From Eledone cirrhosa (Eukaryota), in NCBI GenBank assembly GCA_964016885.1, contig OZ024742.1, forward strand, positions 39,680,001 to 39,744,000: a stretch of DNA of 64,000 nucleotides, in the 5' to 3' direction. Below are positions 1-64,000 of the stretch, piece after piece. The notes under the pieces were generated by a model. It had not been told where the DNA came from, searched no databases, and saw nothing but the letters and a program-made list of their open reading frames with translations. The first letter of the stretch is position 1, and each line of letters opens with the position of its first letter. A program made the position numbers and the translations under genes.

Positions 1-575
1 ACCTCAATAGGATGAAAAGAGGGATTTGAACTGAGAGCGTAGTGAGCCGGAACTAATACAGCAAACATGTTATCCAACTCTGCCAATTCGCAGCTTTCTA
101 TCTAAACAAAGGAAAGAAAATGAAAGATGCCAATAGTCAAATCAGACAAAGGAGCCAAAGTTGCGATTGTACTTTCTATTGCTGATACTATCTGTGCTTG
201 CGACTCTTGCTAGAAGAAAGATCGAACCAAAGAAACAATGATTCCATTGATCTTTCAGTTGCTGTTACTATCTGCCGGTCGTAACTCCTGGCAGAAGGAG
301 CAACTTGAAGTAAACTATTTACACAAGAATACAACATACTACGAGGTCATGAATTGAACTCACGGAACCATGATCGTGAGCCCAACACAGTAAGCGTTAT
401 ATTTTCCAACAGAAAATAAAACATTTATATAGTTAACAGTCGGGAACAAAAGACAAAATTAATGGCGGGGCGTCAACCACTTCTCATAACTAAACAACTA
501 TAACAACAACAACAGCAACAAGAACAAGAATAGAAACAACAACAACTGTTGAACGTCTATCTTTCCTGAGACATT

Positions 576-866
576 CTAACCATATGCCCGTAGTATCGAA
601 GCTGTGATAGGGAGAAATAGCGGCTCTACCAGGATCAACTCTCGGATCTCCAAACTACGCACTCTATCGAATAACGTTACTCCAAAGACCCTCTGACGGC
701 GAATCTTCCAGTTGTTAGAGCAAACAGAATAGCCTATTTGTGAAATTAATGTGCGAGTGTCTGAGCATTCCATAGACATATGTATCCTCGATGTAGTTCC
801 CATGGAGATCCAGCATGACACTGTGTGTGACAAAGCTGAACGTGTGAATTTAAAGGCACAACTCAT
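576..866 (-). pseudogene. Possible decayed RTE-type LINE thumb fragment
   Basis: Translation RQRVFGVTLFDRVRSLEIRE resembles the RT-thumb motif of RTE-clade ORF2. Weak match. Confidence 0.3.
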
Positions 867-1014
867 TTTTTGCCAGCAGAATGGACTGGAGCAACGGGAA
901 ATAAAGTATCTTGCTCAACGGAAATTGAAATCACGACTTTACGATTGTGAGTGGAGCACCATAACAACTAAACCACGGACCTACACAAAGCAAGAAGTGA
1001 ACAAATAAATAATA

Positions 1015-1800
1015 AGTGTTTCTACTTTTGGCTCAAGGCCAGCAATTATCCCAGTGCATTACTGGTTGGTGCTTTATTTTACCGACCTTGTAAGGATGAA
1101 AGGCAAAGCTATCCTCGGCGGGATTTGAAATCAGAACGCAAAGGGCCATAACTCTATGCTGCAAAGCATGGTCTCTGACGCTCTACCTATACTGCCAAAC
1201 ATTGCCACAAGGTCAGCAATTTAGGGAAGGGGAAAGTCAATTATATAGACCTCCAGTACTTCACTGGTACTTTTATCAACTCAGAAAGGTGAAAGCCGGC
1301 GTTGAATCAGCGAGATTATAACACAGAACACAGAGAACCGGAACAAAGAGAACGAAACATTTTGTCCAACGCTCTATCGATTCTGCTGACCCAACAATAA
1401 TGGTTTCTAATTTAGGTACAAGGCTAACAATTTCGGGGTTGTGGAAAATCGATTAAATTGAACCCAGTGCGTTACTGGTACTTTATTTTATCGACGCCGT
1501 ATGGATGAAAGACAAAGCTAAATTTCAACGGGATCTGAACTCAGAATGTAAAGGGCCGTAGCTCTATGCTACAAAGCACGGTGTCCGACGCTCTACTGAA
1601 ACTGCCAATCCACCACCCTTGGCAACCCAATAATAATTGTTTCTACTTTTGGCACAAGGCCAGCAGTTACCCCCAGTGCATTACCGGTAATATATTTTAT
1701 CGACCCAGTAAGGATGAATGGCAAAGCTAACATCATAAAGGGCCGTAGCTCTATGCCACAAAGAATGGTATCCGACGCTCTACCGATACTACCAATCCAT
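1015..1800 (-). mobile_element. Cluster of 4 tRNA-derived SINE copies/fragments (family A)
   Basis: Reverse complement of the family A consensus: A box TGGCAGTATCGGTAG, B box GAGTTCAAATCCCG, core GCCTTTCATCCTTACGGGGTCGATAAAATAAAGTACCAG, tail GCTGGCCTTGTGCCAAAAGTAGAAACAATTATT. Copies at ~1015-1200, 1205-1390, 1400-1615, 1635-1800. Confidence 0.85.
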
Positions 1801-2443
1801 TGCCTCTTGCCAAGCCAATGATAATGTGACAATGAATGGTATGATCTGATAGTCATATAGTTGTTGTTGATATCTTTATGGAAGTAAGGGTGGGGTTAAG
1901 CTAGCGTTTCTATATCATAATTTATTCATTTTATTTTATTTATTACTATTTTTATTTATTCTATTTTTTGCTGATCACTTATCACGCGTGTATTTGGGAT
2001 GCTCAGCCACTTGTAGGCAAATTTCATGAGCAGGCTATTCTGTTATTTGAACAACTGTAAGAGTCATCGTCAAAACCGACGGAGATTCAACATACAAAAA
2101 CCGCATGTGACTATGTTAAAGTTGTTACTGTGTTACTGTGTATGGGTGAAAACGAGAGTAGGAAACAGAGACTGTCGGATAGAAAGAGGGGGGGGGGATG
2201 AGAGAGAAAGAAACCGAGAGTGAATGATAGAGAAATAAAGTATGTGTTTGAGGATATTGTGTTTGCGTATCTATGTTTGTATATGCGTGTGGAATATTGT
2301 AGGTATGTATATGTGTACATGTTTGTATGTGGATATATATATATATATATATATATATACGTGTGTATAATGGTAGCTATGGTGCTTCCATAGGCGGTAT
2401 GCCAAAATTACCACTCAATATTCTTACAGAGTTTCGTTTTTTA

Positions 2444-2508
<65 letters not shown>

Positions 2509-2845
2509 ATAACGATCATGCGGTTCTATGATCGCTCAATGAGAGAGGATTGAGGCTAAAAATGCGAGATCTCAGAGCGTTCCACACTGCAAACATATAT
2601 ATATATATAGACAGACAGACACATATTATATACACATACACACATTTATACACACACACACACACATATATATATATGTCCACATACAAACATGTCCACA
2701 TGTCCATAAACTTAATATCCCCAAACATATTCTTTATTTCTCAATCAATTACTCTCACTATTTCTTATATATATATATATATACGTTTGTGTGTGTGTAT
2801 CTGTATATATATATATATATATATATATACGTTTGTGTGTGTGTA

Positions 2846-2886
<41 letters not shown>

Positions 2887-3169
2887 GTTTGTGTGTGTGT
2901 ATCTGTATATATATATATATATATATATATACATTTACCCCCCACCATACGTATATATACTTAAATATATATATATATATGCATGTATGTATATATGCAT
3001 GTATCTATACGTGTTTGTTCGGATGTATTTTAATAAAGATCGTTAAAAATTGAGAATTTGGGGCAAATGTGAAACTTGAGATTTTCTACGCCAATATAAA
3101 CTGCGACTCATTTGGATCATTAATATTAAATAAACTATTTAAGTAACGTTTTAGTAAGATTTCACTGCT

Positions 3170-3760
3170 TATTATTATTATTATTATTATGAATTTGATA
3201 TCTCAGTCACTGATGTTGTTTAACCGGAAAATTTGCCTATATTAACATCAAGCCACTATTTGCAGCCACAGATATTCAGGACGTATCAGAAGGTCCTGGC
3301 TGTTCTCAGTAGGTATGCCTTTTGAAGTGTTCCAATAAAGGGGGCTTGGCTAATGTTCTTTAGCCAGCCTTAGAAACTCTTCGAGATAGCACCTAGTGCT
3401 CCTATGACGATGGGGATGACCTTGATCTCATTACACTCCCAAACCCTTTTCAGTTCCCACTTTAAATTCTGGTACTGGTTAATTTTCTCCTCCTTTTCCT
3501 GCCCTCTTGTGTCAAAGGGGCTCGCTACATCTATAATCAAGCAAGATCTATTTTCCTTGTCAAAAACCACCAGGTCAGGTCAATCGTGTCCAATTTTTCG
3601 TCTGTTTCTATATTGAAATCATACAGCAACGTCACCCAATCGTTTTCAATTACCGATTCTGTCTTATGTTCATAACACCTCTCAGAGTGGGGTAAATTAT
3701 TCAATTTGTATAAATGCCAGTGGATCACTTTTCCTATCATATTCTGCCTCCTCTAAGCCA
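3170..3760 (-). mobile_element. 3' fragment of an R4/Dong-type non-LTR retrotransposon with restriction-like endonuclease
   Basis: Frameshifted ORFs 3537-3740 and 3370-3570 give HWHLYK..YEHK.ESVIEND.VTLLYDFNIET and (PD)LVVFDKENRSCLIIDVASPFD...EKINQYQNLKWELKRVW...IPIVIGALG (PD-(D/E)xK RLE). Ends in a (TAA)n tract at 3170-3190. Confidence 0.8.
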
Positions 3761-3959
3761 CATGCCTCCACATATACAAAGACAGCTAACTGAACTAAAC
3801 GCTCCTTTCAACAGTTTTCCAAGACATGGCAAAATGATCGTTTCTGCCCTTGCTCATCTCTTCTATATTTCTACTTCTTTCATTTCACATTCTAATGAAA
3901 GACTAGCGTCCGAAGCTAATATATTTCTTCATTGTACTGTATCGTTTGTTTTGCTATTT

Positions 3960-5411
<1,452 letters not shown>

Positions 5412-5715
5412 CTAGCAGCAGTACCCAGCGTTGCCTGGGTAGGTAAAATAATATCTGCTTTGATGAAAAGGTGTTGATCTTAGCGACTGCTTCTCCATGA
5501 CTCTCTATGGCCACACACAGGCCATGCGGAGGAGGGTGGTGATGACCTCTATCATCGGGAAACGCGGCTGACTGTCGAATGGGCATGCTGGGGGAGGGAG
5601 TTTCGAATTTGAACGAAATTGGTTGAAAAATATGGGAGCTAGAGCCGAAAATCTTATATTTCGATACCTAAAAAAAGGTGACCCCTATCGATTTTTATCT
5701 GCAGAATGACCCCGG
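5412..5715 (-). mobile_element. Helitron-like 3' terminus (non-autonomous fragment)
   Basis: On the minus strand, hairpin CCCAGGCAACGCTGGG lies ~8 nt before a terminal CTAG followed by T, the classical Helitron 3' end. The other boundary is uncertain. Confidence 0.55.
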
Positions 5716-5730
5716 AATATATATATATAT

Positions 5731-5925
5731 CAAAGAAGGCGTGGTAAGATACCAGGTGTACCATAACGCACCAAAGTACTCAATACTTAGGGTAGTAGAG
5801 TGGGTAATAGGAAAAGGGCCAGGACCCCGACGGCTGAGCTCCGGCAGTAGAACACTGGTGGCTTAGATCGGATCTAGCTGTCGAAACGGCCGGAGCTCAG
5901 CCGTCTGGATCCTGACTCTTTTCCT
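5731..5925. mobile_element. Fold-back element in (TA)n, family F1 (partial hammerhead)
   Basis: Homologous to 17856-18067, 19286-19390 and 22560-22760. Terminal inverted arm ends at TTCCTAT; contains GAAAC-GGCCGGAGCTCAGCC-GTC (HHR stem III + GUC). Confidence 0.75.
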
Positions 5926-5957
5926 ATATATATATATATATGTATGTATGTACGTGT

Positions 5958-5996
<39 letters not shown>

Positions 5997-6313
5997 CCTG
6001 CGCACGCACACATCCAATTGCCTTCGGAAGCATTAGGGGAAATATGAAATTTTAAATTTCCCCAAATGTTCGTAAACCAACCGGTTATTCTCACTTCTTT
6101 ATACAAGCTTAAACTCATCTAAAGGGCAGCAATCGTTGACCAAGATTTGATTCGTGTAATATTTAACTTACTCTTCAGTCATCTGAGAGATGTGGTCTTA
6201 TTTCTTGCAGGCGCCGCCTCTGGCCACTGTTTTTCCTTTCAAAGATTACACTATTTTGTGTAACTACTATTTATACTGATTGATTATTATTATATACAGA
6301 TCTGAGTTGGGAC

Positions 6314-6666
<353 letters not shown>

Positions 6667-6760
6667 TATACATATATATGTATACATATATATATACATA
6701 TATATATATACATATACATATAAATATTATATATATATATATATACATACACACACACAA

Positions 6761-6834
<74 letters not shown>

Positions 6835-7279
6835 CTTGTTTTCTCAGCACCTACTTCAGAATTTTACTGTTTCATGCATTAAATATACTGGCATCCACTT
6901 ATCTAAATTAAAACGAGTCCGTTGACAGATGCAGAAACTAGCTGCTTCTTTTTTTTCTTTTTTATATACTATTGCTTTTTCTGGCATAATATGCAAAGAT
7001 ATGCTAAGATAATTTCACTACATGTGTTTCCGAACGGGTTATCATGATGTTTTATTCAGATTTCCCTCGTGCCAAATTTGACTGCAAACAAACGTAAAAA
7101 TCTCCACTGCCAGCTGTCTTGGGATGTCTAACTTCATTAATATCCAGCAGCAATTGCCTGCTTGTCTGTCGTCTGGTTTACAACTTACTTTGGTGAGCTT
7201 GTCCAGCAAACTCTGCTTACCGTATTGGTAGAGGTCGGACAACATGCAGCATATAATTACGTCCCTTTACGTAACTATT

Positions 7280-7495
7280 CGGTGGATTGGCAGTATCGGT
7301 AGAGGGTCGGACGCCATGCTTTGCAGCAAAAAAGAGTTACATCCCTTTACGGTCTGAGTTCAAATCTCACCGAGGTTAACTTTGCCTTTCATCCTTACGG
7401 GGCCGATAAAATAAAGTACCAGTAATACACTGGAGTCTGTTTGGTCAACTTCCTTCTTCCCTTCGAATTGCTGGCTTCGTACCAAAAATAGGAAC
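7280..7495 (+). mobile_element. tRNA-derived SINE family A
   Basis: A box GGATTGGCAGTATCGGTAG, B box GAGTTCAAATC, and core match the other copies. Confidence 0.88.
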
Positions 7496-8293
7496 AAGGG
7501 CCTAGGTATCTTCTATGCATGCTGGGGTTGTATAATGTTAGCAGATAGGGGTAAAAGCCTCGTAAACCTGCTTAGATATTTTGAACTGCCTGACAGGTGC
7601 CGACTGAGTTACTCGAATATACTAATGTGGATAAGATCAGACGGCGTCGAGTCATCCATATTGTATTTACATAGAGTATTCTGTTGGTCAGTAGATGGTA
7701 AATAGCGTAGGTTGTCCACATTTTAAAGTGGTCGATTACACAAACCACAAATTTGTGATGTATATAGGCTTCGTAAATTACTGGAAGCTGAACGCACAAA
7801 GCTTACTAAGGCCGGATTAGGGAACTAGTAAAGCAGCTGTTGGTGGGAACAAACATCAACAACACATGGTTTTTCGTTTTGAAAAGGGTAAGTATAGTAG
7901 AATCGATAACGTTTAGTAAGGGGTGACAGTAGAGTAAATTAAAATAAATGAGAGCTTAGAAATTTAGAAGGGTTTTGAAGAAAGATTTATTACATTTTAT
8001 TACCTAACAAATGTTTCATAACTGTTATCAATCATCTACGAGAGTGAATAAAATGCACTTGGTAAAGAATAAATGTCATCTCGATTTCTATTGATATCAC
8101 CCCCACCCCCCACTTATATATAAACTAAAATCAACCGAGGGCAAGACAGCGAACTAAAACAAGGCAAAATGAAAAGCAATTTGTTAAAGGGGAAACGTTT
8201 TCGAGATAAAACCTTTTTGAAAATAAAAATACAAACGAAAGACACAGAACTCCAGGGTCATCGGCCGTTGAGATGGACTTAGGCAGTTTCGAC

Positions 8294-8434
8294 CCTTACC
8301 AACGGTACTGCTGCCCAATCGGGGTCACGGCGTCTGACACAAGGCAAAACTCTGTCCATGGAGTAAGAGACGAGACAAGAGCATAATTTATAATAGTTAA
8401 GCTATAACATGTGTACATAGAATTTGTGACGTCA
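8294..8434 (-). promoter_or_regulatory. Candidate Pol II core promoter/first exon (CRE + TATA + splice donor)
   Basis: Perfect TGACGTCA at 8427-8434, minus-strand TATAAA at 8387-8392, and a GTAAGG donor at ~8294-8299, all in apparently unique sequence. Motif co-occurrence only. Confidence 0.25.
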
Positions 8435-8697
8435 TAGCAGGTTATAGCACGAAAGTCTCATGAAACACGAGTCTCATGCACGATATGAATAAGATCTCAA
8501 CACAAATGCATGCTACCTAAGGATTCAAACTTCAACCAGTACATAAAATAGACATTTTATGTCTGCTGGTATAGTTATCATATTCATATTTTGGTCTGTA
8601 CATTACATACAGCGTTCTTTTTCCTTCAACTATTCTTCGGAAATTCTGGGCACTATATATATAGAAATCACTGGATATCGATCTAAACCCTTACTTT

Positions 8698-8760
<63 letters not shown>

Positions 8761-8764
<4 letters not shown>

Positions 8765-8985
8765 TTACGAGCTGAGGATCCGCTAAGGTGAAACAATCGT
8801 TCTCGGTATGGTGAACTAACTGTTGTGTAACCACTTCTAACTAACTTAGTTAGGTAGAAGTGGTTACACAACAGTTAGTTCACCATACCGAGAACCTTAT
8901 GCGGATCTTCAGCTCGGACTGAAGATCTGCATAAGGTGAAACAATTGTTCTCGGTATGGTGAACTAACTGTTGTGTTACTACTTT
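8761..8985 (+). mobile_element. Sense-antisense-sense mini-element in (TA)n with minimal type I hammerheads
   Basis: HHR 8768-8805: CGAG-CTGAGGA-TCCGCTAAGGT-GAAAC-AATC-GTT-CTCG. Second HHR ~8915-8954 with CTGAAGA and palindromic AACAATTGTT. Inverted middle copy lacks the GAAAC segment. Confidence 0.75.
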
Positions 8986-8999
8986 TATATATATATATA

Positions 9000-10170
9000 T
9001 ATCATCATCATCATCGTTTAACGTCCATCTTCCACGCTAGCATGGGTTTGGACGGGAATTTTCCCACGTGAGGCAAGATTGGTTGTCTTGCTCGTGTAGG
9101 ACTGTCTGGTGGGTTTTCTATGCCCTTCCTAACACCAACCACGTTTACAGTGTGAACTGGGAGATTTTTACCGTGTTACCTACACGGCCACATTACAGCG
9201 TGGACTGTGTGTTTTTTTTTGTCGTGACACCTACACGACCTCATTTATTTAGGACTGGATGTTGTGGTACCAACCTAACTTTACATCGAGAGGGGTGGTG
9301 TGGATGGGGTGGGGGTAGTGGGATGGGGGTATATTTTGGTAAGAGGTGCCTACTGTCTGTAGGTTTTGCTTTGCACTTAGGCAAGGCGGGTTTTCTGTAT
9401 TACTGCGTAGCGCCAAATATCTCGGTCCAGTGACATTGTCTTGGAGAGGTATAAGTTTGTGAGGTCGGAATTTATCAAGTCGTCCCAGGTTTTTCTGGGT
9501 CTGCCTACTCCGTGGCTACCGTCTATTTTTATTGCCTACAGCTGTTGTCTTCATGCTCATCACGTGACCATACCAACGTAATCTTCTCTCGAGTAAACAG
9601 CATCTGATCCCTCTTATTCCTAATTTCTCACTTAGTTCATTTATGCTTTGCCGTTCACGTATATTACTATTACAGATCCAACGGAGCATGCAAGCTTCGT
9701 TCCTCTCCAGTCTGCGTATATCCTTTGCACACAATGCCCAGGTCTCACTGCCATGTAACATTGCTGTTCGTATGCAGGCATCATACAGCCTGCCTTTCAT
9801 TTTTAGAGAGAAACCTTTAGCGGCCAATAGTGGTATAAGCTCTCTGAACTTTTTCCATCCCGTTCTGACCCTAGCTACTGTACTTTCAGAGCACCCTCCA
9901 CCACTGCTGATTTTGTCACCCAGGTAACGGAAGGTGTCCACTATTTCTATAGAACCATCTGTGCAATGGAATGAGCTAGTATTCAGTGGGCACTTGCTGC
10001 TACTTATTGCACCTGAGCACCAGCCACATATAAAATCTATATTCTTAGTTAGCTTACCTGTGATCCTACTACATCTTTTATGCATACTTTGCATTTGGGA
10101 CATAAAATTGAGTTTCTGCCTACTCCTTTCCTACACACTGAGCATGGCCATTTCCCAGATGGGACCAGTG

Positions 10171-10174
<4 letters not shown>
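9000..10174 (-). mobile_element. 5'-truncated RTE-type LINE with (TGA)n tail
   Basis: ORF 9516-10103 has RT C-terminus/thumb (YLGDKIS, LHGSETW, RRLRWYGHV) preceded by a Cys/His PHD-like finger. Close copy at 44346-45670. Confidence 0.9.
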
Positions 10175-11015
<841 letters not shown>

Positions 11016-11068
11016 CTGTATATATATATATATATACATATATATACATATATATATATATATATGTA

Positions 11069-11165
<97 letters not shown>

Positions 11166-11247
11166 TTGCACACATATATATGTGTGCATGTATGTATATA
11201 TATATATATACATACTACTGTACGTCTGTATAGATATATGTATGTAC

Positions 11248-11305
<58 letters not shown>

Positions 11306-11589
11306 TCATACATATATGCTCAGAAATTTACACAAGCACATAAACAGCTAGATGGTTGTGTGTGTGTGAAAATTATGTCAAGTATCAGACAATATTTTAT
11401 ATATTTCGCAATAACATAAATAGATGAACGTGAGAGAGGGAGGCAATGAATGATGATATAGTTGAGGTGAAAGGCGTATGTATATATTATACAAATAACT
11501 TATTATTTAGCGAAGGAAACGGTAAAACGGAGGAGACGTGTCCAGGCGGCATTGATTGGTACGTACGTGTGTATGTGTGTGTATTTGAA

Positions 11590-11936
11590 TATATATGAAA
11601 ACACACACACATAGAACAAACAACCAACTAGTAACATGTAAATAAACAAATAAATAAACAAATAAAAACACACACAGACACAAAAACAAGATGGCGTAGG
11701 ACAGAACAAAGGAGGTGCACAAAACAAAGAAAAGAATCCCCGGTCACTGAGAGGTCACAGAATGTGTGACGAAAGAACTTTGACAATATATGAACAACCA
11801 TCCGGTTGTGGAACCAACCAACCAACCAACCGGAAATTTATAAATTTTTTAAATTTATAATTTAATTTATAATAAATTCGAGTGAAAGCTTCTGGTGCGT
11901 GTGTTTCTTATTTGCAACATGACCCTCCCAAAGTAT

Positions 11937-11940
<4 letters not shown>
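11590..11940 (+). mobile_element. Dispersed element family F2 (homologous to 23110-23473) with HHR-like motif
   Basis: Shared ~350-bp sequence ending CATGACCCTCCCAAAGTATAACAATAT. HHR-like motif at 11743-11784 (core CTGAGAG, one base deleted relative to the 23273 copy). Confidence 0.7.
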
Positions 11941-11974
<34 letters not shown>

Positions 11975-12239
11975 GTAAATAAAGAAGTGCAATGGCAGCC
12001 AAAGTTATCATCCCTTGTGGTTAATTGAATGAGGGTCCAATTGGATCCAAAAATGGATTAAAGGTGTTTACCGTTTTTTCAATTTACAGGGAAATTCGTA
12101 TTTTCTGGCATGTGTACATGCTTACATATGACTTTAGTGCAGTCTCAGAAATCTTGCATGCATTAATTTCATATCTTTTGTTTCTTTCCATCCTAGTCAG
12201 CCTATGAACTTCGTTTCAGGCGACCCTCATGTATATATA

Positions 12240-12714
12240 CGAGGTGTGTCAGAAAAGTTCCAGGACTGATGTCACAAAAGATTTATTTCAAACCCAAACT
12301 TCACACTAAGAGTTTTCTCCTTCAAAATAATCCCCCTGGAGTCTAATGCACTTTTCCATCCTTTTCTGCCACGCTTGCATGCACTCCTGGAAGGATTCTT
12401 CCGGGATCCTCCGCAGTTCCGTCGTCACGGCCTTTTTGATGTCGTCCACGTCTTCAAAACGGATCCCCTCCGGGTCGTACTCGGAGATCCATGACTCATC
12501 ACCGGTGATGAATGTCCCTAGCAAGTCTGGTTCGGTTTCAAGACGCTCGAGGATATAAAATTATGAAAAAAAAAGTTTGATCGCTGCAGAGAGCTAAAAT
12601 TACAGTTACATACTCCAGGGGGATTACTTTGAAGAAGAAAACTCTTAGTTTGAAGTTTGGGTTTGAAATAAATCTTTTGCGACATCAGTCCTGGAACTTT
12701 TCTGACACACCTCG
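12240..12714 (-). mobile_element. Internally deleted mariner (Tc1/mariner) transposon
   Basis: TIRs CGAGGTGTGTCAGAAAAGTTCCAGGACTGATGTC..., TA flanks. Residual transposase ITGDESW fused to the C-terminal WQKRMEKCIRLQGDYFEG. Confidence 0.9.
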
Positions 12715-12794
<80 letters not shown>

Positions 12795-12797
<3 letters not shown>

Positions 12798-13280
12798 TTG
12801 ACCTGTCCGATTTCTTTTCTCGCGCGCTCTTGGCCAAGCCGGTATGAATTTTTTTTCTCTCTCTCTCTCTCGTCTGCGACTTCACAGAACTTATGTTTAC
12901 CGAATTCGCAGACTAGACCCCTTCTTCCTCCCGTTAGACCTGTGCGAAATTCCTTCCTTGCTCACATTTCAACCAGGTTTGATGGTCTTTATTCTCTCGT
13001 TCACGATTTCACCGAGTTTATATTCATAGAAATCTGGGACTTGTCCCTTTCTTCTCACTTTCTGTTGCTTAAACCATTTTGTTTGTTCACCCTAACGTCC
13101 CCTTTATTTACGTGTCCCAACGACTTTTTTTAGCCGTTGTTCGCACCAACCTGAGGTATATGGCCCTTAAAGCGATGAAATGCCTAGGACGGTTGGAGGG
13201 CCACTGATGAAGGACTTACTTTTTCATATGTAACCCATTTGCAACGCCGCAGCTCCATTATTATCATATTTACACACATA
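12795..13280 (+). mobile_element. ~485-bp non-coding element in (TA)n carrying the rearranged hammerhead motif
   Basis: Pyrimidine-rich body bounded by TA tracts; motif at 13114-13215. Confidence 0.65.
13114..13215 (+). ncRNA. Non-circularly permuted (pseudoknotted) hammerhead-like ribozyme, copy 1
   Basis: GTCC/GGAC, CAACG/CGTTG, TCGC/GCGA, CCAACC/GGTTGG, stem III AGGTAT/ATGCCT, stem I TGGCCCT/AGGGCCA. Core GAAA 13177-80, CTGATGA 13204-10; predicted cleavage after AUA at 13160. Confidence 0.8.
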
Positions 13281-13298
13281 TATATATATATATATATA

Positions 13299-13625
13299 TT
13301 GGTAAACGGAATAGAAAATGCTGACAAATTGTTCACAGTTGAAAAATGGTTTAATTAGGAATAAAAGAGTATTAGTGATTGTATGGGTTAGTATTCAGTT
13401 GTGGTTTTAAGTTTTTAAGTTTTTACCGGTTGCGCATTTCTAAATGCTTTTCAAAAATAATTTTGAGATAGAGTGTCCGTGCTGTTTGCCCAGATCAGAG
13501 CAAACAGCACGGACACTCTATCTCAAAATTATTTTTGAAAAGCATTTAGAAATGCGCAACCGGTAAAAACTTAAAAACTTAAAACCACAACTGAATACTA
13601 ACCCATACAATCACTAATACTCTTG
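13299..13625 (-). mobile_element. Fold-back element (~125-bp inverted arms) with decayed minimal HHR
   Basis: Arms ~13367-13488 and ~13500-13625. Motif TTTT-TGAAAA-GCATTT-AG-AAATGC-GCAAC-CG-GTA-AAAA is a degenerate CTGANGA/GAAAC core. Confidence 0.65.
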
Positions 13626-16600
13626 GACAGGGGAGAGGGTGGGTAGGTGTGAAAGGTGGAGTGGGAAGGGGGTCATGTGGGGGGATGGAGTGTGTATTAG
13701 TAGAAGTGATAGTGAGATGTGTGTGTGTGTGTGAAGGGATGTGGGTGGAGCGGGGAGAGGGAGAGAAAAGGTGTGGGAAGGGTTGGGGTGGGGGGAGTGT
13801 AGTGTACTGGTGTGCGTGTGCGTGTTTGGATGAGTGTGTGTGTGGTGAAGGAAGTGTTAGTGGGTGTTAGTATACTGGTGGTGGGGAAAGGGTTGAATGC
13901 GGGTGTGTTAGTGGGGGTCAGTGGTGGTAGGGTGTGTAGAGTGGGTGGTGTAAGTGGGTGTAGGTGGGTGTGTGTGTTCGTGTGCATGGGCTCGGGGGGA
14001 TGTTAGTGGTATTAGTTGTGGGGTGGTTGGAGTGGATGTGTGGGTGAGGGTTAGTGGCGGTAGTAGGGTGTGTGGATAGTGTGAGTGCGTGTATATATGT
14101 ACAGGTGGGTATGTGCGTGATAGGGGGAGGGGTGGGGATAATAGCATTGTTAGTTGGTGGAGGGTGGTCGGGGGTGGGGTGGGGTGGTAGTATTGTTAGT
14201 TGTGGAGTGTGCCAAGGGGGTGGGCGGTGAAAAGGAAGAGTGTGTTAGTGGTGTTAGTGGGGGATATGTGTGTGTTGGGTTGGGGGGGCAGGGCGGTCGA
14301 AGGCTAAAGGAATAGGGGGGTTCAGGCCGGGGGGAGTGTGGGTCTGTAGGGTGAAGATGGTGCGTTGTTCGACCCTGAGGCGGGTAGCGGGTGTTCCATG
14401 GCATTGGAGTAGGCCACAGACTGTGAGGTCGTGCGCGGAATGTCCAGGGGAGCCAAAGTGGCGGGCGATGGGGGAACTCCCGCTGAGACGAATATCCCGG
14501 GTTGTACGGTGAAACGGTCCGCCAGGCGACGGCCAGTCTGTCCGACGTAGGTTGCGCTGCACTCCGTGCAGCGAAGTCCATAGGCTAGGTTGGAGGAGGT
14601 GCAGCGGAAGGCATGCCGGACAGAGAGAGAGTGGCCGTTGGGACCCTGGAAGGTAGTGGTGTTGGTGATGTGGGGGAAGGTGTTGCAACGAGGCCTGGAA
14701 CAGGGAAGGGAACCGGGGGGGGAGAAGAGTGTGGGTTGGGGGGGGTAGAGAGCTGCGGATGAGTATGATGCGGAGATTGCGTGCGCGTTTGAAGGAGGGG
14801 AGTGGTGGGAATGGGATTATGTGGGAGGTGGAGGGGTCGGACTGGAGGCGGAGGAAGAGGCGGAGGATAGTGCGATGGAGGGGTAGGGTGCAGTGGTGGT
14901 AGGTGATGGGGAAGTGGAAGGGGAGATGGTGGGTGGGTGTGCCGTGGCGTGGGGTGATGGAGCGGGGGATAGCACGGGCGCGAGTGAGGGCGGTGTGGAG
15001 GGGGGAGGGGGAGTAACCTCTGCGGATGAAATGGCTGACTAGGGAAAGGGCCTGGGACTCAAAGTCAGCATCTCCGCTGCAGAGGCGGCGGATCCTGAGG
15101 AGTTGGGAGTAGGGAATAGAGTGTTTAGTGTGTGTAGGGTGGGAGGAGGTGAAGTCGAGGTAGGAGTGGGAGTCGGTGGGTTTTCAGAAGGCGGAGGTGA
15201 CAAGGGAGTGGTGGGAGGGGGTGATGGCGACGGTGATGGCTAGGAAGTGGACGTGGATGTTGGAGATAGAGGTGGTGAAGTGGTGGGAGAGGTGGAAGGA
15301 GCAGAAGAAGGAGAGAAAGGAGTCGAGCTGTTCTCGGGTGAGGGTCGTGTCTCCGATACAGTCGTCAATGTAACGACCGTACAGTTCGGGCGTGTGGCCG
15401 GTATACTGGGCAAAGATTTGGGCCTAAACATGGCCAACGAAAAGGTTGGCATAGTTTGGGCCCATTCTTGTGCTCATGGCTAACCACGTAACCTGTTGGT
15501 AAAACTCACCCGAGAAGGAGAAGCAGTTGAGGGTGAGGACCAGCTCGGCGAGGCGAAAGAGGGGAGGGCGAAGGTCGAGGTTGTGCTTCAGGGCACGTAG
15601 GCCGTCGACGTGGGGGATGACAGTATAAAGCGACTTGATATCTAGAGTGAAGAGGAGGGGATGTGGGCCGGTTGGGAAAGTGAAGGAGTCGAACAGGCGA
15701 AGGGCGTGGTTGGTGTCAGAGATGTGGGAGGGGAGGGTGGTGATGAGGGTGTCGAGGATGGAGTCAAGAAAGGCGGAGATGAGTTGGGTGTGGCAGTTGC
15801 AAGCGGAGACGATAGGGCGGCCGGGGTGGTCCGGTTTGTGAAGTTTGGGGAGGAAGTAGATAGTAGGGGTGCGGGGGGTGCGGACGATGAGGTGGAAAGC
15901 GGTGGGAGGGAGGAAGGAGGAGGCGACAAGGTGTTGGATGGTGTTGTTGGTAGAGGGGTGTGGGGTCGGAGGGTAGAGGGCGGTAGAAGAAGGGGTTACG
16001 GAGCTGCCTGAGGGCTTCGGCCGTGTAGAGGTCAGCGCGCCACATCACCACGGCGCCTCCCTTGTCCGCCGGTTTGATGACGATGTCATCTCGGCTACGG
16101 AGGGAGCAGAGAGCGAGGAGTTCGCCCCGTGAGATGTTATGCCGTTTGGAACGGTGACGGAAGTCGAAGCGATTTACTGCGCTACGGCAGGCGTCGACGA
16201 ACGCGTTCAGGGTGCTAAATTGCCCTGGGGCCGGCGTCCAAGACGATGGTCGTCGGCCCAGGGCGAGAAACGGGTCTGGGGCGTTCGGAGCCGGTGGTGT
16301 TTGATAAAAATGTGCCTGTAGCTTCGTGCGTCGCACGAATCGCTCGACTTCCGTTCGGGTGCGGAATTCGTCGCTGTGCGGAGTGTGGGGTATGAAGCGA
16401 AGGTCATTGAGATGGGCGGGGGTGGTGGATGGGGTGGTAGGGAGGAATGAGTGTAGCTTAAGGGCTTTGGTGGAGGTGAGGAAGGAGAAGAGGTCGTGGT
16501 TGAGGTTTTGGATGAAGAGGAGGATGGAGTGGGCGAGGAGGGGGTGGCATGCGGAGTTAAGGCGAAGGAGGGTGGGGTCAGTTGGTTATCAAGGTTGCGG

Positions 16601-17320
16601 ATGGTGGAGCGGGAGGAGCGGAGGGAGTTGCGCATTAGGAGGCGCGAAGATCGGGTGAGGATACGTTGGGTGGAGGGGGAAGCGGTGAGGGGTGGAAGTG
16701 TAGTCAGAAGTCGAGGGGGATGAGGAGGAGGTGAAGGCAGCGGCTGAGGAAATGGATGTGGCTGGAGTGCCGGGTTTTGGCGAAGAGAAGGTAGGAGAGT
16801 TGGAGGGCCGAGGGGAGATAGCAGGGTGGGAGGAGGGGGGTGAGGAAATGTTTGAGGTGGGGTGGAGAAAGGATCTGAGGCTGGGCATGGTGGGCGTGGA
16901 GTGAAAGCAGGTGGAGGAATGAGAAGGGACGTGTGTGATGCGGGGTGGGTGTGGGAGGTGGTGGAACGAAGGAGTGAGTGCGAAAGGTAGACAGAGACAG
17001 GGAAGGGAAAATCAAACAGAAATAACGTAAGGAGAGGATAGTATACACAGGAAAATGATAGACAAAAACTCATAGACAGAAATAAACAAATACAGTAAAT
17101 AAATCAATCAAAAAGTAATGCAAAGAAAGGAAAAAACAGGTTGTGGGAAGTTGTGGGGAAAGTACAGAGAGTGGTCACGGCGAATTAGATCGGGGTTGAG
17201 CCGGTAGTCAAGGTGGTATTCCAAGGTGGCATGGAAGCCGTTGGAGCGTGTATTGTATTGTGAAAAATGGAACGGGAACAAAACAGAGAGGCAGTACAAA
17301 CAAAGGTTTATTAGTTTCAA
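13626..17320 (-). mobile_element. Decayed Penelope-like retroelement (Neptune-like), RT + C-terminal GIY-YIG
   Basis: Frameshifted fragments: RDDIVIKPADKGGAVV (15764-16336), RT YIDD at ~15360-15371(-), and GIY-YIG region with YVGQT and SPIARHF..PGHS...EQRTIFTLQTHTPPGLN (~14310-14600). Confidence 0.88.
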
Positions 17321-17332
17321 TATATATATATA

Positions 17333-17753
17333 TCATCAGGAATCTGGCTTTCCAAAAATAAATGTATTTATAGCTGAAACTAAGCTGACCAAACTCGACC
17401 TTGATGTCTCCATGAGGAGCTATAAATACAACATTTATTTTTGGAAAGCCAGATTCCTGATGATTTCTAAAGAATGAAACAGTTCTAGTCCTGTAGAATC
17501 TCATCTATATTAAAACTTTTATACTCTGCTATGTATTGAGTACTTTACTTACTGTGGTTACCTCCAATTCAACCCGGAATAACGTACCTTTTAGCACTCT
17601 CTGTGCCCCTTATAACCATCACCAAGAAACTATGCTGACAAAACTCGACCTTGATGTCTCCATGAAGAGCTATAAATGCAACATTTATTTTTGGTAAGCC
17701 AGATTCCTGATGATTTCTAAAGAATGAAACAGTTCTAGTCCTGTAGAATCTCA

Positions 17754-17756
<3 letters not shown>
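17333..17756 (+). mobile_element. Retrozyme-like element: 250-bp tandem unit with two identical type I hammerheads plus 5' inversion
   Basis: AGATTC-CTGATGA-TTTCTAAAGAAT-GAAAC-AG-TTCTAGTC-CT-GTA-GAATCT at 17451-17501 and 17701-17751. Inverted segment 17333-17375; TA flanks. Confidence 0.85.
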
Positions 17757-17806
<50 letters not shown>

Positions 17807-17855
17807 ATATGTATATATGTGTATGTACATATACACATATACCGATAGGTATATA

Positions 17856-18067
17856 TATAACAAAGGAAGTGTGGTAAGGAACCAGGTGGACCATAACGCA
17901 CCAGAGTACTCGATACTTTGGGTAGTAGAGTGGGTAATAGAAAAATGTTCAAGACCCTGACGGCAGAACTCAAGCCGTTTAGACGGCTATCTCTGGACTC
18001 GATTTCAGTCCAGAAATAGCTGTTGAAACGGCTTGAGCTCTGCCGTCGGGTCTTGAACATTTTCCTA
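17856..18067. mobile_element. Fold-back element family F1
   Basis: Same head (GGTAAGGAACCAGGTGGACCATAACGCACC) and terminal palindrome as 5731 and 22560. Confidence 0.75.
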
Positions 18068-18446
18068 TATATATATATATATATATAAGAGAGAGTGAGA
18101 GAGAAGGGGGGAGGCGAGAATGAGGAAGGTACTTAGGTACTTTTATCAGACCCTGCTTTTTCCCATGTATTCTCATGTATACAGTACTATACCCTCATTT
18201 ATGGTCTCCCCAGCTTCGGTACCACAGATTTTAGACTTACGTATATATATATATATATACGACTCAGAGTACAATACACCCCCCCCCCCCGGACAGGATA
18301 CCAGTGCATTGCAGGGTTAAACTCCCGGCTATTGCTGGTACTCATTGACAGTTGAATTTACTGGAACAACATAAAATGAAGTATTTTGCTCAAGAACACA
18401 ACACATAACCCAGTCCAGGAGTTGAACACACAACGTATATATATAT

Positions 18447-18820
18447 ATAGTAATAATAATAAATGTGAAGACTAAAATCCAAAGAGGGCTCGATAAGGAT
18501 AAATATATATCAAATATATAAGAACCGTAGAGCAAATATTTATTAAAATAACAGATTAAAGTTTAAGCAAAGAATCGCTGCTTTCACCCTTAACGGGATC
18601 TTCTGAAACTAACAAAGTCAATCTGTGAACGCAGAAGTGAATATTTCAAAAAACGTTGCAACCGGAGGAAGAGAGGAAGACGATACTTTGGTTCGTGGTG
18701 ACGTTCGCTGGCAAAGAACGGGAAAAAACGAATATAATACGTCATTATTTGGAGCGGTGAAAAACAATTACGCGCAAAGACAGAACCACGTTTATGGTAT
18801 CAAAGAGGTCGTAGACTAAT
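18447..18820 (-). mobile_element. Solo pseudo-LTR of the PLE at 38149-41871
   Basis: Diverged copy of 38149-38430 and 41500-41871; contains the HHR variant at 18560-18610(-); flanked by TA tracts. Confidence 0.85.
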
Positions 18821-18890
18821 ATATATATATATATATATATATACAAATAAATATATATATATATATACAAATAAATATATATATATATAT

Positions 18891-19222
18891 ATGAAGTAAA
18901 AATTAGAAAGAGAAGCCGGGGCTATCCATCATCAGTGATCTACTAGCCATCTTAGGTAATTCTTCGTATTAAAGATCAGATACCTCCGGCTAGCGCGAAC
19001 AATGACTAAAATAGGTTATTGGGATAAAAAGAATTGGGTGGAGAATTCTTTTTATCCCAATAACCTATTTTAGTTATTGTTCGCGCTAGCCGGAGGTATT
19101 TGATCTTTAATACGAAGAAATACCTAAGATGGTTAGTAGATCACTGATGATGGATAGCCCCGGCTTCTCTTTCTAATTTTTACTTCATATGTATCACACA
19201 ACACAGCATGCCATTTTTCATT

Positions 19223-19225
<3 letters not shown>
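18891..19225 (+). mobile_element. Fold-back element in (TA)n carrying the rearranged hammerhead motif on both arms
   Basis: Inverted arms ~18891-19035 and ~19044-19189; motif at 19054-19155(+) and 18924-19025(-). Confidence 0.8.
19054..19155 (+). ncRNA. Non-circularly permuted hammerhead-like ribozyme, copy 2
   Basis: ATCC/GGAT, CAATAAC/GTTATTG, TCG/CGA, CTAGCC/GGTTAG, AGGTAT/ATACCT, TGATCT/AGATCA. GAAA 19117-20, CTGATGA 19144-50; spacing identical to copy 1. Confidence 0.8.
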
Positions 19226-19285
<60 letters not shown>

Positions 19286-19289
<4 letters not shown>

Positions 19290-19390
19290 CGAAGGACGTG
19301 TGGTAAGGAACCAGATGGACCATAACGCCCCAGAGTACTCAATACGTCGAAACGGCTTGTGCTCTGCTGTCGGGGTTAAAAATGTTCCTA
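19286..19390. mobile_element. Short, internally deleted fold-back element family F1
   Basis: Head segment joined directly to GTCGAAACGGCTTG...GTCGGGG...TTCCTAT. Confidence 0.65.
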
Positions 19391-19543
19391 TATATATATA
19401 TATGTATATATATGTGTGTGTGTGAGTGTGTGTGTACATTTATATATTTATATATATATATACCATATATATATATTCTACACACAGCTTGCACTGCGGT
19501 ACATCTCCTTTATTAGCTGTCGACTGGGGATCTCAGCAATTAC

Positions 19544-19691
<148 letters not shown>

Positions 19692-20067
19692 AACAAATGC
19701 TCCTATGCATAGAAATTATAATTTGCATGCATTGAATATTGTATGTTTGTGTGTTTAGTCATACTTGTATGCATATTTGAATGTTAGCATAAGATCATTT
19801 GTTATTTGTCCACCCCTTCTTCTCCCCAGCTACTACACCAGTCGCAATAGAATATGACTTGGTTGTATGTATCATACTTACGGTACGTTCGGTGCCCATG
19901 AGGTTACGAACTGACATAGTCTCTCTTTTAACACTCTGGTGTCCAGGGTGTAACAGTTCTTCATCGACCACAAATGATGATTTAGACTCAGAATAGAAAG
20001 ACCAGGAATAAGTTTCAAACAACTTTACCATATCGAACATATGTGGGTGTTTCGCTAAATATATATA

Positions 20068-20380
20068 TGGCTTTGTGGTTAAGGTATTCGGCTCACAATC
20101 GTAAGTTCGTGAGTTCGATTCCCGGTATCGTGTAGTGTCCTTGAGCAAGAGACTTTATTTCACGTTGCCCCAGTCCATTCAGCTGGCAAAAGTGAATTGT
20201 TCCTGTAATTCGAAGAGCCAGCCTTGTCACGTTTAGTGTCATGCTGGATCTCCCTGAGAACTACGTTAATGGTACGCGTGTCTGTGGAATGATCAGCCAC
20301 TTGCACGTTAATTTCATGAGCAGGCTTTTCCGTTGATCGGAGCAATTGGAAGACTCGTCGTCGTAACCCACGGAGTACCT
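20068..20380 (+). mobile_element. tRNA-derived SINE family B
   Basis: A box GTGGTTAAGG, B box GAGTTCGATTCC, GTGTCCTTGAGCAAG core. Related fragments at ~1985-2090, 18300-18425(-), 50150-50390(-), 54040-54120. Confidence 0.8.
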
Positions 20381-20410
20381 GCTCCCCCCCCCCCTATATA
20401 TATATATATA

Positions 20411-20637
20411 TATTAATTCAAAATATTAACAAAATAGATATTCTTGTGATCAAGTATACTTTATTATACATATTTCAGAGGTTCTGAGTTAATAAAATAT
20501 ACTTGATCACAAGAATATCTATTTTGTTAGTATTTTGAATTAATACTAATAACTCTGGAAAACCAAATTCTGTTGAGTGCTTCCAATCTATTGTAAAGCT
20601 TATTCTTTGATTTATTCATTGAACCTTGTTTAACTTT

Positions 20638-20640
<3 letters not shown>
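20411..20640 (+). mobile_element. Fold-back insertion in (TA)n (~55-bp arms plus unique extension)
   Basis: TATTAATTCAAAATATTAACAAAATAGATATTCTTGTGATCAAGTATA is inverted at ~20497-20545. No ribozyme core recognised. Confidence 0.6.
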
Positions 20641-20706
<66 letters not shown>

Positions 20707-20747
20707 GTAGTGAGAGATTCATATATATATATATGAGTAGTGAAAGA

Positions 20748-20831
<84 letters not shown>

Positions 20832-20983
20832 AATTTAATATAAAATTATGATCAACACTAATGTGTTTTTTTTTGCAAATTGACAATAAATTAGCCAGAT
20901 AGAAATACCTTAATTCAAGTACATAAAGTCCGCCTGTATCGATCTAAAAAATAATAAATCTATACTTCCAGACGTAAAATGGC

Positions 20984-21056
<73 letters not shown>

Positions 21057-21382
21057 CATATTTATATATTTACATAAATACATACATAATTATGTACAAA
21101 ATAAGATCTATGGTATTTATCCTTCTTAAATCAATGTCTGTCTGTTTGCTCGCTTGAGCAGATTTCAACGATGCTTTTCTTTTTTCATATAGATTTAAGA
21201 CTTCACGGCTTACATCCGGTGTGTATTCTCCTTGTCACCTTGACACACCTGTAAAAAATACCTTTCTCACGGGTAGCCTTGATCAGGGCTTACATTAAAC
21301 ATCCACCACGGAAATCAAGTAAAATAAAATAGGATTAAAGATAAAAAAAACTATAAACAATTGAAATAGAATGTTTATTTTA

Positions 21383-21810
21383 CAGGGTGGACCAGAATCC
21401 CTGACTCACTTGATTATTTATAGATCTTATCAAATTAAAAAAAAAAAAAAAAAAAAAACCCGTGAGGTATATAAAGAATTAAATATATAAATTAAAAAAT
21501 CTGCTAAGCACATTAAGAAATAAAATAATTATTTATACTTTTGGTACAAGGCCAGCAATTATTCCAGTGCATTACTGGTATTTTATTTTATCGACTCCGT
21601 AAGGATGAAAGGCAAAGTTAACCTCGGCGGCATTTGAACTCAGAACGTAAAGGGCCATAACTCTGTGCTGTAAAGCATGGTGTCTGACGCTCTACCGATG
21701 CTGCCAATTCACCAAGAAATAATATAATAAATTAAAACAATACAATAACAATAAAATAAGCATGTTAGAAATATAACTAACAATCGAGTCATGAATTCTG
21801 GCCCACCCTG
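21383..21810. mobile_element. Tc1/mariner-type MITE with nested SINE A
   Basis: TIRs CAGGGTGGACCAGAATCCCTGACTC / GAGTCATGAATTCTGGCCCACCCTG with TA on both sides; SINE A(-) at ~21530-21715. Confidence 0.8.
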
Positions 21811-21964
21811 TAGTTTACTCATTCCCTTCTTTTTCTCTTTTTTCTCCCTTCTTCTTTATTATTATTGGTTTCTGATTTAGGCTCAAGGCTAACAGGGAGG
21901 GGGAGGGGTCGATTAAATCGATCCCAGCACATGGATCGAAGATACCGTGGCTCTTTTTTTTGTC

Positions 21965-22350
21965 TTTGGTACAAGGCTAGAAATTCGAAGAGAAGGCGGA
22001 AGTCAACCAAAAAGACCCAGTGTATTACTGGTACTTTATTTTATCGACTCCGTAAAGATAAAAGGCAAAGGTAACCTCGGTGGGATTTGAACTCAGATAC
22101 TGTCAATCCACCGCTCTTTATTATTATTACCTTTCTTTTATACTTATATTATTGTATACTTCTGTGGATTGGCAATATCAGTAGAGAGACGGACGCCATG
22201 CTTTACAGCACAGAGTTACGTCCCTTTACGGACTGAGTTCAAATCCCGTCGAGGTTAACTTTGCCTTTCATCCTTACGGGGCCGATACAATAAAGTACCA
22301 GTAATGCACTGGGTAATTGCTGGCCTTGTGCCAAAAATAGAAATAATTAT
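21965..22350. mobile_element. Two SINE A copies in divergent orientation
   Basis: Minus copy ~21965-22112, plus copy ~22164-22350. Confidence 0.8.
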
Positions 22351-22530
22351 TGTATACTTCTGTTCATTTGTTAAGTGTTGTTTCGCTGAAGAAATTATTT
22401 TTTACTATGTTATCAAGTTTTACTTCTTGTAAAGATAAGTCTTCAGACTGAGAATCCGTATTAACCCGTTTGCAACCATATTTTTAATGAAAGACTCTGC
22501 CTAGAACTTTGAAAATAATCAAGCATTTAG

Positions 22531-22559
<29 letters not shown>

Positions 22560-22563
<4 letters not shown>

Positions 22564-22756
22564 AACGAGTGGGACCCCGACGGCTGAGCTCAAGGCGTTT
22601 CGATGGCTAATTCTGGACTAGTCCAGAATTAGCCGTCGAAACGGCTTGAGCTCAGCCGTCGGGGTCCCACTCGTTCCTATTACCCACTCTACTACCCTAA
22701 GTATTGAGTACTTTGGTGCGTTATGGTCCACCTGGTTCCTTACCACATTTCCTTCG

Positions 22757-22760
<4 letters not shown>
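22560..22760 (+). mobile_element. Fold-back element family F1 with near-perfect 120-bp palindrome
   Basis: Palindrome 22560-22680 centred on GGACTAGTCC; contains CCGTC-GAAAC-GGCTTGAGCTCAGCC-GTC-GGGG. Confidence 0.8.
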
Positions 22761-22791
<31 letters not shown>

Positions 22792-22943
22792 CGTTGACAA
22801 ATATATCAATATGCCCAGACACGCAGATATATTGCCCTTTGTATGACAGTGTGTTTTTAGCTCAATGTAGGATAACTAGTATACTACAGAGCCGTTATAG
22901 TTATAGGAATAACCAAAGAGTGCTTAGAAATACATTGTTTTAT

Positions 22944-22993
22944 TAGCTAACAGTGTTTCATCCATACACCATGGCAGGAATCATCAGAGCCTA
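22944..22993 (-). ncRNA. Minimal type I hammerhead ribozyme
   Basis: GGCT-CTGATGA-TTCC-TGCCATGGTGTAT-GGAT-GAAAC-ACT-GTT-AGCT. Confidence 0.7.
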
Positions 22994-23272
22994 CAAACAA
23001 GATTATATCAATAGTTGCATGCTCCATCGAGCTGCGTCACTAGAACAAGGTTAAAGGACCAGCAAGGGGTCCCGAGGCCAGCGCTATATGGAAAAAGACA
23101 GAATACATGATGCACATAAAAAAAATATAAATAGATAAATAGAAAAATGAACACAAACACACACAGACACCCGGATGTGGCGCATGCGCAAACTGAGCAC
23201 GCAACCCACACACAAACAAAATGGCGTAGGATAGAATAAAGGAAGGACACAGAAACGAAGAACGAAATCCCC

Positions 23273-23317
23273 AGTCACTGAAGAGGTCACAGAGTGTGTG
23301 ACGAAAGAACTATGACT
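23273..23317 (+). ncRNA. Minimal type I hammerhead-like motif in element family F2
   Basis: AGTCA-CTGAAGA-G-GTCACA-GAGTG-TGTGAC-GAAA-GAAC-TA-TGACT. Confidence 0.65.
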
Positions 23318-23530
23318 ATATATATATAAACAACTATCTGGTTGTGGAACCAACCAACCAACCAGAAATTTATAAATTTGTAAATTTATAAATATTTAAT
23401 AAATTAAATTGAAGTGAAAGCAACTGGTGCGTGTGTTTCTTATTGGCAACATGACCCTCCCAAAGTATAACAATATCGGTTTCAACACACGATTTCAGAT
23501 AAAGAATCTTGCTAAACAAATTCAGAAACG

Positions 23531-23670
<140 letters not shown>

Positions 23671-24289
23671 TACGCCTACCAAGTTTCATTCACAAGGCAT
23701 TGGACCGAGGCTATAGTAGAATACAATAGCCCAGAGTATCGGGCAGCGGAATTAAACCCAGAATCACGTTGTTCTTGTGTGTGTATGTCAGTGTATTGGG
23801 TGTATATGTCAGTGTATTGGGTGTATATTTGTATATGTGAGTGATGTGTGTGTGTGTGTGTATTTGAAAGGTAATGGAGTGCATATGTGATTTAATTTTA
23901 TCTGTGTATATGTGAGTGAGTTAAGTGTGTATGTGCAAGTCTATTAAGTATATATGTTTACATGTGAGTGAAATTAATCTATATGTGTATATGTGGGTGA
24001 ACTGAGTGTGTACGTATGTGTGCATATGAGAGAATTCAGTATATGTGTGTTTGTTTAGTTGAGTTAGTTGTGTGCATTGTTTGTCTAGGGGGACTGTTTA
24101 TTCTATATGAATTGTTAAGCTCTCTCAATCATCCCTTCATCCGCACACACAGAAGCATGTATGTATGTATGTATGTATGTATGTATGTATGTTTGTATGT
24201 ATGTATGTATGTATGTATGTATGTATGTATGTATGTATGTATATATGTATGTACATGGGTACATATGTATGTATATGCGCGGGGACATA

Positions 24290-25365
24290 GAAATAGTCGG
24301 GCTGGACACCCGATCACCCAGTGGTTTACCACTCGGAGTGAAGGACCCCTAGCCTTTGTCACGGCATTCTTCTAGGAGAAGGCGACTCGGGAAACTGGGA
24401 TAACTCCGATATAAAACCTGCGGCTCAGTGGTTACCGATGATGTTGATCTTTTCTTCTTTTCGGGTTATAACTACTGTCGCTCAGAGAGTGGGATTGGCT
24501 CAGTGCACAGTCTTTCCTCACTTTACAAAATATATTCACGCACAGGCATTGCACGATAGAATTAATTAATAATTATTAATAATGGTATATCGTGCAATGG
24601 CCATACTCGATAACGAGGGGTCAGCCATCATGTATGTATGTAAGTATGTGTCTATGCATGCATGTATGTATGCATGTATGTATCTATGCATGTATGCATG
24701 CTTGTATGTATGTATGTATGTAAGCATGTAAGTATGTATATATGTATGTATCTATGTATGTATCTATGTATGCTTGTATGTATGTATGTATGTATGTCAG
24801 GTCACCAGTTGGTGCTACTGGTAACATGTATCCCAGTACAACCTGACTCATGGTCGGGTCGTTGGCGACTAAACTGGCAACCCCACCAAGGTTTCTTGGT
24901 GAGGAGGGTGAGTTTGGACATCCTGCAGGACTAAAAACAAAACCTGTCAAAGGGCAAAGGAGCTCTTAAGAGTCAATGGCCATCCAAAATCACCGGGAGA
25001 GATGACCCCTTAGCCTTTGTCAAGGCAGAATTCTAGGAGAAGGAAAACTCTGATATAACACCTGCAACTCTGATGGTATCCAATGATGTTGACTTGTTCT
25101 TCTTTTTGGTAAATATCATCTTGGTTAAGAGAGTGGGACTGGCTTTGTGCAGTGCCTTTGCTCACTATAAAAGCTTCACGGCACAGGCATTGCTTTATAT
25201 CTGGAGATCGCTCTGCACTTGTTGTCACATGGTACTATGGGCCCAGCACTGTGTCAATAATTGTCACAAGTGTAGTGTTTGTACCAGAGTGCATCGGTAG
25301 GGGTTCTCCTACATGGATATAAAGTGGTGGCCGTACTCGAAAACGAGTTGGCAGCCACCATGTAT
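24290..25365 (+). mobile_element. Two related non-coding fragments resembling RTE-clade 5' UTRs, separated by (TATG)n
   Basis: Shared GACCCCTAGCCTTTGTCA.GGCA....CTAGGAGAAGG...AACTC.GATATAA.ACCTGC at ~24343 and ~25003. The CTAGGAGAAGGAAAACTCTG motif is recalled from RTE 5' UTRs. Confidence 0.5.
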
Positions 25366-25417
25366 GTATGCTTGTATGCATGTATAATAGCTGCATTACT
25401 GGTATAGCTTCACAGCG

Positions 25418-25510
<93 letters not shown>

Positions 25511-26321
25511 CACCATGTGAATAAGTAGTGTAAATGGGTAGTTTTGAAGGCCATAAATAGTGGAATAATCCCAATTTAATCCCACAAACTGCTATGTTAT
25601 CACGTCCATATCAAATACCCTTTCCTGATATTTGATATATATCGGATTTCTAATAACCCCTTCACTAACACCTTTATATTAATAGTTTCTTTATTGACGC
25701 TTGTTTTACTTTCTTTTACATTTTGTCTGTGTTTATTTTGTTGCTTTGTTTTCACATACCACTTATTGAAATCCTTGAAAAGAACCTCATGAGGGAGGGG
25801 GAGTATTAAGTAAGATATAGCTGTGCCAATCCTGGGCATTGTTGTAGGTATGTATGTGGTTAAGAAGTTTGCTTTGCAGCCAAGTGATTCAATCTCACCT
25901 TGCGACATTATACGAGAGTGTCTTCTATCATATCCTAGTATTAACCTATGCTAATGCCTTTCCAAACGTTTCCATTTCATTTATTTCTGAAAACGTTTCG
26001 AAAATGAATTCATTCCAACCCTGTTTTGTTTGGTAATTTGTGTTTGAATCTCTATGAAACATATATAAAAGGCCCTTAACTCCTGATGGACTTGTAGAGG
26101 TGCTGTCCTGACACATGGCGTGTCTGGAGAATTTTTTACCTGGCAGTGTCCATCTAGCTCCAGGTCGGAACACAGCTGATTTCTACCAGAGAATGAAAGA
26201 GACGTTGCAAGAGAGAGGTGCACTAACGACTCTGCCAATTCACCTCTTCATTACATCACCTGAAAGAAAAAAAAGGAGAAATTTTATAATATTGTTTTTA
26301 ACATTATTATTTTAGCTTCAA

Positions 26322-26877
26322 AATGAGTTCAAATCCCGCCGAGGTTAGCTTTGCCTTTCGTCCTTACGGGGTCAATAAAATAAAGCACCAGTAATGCACT
26401 GGGGTCGATCTAATTGACTTGTCCTTCCCCCCAAACTTGTTGGCTTTGTGCCGAAATCAGAAACCATTATTTTAGCTTCAAATAGCAGTATTGATTTCTA
26501 ATTTAGACACAGAAATTTGAAGGGAAGGGAAGATGATTATATCAATCCCAATACTTGACTGGTACTTTATTTTATCAATCCCGGAAAGGGTGAAAAGCAA
26601 AGTTGACCTTGGCAGGATTTGAACTCAGAACGTAAAACGTCAGAACAAATAACTCGGAACAAACCAACATTATTTCACTTACTTATGGGCGGTGTATTGG
26701 CAGTATCGGTAGAGGGTCGGACGCCATGCTTTCCAGCATAGTTACGTCCCTTTACGATCTGAGTTCAAATCCCGCCGAGGTTGACTTTGCCTTTCATCCT
26801 TACGGGATCGATAAAATAAAGTACCAGTAATGCACTGGGTAATTGCTGGCCTTGTGCCTAAAGTAGAAACAATTATT
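26322..26877. mobile_element. Three SINE A copies/fragments
   Basis: ~26322-26470(+), ~26490-26650(-), ~26688-26877(+). Confidence 0.8.
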
Positions 26878-27142
26878 TCACTTACTTATGAACAATTAAA
26901 GATGAGCAGATGGCAGTACTGGGAACATATACAGTCAGTCAATGTGAATAGATAGTGGTACTAAGATCAAATACAGCCAGTCATGTGAATATATCAATCT
27001 GTAGGACTCATACAGATAGTTAAACTCAAAACAGTAAAAAGAAAAAGCAAATTAGAATTTTAATAAACAAAATAAGCCTACTTCAAATTTTCATCTTAAC
27101 CTCTGATAATTTTAAATTAATGTATATATGAGAATTGAATTA

Positions 27143-27355
27143 CGAGGCAATTTTGAAAGCATTGTAATGATATTGAATTTCAAATGACTTAGAAGCCCAG
27201 ACAATATGTATAATGAAATAAAACATTTAAGCATTTCAATCTTAAAAGACTTGAATTTAAAAAATAAAACCATGTTTTATTTAAACATATCCACTGTCTG
27301 GGCTTCTGAGTTACTTCAAATTTAATATCACATCAATGTTCTCGAAACGACCTCG
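27143..27355. mobile_element. Mariner-type MITE (imperfect fold-back)
   Basis: TA-CGAGG...CCTCG-TA termini; internal inverted blocks AGAAGCCCAGACA/TGTCTGGGCTTCT and AAATAAAACAT/ATGTTTTATTT. Confidence 0.65.
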
Positions 27356-28040
27356 TAATTCAATTGACGTATCCCAAGGACATCCGAGCCAGATAAACAG
27401 AGGTACAATTTAATAATTTATATTTTCTACCCTCAAATTCTGAAAACTTCTTTAGAGAGGGGGAAAAAAATGTGTATTTATTACTTGCACTAAACCCTCT
27501 GAATGTATAACTAAGATTGACACAGGGATCAACTTGCGAACAAGTGCTACTACCAACTAACTCTATTATTATCATTTTACCTCCTGCTTCGGCTGTGAGA
27601 CAACGTTAGTTTTTCCGGCGTGACATATCTACAATTTCTATCTTCAGTATCTGAAAACTTATTCAGAGAAAGAAAGGATGATTTCTCAGGTGTTATTTTA
27701 CCTCACCTTTCTTTGGTAAGGTGACAATTCCTGGCATCATAAAGTATCTTTTGTTGATTCACTGTTGAAAGTCTTTTAAGACTGAAAATGTTTCATTTCG
27801 TCATACGCATTTTCTGGGGTACTAAGTTATTTTGAATTTAATACTCATACATATATATAATATTAATAAGGAAATATGAAAAGTCCTTGATAAAAATGAT
27901 CAAACTGGGACACAGTTACGTTTTCATTACACATTTCAAAGAACAACTGTTCCCTAATTACACACACATATAGACAGATATATACTCCTTGCGTGGAGAA
28001 AACAAATTTTACATGGTAGGACACTACCTTGATAGTTTTT

Positions 28041-28118
<78 letters not shown>

Positions 28119-28123
<5 letters not shown>

Positions 28124-29350
28124 TTAATATGTCCAGGGATACTAGGTACCCCTAGAAATACATAGGTTGTCTATGATTCAGGGTTGTTCAATGGTGTTAA
28201 TTTGATACACTAGAACTTTAATATTAAGATAAGCAGAACAAGTAAAATTCAATCAATTTTTCAAAATACATTAAAAAATATAATATAAATATTTACCTCT
28301 TCTAGTGGCCCTTACTGATCAGTTTCGCTTTGTAAAACCTCATAAATCCGATGGATTCATGATGGAAAACCAAAGCTCATCAGAGAAGCATTTTCCCATC
28401 CTAGGGCTAAACGTCCCAGGAACGACAAAATATACAACCTCCTGCCAGCTAATAAAGGTCTGAAAGGTCGTAAAAGTGACCCGTATGTAAACTGGACCGA
28501 AGTAAAAGCGGGAAAATCAAAGACTTGCTGTCTACAATTACTACTAAAGAAATAGCAGCCTAGTAAAGCAACAGATTTGTTCTCAACGGACGGAGAAAAA
28601 GGTATAAGTTAATATGTCCAGGGATACTAGGTACCCCTAGAAATACATAGGTTGTCTATGATTCAGGGTTGTTCAATGGTGTTAATTTGATACACCAGAA
28701 CTTTAATATTAAGATAAGCAGAACAAGTAAAATTCAATCAATTTTTCAAAATACATTAAAAAATATAATATAAATATTTACCTCTTCTAGTGGCCCTTAC
28801 TGATCAGTTTCGCTTTGTAAAACCTCATAAATCCGATGGATTCATGATGGAAAACCAAAGCTCATCAGAGAAGCATTTTCCCATCCTAGGGCTAAACGTC
28901 CCAGGAACGACAAAATATACAACCTCCTGCCAGCTAATAAAGGTCTGAAAGGTCGTAAAAGTGACCCGTATGTAAACTGGACCGAAGTAAAAGCGGGAAA
29001 ATCAAAGACTTGCTGTCTACAATTACTACTAAAGAAATAGCAGCCTAGTAAAGCAACAGATTTGTTCTCAACGGACGGAGAAAAAGGTATAAGTTAATAT
29101 GTCCAGGGATACTAGGTACCCCTAGAAATACATAGGTTGTCTATGATTCAGGGTTGTTCAATGGTGTTAATTTGATACACCAGAACTTTAATATTAAGAT
29201 AAGCAGAACAAGTAAAATTCAATCAATTTTTCAAAATACATTAAAAAATATAATATAAAGGGCCACTAGAAGAGGTAAATATTTATATTATATTTTTTAA
29301 TGTATTTTGAAAAATTGATTGAATTTTACTTGTTCTGCTTATCTTAATAT
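28119..29350 (-). mobile_element. Retrozyme-like tandem repeat: 485-bp unit x ~2.3 with one hammerhead per unit, plus terminal inversion
   Basis: Unit starts at 28121, 28606, 29091 (near-identical). HHR at 28308-28389 and 28793-28874(-): CTGATGA-GCTTTG..long hairpin..CAAAGC-GAAAC-TGATCA-GTA. Inverted piece 29259-29350. Confidence 0.85.
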
Positions 29351-29365
29351 ATATATATATATATA

Positions 29366-30099
29366 TACATTATGAAGAGAGAAGAAACATTTAGATATAA
29401 TTAGTAATAAAATGTATCATACCTAAACTGCTCCTAAATTCCTCGACTACGTAGTTTCGTGGCGCATTCATGTATATATGTGTGTGTCCGCATGTATCTG
29501 TGTGTTTCTAAATATATTAATAACTCCCTCTGGTCGAGCAATCTTTGAAGTGTGGGGACAACTGGAAAGCTTCCATTACTCATACTTCTCGCCTTCTTCA
29601 CTACCTCTTCTACGGCCTCGATATGAATACCCCCTCCGCCTCCGTGGTATTTTCTTCGTGGTTATAAGAGGCTTAGCTCTGTTTCTCGACCGTTATATCG
29701 CGTGACTATCTCCCCCTCCGCCTTTTGGGATTCTTTCTCACGTCGTGCAGACGCGTTCTTGAGACTAGTAAAATGAGGTATCCTCTTGATAAGTTGGCAG
29801 ACCTCGCAAGGACTCTATATCTTTGATATATTGTTTTTGTTTATGCCACGAAACTACGTAGTCGAGGAATTTAGGAGCAGTTTAGGTATGATACATTTTA
29901 TTACTAATTATATCTAAATGTTTCTTCTCTCTTCATAATGTATTTTTAACTCTGATACTGGTTCAGTCTGGTTCAAACTGAATTGGTCTGTCCCAGTCAT
30001 TCATTGAGCAACATCGGTGAAGTTGGCACCCTTAACTCACAGTTGGGTGCGGATGCATTCATGTATATATGTGTGTGTCCGCATGTATCTGTGTGTTTC

Positions 30100-30105
<6 letters not shown>
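29366..30105 (+). mobile_element. ~591-bp unit with terminal direct repeat, 5' inversion and degenerate hammerhead
   Basis: Direct repeat at 29464 and 30055; 29366-29463 is the reverse complement of 29844-29942. HHR 29781-29868: TCCTC-TTGATAA-GTTGGCA...TGCCAC-GAAAC-TACGTA-GTC-GAGGA. Confidence 0.75.
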
Positions 30106-30134
<29 letters not shown>

Positions 30135-30404
30135 GATAACAAGTTATCGTTTTAGGTAATCCAGTTAGAGGAGGTTGTGAGTACTCTGTACTATGGATAG
30201 TTTTAACGTACGGCGTTGTTTGACTTAACAAGAGGTTTCCTTAGTTAGGTAGCGAGTTTGCGAGAATTCCCATGTAGGTCATATTTAAGGTCGAGTGACG
30301 CAATTTCGAGTGATCAGCAGCCTTTAGACTCACATGATCAATGAAACAATTGTTAATACTGTAAATAAAACCCTTTTTGTATAGCCGACCTATTCTTCAC
30401 GCTT

Positions 30405-30465
<61 letters not shown>

Positions 30466-30469
<4 letters not shown>

Positions 30470-31016
30470 ACGTATTTTATTACATGTTACCATGTGCTAC
30501 CTGCAGTATTTTTCTCTATATTTTAATACATATATTTACCACTGCGATTCTGTGTTTTTTCTCTCTCTCTTACTGTTCCCCCATTCTCTCTGTTTCTCCC
30601 CCTCTGTCTTGTCCGTTAACTCTTCCTCACACTTTCACTCACTCACTGTTTTTCTCCCTCTTCTCTTCATTTCATCCTGCACTCACGGACGCTATTTTTT
30701 CTCTCTCTGCTCAATGGCATTCGTTCGTGCTGGACTATTCTTTCCCTAGCGCTCATATATTCACCTAGCTTACGCTAACAGAATAACTTTTGAAGCTTGT
30801 TTCTCTCCCACGGTATGCTATCTTTTCTGTTGTTCCCCTGTCTCACTCGCTTTACGCGTTTTAATTGTCCTAATAACTTATTTTGGTTATTATTGCACCG
30901 AAGTGAGATATATGATTTTTAATGCAATGAAATATCTATGATCTTCGGCAAATCACTGATGAGGGACGTATTTTATTACATGTTACCATGTGCTACCTGC
31001 AGTATTTTTCTCTATA

Positions 31017-31023
<7 letters not shown>
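30466..31023 (+). mobile_element. 496-bp unit with ~60-bp terminal direct repeat carrying the rearranged hammerhead motif
   Basis: AGGGACGTATTTTATTACATG...TTTTAATA at 30466 and 30962; TA flanks. Confidence 0.8.
30867..30967 (+). ncRNA. Non-circularly permuted hammerhead-like ribozyme, copy 3
   Basis: GTCC/GGAC, TAATAAC/GTTATTA, TTGCA/TGCAA, CCGAAG/CTTCGG, AGATAT/ATATCT, TGATTT/AAATCA. GAAA 30929-32, CTGATGA 30956-62; predicted cleavage after AUA at 30912. Confidence 0.8.
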
Positions 31024-31087
<64 letters not shown>

Positions 31088-31089
<2 letters not shown>

Positions 31090-31615
31090 AAGGTATATAT
31101 TGAGTTAGAAACTCAAAATAGTCTCTTACAATAAAATAGCTCTAGGAAAGAGATTTTTCCGAGCCGTATATCATAATTGAATATAAAAGAAAGATAAACA
31201 CAGACATATACATATATGTCTTCAAATCGTAAGGGACCAGATTCGCTAAGGTGAAAAAAATACTAACTATAGACAATAGGGTTTGCCAGACTCAATTTAA
31301 GAATAAATCAAGAAAATAAATACAAACCAGAATTGTGGTAACTACCAATCACCCATACAGCGTTTGGCTATGCTGTTTCGCGAATTAATTGTGAAGAGGA
31401 TGACCGATTCTTGCTCATCAGTGGGTGAAAATTAGTAATCTCCTCACTTCCAAGTATATTAGACAACTGAATAGTTTGCGTATATATAATAACGCACGTG
31501 GTATCAGAACTTAGCGTGTCTCACAAACTCACACCACTAAAAATAGCAGCGAAGTTTACTCGACATTTAAATTACCTCGACAAATTAACGGAACCGAATA
31601 TATCAAAGGTATATG
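31088..31615 (-). mobile_element. 516-bp monomer with short terminal direct repeat and canonical type I hammerhead
   Basis: ATATATCAAAGGTATAT at both ends. HHR 31349-31428(-): TCACCCA-CTGATGA-GC...GC-GAAAC-AGC-ATAGCCAAAC-GCT-GTA-TGGGTGA. Confidence 0.8.
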
Positions 31616-31649
31616 TATATGTATATGCCTGTGTTTATCTCTCTGTTAT

Positions 31650-32220
31650 ATATATATTCTAGGGCGGGTAAAATTCCCGAGACCCATGGACGAGTTCTCT
31701 CCAGCGGTCTCTGTCCCTCATTATTGCTGCCATGTCCTGCGTCTCCAACAGACCAGTATCTGTCCTTAGGGCATCAACATACGTTAACCTTGGTCTTCCT
31801 CTTCCAGTGTGTCCATGTAGGGGCTCCCACAGGGGCACTGAGTGCAATGTCAACTCTGGATGTCCAGCTAGCCTCAGTCTCCTCTGTGTCACTTTTGAGC
31901 TGACTTTTGGGATGCTCCCATACAGCTCTGAGTTTTTCATCCTCAGTTTTTACTGATTAATGTTCAGAGCCATCCTCAGCATACTCGTGTAGCACCCATC
32001 CACCATCTGAGTGAGTCTCTTGGTCAGTGTCCAAGTCTCAGACCCGAACAACAGCACAGACTCCACTTCAGCAATGAAGAGGCGGATTTTCAGGTCTTTA
32101 CGAAGGTCCGACTTCCACACCGATCTCAAGCTGTGGCATGCTGCCCAGGCTTTGCTCTTCCTCTCAACCACATCATCTTCCGTATTCCCAATCTTTGCTC
32201 CCAAATACAGGAAGACCTCA
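31650..32220 (-). mobile_element. RTE-type LINE 3' fragment
   Basis: YLGAKI...ESVLLFGSETWTLTK...MLRMALNI and RRLRLAGH...GRGRPRLTYVD...DRDRWR. Confidence 0.8.
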
Positions 32221-32443
32221 ACCGATAAGTGTGTAATTTTTTAATGAAGCGCCGTGCGATATTTGTTCTGCCCTGTGTTACAGACAGTCCCTGCTGCTCT
32301 CAATGAGAGAAATTCTGTGAATTAATGAGTAAGCCCCTGGAAATCTATGACTAATATTATTGTTGTTCAGCAATTGCAATGTATATGATGGACCTCCCAA
32401 GGCATTACTAATCCTTGAAATTGATTATTAATGACAGTATATA

Positions 32444-32990
32444 AGGCGGTGGATTGGCAGTATCGGTAGAAGGTTCGACGCCATGCTTTATAGCACAGAG
32501 TTACGGCCTTGCATGGTCTGAGTTCAAATCCCGCTTAGGTTAACTTTGCATTTCATCCTTACGCGTTAGATAAAATAAACCACCAGTAATACACTGGGAT
32601 AATTGCTGGCCTTGTGCCAAAAGTAGAAACAATTATTACTGACGGTATAAGGGCGGTGGATTGGCAGTATCGGAAGGGGGTTCGACGCCATGCTATGCAG
32701 CATAGAGTTACGACCCTTTATGATCTGAGTTCAAATGCCGCCGAGGTTAAATTTGCCTTTCATCCTTACGGGGTCGATAAAATAAAGCACCAGTAATACA
32801 CTGGTGTAATTGCTAGCCTTGTGCCAAAAGTAGAAACACTTCTTATTTCAACTATAGGCACAAGGCCAGCTTCTAAATGAGTTCAAATCCTGCCGAAGTT
32901 ATCTTTGCCTTTCATCCTTACGTGGTCGATAAAATAAAGTACCAGTCACGAACTGGAGTCGATTTAATCGACTTTCTCCACAAAATATCG
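32444..32990 (+). mobile_element. Three head-to-tail SINE A copies leading into the satellite
   Basis: ~32444-32640, 32651-32840 and 32875-32990. Confidence 0.85.
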
Positions 32991-35900
32991 CTGGCCTTGT
33001 GCCTATATAAGAAACCATTCAGTAATACACTGGGTAATTGCTGGCCTTGTGCCTATATAAGAAACCATTCAGTAATACACTGGGTAATTGCTGGCCTTGT
33101 GCCTAAAGTAGAAACCATTCAGTAATACACTGAGTAATTGCTGGCCTTGTGCCTATATAAGAAACCATTCAGTAATACACTGGGTAATTGCTGGCCTTGT
33201 GCCTATATAAGAAACCATTCAGTAATACACTGGGTAATTGCTGGCCGTGTGCCTAAAGTAGAAACCATTCAGTAATACACTGGGTAATTGCTGGCCTTGT
33301 GCCTATATAAGAAACCATTCAGTAATACACTGGGTAATTGCTGGCCATGTGCCTATATAAGAAACCATTCAGTAATACACTGGGTAATTGCTGGCCTTGT
33401 GCCTAAAGTAGAAACCATTCAGTAATACACTGGGTAATTGCTGGCCGTGTGCCTAAAGTAGAAACCATTCAGTAATACACTGGGTAATTGCTGGCCTTGT
33501 GCCTATATAAGAAACCATTCAGTAATACACTGGGTAATTGCTGGCCTTGTGCCTATATAAGAAACCATTCAGTAATACACTGGGTAATTGCTGGCCGTGT
33601 GCCTAAAGTAGAAACCATTCAGTAATACACTGGGTAATTGCTGGCCTTGTGCCTATATAAGAAACCATTCAGTAATACACTGGGTAATTGCTGGCCTTGT
33701 GCCTAAAGTAGAAACCATTCAGTAATACACTGGGTAATTGCTGGCCTTGTGCCTATATAAGAAACCATTCAGTAATGCACTGGGTAATTGCTGGCCTTGT
33801 GCCTATATAAGAAACCATTCAGTAATACACTGGGTAATTGTTGGCCTTGTGCCTATATAAGAAACCATTCAGTAATACACTGGGTAATTGCTGGCCTTGT
33901 GCCTATATAAGAAACCATTCAGTAATGCACTGGGTAATTGCTGGCCTTGTGCCTATATAAGAAACCATTCAGTAATACACTGGGTAATTGCTGGCCTTGT
34001 GCCTATATAAGAAACCATTCAGTAATACACTGGGTAATTGCTGGCCGTGTGCCTATATAAGAAACCATTCAGTAATACACTGGGTAATTGCTGGCCTTGT
34101 GCCTATATAAGAAACCATTCAGTAATACACTGGGTAATTGCTGGCCGTGTGCCTATATAAGAAACCATTCAGTAATACACTGGGTAATTGCTGGCCTTGT
34201 GCCTATATAAGAAACCATTCAGTAATACACTGGGTAATTGCTGGCCTTGTGCCTATATAAGAAACCATTCAGTAATACACTGGGTAATTGCTGGCCTTGT
34301 GCCTATATAAGAAACCATTCAGTAATACACTGGGTAATTGCTGGCCTTGTGCCTATATAAGAAACCATTCAGTAATACACTGGGTAATTGCTGGCCTTGT
34401 GCCTATATAAGAAACCATTCAGTAATACACTGGGTAATTGCTGGCCGTGTGCCTATATAAGAAACCATTCAGTAATACACTGGGTAATTGCTGGCCTTGT
34501 GCCTATATAAGAAACCATTCAGTAATACACTGGGTAATTGCTGGCCTTGTGCCTATATAAGAAACCATTCAGTAATACACTGGGTAATTGCTGGCCTTGT
34601 GCCTATATAAGAAACGATTCAGTAATACACTGGGTAATTGCTGGCCTTGTGCCTATATAAGAAACCATTCAGTAATACACTGGGTAATTGCTGGCCTTGT
34701 GCCTATATAAGAAACCATTCAGTAATGCACTGGGTATTGCTGGCCTAGTGCCTATATAAGAAACCATTCAGTAATACACTGGGTAATTGCTGGCCTTGTG
34801 CCTATATAAGAAACCATTCAGTAATACACTGGGTAATTGCTGGCCTTGTGCCTATATAAGAAACCATTCAGTAATACACTGGGTAATTGCTGGCCTTGTG
34901 CCTATATAAGAAACCATTCAGTAATGCACTGGGTAATTGCTGGCCTAGTGCCTATATAAGAAACCATTCAGTAATACACTGGGTAATTGCTGGCCTAGTG
35001 CCTATATAAGAAACCATTCAGTAATACACTGGGTAATTGCTGGCCTTGTGCCTATATAAGAAACCATTCAGTAATACACTGGGTAATTGCTGGCCTTGTG
35101 CCTATATAAGAAACCATTCAGTAATACACTGGGTAATTGCTGGCCTTGTGCCTATATAAGAAACCATTCAGTAATACACTGGGTAATTGCTGGCCTAGTG
35201 CCTATATAAGAAACCATTCAGTAATACACTGGGTAATTGCTGGCCTTGTGCCTATATAAGAAACCATTCAGTAATACACTGGGTAATTGCTGGCCTTGTG
35301 CCTATATAAGAAACCATTCAGTAATGCACTGGGTAATTGCTGGCCTAGTGCCTATATAAGAAACCATTCAGTAATACACTGGGTAATTGCTGGCCTAGTG
35401 CCTATATAAGAAACCATTCAGTAATACACTGGGTAATTGCTGGCCTTGTGCCTATATAAGAAACCATTCAGTAATGCACTGGGTAATTGCTGGCCTTGTG
35501 CCTATATAAGAAACCATTCAGTAATACACTGGGTAATTGCTGGCCTTGTGCCTATATAAGAAACCATTCAGTAATACACTGGGTAATTGCTGGCCGTGTG
35601 CCTATATAAGAAACCATTCAGTAATACACTGGGTAATTGCTGGCCTTGTGCCTATATAAGAAACCATTCAGTAATACACTGGGTAATTGCTGGCCGTGTG
35701 CCTATATAAGAAACCATTCAGTAATACACTGGGTAATTGCTGGCCTTGTGCCTATATAAGAAACCATTCAGTAATACACTGGGTAATTGCTGGCCTTGTG
35801 CCTATATAAGAAACCATTCAGTAATACACTGGGTAATTGCTGGCCTTGTGCCTATATAAGAAACCATTCAGTAATACACTGGGTAATTGCTGGCCTTGTG

Positions 35901-37770
35901 CCTATATAAGAAACCATTCAGTAATACACTGGGTAATTGCTGGCCTTGTGCCTATATAAGAAACCATTCAGTAATACACTGGGTAATTGCTGGCCGTGTG
36001 CCTATATAAGAAACCATTCAGTAATACACTGGGTAATTGCTGGCCTTGTGCCTATATAAGAAACCATTCAGTAATACACTGGGTAATTGCTGGCCTTGTG
36101 CCTATATAAGAAACCATTCAGTAATACACTGGGTAATTGCTGGCCTTGTGCCTATATAAGAAACCATTCAGTAATACACTGGGTAATTGCTGGCCTTGTG
36201 CCTATATAAGAAACCATTCAGTAATACACTGGGTAATTGCTGGCCTTGTGCCTATATAAGAAACCATTCAGTAATGCACTGGGTATTGCTGGCCTAGTGC
36301 CTATATAAGAAACCATTCAGTAATACACTGGGTAATTGCTGGCCTTGTGCCTATATAAGAAACCATTCAGTAATACACTGGGTAATTGCTGGCCTTGTGC
36401 CTATATAAGAAACCATTCAGTAATACACTGGGTAATTGCTGGCCTTGTGCCTATATAAGAAACCATTCAGTAATGCACTGGGTAATTGCTGGCCTAGTGC
36501 CTATATAAGAAACCATTCAGTAATACACTGGGTAATTGCTGGCCTAGTGCCTATATAAGAAACCATTCAGTAATACACTGGGTAATTGCTGGCCTTGTGC
36601 CTATATAAGAAACCATTCAGTAATACACTGGGTAATTGCTGGCCTTGTGCCTATATAAGAAACCATTCAGTAATACACTGGGTAATTGCTGGCCTTGTGC
36701 CTATATAAGAAACCATTCAGTAATACACTGGGTAATTGCTGGCCTAGTGCCTATATAAGAAACCATTCAGTAATACACTGGGTAATTGCTGGCCTTGTGC
36801 CTATATAAGAAACCATTCAGTAATACACTGGGTAATTGCTGGCCTTGTGCCTATATAAGAAACCATTCAGTAATGCACTGGGTAATTGCTGGCCTAGTGC
36901 CTATATAAGAAACCATTCAGTAATACACTGGGTAATTGCTGGCCTAGTGCCTATATAAGAAACCATTCAGTAATACACTGGGTAATTGCTGGCCTTGTGC
37001 CTATATAAGAAACCATTCAGTAATACACTGGGTAATTGCTGGCCTTGTGCCTATATAAGAAACCATTCAGTAATACACTGGGTAATTGCTGGCCTTGTGC
37101 CTATATAAGAAACCATTCAGTAATACACTGGGTAATTGCTGGCCTTGTGCCTATATAAGAAACCATTCAGTAATACACTGGGTAATTGCTGGCCTTGTGC
37201 CTATATAAGAAACCATTCAGTAATACACTGGGTAATTGCTGGCCTTGTGCCTATATAAGAAACCATTCAGTAATACACTGGGTAATTGCTGGCCTAGTGC
37301 CTATATAAGAAACCATTCAGTAATACACTGGGTAATTGCTGGCCTTGTGCCTATATAAGAAACCATTCAGTAATACACTGGGTAATTGCTGGCCTTGTGC
37401 CTATATAAGAAACCATTCAGTAATGCACTGGGTAATTGCTGGCCTAGTGCCTATATAAGAAACCATTCAGTAATACACTGGGTAATTGCTGGCCTAGTGC
37501 CTATATAAGAAACCATTCAGTAATACACTGGGTAATTGCTGGCCTTGTGCCTATATAAGAAACCATTCAGTAATACACTGGGTAATTGCTGGCCTTGTGC
37601 CTATATAAGAAACCATTCAGTAATACACTGGGTAATTGCTGGCCTTGTGCCTATATAAGAAACCATTCAGTAATACACTGGGTAATTGCTGGCCTTGTGC
37701 CTATATAAGAAACCATTCAGTAATACACTGGGTAATTGCTGGCCTTGTGCCTAAAGTAGAAACCATTATT
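32990..37770 (+). repeat. 50-bp tandem satellite (~95 units) derived from the SINE A 3' end
   Basis: Unit CAGTAATACACTGGGTAATTGCTGGCCTTGTGCCTATATAAGAAACCATT matches the SINE tail; no spacers. Confidence 0.97.
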
Positions 37771-37995
37771 ACTGACCGTGTGGATCCACTAGTTGCTAAA
37801 ACAACAACACATCAAATATGCTCATATCATAGTTTCTATTTCTGGTTGTAAATATTTGCCAGGACGACAACACCACATCAACCCTTTGTCAGCTGATCCC
37901 GCCTCTCTTTCTTGTCAACAGAATACTATATACGAAAAGGCCCGCATTTTGTGTTTGTGCCTGTTCTGATACATACATACACACATGTATCTACA

Positions 37996-38105
<110 letters not shown>

Positions 38106-39149
38106 CATATATATACATATATATACATATATATATATATATGTATATATATTTATTAAAATAACAGATTAAAGTTTAAGCAAAGAATCGCTGCTTTCAC
38201 CCTTAACGGGATCTTCTGAAACTAACAAAGTCAATCTGTAAACGCAGAACTGGATATTTCAAAAAACGTTGCAGCCGGAGGAAGACAGGAAGACGATACT
38301 TTGGTTCATGGTGACGTTCGCTGGTAAAGAACGGGAAAAAACGAATAATACGTCATTAATAGGAGCGGTGAAAGACAATTACGTGCAAGGACAGAACCAC
38401 GTTTATGGTCTAAAAGAGGTCGTAGACTAATGTTCTCTAAATGGTGCATAGAGACGTTCTCTGGCGATGAACGAAAAAACGAAGATAATAAGTCATATGT
38501 GGAGCGTGGAGAACAATAGCGTGCAAAGACAAAACCACGTAAATGGTATAGCAGAAGTCGTAGACTAAAATTCTAACTAGGAGACCGAATGAATCTCCGC
38601 TACAGAGTTAAGAACAAAGTAAATAAATACAATACAGAAGTAATAGGAACAAATAAATACATACACGCAAACAGATACGTACATACACAAGCATACGCAA
38701 AACCTTACCATAGGTATACAAAACCACGCACATATAAATATGTGTATGTGTGTATGCTTGTGTACAAATAAATAAATAATTATATAAACGTATATAAGTA
38801 AATAAATACGTATATAACAAGCGCACACACATACCTACAAATAAATACATGAAGGTTCGGAGACGTAAGTCAACTAAAACAAGAAGTACACATAAACACA
38901 CACCCACCATACGCACGAACCTGCATACTCAGGCAGACGCAAAACTCCCATATACACATAACCAAGCCCTAAATACTAGAATATGTAAAAATTATACGCC
39001 AAAACAGTCAAATATACGTACGAGAAGGTATACATACCTTCACAAAACATACGGGTAATATATACTTACCTATGCAAATAAGTAAAGGAATAAACAAAAC
39101 ATATACTTAGCTCCCACATCAAGACGTAAATATCCACGTATAGATCGTG

Positions 39150-41279
39150 CTATCCGTTAGGGTATAACGTAGGGCTGTAATACAGGAAAGTTTTGTGCAA
39201 TTTATGTTTACAAGCCGAAATTGCCTCAGATTTTTTGTTTAAGATGTGGTCTGTGGCGTAGAGTATTTCCAGGGCCTCAGCGGCGCAGAGGTCACATGGT
39301 CTTTTATTTCCGTTATACGATCTAGCCCTAGCTAGGATCTCCCAGTGTAACTTATATTGGGTGTGGTTGTCTTTTAGACTCCAGATATAAGCTGAAAGTG
39401 ACGTCATATTCCTTCTTAGAGGGTAACGAAAAGAATGGGTATGCATGTAAAGACGCTGCTTGAAACTATTGGCGGTTAACCCTATGTAGGCCCTACGGGA
39501 CGTGGGTGTTACAACCTTACATTTGCAGACAATGTTACTAGAGAGGCATTTCCCGGATAGGGGACAATCAGCCCGATTCCTACAATTACAGTTAGTACTA
39601 ACTACAGGGTTGCACGTGTTCCTACGGCTAGGTATTTTAGCTAAATTTGAAGCTGTGATGTTATGTGCAAGGTTAGGAGTCGTTGAGTAAGAAATTTTAA
39701 TAGTGTTTCTATTAAAAATTTTACTATATTTATGTGTAGGGGGAAAATGCTTCGTAATAAGGGAAAGAAAGATCTTAGCTAATGGTGTGGCCACCTCCAT
39801 ATTATATGGTGGGTTAAACCAACAAATGCGACGGGATCTATTTCTTCTAGGTCTATTCTCGTACTCTGTATATGCTACCTTATCGACAAATCCACTTCGA
39901 GCAAGAGCTTCATTGTAATAAGTGGAATAGTCGTTGAAAATGCGCTCGTTGGTGGAAAGACGGGAGAGCCTCAACGAAACGTTTTTTACCAGGTTCTTGG
40001 TTATGCTGGCAGGATGGTTGGAATGCTTACTTATGTAATTAAGCGTATCATTCGGCTTTCTATACGGGTAATGCAACCCATTCAATAAATTGAGGGTAAC
40101 GTCGAGGTAATTAACGACCGAGAGATTGGCCTCAACCTGTATAGAGAGGTTGAAGCCTTTAAAGAAGGCTGTGAGTTCTTTTCTGAATCTGTCGCAAGCA
40201 CGAGGTCCGCACTTAGTCATGGTCAAAAGGCCATCGTCACGGTACAAACGACCGCCGGCGTTGGGGAATTCGTCCTTGATAGAGAAAAGAAGGAAAAGGC
40301 CAATAAGATCAGTAACCTCCGCAGAGTCACTGGCGCCCATACTCACGTCGAATGGAGTACTATTGGATTTTTTAATCCAAATAGAATCGTCGAAATTAAT
40401 CACCGACTTTCGGGCATTAAGGATGACATCAACTTCGAAATCCTTAACCACTGTGAGTGTTTTAGCGAAATTGATAGCTCTAAGGAGAAGTGGTAAAGTG
40501 ATGGAGGAGTAGTAATTGTTGATGTCGAATTGGATAAAACGGCAATGTTCCTTGTTACATATGCCGTTGAACCAATCAATCACCGCGAAAGAATTGTTCC
40601 ACAGTGCGAGAGGGGCCAAATTTCTAATTTCAGGTATAATTCTATCAATAATCGTTTTACTAAGTCTACCTAAATCGGACCTCGTAGGGTTAATAAGCCG
40701 AATAGAGGGGTTGTTCGGAAAATTGGATTTGTGGTCCTTCGGGGTAAAATGGGGAGAGATAGGGTCCAGGGGTTCGGTCCGGTCCAGGATGTTGAGATCA
40801 GATGTGATTTTAAACCCAGCATCGTTGATTTCATTGATGACACACCGATTAGTTTTACGGTAATCCTTAGTTACAGCATTATGTAGTAGTTGATGGTAAG
40901 TACTGCGCTCCACTTGATATAGGTTGCCAGTTTTGTCGGAATGGACGTGCACAGCGTTAGAATCCTTAATAGAACGAATTCTATTCTTCAGGTCTTGCTG
41001 GAAGGAATTGCTCCTATTCCGAAATTTGATACTCCGAATGAGTTCCAAGACATCATTTTCGAAGGGTAGCAATGCTGGGTTCCACGGAGGGTTATTATAG
41101 GTTTTAAATCCAAATTTGTCCTGCTTGTTGTCTGCTTTTCGCGGATTATCGAAATAAAAGGCACGCCAACGCAACCTTTTAATGAACGCGTCTGTTTTCT
41201 GTATCAGGAGTTTTAGGTATGTTTTCCTGCTTGGTACGGGGATGTTCTTTGTAGAAGTATTCAGATGTTGTTTCTGCAT
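39150..41279 (-). CDS. PLE polyprotein: reverse transcriptase + Cys-rich linker + GIY-YIG endonuclease (709 aa; Hydra-clade-like)
   Basis: SDKTGN, KDHK..F..NP..RLINP, QFDINNYYSSI, MGASDSAEV, LYRDDGL, NYLDVTLNL, WFNPPY, CNCRNRADCPLSGKC, NIVCKC...YIGLT..FKQRLYMH, CDLCAAE. Confidence 0.92.
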   Translation of the reverse strand: MQKQHLNTSTKNIPVPSRKTYLKLLIQKTDAFIKRLRWRAFYFDNPRKADNKQDKFGFKTYNNPPWNPALLPFENDVLELIRSIKFRNRSNSFQQDLKNRIRSIKDSNAVHVHSDKTGNLYQVERSTYHQLLHNAVTKDYRKTNRCVINEINDAGFKITSDLNILDRTEPLDPISPHFTPKDHKSNFPNNPSIRLINPTRSDLGRLSKTIIDRIIPEIRNLAPLALWNNSFAVIDWFNGICNKEHCRFIQFDINNYYSSITLPLLLRAINFAKTLTVVKDFEVDVILNARKSVINFDDSIWIKKSNSTPFDVSMGASDSAEVTDLIGLFLLFSIKDEFPNAGGRLYRDDGLLTMTKCGPRACDRFRKELTAFFKGFNLSIQVEANLSVVNYLDVTLNLLNGLHYPYRKPNDTLNYISKHSNHPASITKNLVKNVSLRLSRLSTNERIFNDYSTYYNEALARSGFVDKVAYTEYENRPRRNRSRRICWFNPPYNMEVATPLAKIFLSLITKHFPPTHKYSKIFNRNTIKISYSTTPNLAHNITASNLAKIPSRRNTCNPVVSTNCNCRNRADCPLSGKCLSSNIVCKCKVVTPTSRRAYIGLTANSFKQRLYMHTHSFRYPLRRNMTSLSAYIWSLKDNHTQYKLHWEILARARSYNGNKRPCDLCAAEALEILYATDHILNKKSEAISACKHKLHKTFLYYSPTLYPNG

Positions 41280-41710
41280 GATGAATATAAGTCAGTAGAG
41301 TGCTCAACCGAAGGAGCCAAATAGTAATAATAATCGGAGATTCATTCGGTCTCCTAGTTAGAATTTTAGTCTACGACTTCTGCTATACCATTTACGTGGT
41401 TTTGTCTTTGCACGCTATTGTTCTCCACGCTCCACATATGACTTATTATCTTCGTTTTTTCGTTCATCGCCAGAGAACGTCTCTATGCACCATTTAGAGA
41501 ACATTAGTCTACGACCTCTTTTAGACCATAAACGTGGTTCTGTCCTTGCACGTAATTGTCTTTCACCGCTCCTATTAATGACGTATTATTCGTTTTTTCC
41601 CGTTCTTTACCAGCGAACGTCACCATGAACCAAAGTATCGTCTTCCTGTCTTCCTCCGGCTGCAACGTTTTTTGAAATATCCAGTTCTGCGTTTACAGAT
41701 TGACTTTGTT

Positions 41711-41761
41711 AGTTTCAGAAGATCCCGTTAAGGGTGAAAGCAGCGATTCTTTGCTTAAACT
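41711..41761 (+). ncRNA. Hammerhead variant (CAGAAGA core) in the PLE pseudo-LTR
   Basis: AGTTT-CAGAAGA-T-CCC-GTTAA-GGG-T-GAAA-GCA-GCGATTCTT-TGC-TT-AAACT; identical at 38173-38223(-) and 18560-18610(-). Confidence 0.65.
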
Positions 41762-41898
41762 TTAATCTGTTATTTTAATAAATATTTGCTCTTCGGTTCT
41801 TATATATTTGATATATATTTTCCTTATCGAGCCCTCTCTGGATTTTAGTCTTCAATTGTATTATTATTACTATATGTATATATATATATATATGTGTA

Positions 41899-42114
<216 letters not shown>

Positions 42115-42133
42115 CATATACATATACATATAC

Positions 42134-42277
<144 letters not shown>

Positions 42278-42601
42278 GTATATGTATATGTATGTATATA
42301 TATATACACATGCATGTGTGTGTGTGTGTGTGTGTATCACTCTAAATTTGACGAATCATTGTTTGGCATGTAATCCAACCCGGCCATGGCCGGCTCTATC
42401 TCTATATCATCTATACAACAGCGTCATCGGATCCTTCCTCATTGTTACGGCAGATATATAGCAGCAATTCAAGCGACAAGACATTTTACAGAAATGTAGG
42501 AATGTCCAGTCATGGTAACAGATACACGACATCTTCTTTGTATTGGTTCATTCTATAGTAGAGATTTTTACATTCTCGGCTTATTAATTTAAGATAAATT
42601 A

Positions 42602-42790
42602 GGGCGGTGGATTGGCAGTCTCGGTAGAGCGTCGGGCGCCTTGCTTTGTCGCTTAGAGTTACAGCCCTTGCCATTCTGAGTTCAAATCCCGCCGAGTTTA
42701 GCTTTGCCTTTCATCCTTACGGAGTCGATAAAATAAAGTACCAGTAATGCACTGGGTATTTGCTGGCCTTGTGCCAAAAGTAAAAAAATT
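42602..42790 (+). mobile_element. tRNA-derived SINE family A
   Basis: Full head, core and tail. Confidence 0.88.
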
Positions 42791-42885
42791 AATTCAAGAT
42801 AAATAAATAAATATATAAGTCCCACTCAAGTATTGGAGTCGATTTAACCGACTTTCCTTTCCTTCAAAATTTCACCCCTTGTACC

Positions 42886-43050
42886 CAGTGCCAGATTTAG
42901 GACAAATGAGGCCCTGTGTTAGTTAAGTGATAAGGCCGCTTACTTGGGCCCTGAAGGAGGTAAAATACTTTTTTGGCAGGAAGATGCGACTCGTTGGCCA
43001 ACGGGGTCCTGTGCTTAAGCACACCTAAACACAATGGTAAATCTAGACTG
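42886..43050. mobile_element. hAT-type MITE (165 bp)
   Basis: Imperfect TIRs CAGTGCCAGATTTA / TAAATCTAGACTG flanked by a perfect 8-bp TSD CTTGTACC (42878-85 and 43051-58). Confidence 0.8.
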
Positions 43051-44018
43051 CTTGTACCTTTATCAGTAGTCACTTATTTGAAAGCGCCTAATTGGTGGAG
43101 TTCTTCTTCTTCTTCTTCTTCTTCTTCTTCTTCTTCTTCTTCTTCTTCTTCTTCTTGGGAGCAGAGTCCTTAAATACGTCTTCCAGCGGGTGGTGTGAGA
43201 AGCAAATGTCTCCAATTGATCTGGCTGGATCCCCAAATGAGACCAGCCGAGCTCCTTTCGAGCTCAATAATTAAAATGCCAGTCAAATACTGAGGTCGAG
43301 TCTCTCCCTCTCTTTCTTTCTCTGGAAGATCTCGATTATGTTCTGGCCTGGAGAGAACTGGGCTCCAACAGGTCGAAAACACCAAAGACAAGTCTTATTT
43401 CAGGACGATCCCTCAACGACCCCATCAGGAGTCAAGGGCCCTTTCCTTTCCTTCTTTATTTATTTCACATAGATTCTGTCTTGCCTTAATTAGGGAAACT
43501 ATATCGTCACCACCGAGCTGTTTACATATTTACTAAGCCATACGACACTTTTACTCTTTTACTGGTTTCACATACACACATCCATGATTAGAATAGTAGA
43601 TCTAGAGTATTAAAAACCTGAGATAACAGATTTACACACCGAAGAATATAGAATATATAACCAATTCCAGGCGAGATAATCTATTATATTATTCAGCTGC
43701 ACCTCGATAAACGACAAATATCTATCGGCATTGTTCTATTATTAGTCCTATAGAATTTAAATCAAAATTCAATTTCCTTGCAGGCATAGCACGCAAGCAG
43801 AAGATTTCCAGTCTGGTGAATCGCTGGTTTCATGTATTCTGTCCTACACCAATTCCATCTTGTATTCAAGCTTTCACTGTGAATATAACACATTTCATCA
43901 TTCTTACTTGAATAAATTTCTGAGAAATTTTTTCTGCTTGAAATTAGGCAATCAGAATAACAAAGCATTTTAAGCTTCGATATATACATACATACATGCA
44001 TACGTATGTATGTATATG

Positions 44019-44066
<48 letters not shown>

Positions 44067-44079
44067 ATCTGTTATTTTA

Positions 44080-44158
<79 letters not shown>

Positions 44159-44172
44159 TATATATATTATGT

Positions 44173-44241
<69 letters not shown>

Positions 44242-44295
44242 TATGTATATATATATAAAGTATATATATATATATATTATGTATATATATATAAA

Positions 44296-44345
<50 letters not shown>

Positions 44346-44347
<2 letters not shown>

Positions 44348-45670
44348 ATGGCTGAATTAGAGAAGAAATTCCAAACATGGAAGCATGGTCTAGAATCAAA
44401 AGGCCTTAAAATTAACTTGTCTAAGACTAAAGTTCTAGTTTGTAGGAAGGAAAACAGGGCACTGGTCCCCTCTGGGAAATGGCCATGCTCAGTGTGTAGG
44501 AAAGGAGTAGGCAGAAACTCAATTTTATGTCCCAAATGCAAAGTATGGGTGCATAAAAATGTAGTGGGATCACAGGTAAGCTAACTAAGAACATAGATTT
44601 TATATGTGGCCGGTGCTCTGGTGCAATAAGTAGCAGCATGTGCCCACTGAATACTAGCTCATTCCATTGCACAGATGGTTCTATAGAAATAGTGGACAGC
44701 TTCTGTTACCTGGGTGACAAAATCAGTAGTGGTGGAGGGTGCTCTGAAAGTACAGTAGCTAGAGTCAGAACGGGATAGAAAAAGTTCAGAGAGCTTATAC
44801 CACTATTAGCTGCTAAAGGTTTCTCTCTAAAAATGAAAGGCAGGCTGTATGATGCCTGCATACGAACAGCAATGTTACATGGCAGTAAGACATGGGCATT
44901 GTGTGCAGAGGATCTACGCAGACTGGAGAGGAACGAAGCTTGCATGCTCCGTTGGATGTGTAATAGTAATATACGTGAACGGCAAAGCATAAATGAACTA
45001 AGTGAGAAATTAGGAATAAGAGGGATCAGATGCTGTTTACTCGAGACAAGACTACGTTGGTATGGTCACGTGATGTACATGAAAGACGACAGCTGTATAA
45101 AAAAGTGCATGGCGATCAAAATAGACGGTAGCTACGGAGTAGGCAGACCCAGAAAAACCTGGGATGACTTGATAAATTCCGACCTTACAAACTTACACCT
45201 CTCCAAGACAATGTCATTGGACCGAGATGTTTGGCGCTACGCAGTACTACAGAAGACCCGCCTTGCCTAAGTACAAAGCGAAACCTACAGTCAGTAGGCA
45301 CCTCTTAACCAAAATACACACCCGTCCCACTACCCTACCCCCACCCCATCCACACCACCCCCCTCGATATAAAGTTATGTTGGTACCACAACATCCAGTC
45401 CTAAATAAATGAGGTCGTGTAGGTGTCACGACAAAAAAAAACACACAATCCACGCTGTAATGTGGCCGTGTAGGTAACACGATAAAAACGTCCCAATCCA
45501 CACTGTAAACGTGGTTGGTGTTAGGAAGGACATTCAGCCGTAGAAAACCTACCAGACAGTCCTACACGAGCAAGACAACCAATCTTGCCTCAAGTGGGAC
45601 AATTCCCGTCTAAACCCATGCTAGCGTGGAAGATAGACGTTAAACGATGCTGATGATGATGATGATGATA
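44346..45670 (+). mobile_element. 5'-truncated RTE-type LINE (same family as 9000-10174)
   Basis: GLKINLSKTKVL, PHD-like CSVC..CPKC...H...C...CGRC, thumb domain, in-frame stop/frameshift, (TGA)n tail; flanked by (TA)n. Confidence 0.9.
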
Positions 45671-45709
45671 TATATATATATATATAGAAAGTATATATAT
45701 ATATATAAA

Positions 45710-45769
<60 letters not shown>

Positions 45770-45870
45770 TTTTACCTCTTTTACCTGTTTCAGCCATCCG
45801 GCTGAGGCCATGCTGGGGCACCGCACTTATATAATGTATATATATATAAAGTATATATATATATATATAT

Positions 45871-46885
45871 AATTGGAAATCAGTAAAATCGAATGTCTGG
45901 TGGTTTGCAAGTAAATTCGGCCTACTTATATGAAGTGAATGAGTTAGCAAAGCACTCGATAAGGTAGGGCCTTAGAGTAATAACATACGTTTAAATAGCT
46001 TGACAAATCGAACATTGTGGTAGGCTAAACCAACACATATTACATACCAAAGCAACGATAGAACTAATCAGGTTGAGAACAGTACACCTGGACAAATTAA
46101 ACGAACAATCGTTTAAAGTGTTTCTTTGAATCCGAAATCAAATATCAGACTTACTTGAAAGGCAAGCTCATGGTATTGGTGATCGAACGTAGGATTCAGT
46201 TTATCAACAGGTTTTATCGCTCTACCTAGGATCGGAGTGATAAATTATATGTTGCTGCTATAAGCTGCTTATCGTATCTATAATTATCACGTGTTAATTC
46301 CGGCGAGGGAAATAACCCCCGGTCCCAGGCTGTTCACTCAAAATGTTAACGAAAGGAAATATTTTAAATTTCCGCCAATCATCATGATAAGCTCTCGACT
46401 AGATGTTATAAAACAAACACTAATAATTAACCAATCATCAGAATTATCTAATTAAATTAATTAGTTAATTATTAAATCCAGGAGAATAATATAATTGGAA
46501 ATCAGTAAAATCGAATGACTGGCGGTTTGCAAGTAAATTCGGCCTACTTATATGAAGTGAATGAGTTAGCAAAGCACTCGATAAGGTAGGGCCTTAGAGT
46601 AATAACATACGTTTAAATAGCTTGACAAATCGAACATTGTGGTAGGCTAAACCAACACATAATACATACCAAAGCAACGATAGAACTAATCAGGTTGAGA
46701 AAAGTACACCTGGACAAATTAAACGAACAATCGTTTAAAGTGTTTCTTTGAATCCGAAATCAAATATCAGACTTACTTGAAAGGCAAGCTCATGGTATTG
46801 GTGATCGAACGTAGGATTCAGTTTATCAACAGGTTTTATCGCTCTACCTAGGATCGGAGTGATAAATTATATGTTGCTGCTATAA
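45871..46885. repeat. 622-bp tandem unit x ~1.6 in (TA)n
   Basis: AATTGGAAATCAGTAAAATCG at 45871 and 46493, near-identical. Weak HHR-like motif on the minus strand at ~46355-46447. Confidence 0.8.
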
Positions 46886-46889
46886 TATA

Positions 46890-49700
46890 TATATGTAGGA
46901 GTTGTATTTAATTTGTTGGAATTCCGACAAACATAAATGTTTATAATTGATATAGAGCACTCAACAAGTTACTGGAGTAAATATGCCAAGATAATAATAA
47001 ATGGAAACTATATTTATAAAACCATAGTTATTTTATTATATATATTTCAAGGGTAACCAAGCCAAATTTGGTGCGCTTTCATCAGATAAAATACAAAATT
47101 TGTTTTATAAATAATGACATCCCCATGGAAATCACACCTTAGCGGTCCGAAATTCCAGCGAAGTATCCAGCGAAGTATATATATAAGTATAAATATATGT
47201 GTGTTTGTAAGTGTGTGTGTGTGAGTGTATGCGCGTGTGCGTGTGTCCATGTATGCAATCATATGTATATCGTTATTGTCTCTGTGTCCGTCCATCGTAG
47301 AAGACTTCGAAAATTACTTTCTTCCCTCCATCTCTCTTCCAACACCACCCTCGTGTGGCGACCAAATGCCCAGCGGTGATTGTTCCAGCTCTCTACTCTC
47401 TGAGTTTAAAAGTTTTCCAGCATTTCTGGGACGATAACATAAAGTACCAGTTCAGAGCTGTGAACTGCTTGTATTTTATGAGCGTCGTTACTTTTGTTCT
47501 GGTTGTTTAGGTGTTGAGTACTTTGGTAATCGTTTGCCTGCCGGTTTAACACCATCACCTGGTTTTACGATGTTTTTAACTGGGTTAACCCTGTTGTAAA
47601 AATTTGGGCCAGGCCTAGTGTTTGAGGACAATTGCTTCTTTCTTCACATCAGTCCCAGAGGCTCCGAAAAAATTTTGATGAACATGTAAAATGAATTATT
47701 ACAATAAAATGTTTGTTCTGATTTAAAAGTATATATTGTGCCTTTAATGAGATTAGAGCAAGTCCCACAATTAGAGCGACTACACGTTTTGACTGGTGGC
47801 GTTGGGTTTGTGGTGGGTAATTTGGCGCTTGTGAGTAGTTTTTAAAGGGATTTTTGTTTTCTTTTGCTTTTGATTATTTCATGTGTTTCGAGTTTTTGGT
47901 TTTTTTTCATTCTTGGGTCATGTCTCAATAGTGGGATGTTCTTGTAGATAATGTTGTATGCTTCTCTATTTCTTGGGTTGTGCGTTGAAACATAATTTAG
48001 AGTATTAGATATAAGTGAGGCTTTTCTTATTTTTTGTAATTCTTGAATAACTATTGCTTTGGAATGTTCTATTTTGTTATCTATTAACAATGATGGGTAC
48101 TGTCTTTCGAGCAGAATTTCTTTTCATTCTGAGTCTTATTCCGGGTTTCATAATTTGAGACAATTGTGCAAATTGTTCTCGCTAGATTAAATGGAATATG
48201 TGTATAGGGTGTTTTAAGGTGAAGAGCAAGTATTGTTTAGAATTTGTAGTGGATGTCAGTTTCAATGTTTGTGGCTTTTTTATGATTAGAATGTCCAGGC
48301 ATTGCAGTTGGATTGACTATATTCCGTTGTGAATTGGATATTATTATTGGTGCTGTTAATTAGGGTCTTGAATTCGTTGAGTTGGTCGAATATATGCGTC
48401 CATAGGATAAGGCAGTCATCCAACTAGCGTTTCCAGTTGTCTAACAAATATTTGTGGAAGTTCAAGCCGTGTTTTAATTTAGATAGTTCATATATATCGA
48501 CTTTCCAGGTATGCCATGACTAAATTAGCGCAAGTCGGAGAAATTTTTTACCCATCGTAGTCCCCGATATTTGTTTGTAAATATTGCCATTGAAATAAAA
48601 TAAAATTGTATTGTTGAAGGAATTTTAGTCCATCTGTTATGAAATTGTTTCTATTCTTTCCGGGATGTCATTGGGTAATTGTTCGAGCCAGCATCTTATT
48701 GTCTCTAGTCTGTACTGGGGTAGGCTCGTATTTTAGTGGTTTATTACATCAAAATTACAACAATAATGTAATAATAATTGACATTTTTAGGGAGATACTT
48801 TAAGGGGTCTAGGTTATCTCTTATAAGGCAAAACGTGTGGTCGCTCTAATATGTATTTGAGATTAGTTTCCATAATATGTCTACAAAATGATCGAGTCTG
48901 TGTTTCAGAATTTGGGTCCATTACAATTAGCCTTAATTTGGGTTGTTTTATACTTATACAGGTCGAAGTGAATTCTTTACAGACATCGTTAATCATTTTG
49001 CTCTTGTGGAGTTTGGGAAGTCCGTAAAGATTGCTGGTTTTGCAATCAAAATAGACACATAGCTTTTTTGCTAAGCCTTTTTGGTGTTGGCAAATGAGTG
49101 TGTTTAGTCTGGTCATCATATTTGATTGCTGGTAATTGTTTACCTTTTCATAATAGATAGTATCTTTTAGGAGAGAAGATATAGAATTGTTATAGTGTTC
49201 AACATCCATAATGACGACAGCTCTTCCTTTATCAGCTTCCTTAATTATGATGTCGTTATTGTTTTTTAATTAAAATATAATTTCCCATTTTTTTCGGCTG
49301 GTGTTGGTTTTGGGTCTAGGGTGTTGTATTTCATTGTATGGGAATGTTGATATGTGATCACAAAATTTGTCCAAGGTGTTATTCCTACCTTTTGTAGGAT
49401 TGAAGCTACTTTTATTCCGTACAATTGATTCATCACTGTTCTCCTTGTCAAAAAATTCCTTTATTAGTTGTAACTTTTTGCAAAAGTGTGAAATATCGTT
49501 CTGTATCTCACACTTATGCAAGTTAGAGTATTGTGGTTTTGAAGTGAATTTTAATTCCTTTGAGAGGATTATGATTTGTTGGGTTGAGAGATTTATATCC
49601 GATAGATTAATTATTTTCGGCTTTTCCAGAGTCGGTTTGCACCACCGAGTGTCGTATATTCTGCCGACTTCGTCTAAAAATGATTAAGTTTGTCTTTTCA
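46890..49700 (-). mobile_element. Heavily decayed Penelope-like retroelement with 3' hammerhead
   Basis: IIIKEADKGRAVVIMD, NLYGLPKLHKS, WKR*LDDC, YVSTHNP, CSRSNCGTC fragments in several frames. Confidence 0.8.
47029..47093 (-). ncRNA. Type I hammerhead with (UA)n palindromic stem III
   Basis: TATTTTAT-CTGATGA-AAG...CTT-GAAA-TATATA-TA-ATAAAATA. Confidence 0.75.
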
Positions 49701-50460
49701 TAGGTATTTCTGTATCTGATGGCCTTTACTCTATTACTGTGTGGTCGTTTATAGTAGTTTTCGGTGTTCTTAGGTTCGAACTGTTGTTGGTCGTGTTTGG
49801 GATTATTTTGCAGGTTGTAGTTTGTTCCTTTGTGTATGATGTGATCTACAGTTTTTGAACAAGTCCTGTTTTGAGGCAGGGAACACTTGTTTTTTTTTTA
49901 ATGGAGTTGCTATGTTGTCTAAATATCCTGGAGTTGTCACTATAGCTTTCGTGGGTGTAAGTTGGACGTTTTGGATCTGTTTTTGTTGGTTTGTGAATTT
50001 TGTGAATTTTAACTTTTTTCGAGAATGGGTAATCAGTATGACATTCGTTTTTGAATTCCGTTTCATAATTGCTGAACCAAACAGCATATATACACCCATA
50101 TATGTGTATGCACATGTGCTGAACTTCTAGTGATTTCGCCGACGAGTGTTGCAGTTGTTTTATCAATGGAACAGCTGGTTTGTGCAAGTGGCTGAGCATT
50201 CCAGACACATGTAGCCTGAACAAAATTGTTCGGGTGATTCAGCGTTAGACAATGTATGGCAATTCTGGCTCTTCGAATTACCGGTACATCTTATTTTTGT
50301 CAGCTGAGTAGTCAGGAACAACGTGAAATAAAGTGTCTTGCTCAAGGGCACAACGCGTCTCCCAAAATCAAATTGATGTGAACCAAGCGCCTTCATTAAT
50401 GGATATACACACACATACACCCACATCCATATACACACAGACACACACACACATACACAG

Positions 50461-50502
<42 letters not shown>

Positions 50503-50679
50503 TCACACACACGCACTCACACACACACACACTCTCCCCCTCTCCGTCTCTCTCACACACTCACAAACAGCAATTGGTTTTGTCAGCCTGGCTATGATAT
50601 ATGATGGCTAATGTGGCAGCAGTTTCATTCGAAGTTCAATTCAGCGTTCTCTGAAGCACCGCCGCCATACCAGAACCAC

Positions 50680-51360
50680 TACCACTCCAATAACAACAAC
50701 AACGAGAACAATCACTCCCTCCTCCCACCAACATCATCATCACCAGCACGACTACCACCACCTCATTCACCATCACCACCACCACCACCACCATCGCCAC
50801 TACCACTATGACAATCACCAATACCAACACATCACCATCAGCATTATATCACCACCACCATCACCACTAACCCCCACCATCACCATTACCAATAATACCA
50901 TCAACACTATAACTCCATTACCATCACCACTATACCACCAAGACCACCACCCCACCAGCACCATCACACCTACCAAAACCTCTACTACCACCATCAGCAA
51001 CACTATGACCAACACCACCACCATCACCAGCAACACTAACCTTCACCACCATCACCTGCACCACTAACCTTCACCACCACCATTACCAGCACCACTAACC
51101 TTCACCACCATACCACCACCACCACCATACCACCATACCACCACCACCACCATACCACCACCACAACCACCATCACCACCACCATATCACTACCACTACA
51201 ACCACCATCACCACCACCATACCACCACCACCATCACCAGCACCCCTAACCTTCACCACCACCACCACCACCACCATACCACCACCACCACCATCACCAC
51301 CACCATATCACTACCACCACCATACCACCACCACCACCATCACCACCCCTATCACCAACC
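50680..51360. repeat. (ACC)n/(CAT)n-rich low-complexity tract
   Basis: Degenerate CAC/ACC repeats. Confidence 0.9.
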
Positions 51361-51649
51361 ATACAGCTATACCGATATTTATTTATTTTATTTTTATTTA
51401 CTTACTTCTTTATTCCTGGCAGAGATTAAACAACTTACAATAACTCTCCAAAGACTAAAACGTTGGAAAGAAAAAAATCATATTCAGCTTTTTTTCATTT
51501 CCATTTAATTACTTCTTGGTTTTTTCATCTTGTTTTCCTTTTTACTCACCTCTAATCCTTTTCTCATTCATTCACCCCCTAGTACCTTCCACCATCTTGG
51601 GAGCCTTTCCAAATATGTGAATGAATTTAAATACGACTGGTGGGAAAGA

Positions 51650-51950
51650 CGGCGAATTGGCAGAATCGTTAGGAACGTTGGGTGGAATATTTCGGGGTAG
51701 TCGTTCCGGTTATTTGCACTCTGAGGTCACATCCCGCCCAGGGGGATTTTGCCTAACATTCTTCTTCTTCTTCTTCTTCTTCTTCTTGGGAGCAGAGTCC
51801 TCAAACATGTGTTCCAGCGGGTGCTGTGAGAAGCAAACGTCTCCAATTGATCTGGCTAGATCCCCAAATGAGACCAGCCGAGCTCCTTTCGAGGTCGATA
51901 ATTAAAGTGCCAGTCAAATACTGAGGTCGAATCTCTCTCTTTCTCTGGAA
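51650..51950 (+). mobile_element. SINE A-like copy interrupted by a ~125-bp (GAA)n-tailed antisense insert
   Basis: Head ...GCCTAACAT | (TTC)n-insert | TCCTTTCGAGGTCGATAA; the same insert-core junction occurs at 43100-43330. Confidence 0.65.
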
Positions 51951-52581
51951 GAAGTCGGTTGTATTCAGACGTGGAGAGGAATGGACTCCGCCATTTTAAA
52001 AGTGCTCATGTCACGCCGAGTGTTATGACGGTGCCGCAACGACTTCATCTGAAATTAAAATCCTTTTACCTACACTTGGTGGTAGTGATGCCTGTAGTGT
52101 TATTAACGGTAACATGGATGGGTAGGTAAATTTTCTCTCAATATTTTTCCTCGTTTTGCCATTTTGAAAATCTGCCCTTACCCACTCAGTTACAGTGGTT
52201 CTTTATTTAAACTATTTATTTTTCTATTTCTAAAACATTAGGAATAAAGAATAATAAATCTTTATTTATATAAGTAAAGATATCTAAAAGTTGTTATGTA
52301 AGATAACTGGGCGACAACCAACTGGGTGACAAGATAAATGGATGACAACTAACTAACCTTGTAAACCGGATGAGAAACAAAATTATATATCCCACGCTTC
52401 TTCCTTTTGTTTTTTTTGATATTCCGAGTTTGTGTGTGTGATTTTGTTGTTGTTGTTTTTCTCTCTCGATACAATGTAATACTACCATTGATTGACCTTG
52501 AATTCTGGATAAACCACATCACTAATTGGTTAGTCTAAACCTGAATTATAGCAACCTCTCTCTCCCTTTCTCACTATATCT

Positions 52582-52676
<95 letters not shown>

Positions 52677-53394
52677 CGCGTTTACTATGTATGTATATTA
52701 TGTATGTGTGTGCATATTGTATGTATACATATATACACGTATATACGTATATACATACACTACACACATATATACATACACACACACACACACATATATA
52801 TATATATTTGTATGTATATATATATATATACACACACATCCCACACACATTTACATGCTCTGCTTTTACTTCATATGCCTCTCTCCCTTCACACTATATT
52901 TCACTTCCTCCTCTACCCTCCACCGCACTGCTACCCTCCTCCCACCTCTACACTCCACCTCCATCTCCACCTCTACATTTATCCCCCCAATGTTTTACTA
53001 TTTGCTTTGATTATATTATTAACATGTCTCGTTTCATCAAGTTTAGGGCATACTGTCTTTAAACTGCAAGCATTTTCCCATGCGTTCGTCGACTGCCTGC
53101 TAACACGTGATAATTATTAACTCGTAATGTCCTGTACCATATAAAACCGCATTAGCATTATATTAAAAAATTAAAGTCTTTCGTTTACTGCAGATCTTCA
53201 CTATTATTTGTCAACTAATAAAGATGTTATAAACATTTAAATTCACAAACCAGTTTCTAGATATTTTCTGCTAAATCATTTCAGAATATTAAGTGTTAAT
53301 ATTGCTTTCAAATATATATTGCATAGTTTTACCTTCTCTATTCTGTCAACTGGGATCACGGGATGACCAGTGCATGGGCCCCCAATTACTCATA

Positions 53395-53558
53395 ATAATT
53401 GTTTCTACTTTTGGCACAAGGCTAGCAATTACCCAGTACATTATGGTACTTTATTTTTATCGACCCCGTAAGGATGAAAGGCAAAGTTAACCTCGGCGGG
53501 ATTTGAACTCAGAATGGAAAGGGCCGTAACTCTATGCTGTAAAGCATGGCGTCCGACG
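53395..53558 (-). mobile_element. SINE family A (5'-truncated)
   Basis: Tail, core and B box. Other minus copies at 54393-54526, 60483-60602 and 62975-63156; plus copy at 63787-63935. Confidence 0.85.
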
Positions 53559-54526
53559 GGAAGAGCGGGGAAGACGGAGGCAGTGACAGTGGTAGTTTGG
53601 TTCTTTTGTGTTCAGACCTTGTGTATATGTGTATGTTCAGACCTTGTGTATATGTGTATGCTCAGACCTTGTGTATATGTGTATGTTTCACGGACACACA
53701 TATTTTTGTATATAAAACTAAATTGCCAACAGTCAGTCAAATGCCTCAGATCTATTGCATAGTTTGTAAATATAGTTACAGTTATGAACGTAGCGTGGCC
53801 GAATGGTTTAAAAGTTCGCTTTGCAAGCATTAGATCCCCAGTTAAAGCCCACTGCATAGCTTCTTAGGCAAGTGTCATTTACCATAGCTTCTTAGGCAAG
53901 TGTCATTTACCATAGCTTCTTAGGCAAGTGTCATTTACCATAGTTTCGTGTCACTCAAAAACTTATCAGTGAAATTGGGTAGACGCACGAAAATGCTTGA
54001 AAGCCATTCAGATGTCCTACGCCACTATTTCAAAGATTCATCTTTGTCAAACACTGTGTCACACTGAATCTCCCTGTTAAAGTTACACGTAATTCTGGAA
54101 TTCTCAGTCATTTAAAAGTAAAGTTACAGTAGTTGTGTTAATAAATTGTTAAGAGTTCAATCTTTTATGTATTTGTAATGTTCACTTTCAAGGAATCTGT
54201 TTAACTGTGTTATGGTCTCATTTTCTCTTATATACACATATATAGTACGGACTGGCCAGGTTGCCCAATGGCATTGCAAGAGCCCACAGGAGAAATGCAG
54301 GGCCCACTGTAATATTTTAGGGGGCCAATGCTTTGCTTTCAAATAATACTTAAAATCTAAGAGAGAGAATAAAAAAATAATAATAATAATAATAATTGTT
54401 TCTACTTTTTGGCACAAGGCCAGCAATTACCCAGTACATTACTGGTACTTTATTTTATCGACCCCGTAAGGATGAAAGGCAAATTTAACCTCGACGGGAT
54501 TTGAATTCAGACCGTAAAGGGACGCA

Positions 54527-57500
54527 ATAATGCTTTCTTTATTAACCACAAGGGTTTACATAAAGTAGACATTAAGGACAGTACAGGACAATACAGGATG
54601 GTACAAATGGGCATTTCCGCGTGTAAAAAACAAAAAACAGAGGATGTAACAAAAAAAATAACAATGAAAAATTCCCCAATACGGGGGAGACTTCCGAGGG
54701 ACATTCGTGGAGAAAGCCCATTAAAAAGCCACAGTAACCATGACCACAAGGGCAAGTGCCTTCTCCCAGTTTTCCACCTTTAATTTACAGACACATACTC
54801 AGAGTAGGCCCATTCACTCGGGCCATTCTTGCCTCTCTCACCCATCTTTCAACAAAATGCTGGGAAGAGAGCACTTCCCTCTCTACCCTGATTTTCCTTT
54901 TCAAATGTAATTTGAAAAAGTTAATCAGGGCATCACTGAAGAGGTAAGTGCTCGTCTTCAGCCCTTTCAAACGTGTCCACCATACTATCTCTTTCACCAT
55001 GGCCACCAGACATAAAAACTTCCTGCCCTTCCCGGCTAAAGGAAGAGGGCGGGGCAATCCTCACGATGGACTCAGCTGATAGCTAGATCCGTCCTACACG
55101 CGACAGCAGGTGGTCGACATAAACCCACAAGTAAGCAATGCTCGGACACTGGACGAGTGCGTGCAGGACGGTTTCGTCGCCCTGCGCGCATCTCTGACAT
55201 GCCCGGCTGACGGCACCTCCATGCCTGTAGAGTTTATCCCGAACTGGCAAAGCTCCTCGGTAGCACTGCCAGGCCAGGGATTTCTGGAAGTTGTCCATAG
55301 GCCCCGACTCGAAATTCTTCCGAAGAGATTGGCTAGTTGATTTTCGTCGACGCCTAGAGTTTCCCCAAGTACGTCGTCGCTCTTCCCCTCCACTAATCCT
55401 CTATAGAACGCCGAGGTGGAGTTTCCACCGATCACATTGCCCGATTGGTCGAGGGCTGTGAGCGCCTGAAGACATTCCAGTCTCCATGCGCTCCCTCTCG
55501 GTCTTCGCTTGACCCAGGACTGCAGCTCTGTCAAGGAGACGAGCTGGGGAAAGACGCGTCTAGCAAACGGCGACCACACCTGATCTCCGTTGAGGAAGAG
55601 GTGGAGATGTCGTAGTCTGAGCGCGTCTGCGCATCATCAGCCACGGCATGCCCAGCCCTCCACGTAGCGGGTGTTGACAGCAGATGGACCGCCTGACCAT
55701 CGGAGCGCGTCCCTTCCACAAAAAGCGAAAGAGCAAACGCTCCAGCGCAGTCAGGCGGGGCTTAGGAAAAGGTACGACGGTCAGGCGGTAGTAGATGACG
55801 GACGCGATGTATGCGTTAGCCACCTCCGCTCGACCTTTCAGGGATAGCTTCCTCTCGGCCCATTTCTGGGTGAGAGAAGCCACCCTGCTCGTCACCTCGT
55901 CCCAGTTTTTGTCCGTCTGGAGGTCCGGACCGAACCAGACCCCTAGCAATTTAATCGGTCGTCCGTCCAACGCCCGACGACGCTGATGGACGGCATGGAC
56001 CTGCCTCTCCAGGTGCCGAGCTGCAGGCCCACTGACTTTTCCTGGTTGATCATTGCTCCTGTCACCGCTTCGTATTCTCTTAGTGTAGTGCCGATCGCCT
56101 CGATGTGTTTGGCGTTCGACACCACTACGGTGACATCGTCCGCATATGCTGACACGGATCGTCCGCATCCTAGTTCGCGCGGGACGCCCCTCAACGTCTC
56201 CAGTTTGTGCAGTAATGGCTCGAGAGTCAATACGTACGAGAGGGACGAGAGGGGACATCCTTGGCGGACCGAGCGTATGATGTTGAACGGTTCTGAAAAG
56301 TGACCGTTCACTCTCACCACAGAGCAGATGTCGCTGTGCATGGCAGCGGTCCAGCCTCTGAAGATGGGCCCAAAGCCAGCCGCCCTCAGGACTGCCGCTA
56401 GGTAAGGATGATCTAAATTGATCAAGGACCCACCCGTGCCAGGTTCCCTAGCTACCCTCTCTACGATGTATCGCATGAGGTGGAGGTTGTTGTGGATGGA
56501 TCTGTCGGGAATGGCGCATGTCTGCGCCTCTCCCACCAGACCACCAACGACAAGCGCCAACCTCTTTGCTAGCACCTTGGTCCAAATCTTGAACTCTGTG
56601 TTTAGCAGAGTTATGGGCCTAAAATTATCTATGTTATCCCCCTTGTTCGGATTCTTTCTCAGCAGCGCCACAGCTCCTCGGCTCACAGAGCTGGTTATTC
56701 TCCCGTTCTGTTGCCAGTTGCAGTAGACGTCCGCCAAGAGGCCCCCGAACAAGTCTGGCATCTGTACGTAAAGTTCATAGGGCAGACCATCCAAACCGGA
56801 CGATTTACCCCTTGTGCAGCCAGTCATTGCCTCCCGTACTTCATCGGCTGTTATCGGCTTTTCGCAACACTCCGCCTCAGTGGCCGAGAGCCGCGGCAGT
56901 CCGTCGAGGTAGACACTAAAGTCCATCCCTCGATCCGGCCCGCCGCTTCCCCCGAACAGCTGAGCGAAGTGTCGCTGAAAAGCTTCACATATTTTCCCGG
57001 GATCGAGTAGCATGCGCCCGTCGTGGTCCACCAAAGACCAGATCGTGGCTTTGTTGCCACGACGCGCCTCCGCCAGTCGGGCCCATTGAACGGCTTTCGT
57101 CCCCTCGTGTCTGAGAGCACGCACCTTATCTCTGACAACGCAGCCTTCGTGCTTTGCATTGAAGAATTGGTCAAGGGCCAATATCGCCGCAAGTACGTCA
57201 GTCGCGATGCCTTTGCTAAGCGCCTCGTATAATTTTCTAACTAGTTCTCCCTCTGCTCTATTTTTCTCTATAGCTAAAGCCTTACTAAACCTAATGGACT
57301 CTATTCTAATCGCTCTTTTCAGAGCAAACCACCACTTGTTGTTGACGATGGCCCCCGTCAACGCCCGCTTAACTAGTTCGCTAATCCGGTTTCTGTAGAC
57401 CTTGCGCGCTGGTAAGGGGGCGTTTAGCTTCCAGTAGCCGGGTCCTCGTCTATGAAGCTTATCTAAGTCAAGCACACAGATCACGAATTTGTGGTCCGTG

Positions 57501-59800
57501 TAGCTGACTATCTTGAATTGTGGACAGCCTAAGCTAGACCTATCAATTTCCCTACAAAATACTCTATCTAGATATGATCTGGATGACCCTATGCGATTTG
57601 TCCAAGTCCACATTGGCACATTCGGGAAATCGAATCGGTACCTGTCAAACAAGACAGTTCAAAACGCATGAGCAGGTTGGTGAGGCTCTTGCATCCTCCT
57701 CCCATATCCGCTAATCCCACACAGTCCCAGCGTGCATCAAAGATCCCGTTCCAGTCGCCCACTAACACTAAAGAGCAGGACGTTCCAAGAAAGGTCTCCA
57801 GACGCCGGAAGAAATCAGGCCGCCCTGCTCCTGTCGGGGCATAGACGGCCACTAGCCTGAAAGCTTGCCCGTCTCCGCTGGTCACGTCCAGCACCACCAA
57901 CTTACCCTCTGGGTCTAGGAAGATGGCCCGTATGGCGAGATCCAAACCTCTCCGAAAAAGCACAGCAACTCCTCCCCCCGATCCAGGACGGCTGGGAGAT
58001 GCGTACACATCGTAGCCGCCGAAGATCGGTGCGAAGGCCCGTGCTTCGGAGATTCTGGTCTCGCTGATGGCCACTACATCTATGTTTAGTGACCTGAGGT
58101 CGTTGAGCAGGTGGCCCTGCTTCCATGACGACCCCAAGCCACGCGCATTTATGCTGCCTATTGTGAGTGAGGTCATGTTGAAATGGAGCGGAAAAGATGG
58201 GAAAGACCACTTACCTTACTTCTCGTAAAGGAACGATGGTTTCTCCATCCTTTTCACTGCTTGTGGCCTCCTCCGGAAGGATGTCCTTATAAATCCTCCT
58301 GGAGAGTGCTTGTCAGAAGTCTCCGATGTCTTTGGGGAATTTTTGTTTTAGTGTCGTGTACGTTTTCTGTGTGATGCGAGTGATTTGTATGTGTGGAGGT
58401 GGTGTGAACTTTTGGGGTGTTGTGTAGTCTTTTTCTGTGATGCTGGTGTTGTGTTGGATGTAGTGTAATAATTGGTTGTTGTTCAAATTTAATGCCGTGT
58501 AGTGTGTATCGTTTTGGTTGTTTTGTTTTGTTTGCGTTTGTTGTGGGTTTGTTTTTGTTTCGCTTTTTGGTGACTTTTGTGGTGTTGGTGATGGTGGTGT
58601 TGGGGTTAATGATGGTGATGGTGTTGGTGTTTGTGGTGATGGGGTTGGTGATGCTGGTGTGGATGGTGGCATAGCTGTCCTAACTTTTTTGTTTTATAGT
58701 TTATTTGTTTCCCTCTGTATTTTGTTTTTGGAGGGGGAGGGAAGATGATTTTTTCTGTTTTTTTCTTTTTTCCTGATACCGTTTCCCACTCCTCGTCGTC
58801 ACAATCTGTCTCCAGTTGCGATAGGTCGGGGAGTGGAAAATCCTCCACATGCGTTGGTTTTGATTGTGGTGGATGGTGTAGGCGCTGGTGTTAGTTCTGG
58901 CGCGTTGGGTGGTGGTGGTGTTTGTTTTGCTACTGTTGCTGGGGTTGTTGCTGTTACAGTTGCTTCTGTTGTTGCTGCTACAGTTGTTGCTGCCATTTCT
59001 GCTGCTGGTGGTGTTGATGGTTGAGTCACTGGGGTGGGTAAGAGAGGTGGCCTCAACCTTTTAGCCTGAGGGCAGAAAGCCCTTAGGTGGGTTCCTTCAC
59101 CACATACGACACACCTAGGCCTTCTGCCCTCGACGATTACGGTAAGGTGGCTGCCGTCAGTGAGGTCTATTACCTCTGGGATCTCCTCAATGCTTTTTTG
59201 GTCCGCTTGGATCAGGAGCTCCATCACAGATCCGGACCAGTTCTCATCCTTTTCTTTAGCTATTTCGATTATCTTGGTGTTGGCCTCGTACCCATTCTTC
59301 TTTACCATTTTCTTGGCTTCATCTAGTTCCTCCTGAGTTACCTGGATTGTTTAGCATGTTTTAGCTGTTTGGCAAAAGACACGATGTTGTTATTCTCATT
59401 GTTGTTGTTGCTGTTGTTGTTATTGTTACTTTTGTTATTGTTATTTTTAGTTTCAGTTGTAGTGATGGTGGCGTCATTGGTGTTCGGTGTGGAAGAGTCT
59501 ATTCTGGGTGAATCCATTTCGATGTCACGAGATAATTTTTTTTTTTTTTTTGTTTCTGTTGTCGCTGTGGTGGTGGTGGGTGTGACGGCTTCAACACCTG
59601 CAGTCATTTGTAATGGCGGGAAATTAATATCTGCATGAGACAAATTTATATTATTGCTACTGCTTATATTTTTAGTGTTGGCAAACGTAGTAATATTTAC
59701 AATGGTGGTGTTGGTGTGAGGTGTTAGTTTGTGAGGAAGGCTCTCAGCTACGTGGTGTAGCTGTGAGTCGTCCATGACTTTTTCAAGAAATTTTTTGTTT
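54527..59800 (-). mobile_element. Near full-length, frameshifted L1/Tx1-clade LINE
   Basis: ORF1 pieces with CCHC knuckle CVVCGEGTHLRAFC (58799-59308); APE endonuclease SINARGL..VAISET..VYAP..GDWN (57589-58176); RT GLDGLPYE, RPITLLN, VRQGCPLS, AYADD (55943-57652); C-terminal CQRCAQGDETVLHALVQC (55083-55298). 3' end abuts a truncated SINE. Confidence 0.92.
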
Positions 59801-60170
59801 GATAATTATAAAAGTTTAAATTTTGGGCTCAAGGCCCCAATCTTTTTGAGTGTCCTTTTCCGAAAGCAAATTTTGTGACTTTATAAATAGTTAACAACAA
59901 AAATTTTCCATAAATGGCAATTTTAAACAAACGAAAACAACAAACCTTTCCGAAGCTCACGATGATACGATTTCCTACGTAGGTCGCCAATAATATTAAT
60001 AATAATAATAATAAAACAATGAAGCAAAGCATTTGGTCAACCAATTCCCCAGGGAATTCCTAGAAATCAAAATATACGATAGTGCAAGTAGCTGGAATCA
60101 GTGGCTGTACATTCTACTAAATCTAAAGCTTAGTGCATGCAAACATACATATATAGACACAGACACACAA

Positions 60171-60352
<182 letters not shown>

Positions 60353-60709
60353 TGAGTGTGAAAGACCAAAGGTCATTTTTTTGATAGTCTCTATATTTCG
60401 CAAAATATATTTTTTTTATTGGAGAATGGAAGTTATTTTCCCGCAAAAGTTTGATTGCACTCTTTTGTTTCCATATATCTATATAATTGTGTCTACTTTT
60501 AGTACAAGGCCAGCAATTACCCAGTACATTGCTGGTACTTTACTTTATCGACCCCGTAAGGATGAAAGGAAAAGTTAACCTCGGCGGGATTTGAACTCAG
60601 ATCGTTGCCAATCGTTGTAATTTTGAATCTAACTGACATGCAAAAGCATATATAGATATATATATAGGAAATAGATAAGCCCAAATCATAGTATATTAAA
60701 ATATCACAG

Positions 60710-60754
<45 letters not shown>

Positions 60755-60872
60755 GAGAGAGAAAGGAGAAATGAGGTGGAACAGAAATGAAACATGGATT
60801 ACAGGTTAAAATATAGTCTAGATAGATGTGAAACAAAACGAGGATGTAGTTTATGGAACACCCAAATGATTT

Positions 60873-61328
60873 AGAAATCGACCTTAAGTAGGAACAATAA
60901 CATTAAGAAAGACATGAACGACACCACAACACTTTGTTTTGAACATTTTGAAAGTAGGTTTATAAGTATGAAATTTCATACGATTTTCGTAGTTGTCTCT
61001 GTGGCCTACGGTAGTAGAGCCGGTGGAAATCCTGGCCTTGGGTTCAATCCTGGTCAAGAGGTACATGTAACCTTTTTCAGCTTTTATTTTACAACCAATA
61101 GAAAAAAACTGAAAAGGATTACCGGGAACTCTACTTCCGCCCAGGATCGAACTTCAGACCAGGATCACCACCTTCTATGATTCCTCCAACTAGGCCATCG
61201 AGACAGCTACAAAAAAAAAAATGATGAAAATTGATAATTATAAACTTACTTTCAAAATCAAAGTTAAAAAGATGTAATGTCGTTCATGGCTTTCCTAGAG
61301 CTATTAGTAATATTTAGGGTCGACTTCT
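60873..61328. mobile_element. Imperfect 455-bp fold-back (MITE-like) element with tRNA-like sequence in each arm
   Basis: Ends AGAAATCGACCTTAAGTA / TATTTAGGGTCGACTTCT; internal inverted blocks CATGAACGACA, TTTTGAAAGTAGGTTTATAA, GTAGTTGTCTCTGTGGCCTA; B-box-like GGTTCAATCC (+) and AGTTCGATCC (-). Confidence 0.7.
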
Positions 61329-62679
61329 GGTCATTATTGAAAGTCTCTGGATTTCACAAAATACATAATATTTTTTATTGCAGAAGATAAGATATTTTTC
61401 CGCAAAAATTTGATTGCACTGTTTTATTTCCACTTATGTATTTTTCGAAAATGTTATTTATTCATTATGAAAATTAAATGATAGCATCCTATATGTAGGA
61501 GGGCATCTCCTGGCAACCAATATACAACGCGTTTTCATTGATATTGCCGTTAGTAGGAGGCAATTCTATATGGGCCCCCTTCATCTGGCAACCAGTATTT
61601 TTAGACCCAGTCCGCTACTACACATATATGTTGTGGGAATTGTATTTATTATTGTTTTTGTAGCACCAACAATAACATCAACTTACTACCTATGCAAATA
61701 TCGCAGCCATCACTGTTATTGGACTCTACCGTGATTCTGTATGAGGGGTAAGTAACTCTGAAATTCTTAAATTAAATACGTTCAGTTCACTTGTAACATG
61801 TAGAACTGAGCACCATTGACAATCAATTATCTGACTTGTAATGCTGTTGTTGTTTTTGTTGTGAGTGGGTCTCCTTTTTTTTTGTTGCTGTTCATTTTCA
61901 ATATTATTTAATCATTAAAAGGGGACAAAAGGGAACCAATCATCAAATATAAAATAAATAGGTTTACATTGTATTCACCTTTGTAGTGTGTATCCGTAAA
62001 ACATATATATACACCAGGTCCGAACACAAAGGAGCCAAACCTTCATTGTCACTGCTTCCTTCTCTTCCGATCTCCCTATCTCTCACTATTATGAGCAAAT
62101 GGGGGACCACGCGCTGGCTGCCCCGCGGGCCCGGCGGACAGAATAGAGAAGGCCTTTTCCCGGAGGATGGTGAGGGAGACGTGCTGGAAGTGCTATTCCA
62201 GCTTGGGTGTCTCACACCTGAAGATGAGCCGATGGTGATGAGTAGGCCTTAGGGCCAAAGACACCAGAAGTCTCAAATTGGACCATGAAAATAAGTTTTC
62301 CACTATTTTTTCCAATGTTGATTTTATTGATCGCAACTCTTGGTAGGAAGAGTCTGTATTTGATCTCACAGCGCGCGTACAAAGCCGGATAGGATACCAC
62401 AAATCATCCTGTGAGTCCCTCTAATAATTCTGCCAATTCTCTGTCAATCACCTAGGCAAGATTCGAACTTCGAGCGCAGCGAGCCGCAACAAATACGAAC
62501 GCATTTAACCCGACACTGTAACGACTCTACTACCAATTCACCTGTAACGAGATTAAATAGTATTCAATTAGTTGAATTAGAGGGTTGAGAACCTTCACAC
62601 CTCATACTAACTTCCTTAAAAATCATATACACGTCATATACATATATGTATATGCCGTGTCTGTGTGTATATATATAAA

Positions 62680-62711
<32 letters not shown>

Positions 62712-63185
62712 CGCGTGTGTGTGTTTTTAAAACGAACATGCATATAGATAGCTAGAGAAGCATATACATACATACACACACATACACACACATATATATA
62801 TATATATTCATATATGTATTTATAAATATATATGTATATGTATATATATGTATATATGTATATATGTATATGTATATATATATATATGTATATATATGTA
62901 TATATATATGTATATATACATATATGTATATATATGTATATATATATATATGTATATATATGTATATATATATATAATTGTTTCTACTTTTGGTACAAGG
63001 CCAGCAATTATCTCAGAGCATTACCGGTACTTTATTTTATCGACCCCGTAAGGATGAAAGGCAAAGTAAACGTCGGCGGGATTTGAACTCAGAACGTAAA
63101 GGGCCATAACTCTATGTCGTAAAGCATGGTGTCTGACGCTCTACCGATACTGCCAAATATATATAATATTAATTAATATGTGTGC

Positions 63186-63238
<53 letters not shown>

Positions 63239-63239
63239 C

Positions 63240-63291
<52 letters not shown>

Positions 63292-63696
63292 TAATATGTG
63301 TGTATATATATATATATATATAAATTAATGTGTGCATATATATATATATAATTAATATGTGTGTATATATATATATATGCACACATATTAATTTTAAGAA
63401 AGCAATATTCTGAACTTCCTCATGTAGAATTTTAACATTTATATTACTTCATAAAAATAAGAATTTCAGGAGCGATTTCCTTTTTGCTATTTCTTCGTCA
63501 GGATTTCTGCTTGGCAAGACTATGTCGACGTCATCAGAGACATCCCGAGTTAAGTTATCACCACCACATATCATGTAGACTGATAAGTGTTGCTTACTAG
63601 AGGTTTCTAGATAAGATATACCGGAAATTGTTTAACTCTATAGATTGGCATACTGACAGGGGTGGGTGGGGGGGTGGGGGGAGAGAGGTATGTGAA

Positions 63697-63697
63697 A

Positions 63698-63734
<37 letters not shown>

Positions 63735-63786
63735 AGAAGAAGAAGAAGAAGAAGAAGAAGAAGAAGAAGAAGAAGAAGAAGAAGAA
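63697..63786 (+). repeat. (GAC)n(GAA)n compound microsatellite
   Basis: Direct reading. Confidence 0.95.
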
Positions 63787-64000
63787 ATCGCAGAGTCACT
63801 AGAACGACGGATAGAACGCTTTGTGTTGTTCGTTCCGACTCTCTGTTTCTTGAGTTCAAATCCCGTCGAGATCAACTTAACCTTTCATCCATTAAAGCTC
63901 GATAAACAAAAGTACCAGTCTATTACTAGGGTCGATTCCTCCTTTATATCTCTTTCTCACTTCCTTTCTTTCGCTTTTTAGCCTCCTCTGGAAGAAATCT

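Follow-up and report, generated by a model that had tools for sequence, protein, structure and literature searches.

Permuted hammerhead ribozymes have been described as type SGC, the closest relative of the motif reported here, with 583 sequences, and as type CSG, with two; all the type-SGC examples came from assembled metatranscriptomes, according to the sections of Eckert 2023 (PMC10085705) drawn on here. That study assumed that hammerhead blocks cannot be interrupted, and its search descriptor requires CGAAA together with a stem II following CUGAUGA(U)G, and would therefore miss a form in which stem II is split. Work on retrozymes in Li 2026 (bioRxiv 10.64898/2026.07.22.740005, in the part consulted) relied on a type I search only. 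Naiads are described in the sections of Craig 2021 (PMC8557442) used here as being without canonical hammerheads, and some of them, including an octopus and a squid element, carry the tag HHR_core or HHR_half_core with no fold given. The same account regards as typical that copies are inverted and 5'-truncated, that partial tandems occur and that (TA)n serves as the target.

We analysed a window of 64,000 nucleotides from Eledone cirrhosa (assembly GCA_964016885.1, contig OZ024742.1, positions 39,680,001 to 39,744,000 of the forward strand), and all coordinates below are counted from its first letter. It is quite likely that at 18891..19225 a short non-coding repeat, itself likely a Naiad derivative of the non-autonomous kind, has inserted into (TA)n as a fold-back truncated at its 5' end, and that it carries a predicted self-cleaving S-G-C hammerhead with a split stem II. 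The plus strand holds a 5'-truncated copy of a non-coding repeat of about 568 nt, here called family A, running from the fold-back point to the usual 3' end of the family (19044..19225), and the minus strand holds an inverted copy of the 3' part of the element (18891..19043) that ends in the (TA)n flank. The (TA)n target lies on both sides (18815..18892 and 19226..19289). A first-pass annotation of this DNA had described an inverted repeat of about 145 bp with the motif on both arms, and we measured arms of 151 nt (18885-19035 and 19044-19194) that are 97% complementary and separated by 8 nt. The minus arm reaches 8 nt further upstream than the plus arm, and those 8 nt form the hairpin loop. 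At the minus/plus junction there is a 2-nt overlap (AA), the mark that would be expected from snap-back priming of a cDNA. Since the plus arm begins 9 nt and the hairpin centre lies about 14 nt upstream of the fold, both arms hold the whole motif, in agreement with the earlier placement of the fold-back about 15 nt upstream. A second small fold-back, belonging to another repeat family with a type I-like hammerhead (compare L011), adjoins at 19290-19389, with more pieces at 17796-17916 and 18022-18050.

On both arms we predict a self-cleaving hammerhead of S-G-C order with an apparently undescribed order of parts and a split stem II. The whole predicted fold spans 19053..19156 on the plus arm, where it comprises six helices with AUU, GAAA and CUGAUGA. 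It begins with the 5' strand of helix P6 (19053..19057), whose partner lies in the tail after the core (19152-19156), and with a hairpin, P7, located between P6 and P5 (19058..19079). The 5' strand of P5 (19081..19085) pairs with 19111-19115 in place of the 10.2-10.6 strand of stem II, and the 5' strand of Pd (19086..19091) pairs with 19131-19136. The connectivity and the SGC-2 oligos in the available part of Eckert 2023 (PMC10085705) suggest that Pd is the equivalent of the helix that joins stems I and II in type SGC. Block S (19094..19106) includes the 5' strand of stem III, the triplet and the 5' strand of stem I, with H17 at 19100 and the predicted cut after it. Block G (19111..19125) includes the 11.6-11.1 strand, GAAA at 19117-19120 and the 3' strand of stem III. 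The remaining stretch (19131..19156) holds the 3' strand of Pd, the 3' strand of stem I (19138-19143), CUGAUGA (19144-19150), base 10.1 (19151) and the 3' strand of P6. On the minus arm the predicted fold lies at 18923..19026, with AUC at 18981-18979, CUGAUGA at 18935-18929, U instead of A15.1 at 18959, and an extra A.C mismatch in P7.

The pairings of this fold were examined in 15 family representatives, namely 11 of the 12 clusters of at least two copies (L056 and L303 were left out as truncated or redundant) and five single copies. Across the six helices 95.7% of 510 cells were paired and 20 of 34 pairs had changed on both sides, counts that are not probabilities and lean towards the model because the representatives are related and had passed filters for the core and for stems I, III and Pd; P5, P6 and P7 were not among the filters. 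None of 500 shuffles scored as high, and slid controls reached 27-42%. Stem I was 98.9% paired, with two-sided changes in 5 of its 6 pairs, stem III 100% with 2 of 5, Pd (its role read from connectivity) 95.6% with 5 of 6, and P7 96.7% with 4 of 8. An earlier set of 18 representatives was similar; stems I, III and Pd covary in it, and a conventional stem II is weak there (61% paired).

The P5 helix, between the 11-strand and the 5' flank, turned up in an unbiased helix scan, and its letters switch by family: GCGA/UCGC in 143/163 copies, GCAA/UUGC in 45/52 and GCGU/ACGC in 4/11, although the contrast is weakened by a GCAA partner that is also present in 51/167 of the GCGA-type flanks. A perfect 4-bp P5 was found in 192/246 copies. 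The flank site of P6 lies 41-43 nt upstream of U16.1 and pairs with the tail after CUGAUGA; at least 4 bp form in 180/201 copies and two of five pairs have changed on both sides, but P6 has little length, and 5 bp also form with a foreign tail at nearly the same rate (0.33 versus 80/201). When the arms were folded singly by a plain method, which cannot model pseudoknots, neither stood out (z -0.3 to -1.8). This folding also offered an interaction helix between the 3' strand of Pd and the tail after the core, which was dropped as it is not kept in other families.

The motif is abundant. A core pattern in which GAAAU is followed, after 22 free bases, by CUGAUGA and then NGGA had 16,792 matches in the 3.0-Gb genome versus 4 for a reversed control, and thus the motif is not due to chance. 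A looser core gave 18,783 matches versus 5 in the control, and other spacings and letters gave a further 710, 1,009 and 47 matches, which overlap in part. At positions left free in the pattern, among 100 listed matches of the looser core, A15.1 was A in 99, G5 was G in 99 and N7 was C in 15. Units bearing the motif are non-coding, 445-706 nt long, and are found in tandems, in fold-backs and in (TA)n targets; they carry no shared open reading frame, the longest ATG frames (31-162 aa) having been compared by length only. For the family A unit the tandem period is 568 nt (L010/L019), and the family A search gave 1,817 candidates, of which 40 were scored. Across 12 units, with gaps included, identity was 74-80% in the motif region versus 30-64% elsewhere; the 100% identity of the core letters in these units is partly built in by the search pattern.

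When the window was scanned for hammerhead blocks in any order, S-G-C motifs were found at 13204, 19144 and 30956, with different letters and the same fixed spacing (18 from U16.1 to G12 and 27 from G12 to C3). The first belongs to a young sister, family B (13113..13216, plus strand), which has the same fold, a predicted cut after 13160 and compensatory letters in stem I and Pd; all 40 of its listed matches (40/40) are 98-100% identical. The other young sister, family C, is present as a monomer (30467..31022, plus strand) made up of one 496-nt unit and a 60-nt terminal redundancy that is identical in 60/60 nt at a period of 496. Its fold lies at about 30866-30968 on the plus strand with a predicted cut after 30912. 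We also found older, decayed families with C at 11.1 (L412-L441). In three of these, L416, L439 and L413, the 11-strand resembles that of octopus Naiads. For L439 two pairings are open, P5 and, past an extra U, a 4-bp conventional stem II, which makes it a possible intermediate. Elsewhere, a metagenome scan for the motif gave 5 matches with the stems in none, viral contigs scanned for the motif gave 0 matches, and no more than two short contigs came from four sequencing runs of other organisms. One low-depth contig from a run of another organism (X14), with its end at 19084, extends into block S and stem I and hints at the family in other species.

Several other elements are located in the window. 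Canonical type I (C-G-S) hammerheads were found on the minus strand at 28383, 28868, 31421 and 47085, the first two in a 485-nt tandem, and conventional retrozyme-like families therefore coexist with permuted ones. An Rfam scan of the window listed no hammerhead among 150 of its 215 matches, and the canonical type I motifs of the window were absent there too, which leaves this negative with little weight. A near-perfect palindrome of 160 nt (13415-13574) lies past the 3' side of a Penelope-type element on the minus strand, which has frame pieces at 14254-16585. On the minus strand at 39150-41291 there is an open Penelope-type frame of 713 aa with a reverse transcriptase and, at the C terminus, GIY-YIG, which by eye resembles Hydra-clade proteins and has pieces of 88-97% identity at several other loci. 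In addition, broken LINE-type frames with endonuclease and reverse transcriptase motifs occupy 55094-58215 on the minus strand.

Cleavage is predicted from the constant catalytic bases and the covarying helices, and a life cycle can be proposed. A tandem or circular transcript would undergo a single cut in each unit, after H17. About 20 bp in P6, P5, Pd and stem III would continue to hold the monomer's 3' end against its own 5' part, and this retained pairing would favour ligation into a circle. Priming by a Penelope-type reverse transcriptase would follow about 75 nt downstream of CUGAUGA, where (TA)n is nicked, and the enzyme would copy uncut, multimeric or circular RNA. At 18891..19225 the cDNA would have stopped, snapped back on the 2-nt overlap and been copied into the inverted arm, after which each arm would have acquired two changes. 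The copy itself is likely dead, since a P5 pair is broken in both arms, the minus arm lacks A15.1, and a read-through transcript would be one long hairpin (-263 and -246 kcal/mol for a transcript through both arms).

The best surviving alternative is that the fold derives from a hammerhead and no longer cleaves itself in the short repeats, being retained as a signal for recognition or packaging by the Penelope-type protein, or cleaving only with that protein. This is unlikely in our estimate. In its favour are the non-canonical 10.1-11.1 position in abundant families and a precedent from an anole element, in which, in the part of PMC11167929 used here, the hammerhead cuts only with protein and is dispensable for insertion in vitro. 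There is also no truncation peak at the predicted cut: 5' ends of copies fell there in 12/67 cases versus 11.0 expected, which is not a significant peak, and a pairing-aware rule gave 15/66 versus 10.5 (p 0.09) and 5/19 versus 2.9, again not significant, from 99 and 30 rows examined, of which the remainder were intact upstream or without the core. Upstream of the cut we counted 8 ends versus 23.8, a deficit confounded by the filter used. A further pattern was dominated by an intact family that carries a 1-nt insertion; among 100 of its listed rows, tallied by eye, the breaks numbered about 18 across 15 upstream positions and about 10 across the 5 positions at the cut, with no clear peak. No such 5'-end peak would be expected from templates that are uncut or circular; the family C monomer has its terminal redundancy of 60 nt, and in the anole element the main substrate was unprocessed RNA (PMC11167929, in part). 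Against a pure signal, the catalytic bases as well as the helices are constant across families while N7 varies, the triplets are AUC or AUA, and tandem units with terminal redundancy fit a cycle of cutting and circularisation.

A second question is whether stem II is truly split. A G10.1-C11.1 pair is normally preferred in hammerheads. The Eckert 2023 search descriptor is consistent with this. In the abundant families 11.1 is U or A and not the usual C, and although 10.1 pairs with 11.1 in 216/239 copies, the pair fails in 23/239 and in some whole families. Positions 10.2-10.4 pair with 11.2-11.4 in only 19, 0 and 9 of 239 copies, and the 11.2-11.5 strand pairs instead with the 5' flank as P5, which is 96.7% paired. 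In the model we prefer, P5 would stack as stem II, the distal part of which is predicted to come from the 5' flank, across a junction that holds P6 and P7 as additional helices. The motif could otherwise be an ordinary type-SGC hammerhead with a contiguous, imperfect stem II (10.1-11.1, a purine-rich 3x3 internal loop, 10.5-11.5 and 10.6-11.6), with P5 and P6 belonging to an alternative fold that is inactive or regulatory. That arrangement draws on the same 10.1-11.1 pairs and on two more, 10.5-11.5 (222/239 copies) and 10.6-11.6 (161/239), some changes being two-sided, and the change at 19112 would be harmless in its register. We nevertheless regard it as improbable, given that the contiguous helix is 61% paired versus 89-97% for P5, that it is lost in the GCGU families, which keep P5, and that in octopus and coral Naiads, read by eye, the strand after CUGAUGA pairs with the 11-strand over 0-2 bp at most, against 6/6 for the flank.

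The two arms had attracted attention as a means of reconstructing an ancestor, and we compared them with 43 other family A copies (at least 85% identity over more than 110 nt, mostly chosen by likeness to the plus arm). There are exactly four differences between the arms: at 19075 (plus) and 19004 (minus), at H17 (U at 19100 in plus, C at 18979 in minus), at 15.1 (A at 19120 in plus, U at 18959 in minus) and in Pd (G-U at 19133 in plus, G-C at 18946 in minus). The minus arm thus combines AUC and a perfect Pd with GAAU, and the plus arm GAAA with AUU, as had been read from the sequence earlier; the Pd of the plus arm has one G-U. At each difference the family base is present in one arm, which would fit real mutations after insertion, and assembly error may also lie behind the differences; four sequencing runs under the same species label (X1-X3 and X21) showed little or no depth at these positions, and none of the records spans the locus. 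The plus arm is not a clear null, since AUU is still an NUH triplet, weaker than AUC according to the part of PMC8879150 consulted.

Family A bears out the ancestral states that the first-pass annotation had proposed, AUC, GAAA and an intact Pd. The copies gathered genome-wide retain both GAAA (40/43) and a cleavable NUH triplet (AUC, 39/43), together with CUGAUGA in 39, A at 15.1 in 43 and C at the Pd site in 40; by these core bases the plus arm passes with AUU and the minus arm fails at 15.1. Pd has six Watson-Crick pairs in 25 copies, five in 14 and four in 4, and 18/43 copies are perfect in triplet, GAAA, CUGAUGA and Pd together. The description of the ancestral core as fully canonical holds for the catalytic bases and not for stem II, where 11.1 is A and 10.2-10.4 are unpaired with 11.2-11.4.

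The arms by themselves do not suffice for such an ancestor. Both carry four further changes, at 19065, 19112 (G to A, in block G), 19127 and 19158, which are absent in 41/42, 43/43, 43/43 and 43/43 relatives, and a 23-nt pattern containing two of them matched these two arms only in the genome. Two of the shared changes break helix pairs, that at 19112 in P5 and that at 19065 in P7, where the innermost pair is lost in both arms. Therefore, an ancestor built from the arms only would be worse than any intact family copy, and two copies without their family cannot polarise changes. Either the template had already diverged or the arms were partly homogenised. Conversion from arm to arm within this palindrome, with its 8-nt loop, is possible at the four shared positions. 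Sharing of this kind is out of the ordinary: we counted 3 rare shared changes in 98 nt scored at this locus and none in 15/19 other inverted pairs, a comparison from which 12/32 pairs were dropped for having too few relatives and in which some arm-specific counts are inflated by truncation.

Nor is the fold-back something special, as had been suggested. Inverted upstream copies were frequent in all four samples (8/23 in family A, 5/25 in family B, 5/25 in family C and 6/30 among pattern-sampled motif copies), counts in which both arms of one event can be included, so that the last six represent three events, and the trait is described for Penelope-like insertions in the part of Craig 2021 used here. 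The fold-back at 18891..19225 is an ordinary, decayed copy of a short repeat. The notion that it is a special record of the ancestral ribozyme, with two arms enough to rebuild it, matches the family majority in the three named states but is very improbable in view of the private changes shared by both arms, two of them in helices, the commonness of fold-backs, and the better ancestor to be had from thousands of copies and near-identical young families.

We also compared the repeats with Naiads, using the last 330-400 nt of the 53 consensus sequences in the Craig 2021 supplement, read by eye. The split S-G-C fold was found by eye at six of these 3' ends: two from octopus, one from squid and three from Acropora. 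The two octopus Naiads have all six helices in the same block order, a 6-bp P5 including G-C11.1, and a GAAA-to-CUGA spacing of 27 as in family A. They also share a 12-nt stretch identical to P7 of family A and have about 74 nt to the 3' end versus 75 in family A. The likeness of the repeat 3' end to a Naiad consensus, compared by eye only, is clear for these two. The squid Naiad has stems I and III and Pd by eye, with P5 at 4/5. In the three Acropora Naiads all six helices were seen by eye in unrelated sequence, and in the A. millepora element P6, P7, P5, Pd, III and I have 8, 6, 6, 10, 12 and 6 bp. Among the other 3' ends of the 53, bivalves included, no such fold was seen by eye in the last 330-400 nt, and it may lie further upstream.

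Different orders were observed at some other Naiad ends in the same supplement. Six nematode elements (Naiad-1/2/3_Nbra, Hcon, Hpol and Asuum) end, by eye, in well-paired type-CSG hammerheads that have an extra helix besides stems I, II (G10.1-C11.1) and III. Among the spider and ostracod ends, Naiad_Sdum, Smim, 1_Dst and 4_Dst have GAAA upstream of a CUGACGA-like core and a short stem III, which suggests G-S-C (type II) order.

With regard to coding capacity, the searches made found no Naiad frame (N-terminal GIY-YIG, C-terminal reverse transcriptase) within the units, next to a motif or elsewhere in this genome. Two scans with degenerate Naiad motifs turned up nothing real, and such a frame was also absent from the sequence preceding 30 older motifs of the C11.1 type and from 6 stretches of greater length. 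A Penelope-type frame piece lay within 900 nt of the motif at 20/356 loci, in mixed families and orientations, and the motif was found at 0/30 GIY-YIG loci. In 20 GIY-YIG regions examined, the nuclease was C-terminal wherever a long frame held both motifs. The (TA)n target, 5' truncation, partial tandems and inverted 5' copies are all present, traits that are common to other Penelope-like clades as well. The short repeats are likely non-autonomous derivatives of Naiad Penelope-like elements, and the motif is probably the ribozyme that Naiads were thought to lack. More broadly, we think it reasonably likely that Naiads use permuted hammerheads, split S-G-C in cephalopods and corals and type CSG in nematodes, and that in this genome the split form owes its roughly 17,000-19,000 copies to non-autonomous Naiad derivatives, a class of retrozyme invisible to type I searches.

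The motif is the main finding, a predicted and strongly supported hammerhead variant to which the fold-back and its two-arm reconstruction, ordinary and in part misleading, add little. If the fold cleaves, non-circular hammerhead permutations, previously known only from metatranscriptome contigs according to the sections of Eckert 2023 (PMC10085705) drawn on here, would be common in animal chromosomes and tied to a named retroelement clade, and a further topology would exist, with a helical junction inserted at stem II. The split form, if true, would break the assumption that the three hammerhead blocks cannot be interrupted, would answer a point left open in the available part of Craig 2021, namely why Naiads lack hammerheads, and would mean that retrozyme censuses made with type I descriptors undercount. 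The near-identical young copies would then be natural material for direct assay and structure work.

In conclusion, the motif shares features with several described systems. The open text of PMC and bioRxiv, a scope outside which subscription papers fall, mentioned type-SGC only in Eckert 2023 and held nothing tying non-circular hammerheads to Naiads, retrozymes or cephalopods. Like Naiads (Craig 2021, PMC8557442, in part), the repeats sit in (TA)n targets and show 5' truncation, partial tandems and inverted 5' copies, and their fold is, by eye, that at the 3' ends of the octopus, squid and coral consensus sequences, but unlike Naiads they have no open reading frame. Like the non-LTR retrozymes, as described in the parts consulted of PMC7229834 and bioRxiv 10.64898/2026.07.22.740005, they form non-coding tandem units with one hammerhead each at high copy number, and the dependence of those retrozymes on Penelope-like elements is likewise counted as shared here. 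Non-LTR retrozymes are, however, defined by or searched with type I hammerheads, whereas the units here, 445-706 nt long and known from DNA only, carry a non-circular permutation of S-G-C order with no GAAA downstream of CUGAUGA. Penelope-like element hammerheads of C-G-S order, in the source text available, also have their core near the 3' end, but they have a weak helix III and act as dimers, while the S-G-C form here has full stems I and III. The nearest system is type SGC (HRIMA-1 and variants, PMC10085705, in part), with which the motif shares the S-G-C order, a 3-nt linker after stem I, the conserved core and a helix, here Pd, that joins the far ends of stems I and II. In type SGC stem II is contiguous and adjacent to CUGAUGA with a G10.1-C11.1 pair, and the examples are metatranscriptomic, whereas here block C is interrupted, the stem II and Pd strands lie 5' of block S, the opening in block C is closed by P6 and P7, which have no counterpart in the type-SGC sections consulted, and the motif is present in about 17,000 chromosomal copies. 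As we read that source, joining base 10.1 directly to the flank strand of P5 would give the connectivity of type SGC, and the form found here would be that molecule opened inside block C; it probably works like type SGC, and with its block C interrupted it is not filed as one.
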